Below the pieces are notes generated by a model. The model was given only the letters and a program-made list of their open reading frames with translations, was not told the DNA's origin and did no database searches. Below are positions 1-32,497 of a stretch of 32,497 bases of DNA, in pieces. Origin of the DNA: Catajapyx aquilonaris (taxonomy: Eukaryota); contig JYFJ02004409.1 of assembly GCA_000934665.2 (NCBI GenBank), forward strand, positions 1-32,497, read 5' to 3'. Position numbers and translations under genes: made by a program. Within the stretch, counting starts at the first letter, position 1. Each line of letters starts with the position of its first letter.

Positions 1-160
1 GATTTTTAAGGTACATTGTGTATTTTCTTACTCTCTCACATCCGCAATTTTGCACATCCAATATGCACCATGTTACATGCATGCCAACATTGTATAGACA
101 TAATTAATTCAAATGTTTCTACCAAATCAACGAGTCACTCCTATGGAAAAGTATTTCATA

Positions 161-188
161 ACCCGAGCAACGCCGGGTATCCTGCTAG
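161..188 (+). mobile_element. Helitron 3' terminus (element probably extends left of the window)
   Basis: GC hairpin ACCCGAGCAACGCCGGGT followed by CTAG and then T, the canonical Helitron 3' end. Confidence 0.7.
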
Positions 189-895
189 TAAATAAATATA
201 AGCAACATAATTATATTCACCCCATATACGTATGTTATTATTTACTATGTTCCCGAGTGTTCGGTGGTGCAGATGGCGCTGATGGCGCATCTGTGCCAAC
301 GGTAAATTCGGCGCACACGTCCTTCAGTCTTCCATGTACACGACTAATGAACTTCCTATGGATATGGACATTCCGACGTCCAGTGGAGGTCCATGGGACA
401 GCTACATTGCTACATTCAAACATGGATCTGTCGACCCGTTGCGTTGTCGACGTCCACAGGATGTCATATGCTGTGTGGGAAGGTACAGTACGGATCCCTA
501 CCTACCTGATTTGTTACAATTAAATCGGAAGGAGTCGATCTACCAACCACCATTTACCGGATTGATGTGGAATGACCCAGGGGGGTGAAATTGAGCATTT
601 TTTTGGCTTCCTCCATTTGAATTCACGTGCTACAAAACAGTCATCTTGCTTGTTTCTCTACCTTGTGACACATGGGCTGGATCAGAAAAGTGCAGCTGAG
701 GTAGTGCTGAAAGCGTTAGGCTGTTGGAAAAATAAATCAGTTCTTAACTTATCAGTCCCTATCGGGTTATCTAACATCCCGAGTCACAAACCCTACTGCG
801 CAAGGAATTATTATCTGGAATTATTTTTCCACAGACCACGCGCCACGCAGCAGGTAGGCTACTTTTTAAGTTTATTATTATTCTTCTTCTTATGT

Positions 896-1117
896 AAGTT
901 GGATAGGATTAGGAATGAGGAGATTTTGCAGAGGTCTAATGTTAAGGAGGCTGTTAAACATAAGGTGTGCAGGTCTACTCTAAGGTTGTTTGGCCATGTG
1001 GAGAGGATGAAGGAGGAGGAGATTGTGAAGAAGGTTTATTTGGGTGGAGTAGTTGGTAAGAGGGCCAAGGGTAGGCCTAGGAAGACAAGGTTGGACCAGG
1101 TGGGTCAGTGTCTTAAG
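896..1117 (+). mobile_element. RTE-clade non-LTR retrotransposon fragment (C-terminal region)
   Basis: DRIRNEEI...LRLFGHVERM.EE.IVKKVY...GKRAKGRPRKT.LDQV matches the conserved post-RT segment of RTE-type LINEs. Confidence 0.8.
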
Positions 1118-1199
1118 GGTGTTGCTAGTGTTGTTCATGTGTCAATAGGACCATGGACATGGCACAATTGCGTACCATGAATAGAAACAGAAATAAATA

Positions 1200-2612
1200 G
1201 GGTAAAGTAAGGTTGGATGGCAAATTTTCCAAGCAAATTTTTTTTACGAGGCTAGGTTCACCATTTTAACCAAAGTTTTGGGCCAATATCATTTTTCAAA
1301 TATCCTTCACCATAAGTAAATAATTACAGAAAGCAAATTAACAATACATTATATGTTAATTAACTTCTAAATTTCAGCTGCAAATAGTAAGATTTTTCAA
1401 AACAGTAGGTTGAATGGCAAGCCCATCAGGTTGCATGGCAAAGTGTAAGATTACATGGCAATTTATTAGGTCTATCAGAAATGATAATCACTATTAATTC
1501 TTAATTTCTTCATTTTATTTATTGTCACATATGCACATAGCACATATGCACATGTCATATGGGATTGTGATGCCGCATTTGTTGGATTGCCTATAGGCCT
1601 GATTTTAACTGGTGAATCTGAAGGGAAAGGCGTTGTAATACATTTAGCTTTTTGCGGTAGTTTTGACTGTGGGGAGCTGCAGGAGCTCTCTTTGACCCTG
1701 TGGAATATCATCATTGTCTGCAGCAGGTGGATCAGTAGTTGTTGCGTTGGTACCCAACGCACTGTCTGGTACTGCATAAATCTGTTTAGTGGGACCAGAC
1801 CCGCTCCTCTGAAGGCACCTTGAATGATAAGGCGCATTCACACGAGCGACCTTTTGCCAGGAAGTTTCCTGGCGAAAAGTCGCCAAGACCGTTCGGCCAG
1901 GAAGGGAAGGTCGCCACCCGAACCAGGAAAAGCTGGCCGAGCTGGCCATGCTCCAGAAGGTGGCTAGCCATGGCCAAAGATGGTTGCCGGGAGTAACGCA
2001 TGCGCAGTAGCGGCCCTCCCCAGCGCCCTGCGATGCTCACTTGTCCCCCAACAACGTCGCTCGTGTGAACTGTTACTTTCGATTCCTGGCCTGGCTCTAG
2101 CCACGTTTCCGTATTGGCCAGGAATTCCTGGCCAAGGGTCGCTCGTGTGAATGAGCCTTTAGTGACCCCAAGTCCAAGTTGGAAAATGAGTGCCTCCATG
2201 ACAGGTGCAACCTTAAAAATTTGCCAACTTTGTTAAGGCCTGTACGAGCGCTATTGTGAATTTTTCAAAACTGTGTTTAGTCACAATTGTTCTTTAAGCT
2301 TTCTAAATTGGATTCATATGCATTAAATGATGAAATACCGACTTTGTAACTCACTATTAATCTGTTTTTGACCGTGAGGTCCGGCCGCTCTCTAGCAGAC
2401 GCCAACCAATTTCCAATATGGCTTCCTCTTCGGATAATTAGGTTGTCACACAATATATGTGGCAGTGAAGTATTTTTTGTAACACAGCTGGAAGGTGGCT
2501 CCACAGTATGAATAAACGGCAACTTTAGAAAGGCGCGATTTCCTAACTATTTTAATTTAACAAAAATCTTCGCCATACAACCTGACTTGCCATCCAACCT
2601 AATTTTACCCCC
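1200..2612 (-). mobile_element. Decayed pogo/Tc1-mariner-superfamily DNA transposon
   Basis: TIRs GGGTAAAGTAAGGTTGGATGGCAA / TTGCCATCCAACCTAATTTTACCC, TA on both sides. Minus-strand remnant IIQGAFRGAGLVPLNR resembles the end of a pogo DDE domain. Confidence 0.7.
1830..2158. mobile_element. PIF/Harbinger-like MITE nested in the pogo element
   Basis: TIR AGGC(G/T)CATTCACACGAGCGACC; flanks ATA/TTA (TTA-type TSD, one mismatch). Confidence 0.8.
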
Positions 2613-3112
2613 TAAGGTTTCTTTCGCTTCCTGGACATTTTCGATTTTCACAATTGGACCCTTATTGAATATTGGGGTCTTCATATGCATTATAAAAATG
2701 ATTATGCATGTTTGACTTAAGCACCACACTCTGTACTTTAAACATCCAGATGCGCAAATGGCTAGTAAAACACGAGTCAGGCAGTTGTCTGTCACTGAAT
2801 ATCTGCAGAGATGCCCTCAACGGTAACTGGAAATTACGTCCCCGGAAGAAACGTCCCCACGGAAAACATCTCTTAAATAGTTATAGCACAGTGAGACCAG
2901 ATAATAAAGAAGCATGCCTCCTGAAAAAATTGCGCCACGTTTCAGCTGACGGTACCTTCAGAGTAACGCCGAAAACATTTGAACAGCTTTACACCATTCA
3001 TGGCATTAGCTATAACCGGAACTACCAAATCGTCAGGAAGCAATACAAATAAACTTCTGGGCGAACTGCTTCTTGCCTGTCCTAACTGGAATCCTGAAAT
3101 CGTAATGATAAA

Positions 3113-3761
3113 GGACCTGTTCAAGGTTACCCTGAGTAGCCCCGCTACCTAAACGGCAACCATCTTGCGCATCTTGTAGTGTATAATCTATGCACCTAGG
3201 TTTACGCCAAAGGCCGCTGTGTTCGCCACTGACTGTACCTTTGATGTGGTAGGGGTTGCTACCTAGCGGCCTTGGTAGGATTCAAAACATGTTGTCACGT
3301 GGTGAACTGTTTTATTAGTGGATTTAGAGGCAGGAAAACTCGTATGGTTTTTACCCCGTAAAAATGTTGTAAGAATATTCGTGGGAGACAAATGCCGCCT
3401 CAGGGAACCGATATGCGAAATGCAAGCCCCATCGAGATATCACACGTTTGCCCAATCGCGTATCTCTCCCTCTCTCCCTCTCCTCTCTCTCACTCTCCCC
3501 TAAAAGAGAGACAGGAGCGAGGGGCGGACTCAGGATGGCGTTCGTTGGCAAAGCAAGGCCGAACTCTTTCTCCAAACTGATGAAGGTCACCCTTTAGAAG
3601 CATTCTTCCATTGAATGACATATATTAGAGTGGCTGGACAGCAACATTTTGATCCAACTCCCCTGCGTTGCCAAGTTTCAGTGATCTGCTCCAATCTAAT
3701 GACACGAATCATTGAGCCATGTGGGTGGCCTTTCTTTGCCAGGATAACCTTGAACAGGTCC
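3113..3761. mobile_element. TIR element (MITE) nested in the MULE
   Basis: 22-bp TIR GGACCTGTTCAAGGTTA(C/T)CCTG, AAA on both sides; it interrupts the MULE transposase remnant. Confidence 0.8.
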
Positions 3762-3984
3762 AAAGAAAAGACAGCACAAAATGCTTTTCAATTCGTTTAT
3801 CCGAATGTGCGGGTGCCAGGTAGTCAACCGTCATGTAACAAGCGAAATCCATCAACAGTATGTCGATAGGGACAATCCAGATTTTGCCGTATGGGTGCGG
3901 CATTTGCCTGCCTTGGCATTTGGACCTCCTCAGAAGGTTGTGGAGTCTTTCGAAGCTCTCTTGGCCAGTCCTTGGTACGCATTA

Positions 3985-4772
3985 AGGCCCATTCACATAC
4001 AGGCCGTCGACTGTTTTGGTTTTTGGTCGCGTCGAAGTGATGGTCGAGCTTTTTCCACTGGTCGGTTTCACACAGGCCGTCGCGTCGCGTCGCCGGTTTT
4101 GGTCTTTACCGCTAGTGCCGCATGCGCGCAGGCAACATGGCGGATGTGGATGTCATTACAGCTGCATACATGAACCAGCTGGTTTTACTCCGCGCCCTTC
4201 TCGTCCTTCGAAGGAAGAGGAGGCAACATGAGCTACCGTGCCATAATTATTTGAAGCGCAGTGTGTACATAAATTCGTTCGGAACGGCCCTAGGAACATG
4301 TGCAGGACGTAGTGCGGTTCAGAATGCATTTGATTAAAACTTACTTGGTCTTCCCAGGGCTTTTGCCCACCTCGTACCACGCCTTCTCCCGCTTCCCCTT
4401 GTTCCGATACTCGGCCTTCCCCACCCCGTAGAGAAGGCTGCATCTCGTCGATAAGGGCCTTGTCCCGACCTTCATCTACAATGGCGGTCATCTTTTTCTC
4501 AGATTCCAATTTGCGCAAGCTGCTCTTCTTTTGTCAATTCAATGTTTACATGACCCACTTGGGCAGTGCGCATGCGCGCTGCCAAGCGCGGCTTCCTATT
4601 GGTCGGTCGCAGTTTGAGATCGACAACGACCAAAACCAAACACAGAAATCAACTGATCTGGTCGACGAGACCAGAGACCAAAACCGTCGACCGTGAGGGC
4701 CCCGCTCTGATAGGTCCGCGGCGTCAACGCGACCAAAACCCAAAACCGTTGACGGCCTGTGTGAATGAGCCT
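3985..4772. mobile_element. Internally deleted PIF/Harbinger element nested in the MULE
   Basis: About 45-bp TIR starting AGGC(C/T)CATTCACA; perfect TTA TSD (3982-3984, 4773-4775); convergent N-terminal ORF stubs. Confidence 0.88.
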
Positions 4773-5441
4773 TTATGCGAGCAGCACGAATAGTTTTTGG
4801 CACCACTTCTTGATTAGGCCTACTTAGAGCCTACATGGGCACTCGTACGTGCCAATCGAAGACGCCCTCCCCTCCCCGGTTCTCTATTGAAATGTGGAAC
4901 TGTTATGAACTCACCAGTGTACAGGAGTTCCTCGTTCCAACAATGCAATTGAAGGGTGGCAACATTGCTTATCTCGTCGATCCTTCTAGGTGACCATCCA
5001 TCTTTGTGGAAATTTACTGACACCTTAAAATTAGAGCATGGGCGAAATGAGCTTGAAATTGAGCAGTCAATTGCGGGACATCCCCGATGGGGACGTTTTT
5101 TCCGGGGGCGTTATTAATTGTCGGGGACGAAATTTCCTAGAACCGCCCTCGGCCCTCAACAATTCAAGTGAGTTCTGTGATGTTGTCGGATGTGATCGAC
5201 AAAGGTGGGCATCGGTTTCATGCTGTATTTGTTGAGTTGTAATCCCATTGTGCTTGGATTTCAGCCCCATAATTATACAGAATGAGGCATGCACCTGCTC
5301 GGCCTCATAGCCAGATACTCTGATCTACAATAATATAATATAATGATTTTACCTTGATGACAGATTGCAGCTCGCATGATCTAATCGCAACAGCATAACT
5401 TCCCAATTGACTTCCGAAGATTAAATCAAGAAATAGGAATA

Positions 5442-5598
5442 ATGTCAACACTGCCATCTTTGGGATTACGCTTGCGACAAAAGAAATTCTCAGTATTAGC
5501 AATTGCTATACTGATAATGTGTGGATTATACATTTTTTACTTCGCACGCTCAACTGACACATTTTCGCAAGCTTTATCTCATCTTTATCCTCTTCCAA
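5442..5598 (+). CDS. DUF229 paralog 1, coding exon 1 (signal anchor)
   Basis: ATG at 5442; consensus donor GTAAGT at 5599; phase 1 matches exon 2. Confidence 0.8.
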
Positions 5599-8500
5599 GT
5601 AAGTACGACACTAATATTACTGCACTCAGCAAAAGATATAGCTCGACTTTCTTGTACCTCATAAGAAAGTATACAGTATAGAACTTACCACAGCTTACAA
5701 TGTATAATTGTATACGGTAGTTCTTACCAATCTAATAGTGGTAGTCACTCTATCATTCGGCAAGAAAGAGCCCTTATTTCATTAACAAGGTGTAAAAGAG
5801 TGTTTCTGTAGCAGAACACTGTATGTTGTACACTGTGCAGTGTACAGTATAGTTGTTGCAGGTGTTCACAATTTAATCTGATGCTTCAGGGTAACCTTCA
5901 GAGACCCTACAATGTGACATTAACATGATTGTCGTACCACATACCGAATTGTGGATAATAAAACAATAATTTTTGTTTCTTGCAATTTGAGGGTAAATAA
6001 TTTATTCAGTTGGGCTTGCAATGAATGATTACTCTGCAGAAAACTTACGACATAAAGCGTTCCCTCTGTACCGTATGTATTGCATATTTTGCGTATTCAT
6101 AAGGACACACCTGGTAAAGTCAACATATCAGTGCTATTGCTAAATGTTTTCAACTGAATCAAATTCATTCCAGCTTCATGCTAAATGCATTGATAACGAA
6201 ACTGAATAACACTACGGATTAATGCAAGCAACATTTTCCAAGTCATTGAATCTATTCGTCTCTAGTAGAGAAAAAACTTGCTCATTTTACTTCAACAGCT
6301 GTCGATCGCATGTCTATGATTGTTGCTTTTTGCTACCGTATTCATTTGGTTTTTGTAACTGTGATTTATAATGGGAATTCATAATTTGACAACAGTACCA
6401 TAGCAGTGACATACACACTGATGTAACTATTAAGTTGTACCGTAATATAAACAATAGAGTTACCGTATAACTTATAATATAACCTTCATTATTGGGTGTG
6501 CTGCTATGTGCAATATATTACAAGTCTAACACATCCCACACCGGTGCTGCAACTGTTAATTTGGTACTATATCTATTGTTTAAAGTATGCACTTACAATA
6601 ACAGCCTCGCAGGAAAAGTGTTCGCAGTATAATCTGCCTATTTCTAGATTACAATCTAAGTTTGGGTGGCACCGTGGTAGCTTACCATTTTAACTAATCT
6701 CCCAAGGGATTGCAAAAAGTTATAATGGTCAGGGCCAAACATCCACTGCAATCTTGTACTGTAGACAGAGAACAAAATAATAGTAATGCAATGCATCAAT
6801 GTAATAAAAACGTTATCATTTCAGCTGAAAATGACGTGGTAACCGAAGCATTCCCAAAAGAACACATAGGATTTCTGGTCAAGACTCCCAGCTGCTCTAT
6901 TCCGTACATGGACCCTTTTGATCCCACTGTGGCGGAATTCGTATCTAAGCCAAAGCCTATCAAGTGCGGCAAAGATTCTCACCTTTTCACGTCCACCGAA
7001 GATAAATTGATTTTTCATCCGTATGTACTCCCCGATTATGGAATATCAGACGGTGACACATATTCTTGTTGCTTTCAAGAACTGATCCGAATTCAAGAGG
7101 ACCCTGATGATTACAGTGGGTCGCCTGATAATAAATTTAAGTACGCCTACATCATTTTTCTGGCTCATGAGGTTCCAGCACAGAACAAGCACAGAACCTC
7201 CAACTGTCAATCTCGTACTAATAGGCTATCTTCATCATTTTCCGCAGGTATAGTGAAAACTGCACCAGTATTACACAAGAAGTGACAAACATTACAGTCG
7301 AAATGATACGGATTACTTGCTATGGTGAAAACGACACAATATTTCATAAAGACTTCCACAATTTTCTAGTCCGTAAAGAACATGTCGAAGAACGTGCTAA
7401 GAGCGGTTCCAATACAGAGGGGGTAGGCTAATTAGGTGATAAAATATTTGCCTAATTCATAAAACCATTATCTTATTCCAGCTCAGCATATTGATGATTG
7501 GAATTGATGCAGTTTCTCGGGTGAACATGATTCGTCAGATGCCTGATACTCGCAACTTCCTAATGGACCACATGGATGCTATCGACTTCCAAGGTTACAA
7601 CAAAGTTGAAGACAACACTTTTCCTAATTTGGTGCCTGTCCTTACCGGTCTAGATTATCAAGAGCTGAAGAATGTCTGCTGGCCAGATACAGGCACCAAA
7701 TTCGACGAGTGTCCGTTCATTTGGAAGAATCTGACCAGCAGAGGATACCGTACCATCTTCGGGGAGGACGCTTGCTGGATGGGCATCTTCCATTACGGGA
7801 AGGTTGGGTTTGTGATACAACCAACAGATTACTACCTACGTCCGTCGCTAAAAGCTATGACGGATGAGATTGGCCACAATTATGATTTCAACTCCAATTT
7901 GTGCTACGGTAATCGTCTGGCATTTCAGGTTGGTATTACAGTAGATAAGCTAGTTGAGATTTTGTTTCCTTTGGCAGCGTATGCTGAAAATTACTTCGGC
8001 TGTAAACGCGAAACATAAAACCGTTCACCAAAATTGCAGGTTATGCTGGAAAATGCTGAAAAAGCTGCAAGAACATTTCGAAATGAGAAGTATTTTTTGT
8101 TCATGTGGACAGTAAGCTTGACACATGACTATCTAAATTACCCTCAGTTGGAAGATGCTTTCCTTCTGTCATTTTTGGAACGACTCAAGGCTCATAGCGT
8201 GTTAAGCAACACGGTTTTCATATTGATGAGCGACCATGGAATCCGATGGGGAGGCATCATGGAAACATTCCAGGGGAAGATGGAGGAAAGGCTTCCATTC
8301 GTGTACTTCGTCTTCCCGCAAGTGTTCAAGCAGAAATATTCTTTCGCTTATAACAATCTTCGTCGCAACTCGCGTCTTTTAACCAGTCCATTTGACCTGC
8401 ACGAAACCCTAATAGACTTGTCTGATTTGTCCCGCTTGACCAAAGAAGCCATCAAGGAGCGTAGCCTGGAACTGTCCAGGAATGTGACAAGAGGAATCAG

Positions 8501-8948
8501 TCTTTTTCTACCTGTTCCGGACACGAGGACATGTCTTCAAGCAGGAATAGATGACCACTGGTGCACGTGCCATGTCACCAAAGTGATGCCACCAGAAGAC
8601 CCTAGAGTCAACCAGACGTCTGAATTCCTCCTAGACAACCTGAATTCGATGCTCCAATCATATCCTCAGTGTGCCCAGTTGAAACTGGAGAAAATTCTTG
8701 ATGTGAGAGAGCATGCTCCGACGAACGACAAGTTGGAGAAGGACAACAAGAAAGAATCAGCAGATATAGTGTTAACAGTGTCTGTGGAGCCAAGTGGTGC
8801 TATTTTTGAAGGCACTGTCAGGTATCAGCCGAGGAGCGATATATTGAATATGCAGCTTACTGGCAGTGTGAGTCGGTTGAATGTGTATGGCAACCAAAGT
8901 CGCTGCGTAGATGATTATAACATGAAGAAGTACTGTTACTGTGGGTAA
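5442..8948 (+). CDS. DUF229-family protein, paralog 1 (alkaline phosphatase superfamily-like, type II membrane protein), complete, about 667 aa
   Basis: join(5442..5598,6825..7140,7248..7422,7482..7928,8040..8948) = 2004 nt. All introns are GT-AG with compatible phases (1,2,0,0). Basic then hydrophobic N-terminal anchor (RQKKFSVLAIAILIMCGLYIFYF). Family motifs: GIDAVSR, GYNKVEDNTFPN, QPTDYYLRP, SLTHD, MSDHG, EERLP, LTSPFDLHETL, RTC..AGI..HWCTC, SRLNVYGNQSRC, KKYCYC. Confidence 0.92.
6825..7140 (+). CDS. DUF229 paralog 1, exon 2
   Basis: Acceptor tttcAG ends 6824; encodes FLVKTPSCSIPYMDPFD...; donor GT at 7141. Confidence 0.88.
7248..7422 (+). CDS. DUF229 paralog 1, exon 3 (absent from ORF track)
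   Basis: Acceptor ttttccgcAG ends 7247; reads YSENCTSITQ...MIRITCYG...FHKDFHNFL...; donor GTAGGC at 7423. Confidence 0.85.
7482..7928 (+). CDS. DUF229 paralog 1, exon 4
   Basis: Acceptor ttccAG ends 7481; LSILMIGIDAVSR...RLAFQ; donor GTTGGT at 7929. Confidence 0.92.
8040..8948 (+). CDS. DUF229 paralog 1, exon 5 (terminal)
   Basis: Acceptor ttgcAG ends 8039; contains SDHG and EERLP and ends KKYCYCG-stop. Confidence 0.93.
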   Translation, partial: VMLENAEKAARTFRNEKYFLFMWTVSLTHDYLNYPQLEDAFLLSFLERLKAHSVLSNTVFILMSDHGIRWGGIMETFQGKMEERLPFVYFVFPQVFKQKYSFAYNNLRRNSRLLTSPFDLHETLIDLSDLSRLTKEAIKERSLELSRNVTRGISLFLPVPDTRTCLQAGIDDHWCTCHVTKVMPPEDPRVNQTSEFLLDNLNSMLQSYPQCAQLKLEKILDVREHAPTNDKLEKDNKKESADIVLTVSVEPSGAIFEGTVRYQPRSDILNMQLTGSVSRLNVYGNQSRCVDDYNMKKYCYCG

Positions 8949-9706
8949 TTCCAGGTCAAACGAACCACTGCGTGTCAGTGACAATAATTTTTTTGTTATG
9001 GGACCTACACGTGGGCGGTTTTAGCAAAGGTTTTAGCAGTTGTAGCCCTTGTACCAAAACTGTGTGGGTCTCTTCAGGCTATAAGTTACTATTATGGTCT
9101 CACATATACAAGATTCGATCTTCATTGTGAACCCTGATTTGCTCTCATTTGGCACATCTTCCGCAGCCTTTCACCCGCGCTTTCACCTACGTGTACGTCA
9201 AGAGCTATTTAAATCTTGCCCGTGTCCAATGTAGCCCTGCGACATTGGTGCTTATTGGAGTACTTTTTCCCGCCTTGCTCCGCTGCTTGTATATGGGGGA
9301 TATTGGGTGCGTGGCTATATGGCTCCAACACCCCAGGCAGCATGCCCAGAAAAAAGCGAGCGAAACGATGGTTTTTCTGGTCTGAACCCTTTATTAAATT
9401 GGCTTAGGCCTAGAAATATTTTAATATGACTTTATATTCACCACATTGCGAGAAGTGGTGTTCGTACAGGTGAGCTGATAAGTCGTTGGCTACAAATTAA
9501 TTATATCAACCTACACTTTATTCATTGGTTTCTGCTGCTGTGGTGTCCTTTTATTGTGCCTTACAGAGTGTACTATTCATTGCAAGATTTTTTCATGGTA
9601 ACATTGAGGTCCTTACTTGGCGCAAGACAACACATTATACGCAATTTGTACTCTCACATAATATGATAAATTCTGTGTGCATGACATTATCTGTGTAGAA
9701 ATTAAT

Positions 9707-9978
9707 TTACTTGCAGTAACAATATTTACGAATCTCAAGGTTATTGTGCTTCTCCAAGCAGGCAGCTTGGGAGCCATATTTGTTGACTCGACTTATGTCA
9801 GATTCCTTCAATTTGTAAGTGGTTTCATTCAAGTTTCGCGTTATTGACACTTCGAAATGCCCGTCTCCAGGATTCGTGTGGAGGTGAACTTGGTAAATCT
9901 CTTCCGAGACCTTGGTGTCGTCGGTCATGACAGGGATTAATCCATCCATGTCTGAGCTTTGCTTGAATCGTAAGAGGT
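9707..9978 (-). CDS. DUF229 paralog 2 terminal exon
   Basis: Acceptor tttcAG; LLRFKQSSD...SRVNKYGSQAAC...RKYCYCK-stop. Confidence 0.9.
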
Positions 9979-12900
9979 CTGAAACGTAATGTGCGCATTG
10001 ATTTAAAATGTTAAACAGGGTGGCCGAAAAGTCCCGCATCAATGGGACTTGTAAGAAGCAGTGTCCAGAAGGTAGACTGTGTAAGAGTAATTGAGAAATT
10101 TCACACTTGTTTCAAAGTTGACCAGTTTTATTTGGTCTCAACACATATTTTCCTCAACTAGGAGGGTAAGAAGTACTTCTTACAGGCGTATATGAAGAAC
10201 CCGGGAGAAAACGATCAAGGTCCATCTCAGGTAAAACTGAGATATTCCCATTTTAAATTTCGAAGGTACATAATTATTAAGGTTCTATTGTAAATCCCAC
10301 TTTCGGGGCCTTCCATAGTGACCTATGATCATTACTCCAAAACCACGACCAAACCATCATATTCTGCGCTGGTGAAACTATATTCTGAGATATGTAACTC
10401 ATTTTTGAGAAAAAGTGGACCTTGATCGTGTTTCTCCCGAGGTCTTGATATAGAGTACGAAATATTTCCATGGGTAAAAGCTAAAATAATTATATTTTCA
10501 GTGTGGTTCACACGAATGCCAGAACATAAAAGTAGGAGTGTTTTTATGTTCCTCATAATGTCCGGCGAAATGGTGCGGTACTCTGCAGCAATAGCTCAAG
10601 CTGAGGGTGATATTCTTTAAATTCACAGCGTACACTTTGGATTTCAGAACATGAAAACACGCCTATAATATATTATGGTTTGACATTAGGGAGAACTACA
10701 TGTAAAAGAACTTGTATAGTTTTCACCCACATAGTTATTTATTGTTGTTTTTACCTATTGATGCGGGACTTTTCGGCCACCCTGTATTTTGCAATGTGAC
10801 TCGCTGAATGCATTATTGAGGGGAAGGAGAATTTTTATTCTTACCATTGTTGGGAATGAACTTGGCCGCCCAGACAACCTTGGCAAGAGTTAAGGTTTCG
10901 CACAATTCTCTGTCGGATTCTGTCAATCCATTGAAGAAATCGACTGCTGCCTGTGCTGCTTCCTGAATCATGGGATCTGTTGTTGGTACCTCATTCCAAG
11001 ATAAACAAGAACACCAGTGAGGTTCTATCCTGGCATCCCCGCATGTCCTCGCCTTGGGTATCTGAGAAGGGTGAGTGATTATGGGAATTCCATGGTTACC
11101 TTCATTTTGACATTTTTAGTGACGCCAATACACTGCTTCCTGAATACAGGGCGTACAGTGAACTATACAGTAGCTTCTGAGCTACCTTCTGAAACAAGTT
11201 GATTGACCTATTCTTCAGATCTGCAGGCATATCATAGGTGAAATGCAGAATGTTTCTTAGTGTTGCATGCACGTCAAACGGAGTTGTCAGCACATTCGAA
11301 TTTTCTCTGGAAGTAAAGGTTTTCAGGTCAGTTGAGGGCTTTAGGCGATCAGCGGTTATGATATACATAATTTGCTTTCCTTCGGTGGAAGAGAACATAG
11401 CAATTATTAAAGTTAAAGGAGCAATTTGAACTAACATGAAGTTGTTGTAGGCTTTAGGGTATGCTGTGCTGAACCACGGAGGAAAAATATAGCTGAACAT
11501 TGGATTCCTCTCTTCTTGTTTCCCTTGTAGGGTCTCTCTTATACTGGTGAACCTAAAATATGCATAGTCCGTATTACAAGAATCCTTGGTGGTGCGGTGC
11601 GATTGGCACCACTTGCCGGCGGCGGGGAGGAGGGAGGCGGGGGAGAGGGAGAGATAGTTGAGTGTGAGCAGCTGAGTAGGGCGGACGCTTGGTGTGTCGT
11701 CTGCCCTGAGGTGAGCTGTAACGAATGCTCTAATCCTACCTGGATCATTAAAGCAAAGCGTAACGAAGCAGTCTGTGTTCTGATTATGTAATCGGCATGG
11801 AAGGTAACCTTCAAGGTCACATCCGTTTAAATTGGCTGCTGGAGTAAGCTATCTATAAAATCTACAGTTCTACACTATGAATGTGTCGGAGACGATTTAC
11901 CTTTTCTACAAGTCCCTAAAATAATTTTCATAAAGATAGACGTAAAAAAAACGAAATTCGAGTTCTTCCGGCCAACTGTTAGTCTCATTTAATTATGAAA
12001 TAGCATTAAAATATACTGAATATCTACCTTGAGAACCGTGCCAGACAAATTTGCTGAAATTGTGGTACTTTGCGAGAATTAAATAATGAATACTTTATAA
12101 TTGATATTAAGGAGGTTGGCCCAGCATTGCCTTTCAACCTCCAAGGATAGAGAAGGAAGGAAGCGGCTGTGGCCTATTATACGGAAGCGACCCCGGAATT
12201 ATCCTTGAAAGACCGTGGAAAACCACAGAAAATCACGTTCAGGGTTGCCGGCCCCGGGATTCGAACCTAGGGCCTCCCGATTAGCAGTCGGACACCCTAT
12301 CCACTATGCCAACCTGCTTCGGTAAATAATGAATAATGAATACTGTGAGAACGGCATTTATCCTCTTTTGGAAATTGTCCCTGTCCTTGTGCGTCATCTG
12401 GTGGCTGAAATACTGTATATAAGGAGCGATGCTGCTGAGCTCCGCCCTCTTACTCTTATGCTCCTCTCCTGCTTGGCAGTAACCTCAGAGCAATAGACGT
12501 GCTGTTGTTATCACCAGTCCGAGTATCATTTACTGAACCCAGTATTTGGACCCATGAGCTAGCCAGGTGTACGGTACCGAAGTACGGTACGGGTAGGACC
12601 TGACAATACTTATCTGCGGCTTGCCTCTGTCACATCTGAAAACACCCAAACTCATTTCATTCTCGCGAAATACGACGATTTCAGAAAATTCGTCTGACAC
12701 GATTCTCAAGTTAGATATTCCGCATGCTGTAACATATTTCATAATTAATAGTTCGAATGCATCCCGGAGGCCGGCGGTGCTGACCTTGGTTTTCTGTGGT
12801 TTCCCAAGGTCGCCCAGGAAAAATTTCCGGGATCGTACCGTAAAATAGGCCACAGCCGCTTCCTTCCTTTCCCTGTACTGGAGGAGGTGCGGTGTCAGTC

Positions 12901-13096
12901 GGGTATTTCTGACCCGCATCTAGGGGGTCATCTATGGCGAACGGGCCCCCTGAGGGACTGCACACGACCCCCACCTTGATGACATTGCACATGCACCAGT
13001 GTCCCCCCCCCCTCTCTATCCCTACCCTGTCCCCTGCACGATAGTGGTAATCCACTCCCCTAAGAGAGCCCATGGCTCTAGCACGGGGTATATCTA

Positions 13097-13166
<70 letters not shown>

Positions 13167-16100
13167 GTCCGGATGCTAAAGGTTTTAACTTTGCATTTTG
13201 TGATAAAAGCATGAAACTCGGTACACTCATTCCTTGGACACTTCTGAGAATATCTGGTCGCAGGCTCACAATAGGTGACCCTGCCGGGGGTCACTTCACA
13301 GGGTTGCCATATCTATCAGGTGAGGGGGAGGTGTGGTGGCCGTGATGGTAACGTCACGGCTTGCTGAGTGAAAGGCCCCAGGTTCGATCCCCGCCTGGGG
13401 AACTTTCCTTTCACCTGCGTCGGGAGGGTCTCTGATCTGCACCAAGGAGGTGTCTGGCAACCTAACCTCCTGGGGGACTGCACATGGCCCAAAAGCCATA
13501 GGACAATGCACCTGCACAAGTGTCCCCTCCCCAACAATCCCTTTCCCTACCCTATATCCTAGCATTCCTTGCACGGAGATTGAAGTTAATAGAAAAACTG
13601 TATGGTGGTCTGCCACCCCCCGAAAGGCCCATAGAGGGCCATCAAGGGGTACGAAAAATAAAAATAAAAATATATCTATCAGGTGCAACATACCTTTAGG
13701 ACTTTGTATTCAGTGATAAAAACATGAAACTCACAGTCAGTAGTCTCAGTACACTAGTTCTTTTGACACTTCTGAGTGAGCCTATTTGGACTTGGGGCTA
13801 CGCTGGGTGACACCACTGGAGCACTGGAGGTCACTTTCGCGGAGTTGCCAAATCCAACAGGCTGTGCAACATGCATTTATATTTGAATACTGAGCTTGAA
13901 TTCGGGGACAAAGACTTGAAACTCGCCACGATTAGTTTTCGGACACTTTTGAACATATCTGGACGGGCGGGGGCCACGATCACCGACCTTGCTGAAAATC
14001 ACTTTCGCAGGGTTATCATATAACAAACTGTGAAACATATCCCCCTATAATAATAGCCTTATTTTTTCGCCTCCGGAACTCTTCAGATGATGTGGCGGCC
14101 TGAACAATATTAGTGCCGTGACCAAAAGGTGGCAGCACTCCCTTGGCGGCCTTTGGCGCCTATTTCCTTTCCCGCCAATACAGGCCCCTGGCGAGTGCTG
14201 CCAACTTCTCATCACGGGACTAAATCATCAGGCCGGGGGGAGTAGTGGCTGGGGTCGCCTGCCTTACCGCCAATTTCCTTTCCCGCCTAAACTCCTGACT
14301 GCCAATTTCCTTCCGAAAGTCCTTCCCGCCAATTCCATATACCGCCAAAAGTCCTAACCGCCGCCTATTTCCTTTCCCTCCAATACAAGTCTGCCAACTG
14401 ATTCAATCTCAGCCTCAGAATATTCAGAAAGCTGTCATATAAGCTGCTACTTTCAGCCCCACTTTCTAACTATTCCGTCATCTTGGATCCGGATCTAGAT
14501 ACTTATTATGATTTTCAGAGGATAGCTTAGCGCTTGCGACTTATTTGGCGGCGTCGCATGAACCCCCCGGAGCAAGCAAACAAGATATCAGCGGTGGGAT
14601 CAGCAGGGGATTGGACGTTGGCAAAGCCACAATAACGTTCGTTGGCCTCCGCCGCCACAAGACGTACAGTACTGTAAATGTTGCGGATACAAAACCCACA
14701 ATAATCTCTCAGCTCCGCTTCCGCTCCGCATATTACCTAAAAATATCCTGCAGGGCGACGAACCCTGCCTGGCGGGGTCCAACAGATGACAGTGGAGATA
14801 ATGGATAACCCGTGATAAGCCTCCTTGAGCTTTTTAGGGGATCATTTTTTAATTGATCGACTTTAATCATTGCCTGCGCTGTGATGGATTTTTATTGTGG
14901 GAGGAAACGGGAGAACCCCCGAGAAAACCCACGCGAACACGGAGAGAACACATCGAAACTATATTCACATAAGCATATATACTCTGTCCGATCCGGGGAT
15001 CGAACTCGGGACCTTAGGGTGGAAGGCTGCGGCGCTAACCACTCCGCCACCGTGTCGCCCAATAACAGATGATAGTATTGTTGCGGTACCATAAAGCCAT
15101 ACAGCATCACCTACACAAAGGGTAACTGCATCCCTCATGTTGCCGCGTCACTCAAATATGCCCATATCAGCTATTATCAGCTATTATTATTAGCCTTAAT
15201 CATAGCCTGCTGGATCCGGATCCAAAAGTCTTATAATTATAATTATGTTCATTGTATTGTAGGGACGATAGTCCCTATAAGTAAGATCCTCGTGCATAAA
15301 CAACAATGAAAATTTTCCTTGTTCTTGCTGTTCTTGTTGGGAGGACGATTTTCTGTCAAGCATATCTCAAAAACCGTTGCAAGTACAGCCTTCATATTTT
15401 GAACACGTATCCGGCCCGACGGGCTGCAGTGCCCGATCCCCTACACAAAAAACCCAAGGACGTAATAGAACCCCGAAATAAAATTATAAGTGAATAATTC
15501 ATTATGAGCAGCAATGCGTGCAACTGGAATCCATGTGTGACAACAGTCACACATTATTTAGAATATTATTTTGTGTAAATATCATCTCTACACTTTATGC
15601 GGAATTGCGTACGCTAACTGCTTGAATAAATATATGCCTTACCTTATTTTCATTACATTATTATTAAATAAACATTTCATTCATTCAACTTGTTATTATA
15701 TTTCATTCAGTTTCCACGGTATCCTCCTTAGGTCAACAGTTGAGTGACTCGATTATGACTGTAGTTGTTGCCAACCATCAAATATTATTGAATTTGTCTT
15801 AGATACGATAACTCTAGGCGTATTCGGCAATTCAGGAATCTGACTTCCTGGGCTGTTTGGATATTCGGCAAATCAGGTGCCACGCCCCCTGAAGTAAGTG
15901 CGCATGCGCCCTACCTGACTTCCCAAGCTCAGGAACTTAGTGTACTCCTGACCTGACTTACTTGCTGAGAAACAGGCGGACAACAAATTATTGTTATGGA
16001 TGCAGCAGTGTTGCCAATGCAAAATGCCCCAAAACCCCGCGAGAGGACCTGAAAATACCCGATTTTACCCGCATTTTAATTTTACCCGCACCATTACCCG

Positions 16101-19100
16101 CAAGCGTCCGAAATGCGGCACCGAAATACCCGAACATTGGCATATCACTGGGATGCAGCACAGGCGGGTAGGGGGGGGTCTCTCAGTTCGGCCGTTCGGC
16201 AATAATATTCTGAGGGGCAGGGCTAACAGTTCAGATATCACGTGAATAATCTGAATTGCCGAATACGCCTTCTATCATGTTCGTATGAATTCCATTCGAT
16301 CTTCGTGTCATCAGTCCTCCTGCACCCTTCAACTACTTAAACTAACTAAACTGAAACTATCTTGATTTTGGTAAGTTAATGCATTTATAATTAACGCAGG
16401 CTTCGTAAACCCCTGCCAGCGGTTCGTCCTTGCCGGTATACGTAGCCCAACCAGTTAGACTTTGGTGTTGCCCCCTTTCTCCTCCCGCTGATTCGAACGG
16501 CAACCACTTACCACATAGGCATACGACGCCCGTATGATATATGACTTTAGTGTTATTCTCACTCCCAATAACCGACTTTCTTCCCTTTCTCTTACCATCA
16601 TGTACCAGGATGATGAGAGAGGCCATGATCTTATTTCTTGTCCTTGCAATACTAGAGTAGTATTTTGAGGAGACTTGTGTCCACATGGGAAAGTGATTGA
16701 GTGGGCATGGGTATAGGACCCGAACAACGCGACCACCTCCACGTGGTGGGTCCTGGGTACAGCCTGGTAGCGAATAATCACTTCTAACCACCTTATACTG
16801 TACATTTGAGAACTTAGACAGATGTCATGAAGAAGGGACTTGTGATAATGAAATTTGGTCGGAAAGAAATTAACCAAGCAACCAACTATAAGCAGCCATC
16901 TTTCACAAGATAAAACTAATCAGAAATCATCTCTCTCCTCTCAACTGTGTACGAACCTTAACCCCTTCCAAAAAAATCTTTCCAAAGCCCAAGAGGTAAG
17001 GATCCACTCCTCTCTCTGTACCAGGCCAATTCCCACCACGCTTTTTCTAGGTTCAGAACTTATATGACAAAAGTCGTTGAGACTCTCAACACTTCCTGAC
17101 AATCCTGCCTGCCACCTCAACATCTCCATAAACTCTATCTCCACTCTCCTCTCAACTGTGTACGAACCTTAATAAAACCGACCAAGAAAATCTTCTCCCC
17201 GCCCAAGATGTAAGTATCCGCTCCTCTCTCTATACCAGAGCGGTTTCCCAAACTGTGCTCCGCGGAGCACTTGGTGCTCCACGAAGCTTCTCCAAGTGCT
17301 CCACGAAGGTGGGGAGAAAAGGAATTCTTCAATAAGCTATATACCCATTTAAATCTCTCAGTAGCTGCCGTGACCTTGAACCCAAATTTTTTTCGCCTGC
17401 GGCGCCCTTTTGTCCATCGCCTTCCCATTTACTAATTTGGCGCCCCCCCCCCCCTCAGAATTTTTTATGCTGACGCCGTCGATGACGTTAGTGCTCCGTC
17501 ACAAATATCTCTGCTGAAAAGTGCTCTGCGACTCAAAAAGTTTGGGAACCTCTGCTCTATACCATCCTATGAGTATAACTGCATGTTCAGGGGGAGGTGT
17601 GGTGGTCGTGATGGTAACGTCACGGCTTGGTGAGTGAAAGGCCCCAGGTTCGATCCCCGCCTGGGGAACTTTCCTTTCACCTGCGTCGGGAGGGTCTCTG
17701 ACCTGCACCAAGGAGGTGTCTGGCAACCTAACCTCCTGGGGGACAGCACATGACCCATGTTGTAGACAATGCACTTGCACCCCATGTTTCCTCCCCAAAA
17801 ATCCCTACCCCTACCCTACATCCTTGACTCCTTGCACCGGTGACTGAAGAAAAAAATGACAGAGAAAACTGATGGTGGTGTGCCACCCCCCAAATAGGCC
17901 ATTGATGCCTGGCACGGGGTAAATTTAAAAAAAAAAAACTGCATGTTGAGATTGCTTTGTCAAAAAAGGAAAGTAAGATCCAAGTAACGGATAGAAATTA
18001 CTGAAACAAGACTGGGCTGCGTAAGATCTTCAACCTTATGGATAAATGTAACCCAGAGATCTTACTTCCGCATTTTACACAACAATAATTAGATTTGTAT
18101 CATGGTGATGATCAAAGCGTCTTTGTTCATCAAGGTATAGTTGTGCAATTTGGGATTATTTAATGCTTATAATAATAATATAATATAATAATAAAAAATA
18201 ATAATATGGTAATAAGAATGAACGATAAAAATAAAAAAATTATTAATTGGTTCATCAATTAGCTGAGTGGCTGGAAGGTTAAATGGTTCACATTATAATA
18301 ATTCACATATAATAATATAATATAATCTATACTATAATATAATATGTAATATAATATATAATATGTAATATGTAAACTAGTCGTCGCTGGCTACCCCAAG
18401 TCTGGGATTAAGCCGTGATGTAATGTACGTATGTATGTATATGTAATATAATATATAATATGTAATATAATATGTAATATGTAATATAATATGTAATATA
18501 ATATGTAATATGTAATATAATATAATATATAATATAATATATAATACAATATAATATATTTAATAAGGATAAAGGATAAATATAATCCTTGAATTAATTA
18601 ATTTGTTCATCGATTTACTGAATAGCTTGAACGTTTAATGGTCCACAGATTGGCTTATTAGCATTAGGATGGCTGATGGACAAAGACGCCATGATACAAA
18701 TCTAATTATTGTGTAAAATGCGGATGTAAGATCTCTGGGTTACATTTATCCATATAAGGTTGAAGATCTTACGCAGCCCAGTCTTGTTTCAGTCATTTCT
18801 ATCCGTTACTTGGATCTTACTTTCCTTTTTTTGCAATTCCGTAGGGAATTAGTTTTTGTGATAATTGACATAATGTCATCCCAGCCTATGCCATGACGAT
18901 CAACAATAACTCGCCCGGCCAGATCAGCACGTTTGCATTTCCCTGGATGAACCTGTCTTCTCCCAATCATGGCCAGCTGTATGTGGCACTGTCCCGGTCT
19001 CGCAACCCAATCCAGGTCAAAGTGTTCACTACTCCTACTGCTCCACACGGAACATTGCTCTCCAACAGCAGAGTGTTTACACAAAATGTTGTGTATCGCG

Positions 19101-20653
19101 AGGTATTGTGAAAAGTTTCCTCATGTCCGATTCAGGACGTGTAGCTATAGTATGTCCATTGATTCAATACCACTCAATTTTTCAACCCAGTATTACGACC
19201 AGCTATGGGTAGGAAGATTTTGCGCAGGGGGAGCCGCCTAGCGGCGGTCGTTGAAAGTTTTTCTATGAAAGTAACTTTGCCTTGCAATGGAGGTAGGCGT
19301 GCAGCAAGTCTCACAGTCCTTGCGGAAAATTTCTAACAGGAATTGTTGCGTGGTTGGGTGCCACAACACATACGGCCGATGTCCTCCTGGAACAAGGTTC
19401 TACTCATTCCCGGGAAACCCCTGGCAGAAGGAGCAGCGGGAGAGGTGGATAAGGGCTGTAAAGCGAGAGAGGCGAGTTCTTTCTGTTTTTGATGCATGTT
19501 TTTTCCTATGCAGGCGAGGTAGTAAGTTGTTGTTCATTTCTCTGTTAAACAGTTCTGACCGTAGCAACTGGACACCAGCGAAGTTTTCTGTGATATGCAG
19601 CACCTACTTCGTTGGTGGTCAAAAGTCAACCTGTCCTAACCATATAGCCTTCGTACCTACAATTTTTCCTGGGACGTATCAGTGCCGACCTCCAACCAGC
19701 GCAGCACAAAGAAGGGCATTGCGCCGAAGTAGCACACATCATGCGGATGTGCCGGCCATGCAAGTAGATGATGATCCAGTTAGGGAGACGGAGTGGCGCC
19801 GCGGTAACGCGCGCGCCCACGGAAGTTAAGGTCCCGGGGTTCCCACCTTCTTTCGTGCAGAGTTGGGCCATCTCTGGCTTCGTTTCGGGTGGGAATTTCC
19901 GCTAGACTAACCCACCCGGGGGAGTTCATAAAATGACCAATATGCGACAATTGCACTTGCACTTTGCACATACCCTCCTAATTACCCTTGGAGCAATTAA
20001 ATAATATCATATTATACGGTTCCAAAAATAGTGATATTACACTCCCCTAAAGAGGGCCCAAGGCCTGATAATGGGGTAGTACAGTAAAAAAATGCAATGA
20101 TCTCAGTAATGAGGCTGCCCAGACATGATGACTCCTCTACATGACATGATCCTCTGGTGACATTTAAGCCACGGATACAGGTCTGACTGGTCGATTCAGT
20201 GACACCCTGTACTTGTATAAGCGGTAGTCAGCGATGAAGGAGACGCAAGATATCCCCACACCATATGCACTGAAACAAAAGTAATGACGGAAAAAATATG
20301 GGGGGGGGGGGGGGATCATNCATAACTTCAATCCTGTAGAGGGTAGCACTGTGAGGTTTTGAACATAAATGCCTTCCTACTGGGACTTTCGGCCCTTTGA
20401 AGAAGAAACCGGATTCCGAATAGTTATTAAGCAAAAATATAAAAACGTGTTTTTAGTGGTTTCCAATTTTTTTGAAGAGGAGTTTAGTTTAGCTGTAAAT
20501 GGTAGGAATGCACTTCACGACGGTGCGGATCTGTGTTCAAAATTTGGAAGCTCTACATGCAGCAGAACTTGAGTTAGGGCGAATAAAAAGACTCAAGAAG
20601 AAGAAGAAGAAGAAGAAGAAGAAGAAGAAGAAGAAGAAGAAGAAGAAGAAGAA

Positions 20654-20712
<59 letters not shown>

Positions 20713-23700
20713 CGAGGAGGAGGAGCAGGAGGTAGCTAAAGAGGAAAATGCTAACGGTGCCCTTTCTAAGCCTCACCTGGCTCCGTGATCACTCATTATT
20801 ATGAGAATCGTGTCATTCAGCATATTTCCTTTGTGTAATCCCTGGACCATTTCCAAAAGGTCTTCATCCGCAGCCTCCACCAAATTGAGGTCATCGTGGG
20901 ACAGCTCTCCGTGAAATGCGAATATGAATTTTGGCTTGTCGCGGTAATGTTGAAAGAAATTTCTTAAGTAATTCATGAATACCTGTGAATGAACAAGTGT
21001 ATCACGATGACTATTTTACCATGTCGACAATGCACTAGACATGCAACCCTCATAACTATCTAGTAATGCGGAACATGTCAATCTTTCCAATTCTTTGATG
21101 AACTCCTATCACCTTGTGGCTCGGTGTGTTCCTGAGGCAATAATTCTTATTCGACTCCCGGTTCTTGTCATATTCCAAAAAAAATGGTCGCATGAAATGA
21201 TCCGTGGGAACTTGATCGAAGCCTTTTAATCTGTATGTGAATGTTCCAACTGAAGCGGTATCTTCTATGAATGCTGAAATTCAAATTATTGCATGCATTG
21301 GAATCCATAATTTATATTCAATAATATTAGTGGGATCCAGCAAGTGAAAATATGCCATGTTTGCTGTTGTCAAGTTTGTAATAATGTTCGTTCTTATCCT
21401 GATGCAAGAATAATTTTTGACTAATAAAAACACAGTATGACGTGGATGATAATTATTATATAGCCTATACTGTATATAAATAAATAAATAAATAAATTTA
21501 CTGAATCTGCTATTTTTGAGCTGTAGATAAGAAATTTAGGCACAAGATTACTATACTTTTTATCTGAATACTGTAGCTTACCTGTTACGTAACCATTGTT
21601 TTTATACTCGTCCCATACCCAAGGATATACATTGACGAAAGTAGCTTCGTCTCCCATGCTCTTCCGAGTTTCAGGCAACTCTGTCTCCTGCAGGCCTAAA
21701 TGAAAAGTGTCAGAGTGACTTACAGGGGTTGGACAAAATAAAAGGAACACCTGCAAAAAACGGTTGAAACTTCGCGTCTGTTTTATTAGAAAACTATAAC
21801 CTCCTGAGACCCCTGGTACAGTATATTATACCTTTGTTTTTTCCAGCACCTTCTGACTAACTCAAACGCGTAAAAAAAACAAAAACAAACGTGATTGAAA
21901 GGTGTAGTAGGGGTCTCAGGAAGATAAAAGTAACAAAGATGACTTTTATCAGGTTTGAAGCTCTGTCGATCTACCTAGGTACATTTGTCGAGATATGCAG
22001 ATGACGCACAGATCAGGAGAGGGGGAGAGAAACAAAAAACGAACGACACTCCCACCCCAGACCCAATTTTTGAGTGAAATGTTCTAGGCTTGTCATTGGA
22101 AACCCGAAACAGTTATGGACATGAAATTCACTGGGTTTTGAATCTCTATCGATGTCACTATGTGAAGTATACGGATGGACCGAACCGGTGCAAATTGGAT
22201 CCCGCTAGGTGGAAATAGACACGTGAAAAACAGACCCGACAGAGATATGCCCCCTGTGCAATTTGAACCTATTAGATGATTGGTATCACACGATATATGA
22301 ATGCCCAATGGGGGGAGGTGTGGTGGCCGTGATGGTAACGTCACGGCTTGCTGTGTGAAAGGCCCCAGGTTCGATCACCGCCTGGGGAACTTTCCTTTCA
22401 CCTGCGTCGGGAGGGTCTCTGACCTGCACCAAGGAGGTGTCTGGCAACCACATGACCCCTTTACAGATCTTGCACTTGCACCTATGTTCCCTCCCCAAAA
22501 ATCCCTATCCCTACCCTACATCCTTGTCTCCTTGCACCGGTGATGAAGTTAAAAAGGAAAATTGGAGAGTAATGGTGGTATTCCACCCCCCTAAAAAGGC
22601 TAAGCCTTATCACGGGGTAACGTAAAATAAATGAATGCCCAATGTTCGCGGGAGGAAGAAATTCCTACTTGGAAAACTTTCCCCGGGTCCCCAGGAGTGG
22701 CGGTTTGGTTTCGTTAGTCAATAACCCCCCCATAGCCATTATCAAAAATCTTTTTTATTATTTAGTGTATGTGGCCAAGTGGCACTCGAATATGTGAACA
22801 ATTGTAAAATGTACAGTCTGGTGGGGGGGTGGAGGAGAAGATGTGTAATGTAATAGGGTTCCATTATTTTATGTAAATATGTATAATACCACAGAGTGAA
22901 GTCCCCCCTGTATAGAGACAGGGGGAAAATAAATATGAATATGAATATACGGATGGACCAGTAATAATCATTCAAGCAGGCAGGAGAAAAAAAGAAACTA
23001 CAGCTGGCCATAATTTCGAGAAGACAGGTTCATCCAGGGAAATGCTAACGTGCTCATCTGGCCCTGCGAGTTATTGTTGATCGTCATGGCATGGGCTGGG
23101 GTGACATTATGTCAATCAAAATATAAGACTTTTGGATCCGGATCCAGCAGGCTATGATTAAGGCTAATAATAATAGCTGATAATAGCTGATATGGGCATA
23201 TTTGAGTGACGCGGCAACATGAGGGATGAAGTTGCCCTTTGCGTAGGTGATGCTGTATGGCTTTACGGTACCGCAACAATACTATCACCTGTTAAGGCCG
23301 TTTACACGACCACTTTCCTAGCGTTTGTACTTTGCGCAACTTTCCTAACGCAAGTCCCTACCCTCCACACGGCCACTTTGCTAACGTTCGTACCGGTTCG
23401 TACTTATGGAAGTGGGCCGGCAGTAGCCAAGCTGCTGGGCCGTTAGCAGTGTTTAGAACCAAAGCGGCTTTCTTCCGGCCTAGCTGAATATGCACCGGAT
23501 ATTACACCACTATTACACCTCCTGCCCCTTCACTGTCGTCGTCGTTGTCGTGCTAGGCAACACGGAGGTGGAGGGTGCACGACGGTGCACGATATATCCG
23601 CAAAGGGACAGGAGTTTGGCAAACTCCGCAAGTGCTCGGGTGCGACCATGCTGCCATCTAGGAGGGTTTACGTACCAGCCGTTCCTAATTTTACGTAGAT

Positions 23701-26700
23701 ATGGGATGTAGGCGATCCGAAAGTACAAACGTAGGAAAGTAGGGCCGTTAGCCAAGTAGGAGCTGGGTGCGTTCTGATTGGCTCTCCGTCCCTACTTTAC
23801 GTAGGAAAGTCGTCGTGTAAACGGGCCTTTATTGGGCGACACGGTGGCGGAGTGGTTATAGCGCCGCAGCCTTCCACCTCTAAGGTCCCGAGTTCGATCC
23901 CCGGATAGGACAGAGTATTTACGCTTATGTGGATATAGTTTCGATGTGTTCTCTCCGTGTTCGCGTGGGTTTTCTCGGGGGTTCTCCCGTTTCCTCCCAC
24001 AATAAAAATCCATCACAGCGCAGGCAATGATTAAAGTCGGTCAATTAAAAGATGGTCCCCTAAAAAGCTCAAGGAGGCTTATCACGAGGTATCCATTATC
24101 TCCACTGTCATCTGTTGGGCCCCGCCAGGCAGGGTTCGTCGCCCTGCAGGATATTTTTAGGTAATATGCGGAGCGGAAGCGAAGCTGAGATATTATTGTG
24201 GGTTTCGTATCCGCAACATTTGCAGTACTGTCCGTCTTGTGGCGGCGGAGGCCAAGGAACGTTATTGTGGCTTTGCCTACGTCCAATCCCCCCTGCTGAT
24301 CACACCGCTAATATCTTGTTTGCTTGCTCCGGGAGGTTCATGCGACGCCGCCAAATAAGTCGCAAGGGTTTACTCTAAGCTAAGCTATCCGCTGAAAATC
24401 ATAATAAGTATAGCTAGATCCGGATCCATAGTTCGAAAGTGGGGCTGAAAGTAGCAGCTTATATGACAGCTTTCTGAATATTGTGAGGCTCAGATTGAAT
24501 CAGTTGGCAGACCTGTATAGGTGGTATCGGCGTGACGTCACCGGCTCTTGGCATGACGTCACCAGCGGGCGGCGGCCATATTGTAGAAATAAGAGTGTTA
24601 CCTGCCCATTGCCTACAAAGTGCCGTAGCTTGCTAACGCGAATATTTGAGCGGATTGTAGGCATTTCACACTGCGGATATGGTTTTTTGTACGATTGTGG
24701 GTTGCTCTGAGAGGTACGGGAGGGACCGGACAGATAAGGTTGCATTATGGCCTGCCTACAGTAATAAATAAATCAGTGCGATCGGACGAAGGAGCTGTCA
24801 AGCGAAAGGAGAGCCCTTTGGCTTTCTCGTATTCATCGTGCTGATATGCCGAGGAAACCATTATAATTATATTAACATATTATGTTAACATAAGGTATTA
24901 TTATATTAACATATTATATTAACATAAGGTATTATTATATTAACATATTATATTAACATAAGGTATTATTATATTAACATAAGGTATTATTATATTAACA
25001 TATTATATTATTATATTAACATATTATATTAACATAAGGTATTATTATATTAACATATTATATTAACATATTATATTAACATATTATATTAACATAAGGT
25101 ATTATTATATTAACATATTATATTAACATAAGGTATTATTATATTAACATATTATATTAACATAAGGTATTATTATATTAACATATTATATATTATATCA
25201 TATAATATATTATATATGATATATATTATATGATATAATACATATTATATGATATGATATATATGATATGATATGATATATATTATATGATATGATATAT
25301 ATTATATGATATAATATTATATAGCCTATTATACCATATAATATATATTATACTATATAATATTATATATTATACAGTATATCCAGGATCCAGGATATAT
25401 ATCCGTGCCAATGAATGTGGCGGGATAATCGGAAAACACTGATGATAATAATCTTAAAATATATTGTCTTAGCTACCGTGAAAATGAGCAATTCGCAGGT
25501 TTTAAATGAACTTCCGGACGTATGCATGCTGATTTAAATAACTTAATATTAATTTAATCGAAATAATAAAACTTACCGTATATTTTTAGTTATTCTTCTA
25601 AAAAAAGCATGCTAAATTTCCTTTCCTGCGAGACGGACGTTTTTTCGGACTTTAATTTCTGACTTCTTATTTTTTGTCGATGCACGAATAATCCGCACCC
25701 GGATAATCGGGAGTGTAGTTCTTTTGCAAGAGCATTTCTCATCATTTCAAATATTATATAAATATAGTAAGTTAATGGTATGAGTTGTTACCAACGTCAT
25801 TAAGGATGCAATTCGTGCGAAACCTGAAATTTTGCTAAATTATTTAATTGTGCGAATTCCTTGCGGTTTAGCGACACATGCATGTCTACACAAAGGTTTC
25901 AGAATAATGATAGATTGCGAACAAAACTAAAGGCATTAAAATCGGACGATTAGGAGCTGAGTTACGGTCATTTGAAGAAACCGGTGGCGGACATCTTGAA
26001 TGGTAATTATTTTGTTGACCTACACCGAATTTGAAGTGCCTCCCGGTTTTAAAAGCTCTGGTATGACCTCATCTATGATCCCTGAAAGTGGCATATTCCA
26101 GTCAAAAGGTGCAGCCTTTTTATTGTACCAGACGTACTATTAACTCCTACTCGGAATAATTTTCTATTTCTACAAGATGGCCGCCGCTCGCATTAGTTCG
26201 AGAAAATACCCAGAGATGGCTCTCTCGCCGATACCACCTATTGGCGGGTAAGGAAATAGGTGGCGGTTAGGACTTTTGGCGGGAAGGGAAAGTGGCGGCC
26301 ATATGAATTCGTGCCGTGACCAAAAGGTGGCACAGCACTCACCAAGCTTGGTGAGTGCTGTGCCACCTTTTGGTCACGGCACGAATTCATTAGGCCGCCA
26401 GGGGAGTGCTGCCACCTTTTGGTCACGGCACTAATTCTTCAGGCCACCACATCTGGAGCGTTTCAGAGGCGAAAAAATAAGGCTATTATTATAGGGGATA
26501 TATAATTATTCTTTAAAGCAGTGCGCAGGGGAGGGCGGGTGTCGTTTCCCTTCTCCGCCCTCTCGCGTGATTATTGGTCCATCTCTATAAGTCAATAGTT
26601 TCAAAACCCAGTTCATATCCATANGGGGGGGGGGTGTCGTTTGTCTTTTGTTTCTCTCCCCCCTCGTGATTTTTGCGTCATCTGCATATCTTGACAAATC

Positions 26701-28178
26701 GACAGAGCTTCAAAACTTTTGCAGGTGATTCTATTATTTTGTCTAACCCCTGTATATTGTACAGAAACTACAATGACACTAGGCTACTATAATTATATTA
26801 CAAAGGGCCAAGAACATGATTAAAATCACCACTCCCGTTCTGCCACCATTAATAAGTAAATGATAAATATTATAAATAGTAACGAAAGGTGATGTCGTTT
26901 GTGTCTTATGAATATCGGAGCATATTTTTGTGGTAATTATTATTTTTTCAAAGATTTTAACCACCAAACTTTCTTTAAAGACATACTGTTCGAGTGCTAT
27001 ATTATTATTGTCGTCAGTGACCGATACAGTGTATGAAAAACCCACCAGTGAGAATAGGGATGAGGGCCTGTGGAGTTCCGTCTCCAACAATGTTGTATCC
27101 CTTCATGACAATGGCATTCAGCTTCTCCATCATGTATTTGTATGTCTTTGGGAGCTTCCGAATGAAATGGACTCTGGATATAGAGTCGAATCCGAACATG
27201 AGGACATTCAACTTCAGTCCGTCTTCAGGAACTTTGCTCCAGTTGCTTCTTTTGGCGATGCCTGCGTCTTTGCGTATACCTGCCATGATGTTTTTCCATC
27301 TGGAAATAGATGAAAAGCAGAAAGATCTGAGAAATGAAAAAGAAGGTGCCGGTTACGTCAAATAGTGCAGCCTTAGTGCTGCTTTTTCACTTAATCGCAT
27401 CATAGACGAGGCTTGTATCTGCAAAAGGTCACCAAGAACCCGTTTCAACAATACTGATAAAAAGAGAGCAGCACCATAACGTATGTTTTATGGTCATAAT
27501 AATTGTAAAATTTTACGTTAACTACCGGTAAGGTACTTTTAGGCTTACTCCTGTTTGGAAGATTCTGATGCGCATTTCACTGCAACAAAATCACTCTGGA
27601 TCAGCTCATAAGCTGTTTTTGTGCTTGTTACTTCGCTCATCTCGTTGTCAAACTCATTCGTTCTGATCACGTCTGTGAAAAACAAAAATAAATAGACAAT
27701 ATAATTCGTGCCTCTATAGGGGAGTCATTTAACACTACCGAGATATCCGGAACATTTCCTGAACATGGTCATTAATGATAGTTGTTGTCAATAACACCCC
27801 TTCTCTTATAATATTATTGTTATTATTACAGATATGAATTTGATGCACGGTTTAGAATTCCCAGCTTAAGACGAGAGCACATTATACATCGTGCGTAATT
27901 ATTAGTTTGGGTGAAGCATTGGAAGGTCGTTAAACGGCAAAAAATAAATTGCAGTTAGCTCTCAACCGGCAGTTGAAAAGTGCCGTTTAAACCTGCGCAT
28001 AGCACCTGAGAAGTTGCATTCAATTGTTCCGTATTTTTCCACGGAACGTTTCGATATCTTGGCAGTACCACCGTTGATCTCAACCCATTCTGGCTCTCCA
28101 TCGCAAACCAATGAGGAAACGTGGCTGAAGTGTTTTTCCAGTTTCTTGGGGTGCATTGGCAATTCTGGCAGAATGCAT
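9707..28178 (-). CDS. DUF229-family protein, paralog 2, 5'-partial (about 585 aa in window)
   Basis: complement(join) of 28178-28006, 27672-27549, 27299-27046, 21695-21582, 21273-21113, 20982-20777, 11552-11436, 11306-11186, 11061-10845, 9978-9707. All introns are GT-AG and phase-compatible, giving one open frame. Motifs: GFDSISR, GYNIVGDGTPQAL, PTDHFMRP, ELSHD, MSDHGARF, EERNP, LTTPFDVHATL, RTCGDARIEPHWCSC, SRVNKYGSQAAC, RKYCYCK. Start exon not located. Confidence 0.9.
10016..10784. mobile_element. Tc1/mariner-like MITE in the last intron of gene 2
   Basis: Perfect 28-bp TIR CAGGGTGGCCGAAAAGTCCCGCATCAAT; TA on the right, AA on the left. Confidence 0.85.
10845..11061 (-). CDS. DUF229 paralog 2 exon
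   Basis: IPKARTCGDARIEPHWCSC...KFIPNN; donor GTAAGA. Confidence 0.9.
11186..11306 (-). CDS. DUF229 paralog 2 exon
   Basis: ENSNVLTTPFDVHATL...RSINLFQK; AG/GT boundaries. Confidence 0.88.
11436..11552 (-). CDS. DUF229 paralog 2 exon
   Basis: FTSIRETLQGKQEERNPMFSYIFPPWF...; donor GTTAGT. Confidence 0.88.
12093..12323 (-). mobile_element. tRNA-derived SINE (family with GGCCACAGCCGCTTCCTTCC core)
   Basis: Minus-strand A box TGGCATAGTGG and B box GGTTCGAATCCC; TSD AAATAATGAATA (12081-12092, 12324-12335). Confidence 0.85.
12344..12605 (+). mobile_element. Solo LTR (Gypsy-like)
   Basis: TGTGAG...CTGACA termini; 4-bp TSD ATAC; internal TATATAAGG and a degenerate poly(A) signal AATAGA. Confidence 0.65.
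12751..13166 (+). mobile_element. 5'-truncated tRNA-derived SINE (family S2) with (TAA)n tail
   Basis: Begins at a B-box remnant GTTCGAAT. Shares the TTTTCTGTGGTTT and GGCCACAGCCGCTTCCTTCC core with the SINE at 12093, and shares its 3' module with S1/S3. Confidence 0.75.
13098..13166. repeat. (TAA)n microsatellite
   Basis: About 23 perfect units forming the SINE tail. Confidence 0.95.
13200..14039. repeat. Three degenerate tandem units of about 170-200 bp, interrupted by SINE S1a
   Basis: Recurrent TGAAACTC...GACACTT...TCACTT...GTTGCCA...TGCAACAT blocks at about 13210, 13725 and 13917. Confidence 0.6.
13323..13671 (+). mobile_element. tRNA-derived SINE family S1, copy a
   Basis: A box TGGCCGTGATGG, B box GGTTCGATCCCC, A-rich tail; 14-bp TSD ATATCTATCAGGTG. 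Confidence 0.9.
14794..15063 (-). mobile_element. tRNA-derived SINE family S4, copy a (V-/Meta-SINE-like core)
   Basis: A box TGGCGGAGTGG, B box GAGTTCGATCCCC; core GTGTTCGCGTGGGTTTTCTCGGGGGTTCTCCCGTTTCCTCCCAC; 13-bp TSD AACAGATGA(C/T)AGT. Confidence 0.85.
15816..16270. mobile_element. PIF/Harbinger-like MITE
   Basis: Perfect 20-bp TIR AGGCGTATTCGGCAATTCAG; 3-bp TSD TCT. Confidence 0.82.
16006..16150. mobile_element. hAT MITE nested in the previous element
   Basis: Termini CAGTGTTGCCAATG / CATTGGCATATCACTG; perfect 8-bp TSD GGATGCAG. Confidence 0.85.
16715..16781 (+). ncRNA. Candidate HDV/CPEB3-like self-cleaving ribozyme (P2 degenerate)
   Basis: P1 AGGACCC/GGGTCCT, P3 ACC/GGT, L3 TCCACGT, P1.1 CC/GG, P4 TAC/GTA, J4/2 G-CGAA, all in the canonical order; P2 pairs poorly. 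Confidence 0.55.
17236..17554. mobile_element. hAT (Buster/Charlie-like) MITE
   Basis: Termini CAGAG..TTCCCAAAC / GTTTGGGAACCTCTG; perfect 8-bp TSD CTCTATAC. Confidence 0.85.
17588..17936 (+). mobile_element. tRNA-derived SINE family S1, copy b
   Basis: Head nearly identical to S1a; poly(A) tail; 11-bp TSD AACTGCATGTT. Confidence 0.9.
17961..18833. mobile_element. Foldback-type MITE with about 170-bp TIRs and an AT-rich microsatellite core
   Basis: 17961-18131 is the reverse complement of 18675-18833 with few differences; the centre is TAATA/TAATATG repeats. TSD not clear. Confidence 0.8.
18887..19111 (+). pseudogene. Helitron RepHel PIF1-like helicase C-terminal remnant
   Basis: YAMTINNNSPGQ...HGQLYVALSRSR...TQNVVYREVL-stop matches the motifs AMTINKSQGQ, HGQLYVALSR and terminal NVVY.EVL of Helitron helicases. 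Confidence 0.85.
19287..19780 (+). pseudogene. THAP-domain gene fragment of a DNA transposon
   Basis: CCVVGC...FYSFP...RERWIRAV...W.P...VICSTYF...FVPTIF. The zinc-binding His is replaced by Tyr. Probable 81-nt intron 19472-19552. Interrupted by SINE S3a. Confidence 0.85.
19783..20092 (+). mobile_element. tRNA-derived SINE family S3, copy a (B box deleted)
   Basis: Homologous to 28578-28246; lacks the TTCGATCCCCACCCGGG segment that lies between two CCCGGG repeats in S3b. Confidence 0.82.
20596..20731. repeat. Compound (AAG)n(ATG)n(AGG)n microsatellite
   Basis: About 20 AAG units then about 19 ATG units, ending about 45 nt from a gene 2 splice donor. Confidence 0.95.
20777..20982 (-). CDS. 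DUF229 paralog 2 exon
   Basis: VFMNYL...FHGELSHDD...IIMSDHGA; donor GTGAGG. Confidence 0.92.
21113..21273 (-). CDS. DUF229 paralog 2 exon
   Basis: FIEDTASVGTFTYRLKGFDQVPTDHFMRPFF...NYCLRNTPSHK; AG/GT boundaries. Confidence 0.9.
21582..21695 (-). CDS. DUF229 paralog 2 exon
   Basis: LQETELPETRK...YPWVWDEYKNNGYVT; donor GTAAGC. Confidence 0.9.
21800..21923. mobile_element. piggyBac-like MITE with ATAA target duplication
   Basis: TIR CCTCCTGAGACCCCT / AGGGGTCTCAGGAAG; ATAA on both sides. Confidence 0.7.
22311..22630 (+). mobile_element. tRNA-derived SINE family S1, copy c
   Basis: Same head as S1a/b; 14-bp TSD ATGAATGCCCAATG. Confidence 0.9.
23295..23828. mobile_element. PIF/Harbinger MITE
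   Basis: TIR AGGCC(C)GTTTACACGAC.ACTTTCCTA; TTA TSD confirmed by the empty site in copy 1. Confidence 0.9.
23834..24103 (+). mobile_element. tRNA-derived SINE family S4, copy b
   Basis: Reverse-complement counterpart of 14794-15063 at the same site in the Helitron. Confidence 0.85.
24519..26239 (+). mobile_element. ISL2EU-like DNA transposon derivative with THAP remnant
   Basis: TIR AGGTGGTATCGGCG; AT duplication deduced from the empty site in copy 1; subterminal inverted GCGGCCAT.TTGTAGAAATA; frameshifted THAP start from 24679 (MVFCTIVGCS...LPTVI..NQCDRTKELSSERRALWLSRIHR). Confidence 0.75.
24861..25375. repeat. AT-rich minisatellite / low-complexity tract
   Basis: Interspersed 21-nt TAACATAAGGTATTATTATAT and 13-nt TAACATATTATAT units, then TGATA/TATAT repeats. 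Confidence 0.92.
26303..26390. repeat. Perfect 88-bp palindrome with no spacer
   Basis: 44-bp arms are exact reverse complements centred on AAG|CTT. Confidence 0.95.
27046..27299 (-). CDS. DUF229 paralog 2 exon
   Basis: WKNIMAGI...NVLMFGFDSISR...PQALIPILT; AG/GT boundaries. Confidence 0.92.
27549..27672 (-). CDS. DUF229 paralog 2 exon
   Basis: Acceptor ttttcacAG; VIRTNEFDNE...SDFVAVKCASES; donor GTAAGC. Confidence 0.85.
28006..28178 (-). CDS. DUF229 paralog 2, first exon found
   Basis: Acceptor ttttcAG; CILPELPMHP...ECNFS; donor GTGCT. Confidence 0.82.
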
Positions 28179-28245
28179 CTGAAAATAGTAGAAAAATTTA
28201 GTGACACTAACAGTAAATGTTGACATCTTCTATCTTCTATAATAT

Positions 28246-28578
28246 ATATTTTTTCTTGCATTGCCCCATTGGGAGTTACATCTCCTTTAGGGGGGTGGAA
28301 TACCACCATCTGGGTGGAACCGGTATACTAAGATAGTATTTAGTTTGTTCCAAGGGTAGGTAGGAGGGGATGTGCAAAGTGCAAGTGCAATGTCGTTGCT
28401 TGGTCATTTTGTGAACTCCCCCGGGTGGCTTAGTCTGTCAGAAAAATTGCCACCCGAAATGAAGCCAGAGATGGCCCAACTCTGCACGGATAAAGGTGGG
28501 AACCCCGGGTGGGGATCGAACCCGGGACCTTAATATCCGTGGGCGCGTAAGTTACCGCAGCGCCACTTCATCTCCCCT
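28246..28578 (-). mobile_element. tRNA-derived SINE family S3, copy b
   Basis: A box TGGCGCTGCGG, B box GGTTCGATCCCC; 15-bp TSD TATCTTCTATAATAT. Confidence 0.9.
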
Positions 28579-28580
28579 TA

Positions 28581-29415
28581 TCTTCTATAATATTAAAATG
28601 CTCGTGTTGTGTGTCTGATTGGTCCTCCCCCATATTGTTGCTACTGCCACGTTCCGATTGGCCCAGTTTATTGTTACCTGGACGTATTGTTACCATGACG
28701 CCTCCATTTGGCCCCGTTCCGAGCTTGCGCAATGAGTGGAAGAAGCCGAAGAACGCCACAGTCGCAAGCTTGCTGGACGTCAACGAGGACACATCTCCTC
28801 TCCCGTGAAGACCCCTCCACCCTCTTCCACCTTCCTCCACCCACGTCTTATTCACGGTGACCTCACAACAGGGGAGGGGGAGAGGAGGGGGGAATGGAAC
28901 GTGCCGTAAACAAACCGAACATAGGTCGGGATCACGTCTAGATCAGGGAGCATATACTTCATAAGAGGCGCAAACATTCGATTTCCGCGTCTCTCTGTTT
29001 GGGGCGTTACCAAGGCTGGCGGCCATTTTGAAGTGTGGGCAACGGCCCCAAACAGAAAGACGCGGACATCAAAGGCGCCGACATAAGTTTGCGCCTCTTA
29101 TGTAGTATATGCTCCGCCCGGTCTAGATGTTGTTCGTCAGTGGTGCCAACTGCATGGACGTTTAATAAACAAAGTAAGATAATTTCAGTTTTTTCAACAA
29201 GGTCCTTGCTGGCACCCCCACGGGAAGAGTTGGTAAGCGTGATTGGCCGCGATGGTCAATACTGAACCCGGGGATAAGCCGAGAACGTCATATGAAAGTG
29301 TCGGGGAGAATGAAACCAGTTTTTGACCAACCAATACAAACACTGTCGAGTTCCATGGCTGTTTATAATAAAGAGAAGTTATGAGCAGTTAGAAAAACGT
29401 GGTCGGAAAGTGTGC
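28581..29415 (+). mobile_element. Helitron-like non-autonomous element, copy A
   Basis: 5' A|TC..TATAATATTAAAATG; direct homology with 29614-31087. 3' end uncertain. Confidence 0.65.
28944..29120. mobile_element. hAT MITE
   Basis: About 30-bp TIR including GGAGCATATACT.CATAAGAGGCGCAAAC; perfect 8-bp TSD GTCTAGAT. Confidence 0.88.
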
Positions 29416-29613
29416 CAGTTGCACCGGCCTCAACAATGATTGCTATGGCAATTCTTGTTATACCCGAGGTTCTAAGTTATACTGAGGCCGGTGCAACTGG
29501 CCCTTAGTGTCAGGTCCCCGCTCTGTGGTATACCGTACAGTACCCTGGCTAGCTCAGATACTGGGTTCAGTAAAGACACTACGGACTGGGGATAAATTAG
29601 CGTGTATCTAATA

Positions 29614-31087
29614 TCTATAATATTAAAATGCTTGCGTTGCATCTTGCATGTATAAGCCCTCTGATTGGTCCGCCCCCTTATTGTTGCCGCCACCTCCTCC
29701 TATTGGCCCCCGTCCATTGTTGCTGCGTCGTATCCATGACGCATTGTTACCACGACGCCTCCGATTGGCCCCCGTTCCGAGCATGCGCAATGGGTGGGAG
29801 AACGCCACAGTCGCTTGCTGGACGTCAACGAGGACGCATCATTCTCCTCTCCCGTGAAGACCCCTCCACCCTTCTTCCACCTACCCTTCTACCCACGTCT
29901 TCACGGTGACCTCGCAACAGAGGAGGGGGAAATGGAAGCCGTAAACAAGGCGAACATTGGACTACGGTCGATCGTTGTTTACCAGTGCAGTGGTGCCAAA
30001 CTGCCAACTCCGTGGACGTTTATAAAGCAAAATATAATTTCAGTTTTTTAACCTTTTGACGACGGAGTTTTTGAGCCATTGCCTTACCCCATGGCCGGAG
30101 TTGCTTTTCCCCCTTTTCCGAAAATTTGATGAAGAGTGATATTTTTAATGAATAATAATCCGCGGACTGCCCGGATTACCCGGATTACCTATCGTTACCT
30201 GATCAAAATGACCCTGTGACCCATTTTTGAGGGGGTCAGAGATCAAGTGGCTGAAGTCGAGTTTACAGGCCATTCGCCGAATCAATTAGTCACGATTTCC
30301 ACATTTTCATCGTTGTGTTTGTTCATCACCTAGCAACATACGATTCGGCAACAATGACATCAATGCTCCCATCTGCATTCTGCTTCAGCTCGAGGAATTA
30401 ATTCCGGGGTCCCTGCTGGTCACTCCCCCATCAACTTCAAACCCAGTAGCAAAACAACAATTCAAAGAAGAGTCAGCAAGCCGCAGGTACTGTTTCCTAA
30501 TTGATTCGGCGAATGGCCTGTAAACCCGACATAAGCCCAAAAGGACCCTGCGACCCATATTGGAGGGGGGCAGAGGTCAAATTCCGCCCTCACCGATTTT
30601 CTTGAAATTCGGTCCATTGACATATGCCCCCCTCCAATGTGGGCCAATTTCGAGCAGGTAACTATAGGTGCGTTTTCATCCCTTGGGGTGGGCTACCAAT
30701 GCACCGAATTTCAAGAACATCGGTAAGGTCGGAATTTTATGAGTTGAAAAATGTCCCAAGTAGTCAGGGCAAATCTCAAGACATCATAATTATGATGTCC
30801 GTAGGCACTGCAGCAATGTAAGCTCGGACATCATAATTATGATGTCCACAGTCGTCAAAGGGTTAAAGAAGGTCAACCTCCTGTCAACACCGCAGGGAGA
30901 GTTTGTAAGCAGGATTGGCTGCGATATTCAACACTGAACCCGGGAATAGGTCGAGAATATCAAAAGAAATTGTCGGGAAGAATAATGAAATCAGTACTTG
31001 ATCGTCATTCTGCAGATTCCCATGGATGTTTATAATAAAGGGGAGTTATGATTATGAGCAGTCACAAAACCTGGTCTGAAAGTGTGC
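29614..31087 (+). mobile_element. Helitron-like non-autonomous element, copy B
   Basis: 5' A|TCTATAATATTAAAATG; colinear with copy A on either side of a piggyBac insertion. Confidence 0.65.
30052..30862. mobile_element. piggyBac-like MITE
   Basis: TTAA TSDs; TIR CC(T/C)TTTGACGAC; internal 34-bp inverted repeat 30256-30289 / 30497-30530. Confidence 0.85.
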
Positions 31088-31163
31088 GTAATATAATTTA
31101 GATACATGTGTGAGATGAGTGCATGCGAGTAGAGGCGGTAGAGGATGTGAATTTCTGTTCGTA

Positions 31164-31636
31164 CAGTGCTGGACACAATAGCATATAACAAGTGTAAACA
31201 ACGACTTTGGCGTTACCTGGCAACTGGTCGTGTTCGGACATCGTCATGTGGAGAGTGCTTAGCGTTCTTTCTGTCGTTGCCACTGCTTACAGGTAGCGAT
31301 TGATGCTGGGACGAAGGGTGTGTGCATGCTCACCAATGCATTACCAATCATTCAGTAACTCCATGCATCCTGACTAATACTGGAAAGTGACAATAGTGTG
31401 ATAATAACGAATCGCCTTCTCAAAATAATATCCCCCTCAGCCCGCTTATTCCGATGCCATGCATTGGTAAGCATGCACACACCCTTCGTCCCAGCATCAA
31501 TCGCTACCTGTAAACAGTGGCAACGACAGAAAGAACGCTAAGCACTCTCCACATGACGATGTCCGAACACGACCAGTTGCCAGGTAACGCCAAAGTCGTT
31601 GTTTACACTTGTTATATGCTATTGTGTCCAGCACTG
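31164..31636. mobile_element. Tc1-like foldback MITE with 178-bp TIRs
   Basis: CAGTGCTGGACA termini, TA TSD; arms 31164-31341 and 31459-31636. Confidence 0.9.
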
Positions 31637-32278
31637 TACAATAATTTATTGGGGGTTTTAAAAATTCAAAAGGAATGGGCATGTTGAGGCGGTGAGCAAA
31701 TGCATGCAGAGTATTTCCCAGCCAATGCAATGCAAAGGTGGGATTTCAGACGGTTCGCAAGGTAGTACGGAATCGTGGATAGCAGTTCAGAATCACGGAC
31801 GGAGGAACGGGTGGGGTGGGAGTACACATATGATTGGGGGATGGGCATCATCACTGGCTATAAGTCGGAAGCGATTTAAAATGCGATGTCCACCGCAGGC
31901 GTAGAAAAACGTGAGCAAAGCGAGCGGTTTTCTACGCCTGTGCCATAGAAAAATTCGAGCGGAGCGAGGGTTTTTCTAGTCTTCTAATATATATAAAGCC
32001 CCACGCCGAGGATATAGGATGGAAAAGATTTCGCACTTCCCGAGGTCGTAGAGCTGTGGTCGAAATTCCGTTGGATTCCTTGCGGTCGATATACATTGTC
32101 CAAAAATCCTCAAAATGCCAAAATTCCCAGCCGTTTTCGAGATGGCAAAAAGTCGACTTTTGCCCACTCCACAAGGAACATCTGTTTGTCGTTAAGCCGG
32201 GAAAGAACAATGGCCCATTCACCCTCATCTCCCGAGACCTCTCAGCTCACATATGGTTACACCCACTCCTCCTGGCCC

Positions 32279-32450
32279 CAGGGACGGCCAGTATTTAAAT
32301 ACAAATGTATTTAAATACGTATTTAAATACTTCTTGGTATTTAGATATGTATTTATAACTACATTGATTTTCCTGTATTTAAATACTGTATTTCAATACA
32401 TTTCTGAGTATTTAAATACAGAAGTATTTAAATACATATCGTAAATACTT
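32279..32450. repeat. GTATTTAAATAC palindromic repeat cluster, probably a MITE
   Basis: Multiple GTATTTAAATAC copies following CAGGGACGGCCA. Confidence 0.6.
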
Positions 32451-32497
32451 TCCCTAATTCCCTTTTACTATTATTTGCATAATTCTTAATTCTGATT

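Follow-up and report, generated by a model that had tools for sequence, protein, structure and literature searches.

A paired 3' tail module common to several SINE families and its probable role in recognition by a partner LINE

Why should SINEs with different heads end in one and the same short structure directly in front of their tails? The question is raised by the window analysed here, a whole stretch of 32,497 nt, for which a sequence-only reading had described eight SINE copies with four heads that finish in (usually) a small hairpin, a CCCC/GGGG pairing and an inner stem of changing sequence. We consider it probable that this stretch of about 50 nt is a 3' recognition module of tRNA-derived SINEs, which most likely comes from, and is shared with, a partner LINE of the stringent type.

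Eight tail modules and their carriers

Tails had been placed at 13043-88, 13604-49, 17874-919, 20030-76, 22574-617 and 24057-89 on the plus strand and at 28307-28264 and 14840-14808 on the minus strand. These coordinates hold, the inner-stem sequences given with them are correct, and the described change of the first hairpin (hairpin 1) between AGTGG/CCACT and GGTGG/CCACC is real and sets C1 and B1 apart from the remaining copies. The elements and their modules, with bit scores from a covariance model built from the eight tails, are as follows.

12096..12320 (-): C-related SINE with tRNA-Ser-like head; family-C head and body, different 3' end (8-bp hairpin); 13-nt target-site duplication
12761..13162 (+): SINE copy C1; 5'-truncated, starting within the B-box region; long (AAT)n tail; 14-nt target-site duplication with 2 mismatches
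13041..13092 (+): C1 tail module; AGTGG/CCACT hairpin, CCCC/GGGG helix, 6-bp inner stem; z -3.15; 62.0 bits
13323..13671 (+): SINE copy A1, family A; perfect 14-nt target-site duplication; (AAAAAT)-like tail
13602..13653 (+): A1 tail module; inner stem GGCCC/GGGCC; z -2.52; 62.9 bits
14804..14990 (-): second copy of family D; module at 14804-14853, closing run GGGT; 38.4 bits
17588..17938 (+): SINE copy A2, family A; perfect target-site duplication of 9-11 nt; poly(A) tail
17872..17923 (+): A2 tail module; inner stem AGGC/GCCT plus one U-G pair; z -0.70; 60.6 bits
19782..20092 (+): SINE copy B1, family B; deletion in the B-box region; imperfect target-site duplication; short poly(A) tail
20028..20080 (+): B1 tail module; hairpin 1 of only 4 bp with a 6-nt loop; inner stem GGGCC/GGCCU; z -1.64; 54.6 bits
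22311..22630 (+): SINE copy A3, family A; perfect target-site duplication of 13-14 nt
22572..22621 (+): A3 tail module; inner stem AAGGC/GCCTT; z -2.45; 67.1 bits
23841..24093 (+): family-D element to the end of its degenerate tail module; tRNA-like head, different body
24044-24093 (+): degenerate family-D module; closing run GAGG; 43.7 bits
28246..28578 (-): SINE copy B2, family B; perfect 15-nt target-site duplication
28260..28309 (-): B2 tail module; inner stem GGAG/CTCC; z -2.71; 51.9 bits

The carriers are SINEs, as shown by a pol III-type head (a B-box-like GGTTCGATCCCC occurs in A, B2 and D), by target-site duplications and by an end that is A-rich or made of simple repeats. The duplications are perfect in four copies (14, 9-11, 13-14 and 15 nt) and near-perfect in one. 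Since perfect duplications mark young insertions, the differences between copies should mostly be older than the insertions. A-rich tails were found in six of the eight copies, with the module 4-9 nt upstream; a long (AAT)n run occurs in one of the six and A-rich tracts in the other five, and the tail types across the copies are (A)n, (AAAAAT)n and (AAT)n. The position described for the module just before the tail is thus confirmed, and the accompanying marks of insertion are target-site duplications of 9-15 nt and the one 5'-truncated copy.

Could so short a module recur by chance? Under the covariance model the eight tails score 38.4-67.1 bits in the 32,497-nt window, and of the 23 matches at E<=10 the 15 others stay at or below 10.9 bits, so that the model yields no ninth tail in the window. 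The pattern CCCC-N-AA-N12-28-GGGG-N-A gave seven matches at six sites, with 0.32 expected from shuffles and none of 100 shuffles reaching seven, while GTGGT-N3-CCACY-CCCC gave five matches with 0.00 expected. A looser regular expression matched 11 times in the window, eight of these being the claimed tails; the three extra matches (3497+, 30234- and 5107-) have neither hairpin 1 nor a SINE context and were rejected. The module of the eight tails is therefore specific and non-random in the window.

The eight tails do not represent eight insertions. An inverted duplication of 707 nt with 91.9% identity (14377-15065 vs 24524-23829) contains both family-D copies, 14840(-) and 24057(+); they are thus a single event copied by inverted segmental duplication, which leaves seven independent insertions. 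Each lacks 11 nt of hairpin 1, and their closing G runs are interrupted in different ways (GAGG in the plus-strand copy, GGGT in the minus-strand copy), in agreement with the imperfect run reported earlier for the AAGC/GCTT copies. Neither copy was found to have an A-rich tail or a target-site duplication. Eight tails are present as claimed, but the count of eight copies with four heads has to be corrected on two points: two of the copies are one event, and C1 is headless.

A predicted fold with a varying inner stem

An identical minimum-energy architecture was obtained for six of the eight tails (z values in the list above), with a predicted hairpin of 4-5 bp, the CCCC/GGGG helix, an internal loop rich in A and an inner stem that is free in sequence; the two family-D tails do not adopt it (z +0.34 and -0.14). 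RNAalifold, applied to a plain MAFFT alignment of seven tails, returned the same three helices with 13 pairs, six of them changed on both sides. When all eight tails were aligned to fit the structure, 88.0% of the cells were paired compared to 76.9 +/- 2.3 in shuffles, and the covariation score amounted to 0.367 compared to 0.212, values reached by none of 500 shuffles; both sides had changed in four of the five pairs of the inner helix. How much weight can these numbers bear? Copies within a family share ancestry and only seven are independent, hence sequences free of structure could also beat such shuffle controls. Other measures on the same alignment make the covariation evidence weaker: the six pairs with two-sided change were matched by 40 of 500 shuffles and the 11 'further pair types' by 392 of 500. 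The antisense strand folds equally well or better in seven of the eight copies, so that folding energy is no proof of the sense RNA being the folded species.

One way to read the tails is that their pairing is unselected: the inner stems would be short GC-rich palindromes that arose by chance or go back to a single ancestral palindrome, and what looks like covariation would stem from the small number and kinship of the sequences. In six of the seven inner stems a GGC/GCC core recurs in varied form, which fits this explanation, as do the 40 shuffles that match the count of compensatory pairs and the two copies A2 and B1, which are individually no better than shuffles (46 and 14 of 200 shuffles, respectively, fold equally well; interior-hairpin p = 0.24 and 0.14). 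We nevertheless regard it as improbable, given where the pairing lies and how it persists. All seven independent interiors form a hairpin at the equivalent place (dinucleotide-shuffle p 0.007-0.24; Fisher combined p = 5e-5), sliding the partners along the eight-tail alignment reduces pairing to 35-57%, and B2 (GGAG/CTCC) and C1 (AGAGCC/GGCTCT) have no arm sequence in common with the others. Within family A, stems are perfect despite an interior identity of 38-54%, compared to 79-88% for head and body; hairpin 1 together with CCCC is 90-95% identical, and GGGGTA is kept (6/6). Apical loops are different in all seven independent copies. The earlier claim that inner stems vary yet stay paired has thus been substantiated for seven out of seven interiors, and the module is a conserved stem-loop backed by compensatory changes in a sample of seven independent copies. 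Among the listed variants from contigs of the source organism, one falls inside a tail: 13050 A>T, which affects the hairpin 1 loop.

Because the fold is compact, conserved and placed at the 3' terminus of an RNA, one might also think of another RNA class, for instance self-cleaving ribozymes of the hammerhead or HDV-like kind, or a small regulatory RNA that travels with the SINE. This appears very improbable, as none of the eight tails matched an Rfam family, either at gathering score or at E<=5 with lax filters, and, to our knowledge, no conserved ribozyme core is visible in the tail sequences.

Shared bodies and exchangeable tails

Are the families that carry the module separate lineages? 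The alignment revealed a central domain common to A, B and C and absent from D, and BLAST likewise picks up the similarity of A to C (75% over 89 nt, E = 2e-8). Judged by their sequences, A, B and C form one SINE superfamily, as defined by a common central domain. The three are for this reason not fully independent, and the tail could simply have been inherited along with the domain. To speak of four families was thus an overstatement, although the body of D does differ. C1 lacks a head of its own; that of family C was deduced from the relative at 12096-12320(-), whose head is tRNA-like (Rfam 30.5 bits; ARAGORN), and from loose read ends.

The shared central domain suggests a further possibility, namely that the module is a 3' domain of the SINEs' own, which was passed down along with the central domain from a single ancestral SINE, occurs on no LINE and serves, for example, transcript stability, 3' processing or export instead of LINE recognition. 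The common possession of domain and tail by A, B and C speaks for it, and so does a window in which no LINE was seen: a Pfam scan of the 121 ORF translations of the window gave no reverse transcriptase and no endonuclease. We consider this origin rather unlikely, since family D carries a derivative of the same module on a different body, and since the module occupies the position known from stringent LINE/SINE tails, 4-9 nt before the A-rich tail. Moreover, tail and body are separable. The family-C body at 12096-12320(-) carries a different tail, which marks the tail as an exchangeable module. In contigs of the source organism a C1-like tail is also seen attached to a family-A body and to a short body of C type; these joints are weak evidence because the shorter side of each comprises just 21-22 letters.

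We favour recognition by a LINE. Both the binding by a LINE protein and the identity of that LINE are inferred. The pol III transcript would fold into a short hairpin abutting the CCCC/GGGG helix, with an internal loop rich in A (5' strand NAAA, 3' strand roughly AUCAC) and an apical stem-loop that is free in sequence and retains its pairing. After binding this fold, a putative LINE protein would start reverse transcription at a nicked target, using for priming the A-rich or simple-repeat tail that lies a few bases further downstream, and such priming may produce the target-site duplications of 9-15 nt and the occasional 5' truncation. The tail variants would be best explained by different active source genes or by tail exchange through template switching, not by decay after insertion. 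Of the sequence-only reading, which had arrived at the same LINE partnership, the conserved fold and the free and paired inner stem stand, and the module sits before A-rich tails of elements with LINE-style marks of insertion; its 'possibly an undescribed RNA motif' was put too strongly.

A bolder extension, to which we assign a low probability, is that the apical stem undergoes structure-preserving diversification, each active source gene having a stem of its own, so that the module acts as a specificity code or as a means of escape from silencing. The invariant base may in this case consist of hairpin 1, the C4/G4 helix and the A-rich internal loop. If true, SINE subfamilies would be divided among LINE subfamilies, or their tails would escape silencing by small RNAs, and the logic of recognition would be opposite to the L2 model, with a specific base and a free apex.

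If the link to a LINE, our preferred explanation, is true, the tails provide a well-defined 3' recognition module for arthropods. Its covariance model could be used to annotate SINE families and the partner LINE, and the module could help to explain how many heads and bodies are mobilised by one machinery and to test recognition via the conserved base of a fold rather than its apical loop. The accepted picture of SINE/LINE parasitism is unchanged by it.

Searches outside the window and known systems

Is the module found elsewhere? The tail pattern matched four loci in viral contigs (a second search of viral contigs gave none), five in metagenome contigs and three in prokaryote genomes, and these twelve loci scored 9.1-30.1 bits under the covariance model. 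The nine viral and metagenome loci look unrelated, mostly GC-rich hairpins or coding DNA, and the best outside locus, L006, was selected by the pattern and has neither inner stem nor A-rich tail. By pattern and model, no relatives were found in the viral contigs, metagenome contigs and prokaryote genomes. Four tail words are absent from nine supplementary files of a paper on German cockroach SINEs, and its main-text account of tails mentions no hairpin (PMC9191728). In the full text of the literature four tail words turned up in five papers, with a single match of 11-12 letters in each, the one in an insect paper being due to chance.

Among stringent systems, UnaL2/UnaSINE1 of eel and ZfL2 of zebrafish require a 3' tail stem with an internal loop for mobilisation (PMC1636434, PMC4176376), and the LINE ORF2 protein is described as binding the tail stem-loop in two parts (PMC4176376). 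The ZfL2 model differs from ours, as its loop is specific and its stem recognised generally (PMC4176376). In the present module it is the apical loop and the inner stem that vary, whereas hairpin 1, the C4/G4 helix and the internal loop are conserved. L2 tails terminate in short repeats instead of A-rich tracts. An assignment to an L2-clade (UnaL2-type) tail was rejected, as the copies described here finish with (A)n, (AAAAAT)n or (AAT)n and the apical loops of the seven independent copies all differ. CR1-clade tails consist of a hairpin followed by a short microsatellite; compared by description, the hairpin is present here and the repeats are A-rich and differ between copies. The tails of the I clade (I factor, MosquI) end in (TAA)n-type or A-rich repeats, and a comparison by description again finds a long (AAT)n in one and A-rich tracts in five of the six tailed copies. 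Gecko is reportedly (Tu et al. 2004) a tRNA SINE with tails alternating between poly(dA) and tandem repeats, which resembles the mixture of (A)n, (AAAAAT)n and (AAT)n found here, a likeness by description only. SART1 is target-specific and telomeric, and we know of no SINE partner for it.

Gecko with MosquI / I-74_AAe (I clade) from Aedes aegypti is the single pair under the 'Protostomes' heading in a passage of a published table (PMC3747384); the list of 58 SINE/LINE pairs in Ohshima 2012 may include further arthropod pairs (PMC3472496). SART1 of Bombyx mori (R1 clade) combines stringent recognition of its 3' UTR with a poly(A) end (PMC3472496), but nothing connects the present module to the R1 clade.

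The bivalve SINEs BivaV-SINE2 and BivaCORE-SINE1 have a LINE-type 3' tail in common with the LINE CR1-14_CGi (PMC4824008). As described there, several SINE families use one tail, its stem-loops carry compensatory mutations, and the SINEs are modular, with common central domains and tail exchange by template switching, all of which is reminiscent of the tails in the window. The host, however, belongs to another phylum, the LINE is named and aligned there, and the present tails, compared with that system by description only, are A-rich and not attributed to CR1 (PMC4824008).

In monocots, the L1 lineage LINE1-1_ZM has a 3' end of about 50 nt in common with SINEs of maize and sorghum (PMC3472496, PMC3747384). 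This end resembles the present module in its variable stem with compensatory changes, its conserved flanks and its poly(A) end (PMC3472496), and the A-rich tails found here fit the argument made from it that recognition need not be relaxed where the tail is A-rich (PMC3472496, PMC3747384). Unlike our module, the plant example is a single hairpin with a conserved UCU loop and a conserved 3' flank; the tails described here have two helices plus a separate small hairpin, and their apical loop is not conserved (PMC3472496). Whether the motif is undescribed thus depends on what is compared: no Rfam family matches it, but elements of this kind, compensatory changes included, are well described (PMC4824008, PMC3472496). 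The tails are a fresh instance of the sharing of stem-loops between SINEs and LINEs that is already in print (PMC4824008, PMC3472496).

Seven independent insertions with a common tail

The window consists of eukaryotic DNA with tandem DUF229 genes, and self-comparison combined with reading of the sequence revealed tRNA-derived SINEs of four kinds within it.

SINE copies carrying the tail module (a 3' end of about 50 nt), from self-comparison and sequence reading
13323-13671: family A, copy A1
17588-17938: family A, copy A2
22311-22630: family A, copy A3
about 19782-20092: family B, copy B1
28246-28578, minus strand: family B, copy B2
12761-13162: family C, single 5'-truncated copy C1
from 23841, plus strand: family D
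14804-14990, minus strand: family D, mirror copy

All eight tail sites claimed by the sequence-only reading were found where it had placed them. The eight tails represent seven independent insertions, since both family-D copies lie, by self-comparison, within a 707-nt inverted duplication (91.9% identical) flanked by further duplicated blocks and thus derive from one insertion that was copied later. Target-site duplications were perfect in four copies (14, 9-11, 13-14 and 15 nt), contained two mismatches in 14 nt in C1 and were imperfect in B1; none was found for family D.

The pattern CCCC-N-AA-N12-28-GGGG-N-A gave seven matches at six sites compared to 0.32 expected, and none of 100 shuffles reached seven, while GTGGT-N3-CCACY-CCCC gave five matches compared to 0.00 expected. 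Seven tails aligned with MAFFT were used to build a covariance model, which, run unfiltered on both strands of the window, recovered exactly the eight tails (38.4-67.1 bits). The remaining 15 of its 23 matches at E<=10 scored 10.9 bits or less, so that the window holds no hidden ninth tail, e.g. on a LINE fragment.

Other repeats were observed in the same DNA. The inverted segmental duplication comprises several blocks (14037-15238 versus 26501-23119, 89-97% identical). It lies between tandem DUF229 gene copies and includes the family-D element as well as adjacent repeats. AT-rich tandem or satellite-like blocks at 18176-18647 and 24862-25402 share similarity in direct and in inverted orientation. 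A near-perfect long hairpin at 26293-26399 gives hits on both strands to numerous unrelated miRNA-precursor models, in every case under the gathering score (48.6 bits at most), and resembles a MITE-type palindrome more than it does a miRNA gene.

Fold and retained pairing

Single-sequence folding yielded the same minimum-energy fold in six of the eight tails: a small hairpin (hairpin 1; 4-5 bp, 4-6-nt loop), followed immediately by a CCCC/GGGG helix, inside which lie an internal loop (4-6 nt per side) and a 4-6-bp inner stem. Folding z-scores were -3.15 (C1), -2.52 (A1), -0.70 (A2), -1.64 (B1), -2.45 (A3) and -2.71 (B2), those of A2 and B1 being individually unremarkable; the two D copies do not adopt the common fold (z = +0.34 and -0.14). 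As the antisense strand folds equally well or better in seven of eight copies, the folded strand is deduced from SINE orientation and not from energy.

Employing RNAalifold on an unfitted MAFFT alignment of seven tails, we obtained the same three helices with 13 pairs, six of which show two-sided changes. In an alignment of all eight tails fitted to the model, 88.0% of cells were paired (shuffled: 76.9 +/- 2.3) and the covariation score was 0.367 (shuffled: 0.212), neither value being reached in 500 shuffles. Sliding the partners by 1-3 columns left only 35-57% paired, and four of the five inner-helix pairs changed on both sides. Two measures count against covariation: the number of pairs with two-sided change (six) was reached by 40 of 500 shuffles, and as many as 392 of the 500 reached the count of further pair types. 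The sample is composed of few, related copies, with one alignment fitted to the structure. We also folded each interior, the part enclosed by the C and closing G runs, separately (the cut took in one extra G in five copies), and found a hairpin at the same place in all seven independent interiors. Dinucleotide shuffling gave p = 0.0127, 0.0067, 0.2359, 0.1356, 0.0440, 0.0300 and 0.0643 (Fisher combined p = 5e-5). The conserved structure with compensating stems that had been proposed is thus borne out by folding and alignment tests across seven independent, related copies.

Between family-A copies, identity is 79-88% in head and body, 90-95% in hairpin 1 plus CCCC and 6/6 in GGGGTA, and it amounts to 42-62% in the A-rich linker preceding the module and 38-54% in the interior. 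Perfect target-site duplications indicate that the insertions are young, and the large interior differences were therefore mostly already present in the source genes. Divergent interiors, each still paired, in young insertions are our best argument for selected pairing. Apical loops differ across all seven independent copies; what is conserved is the base of the fold, together with the dinucleotide that follows it (UA in 7/8).

Exchange of heads, bodies and tails

Four kinds of SINE are present, as had been claimed, but families A, B and C are not fully separate: they share a central block in addition to the tail, and the A-C similarity was also recovered by BLAST. They form something like a superfamily, and the tail may be partly co-inherited. 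Family D has a different body (23900-24020; 14870-14990, minus strand), which may resemble the Deu / Nin-DC type of SINE central domain, with a run like gtttcctcccaca, and a derivative tail without 11 nt of hairpin 1. Its closing run reads GAGG in one copy and GGGT in the other, and such different breaks suggest that their common ancestor had an intact GGGG.

A complete SINE at 12096-12320 (minus strand, 13-nt target-site duplication) combines the family-C head and body with another 3' end, an 8-bp hairpin. Its head is tRNA-Ser-like (Rfam tRNA 30.5 bits; ARAGORN), and it may exemplify a further type of tail, perhaps one that has a different partner. Among contigs from four sequencing runs on a single sample of the source organism, matched to the window at 80% likeness, there are joints in which a C1-like tail follows a family-A body (depth 46-94, four of four runs) and others in which it follows a short C-type body (depth 464-674, three of four runs); with a shorter side of 21-22 letters, these joints hint that tails may be exchanged between bodies. 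The sole tail variant among those listed, 13050 A>T at about a quarter of the depth, converts the C1 loop of hairpin 1 into that of A3, B1 and B2. The family-A head and body (13323-13480) are extremely abundant in these contigs, with summed word depths, which are not copy numbers, of up to about 7e5 compared to 3e3-2e4 for the tails, which suggests that numerous subfamilies have one 5' part in common and differ in their 3' parts.

A probable LINE-type 3' tail and its published counterparts

The structured module is located 4-9 nt ahead of an A-rich or simple-repeat end, and its carriers include copies with target-site duplications and one 5'-truncated copy. By analogy, its anatomy is that of the 3' tails common to stringent-type LINEs and their SINEs. 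According to the passages cited, ORF2 of stringent LINEs binds the tail stem-loop (PMC4176376), the stem's internal loop is needed in UnaL2 (PMC1636434), and SART1 illustrates that an A-rich end is compatible with stringent recognition (PMC3472496). If this established mechanism applies, the tail of module-bearing SINEs would be recognised through binding by a LINE ORF2.

The reading as a structured element that would let several SINE families use one LINE is partly supported: the conserved, compensating structure is shown, and the partner LINE is a putative one. No reverse transcriptase or endonuclease was detected among the window ORFs scanned (15 of at least 110 aa, plus 106 of 110 of at least 75 aa, the other four being within the first set). 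Viral, metagenome and prokaryote collections, tried as a source of relatives, returned chance matches only. A sub-threshold HDV-like ribozyme match (RF02682, 28.8 bits versus a gathering score of 44) was observed at 16715-16783 (plus strand), with E = 0.06 in a 15.7-kb search and 0.0012 in one of 301 nt and with P1- and P3-like pairs retained in the alignment. Some non-LTR retrotransposons carry HDV-like ribozymes at their 5' ends; no Pfam-matching ORF adjoins this site.

None of the eight tails matched an Rfam family, and four tail words gave no relevant match in a full-text literature search and none in the searchable supplements of a German cockroach SINE paper (PMC9191728). As described in the passages cited, bivalve CR1-14_CGi and two SINE families have a common tail with conserved stem-loops and compensatory mutations (PMC4824008), and in a monocot L1 lineage and the SINEs of maize and sorghum the stem nucleotides are variable and the flanks conserved (PMC3472496, PMC3747384). 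Gecko with I-clade LINEs of Aedes is the one pair given under 'Protostomes' in the table passage cited (PMC3747384). Compensating stem-loop tails common to SINEs and LINEs are already in print, and the module would add one more case. Compared to the published tails, it is set apart by a separate small hairpin abutting the main helix, by a conserved base with a free apex and by A-rich ends that vary among copies.
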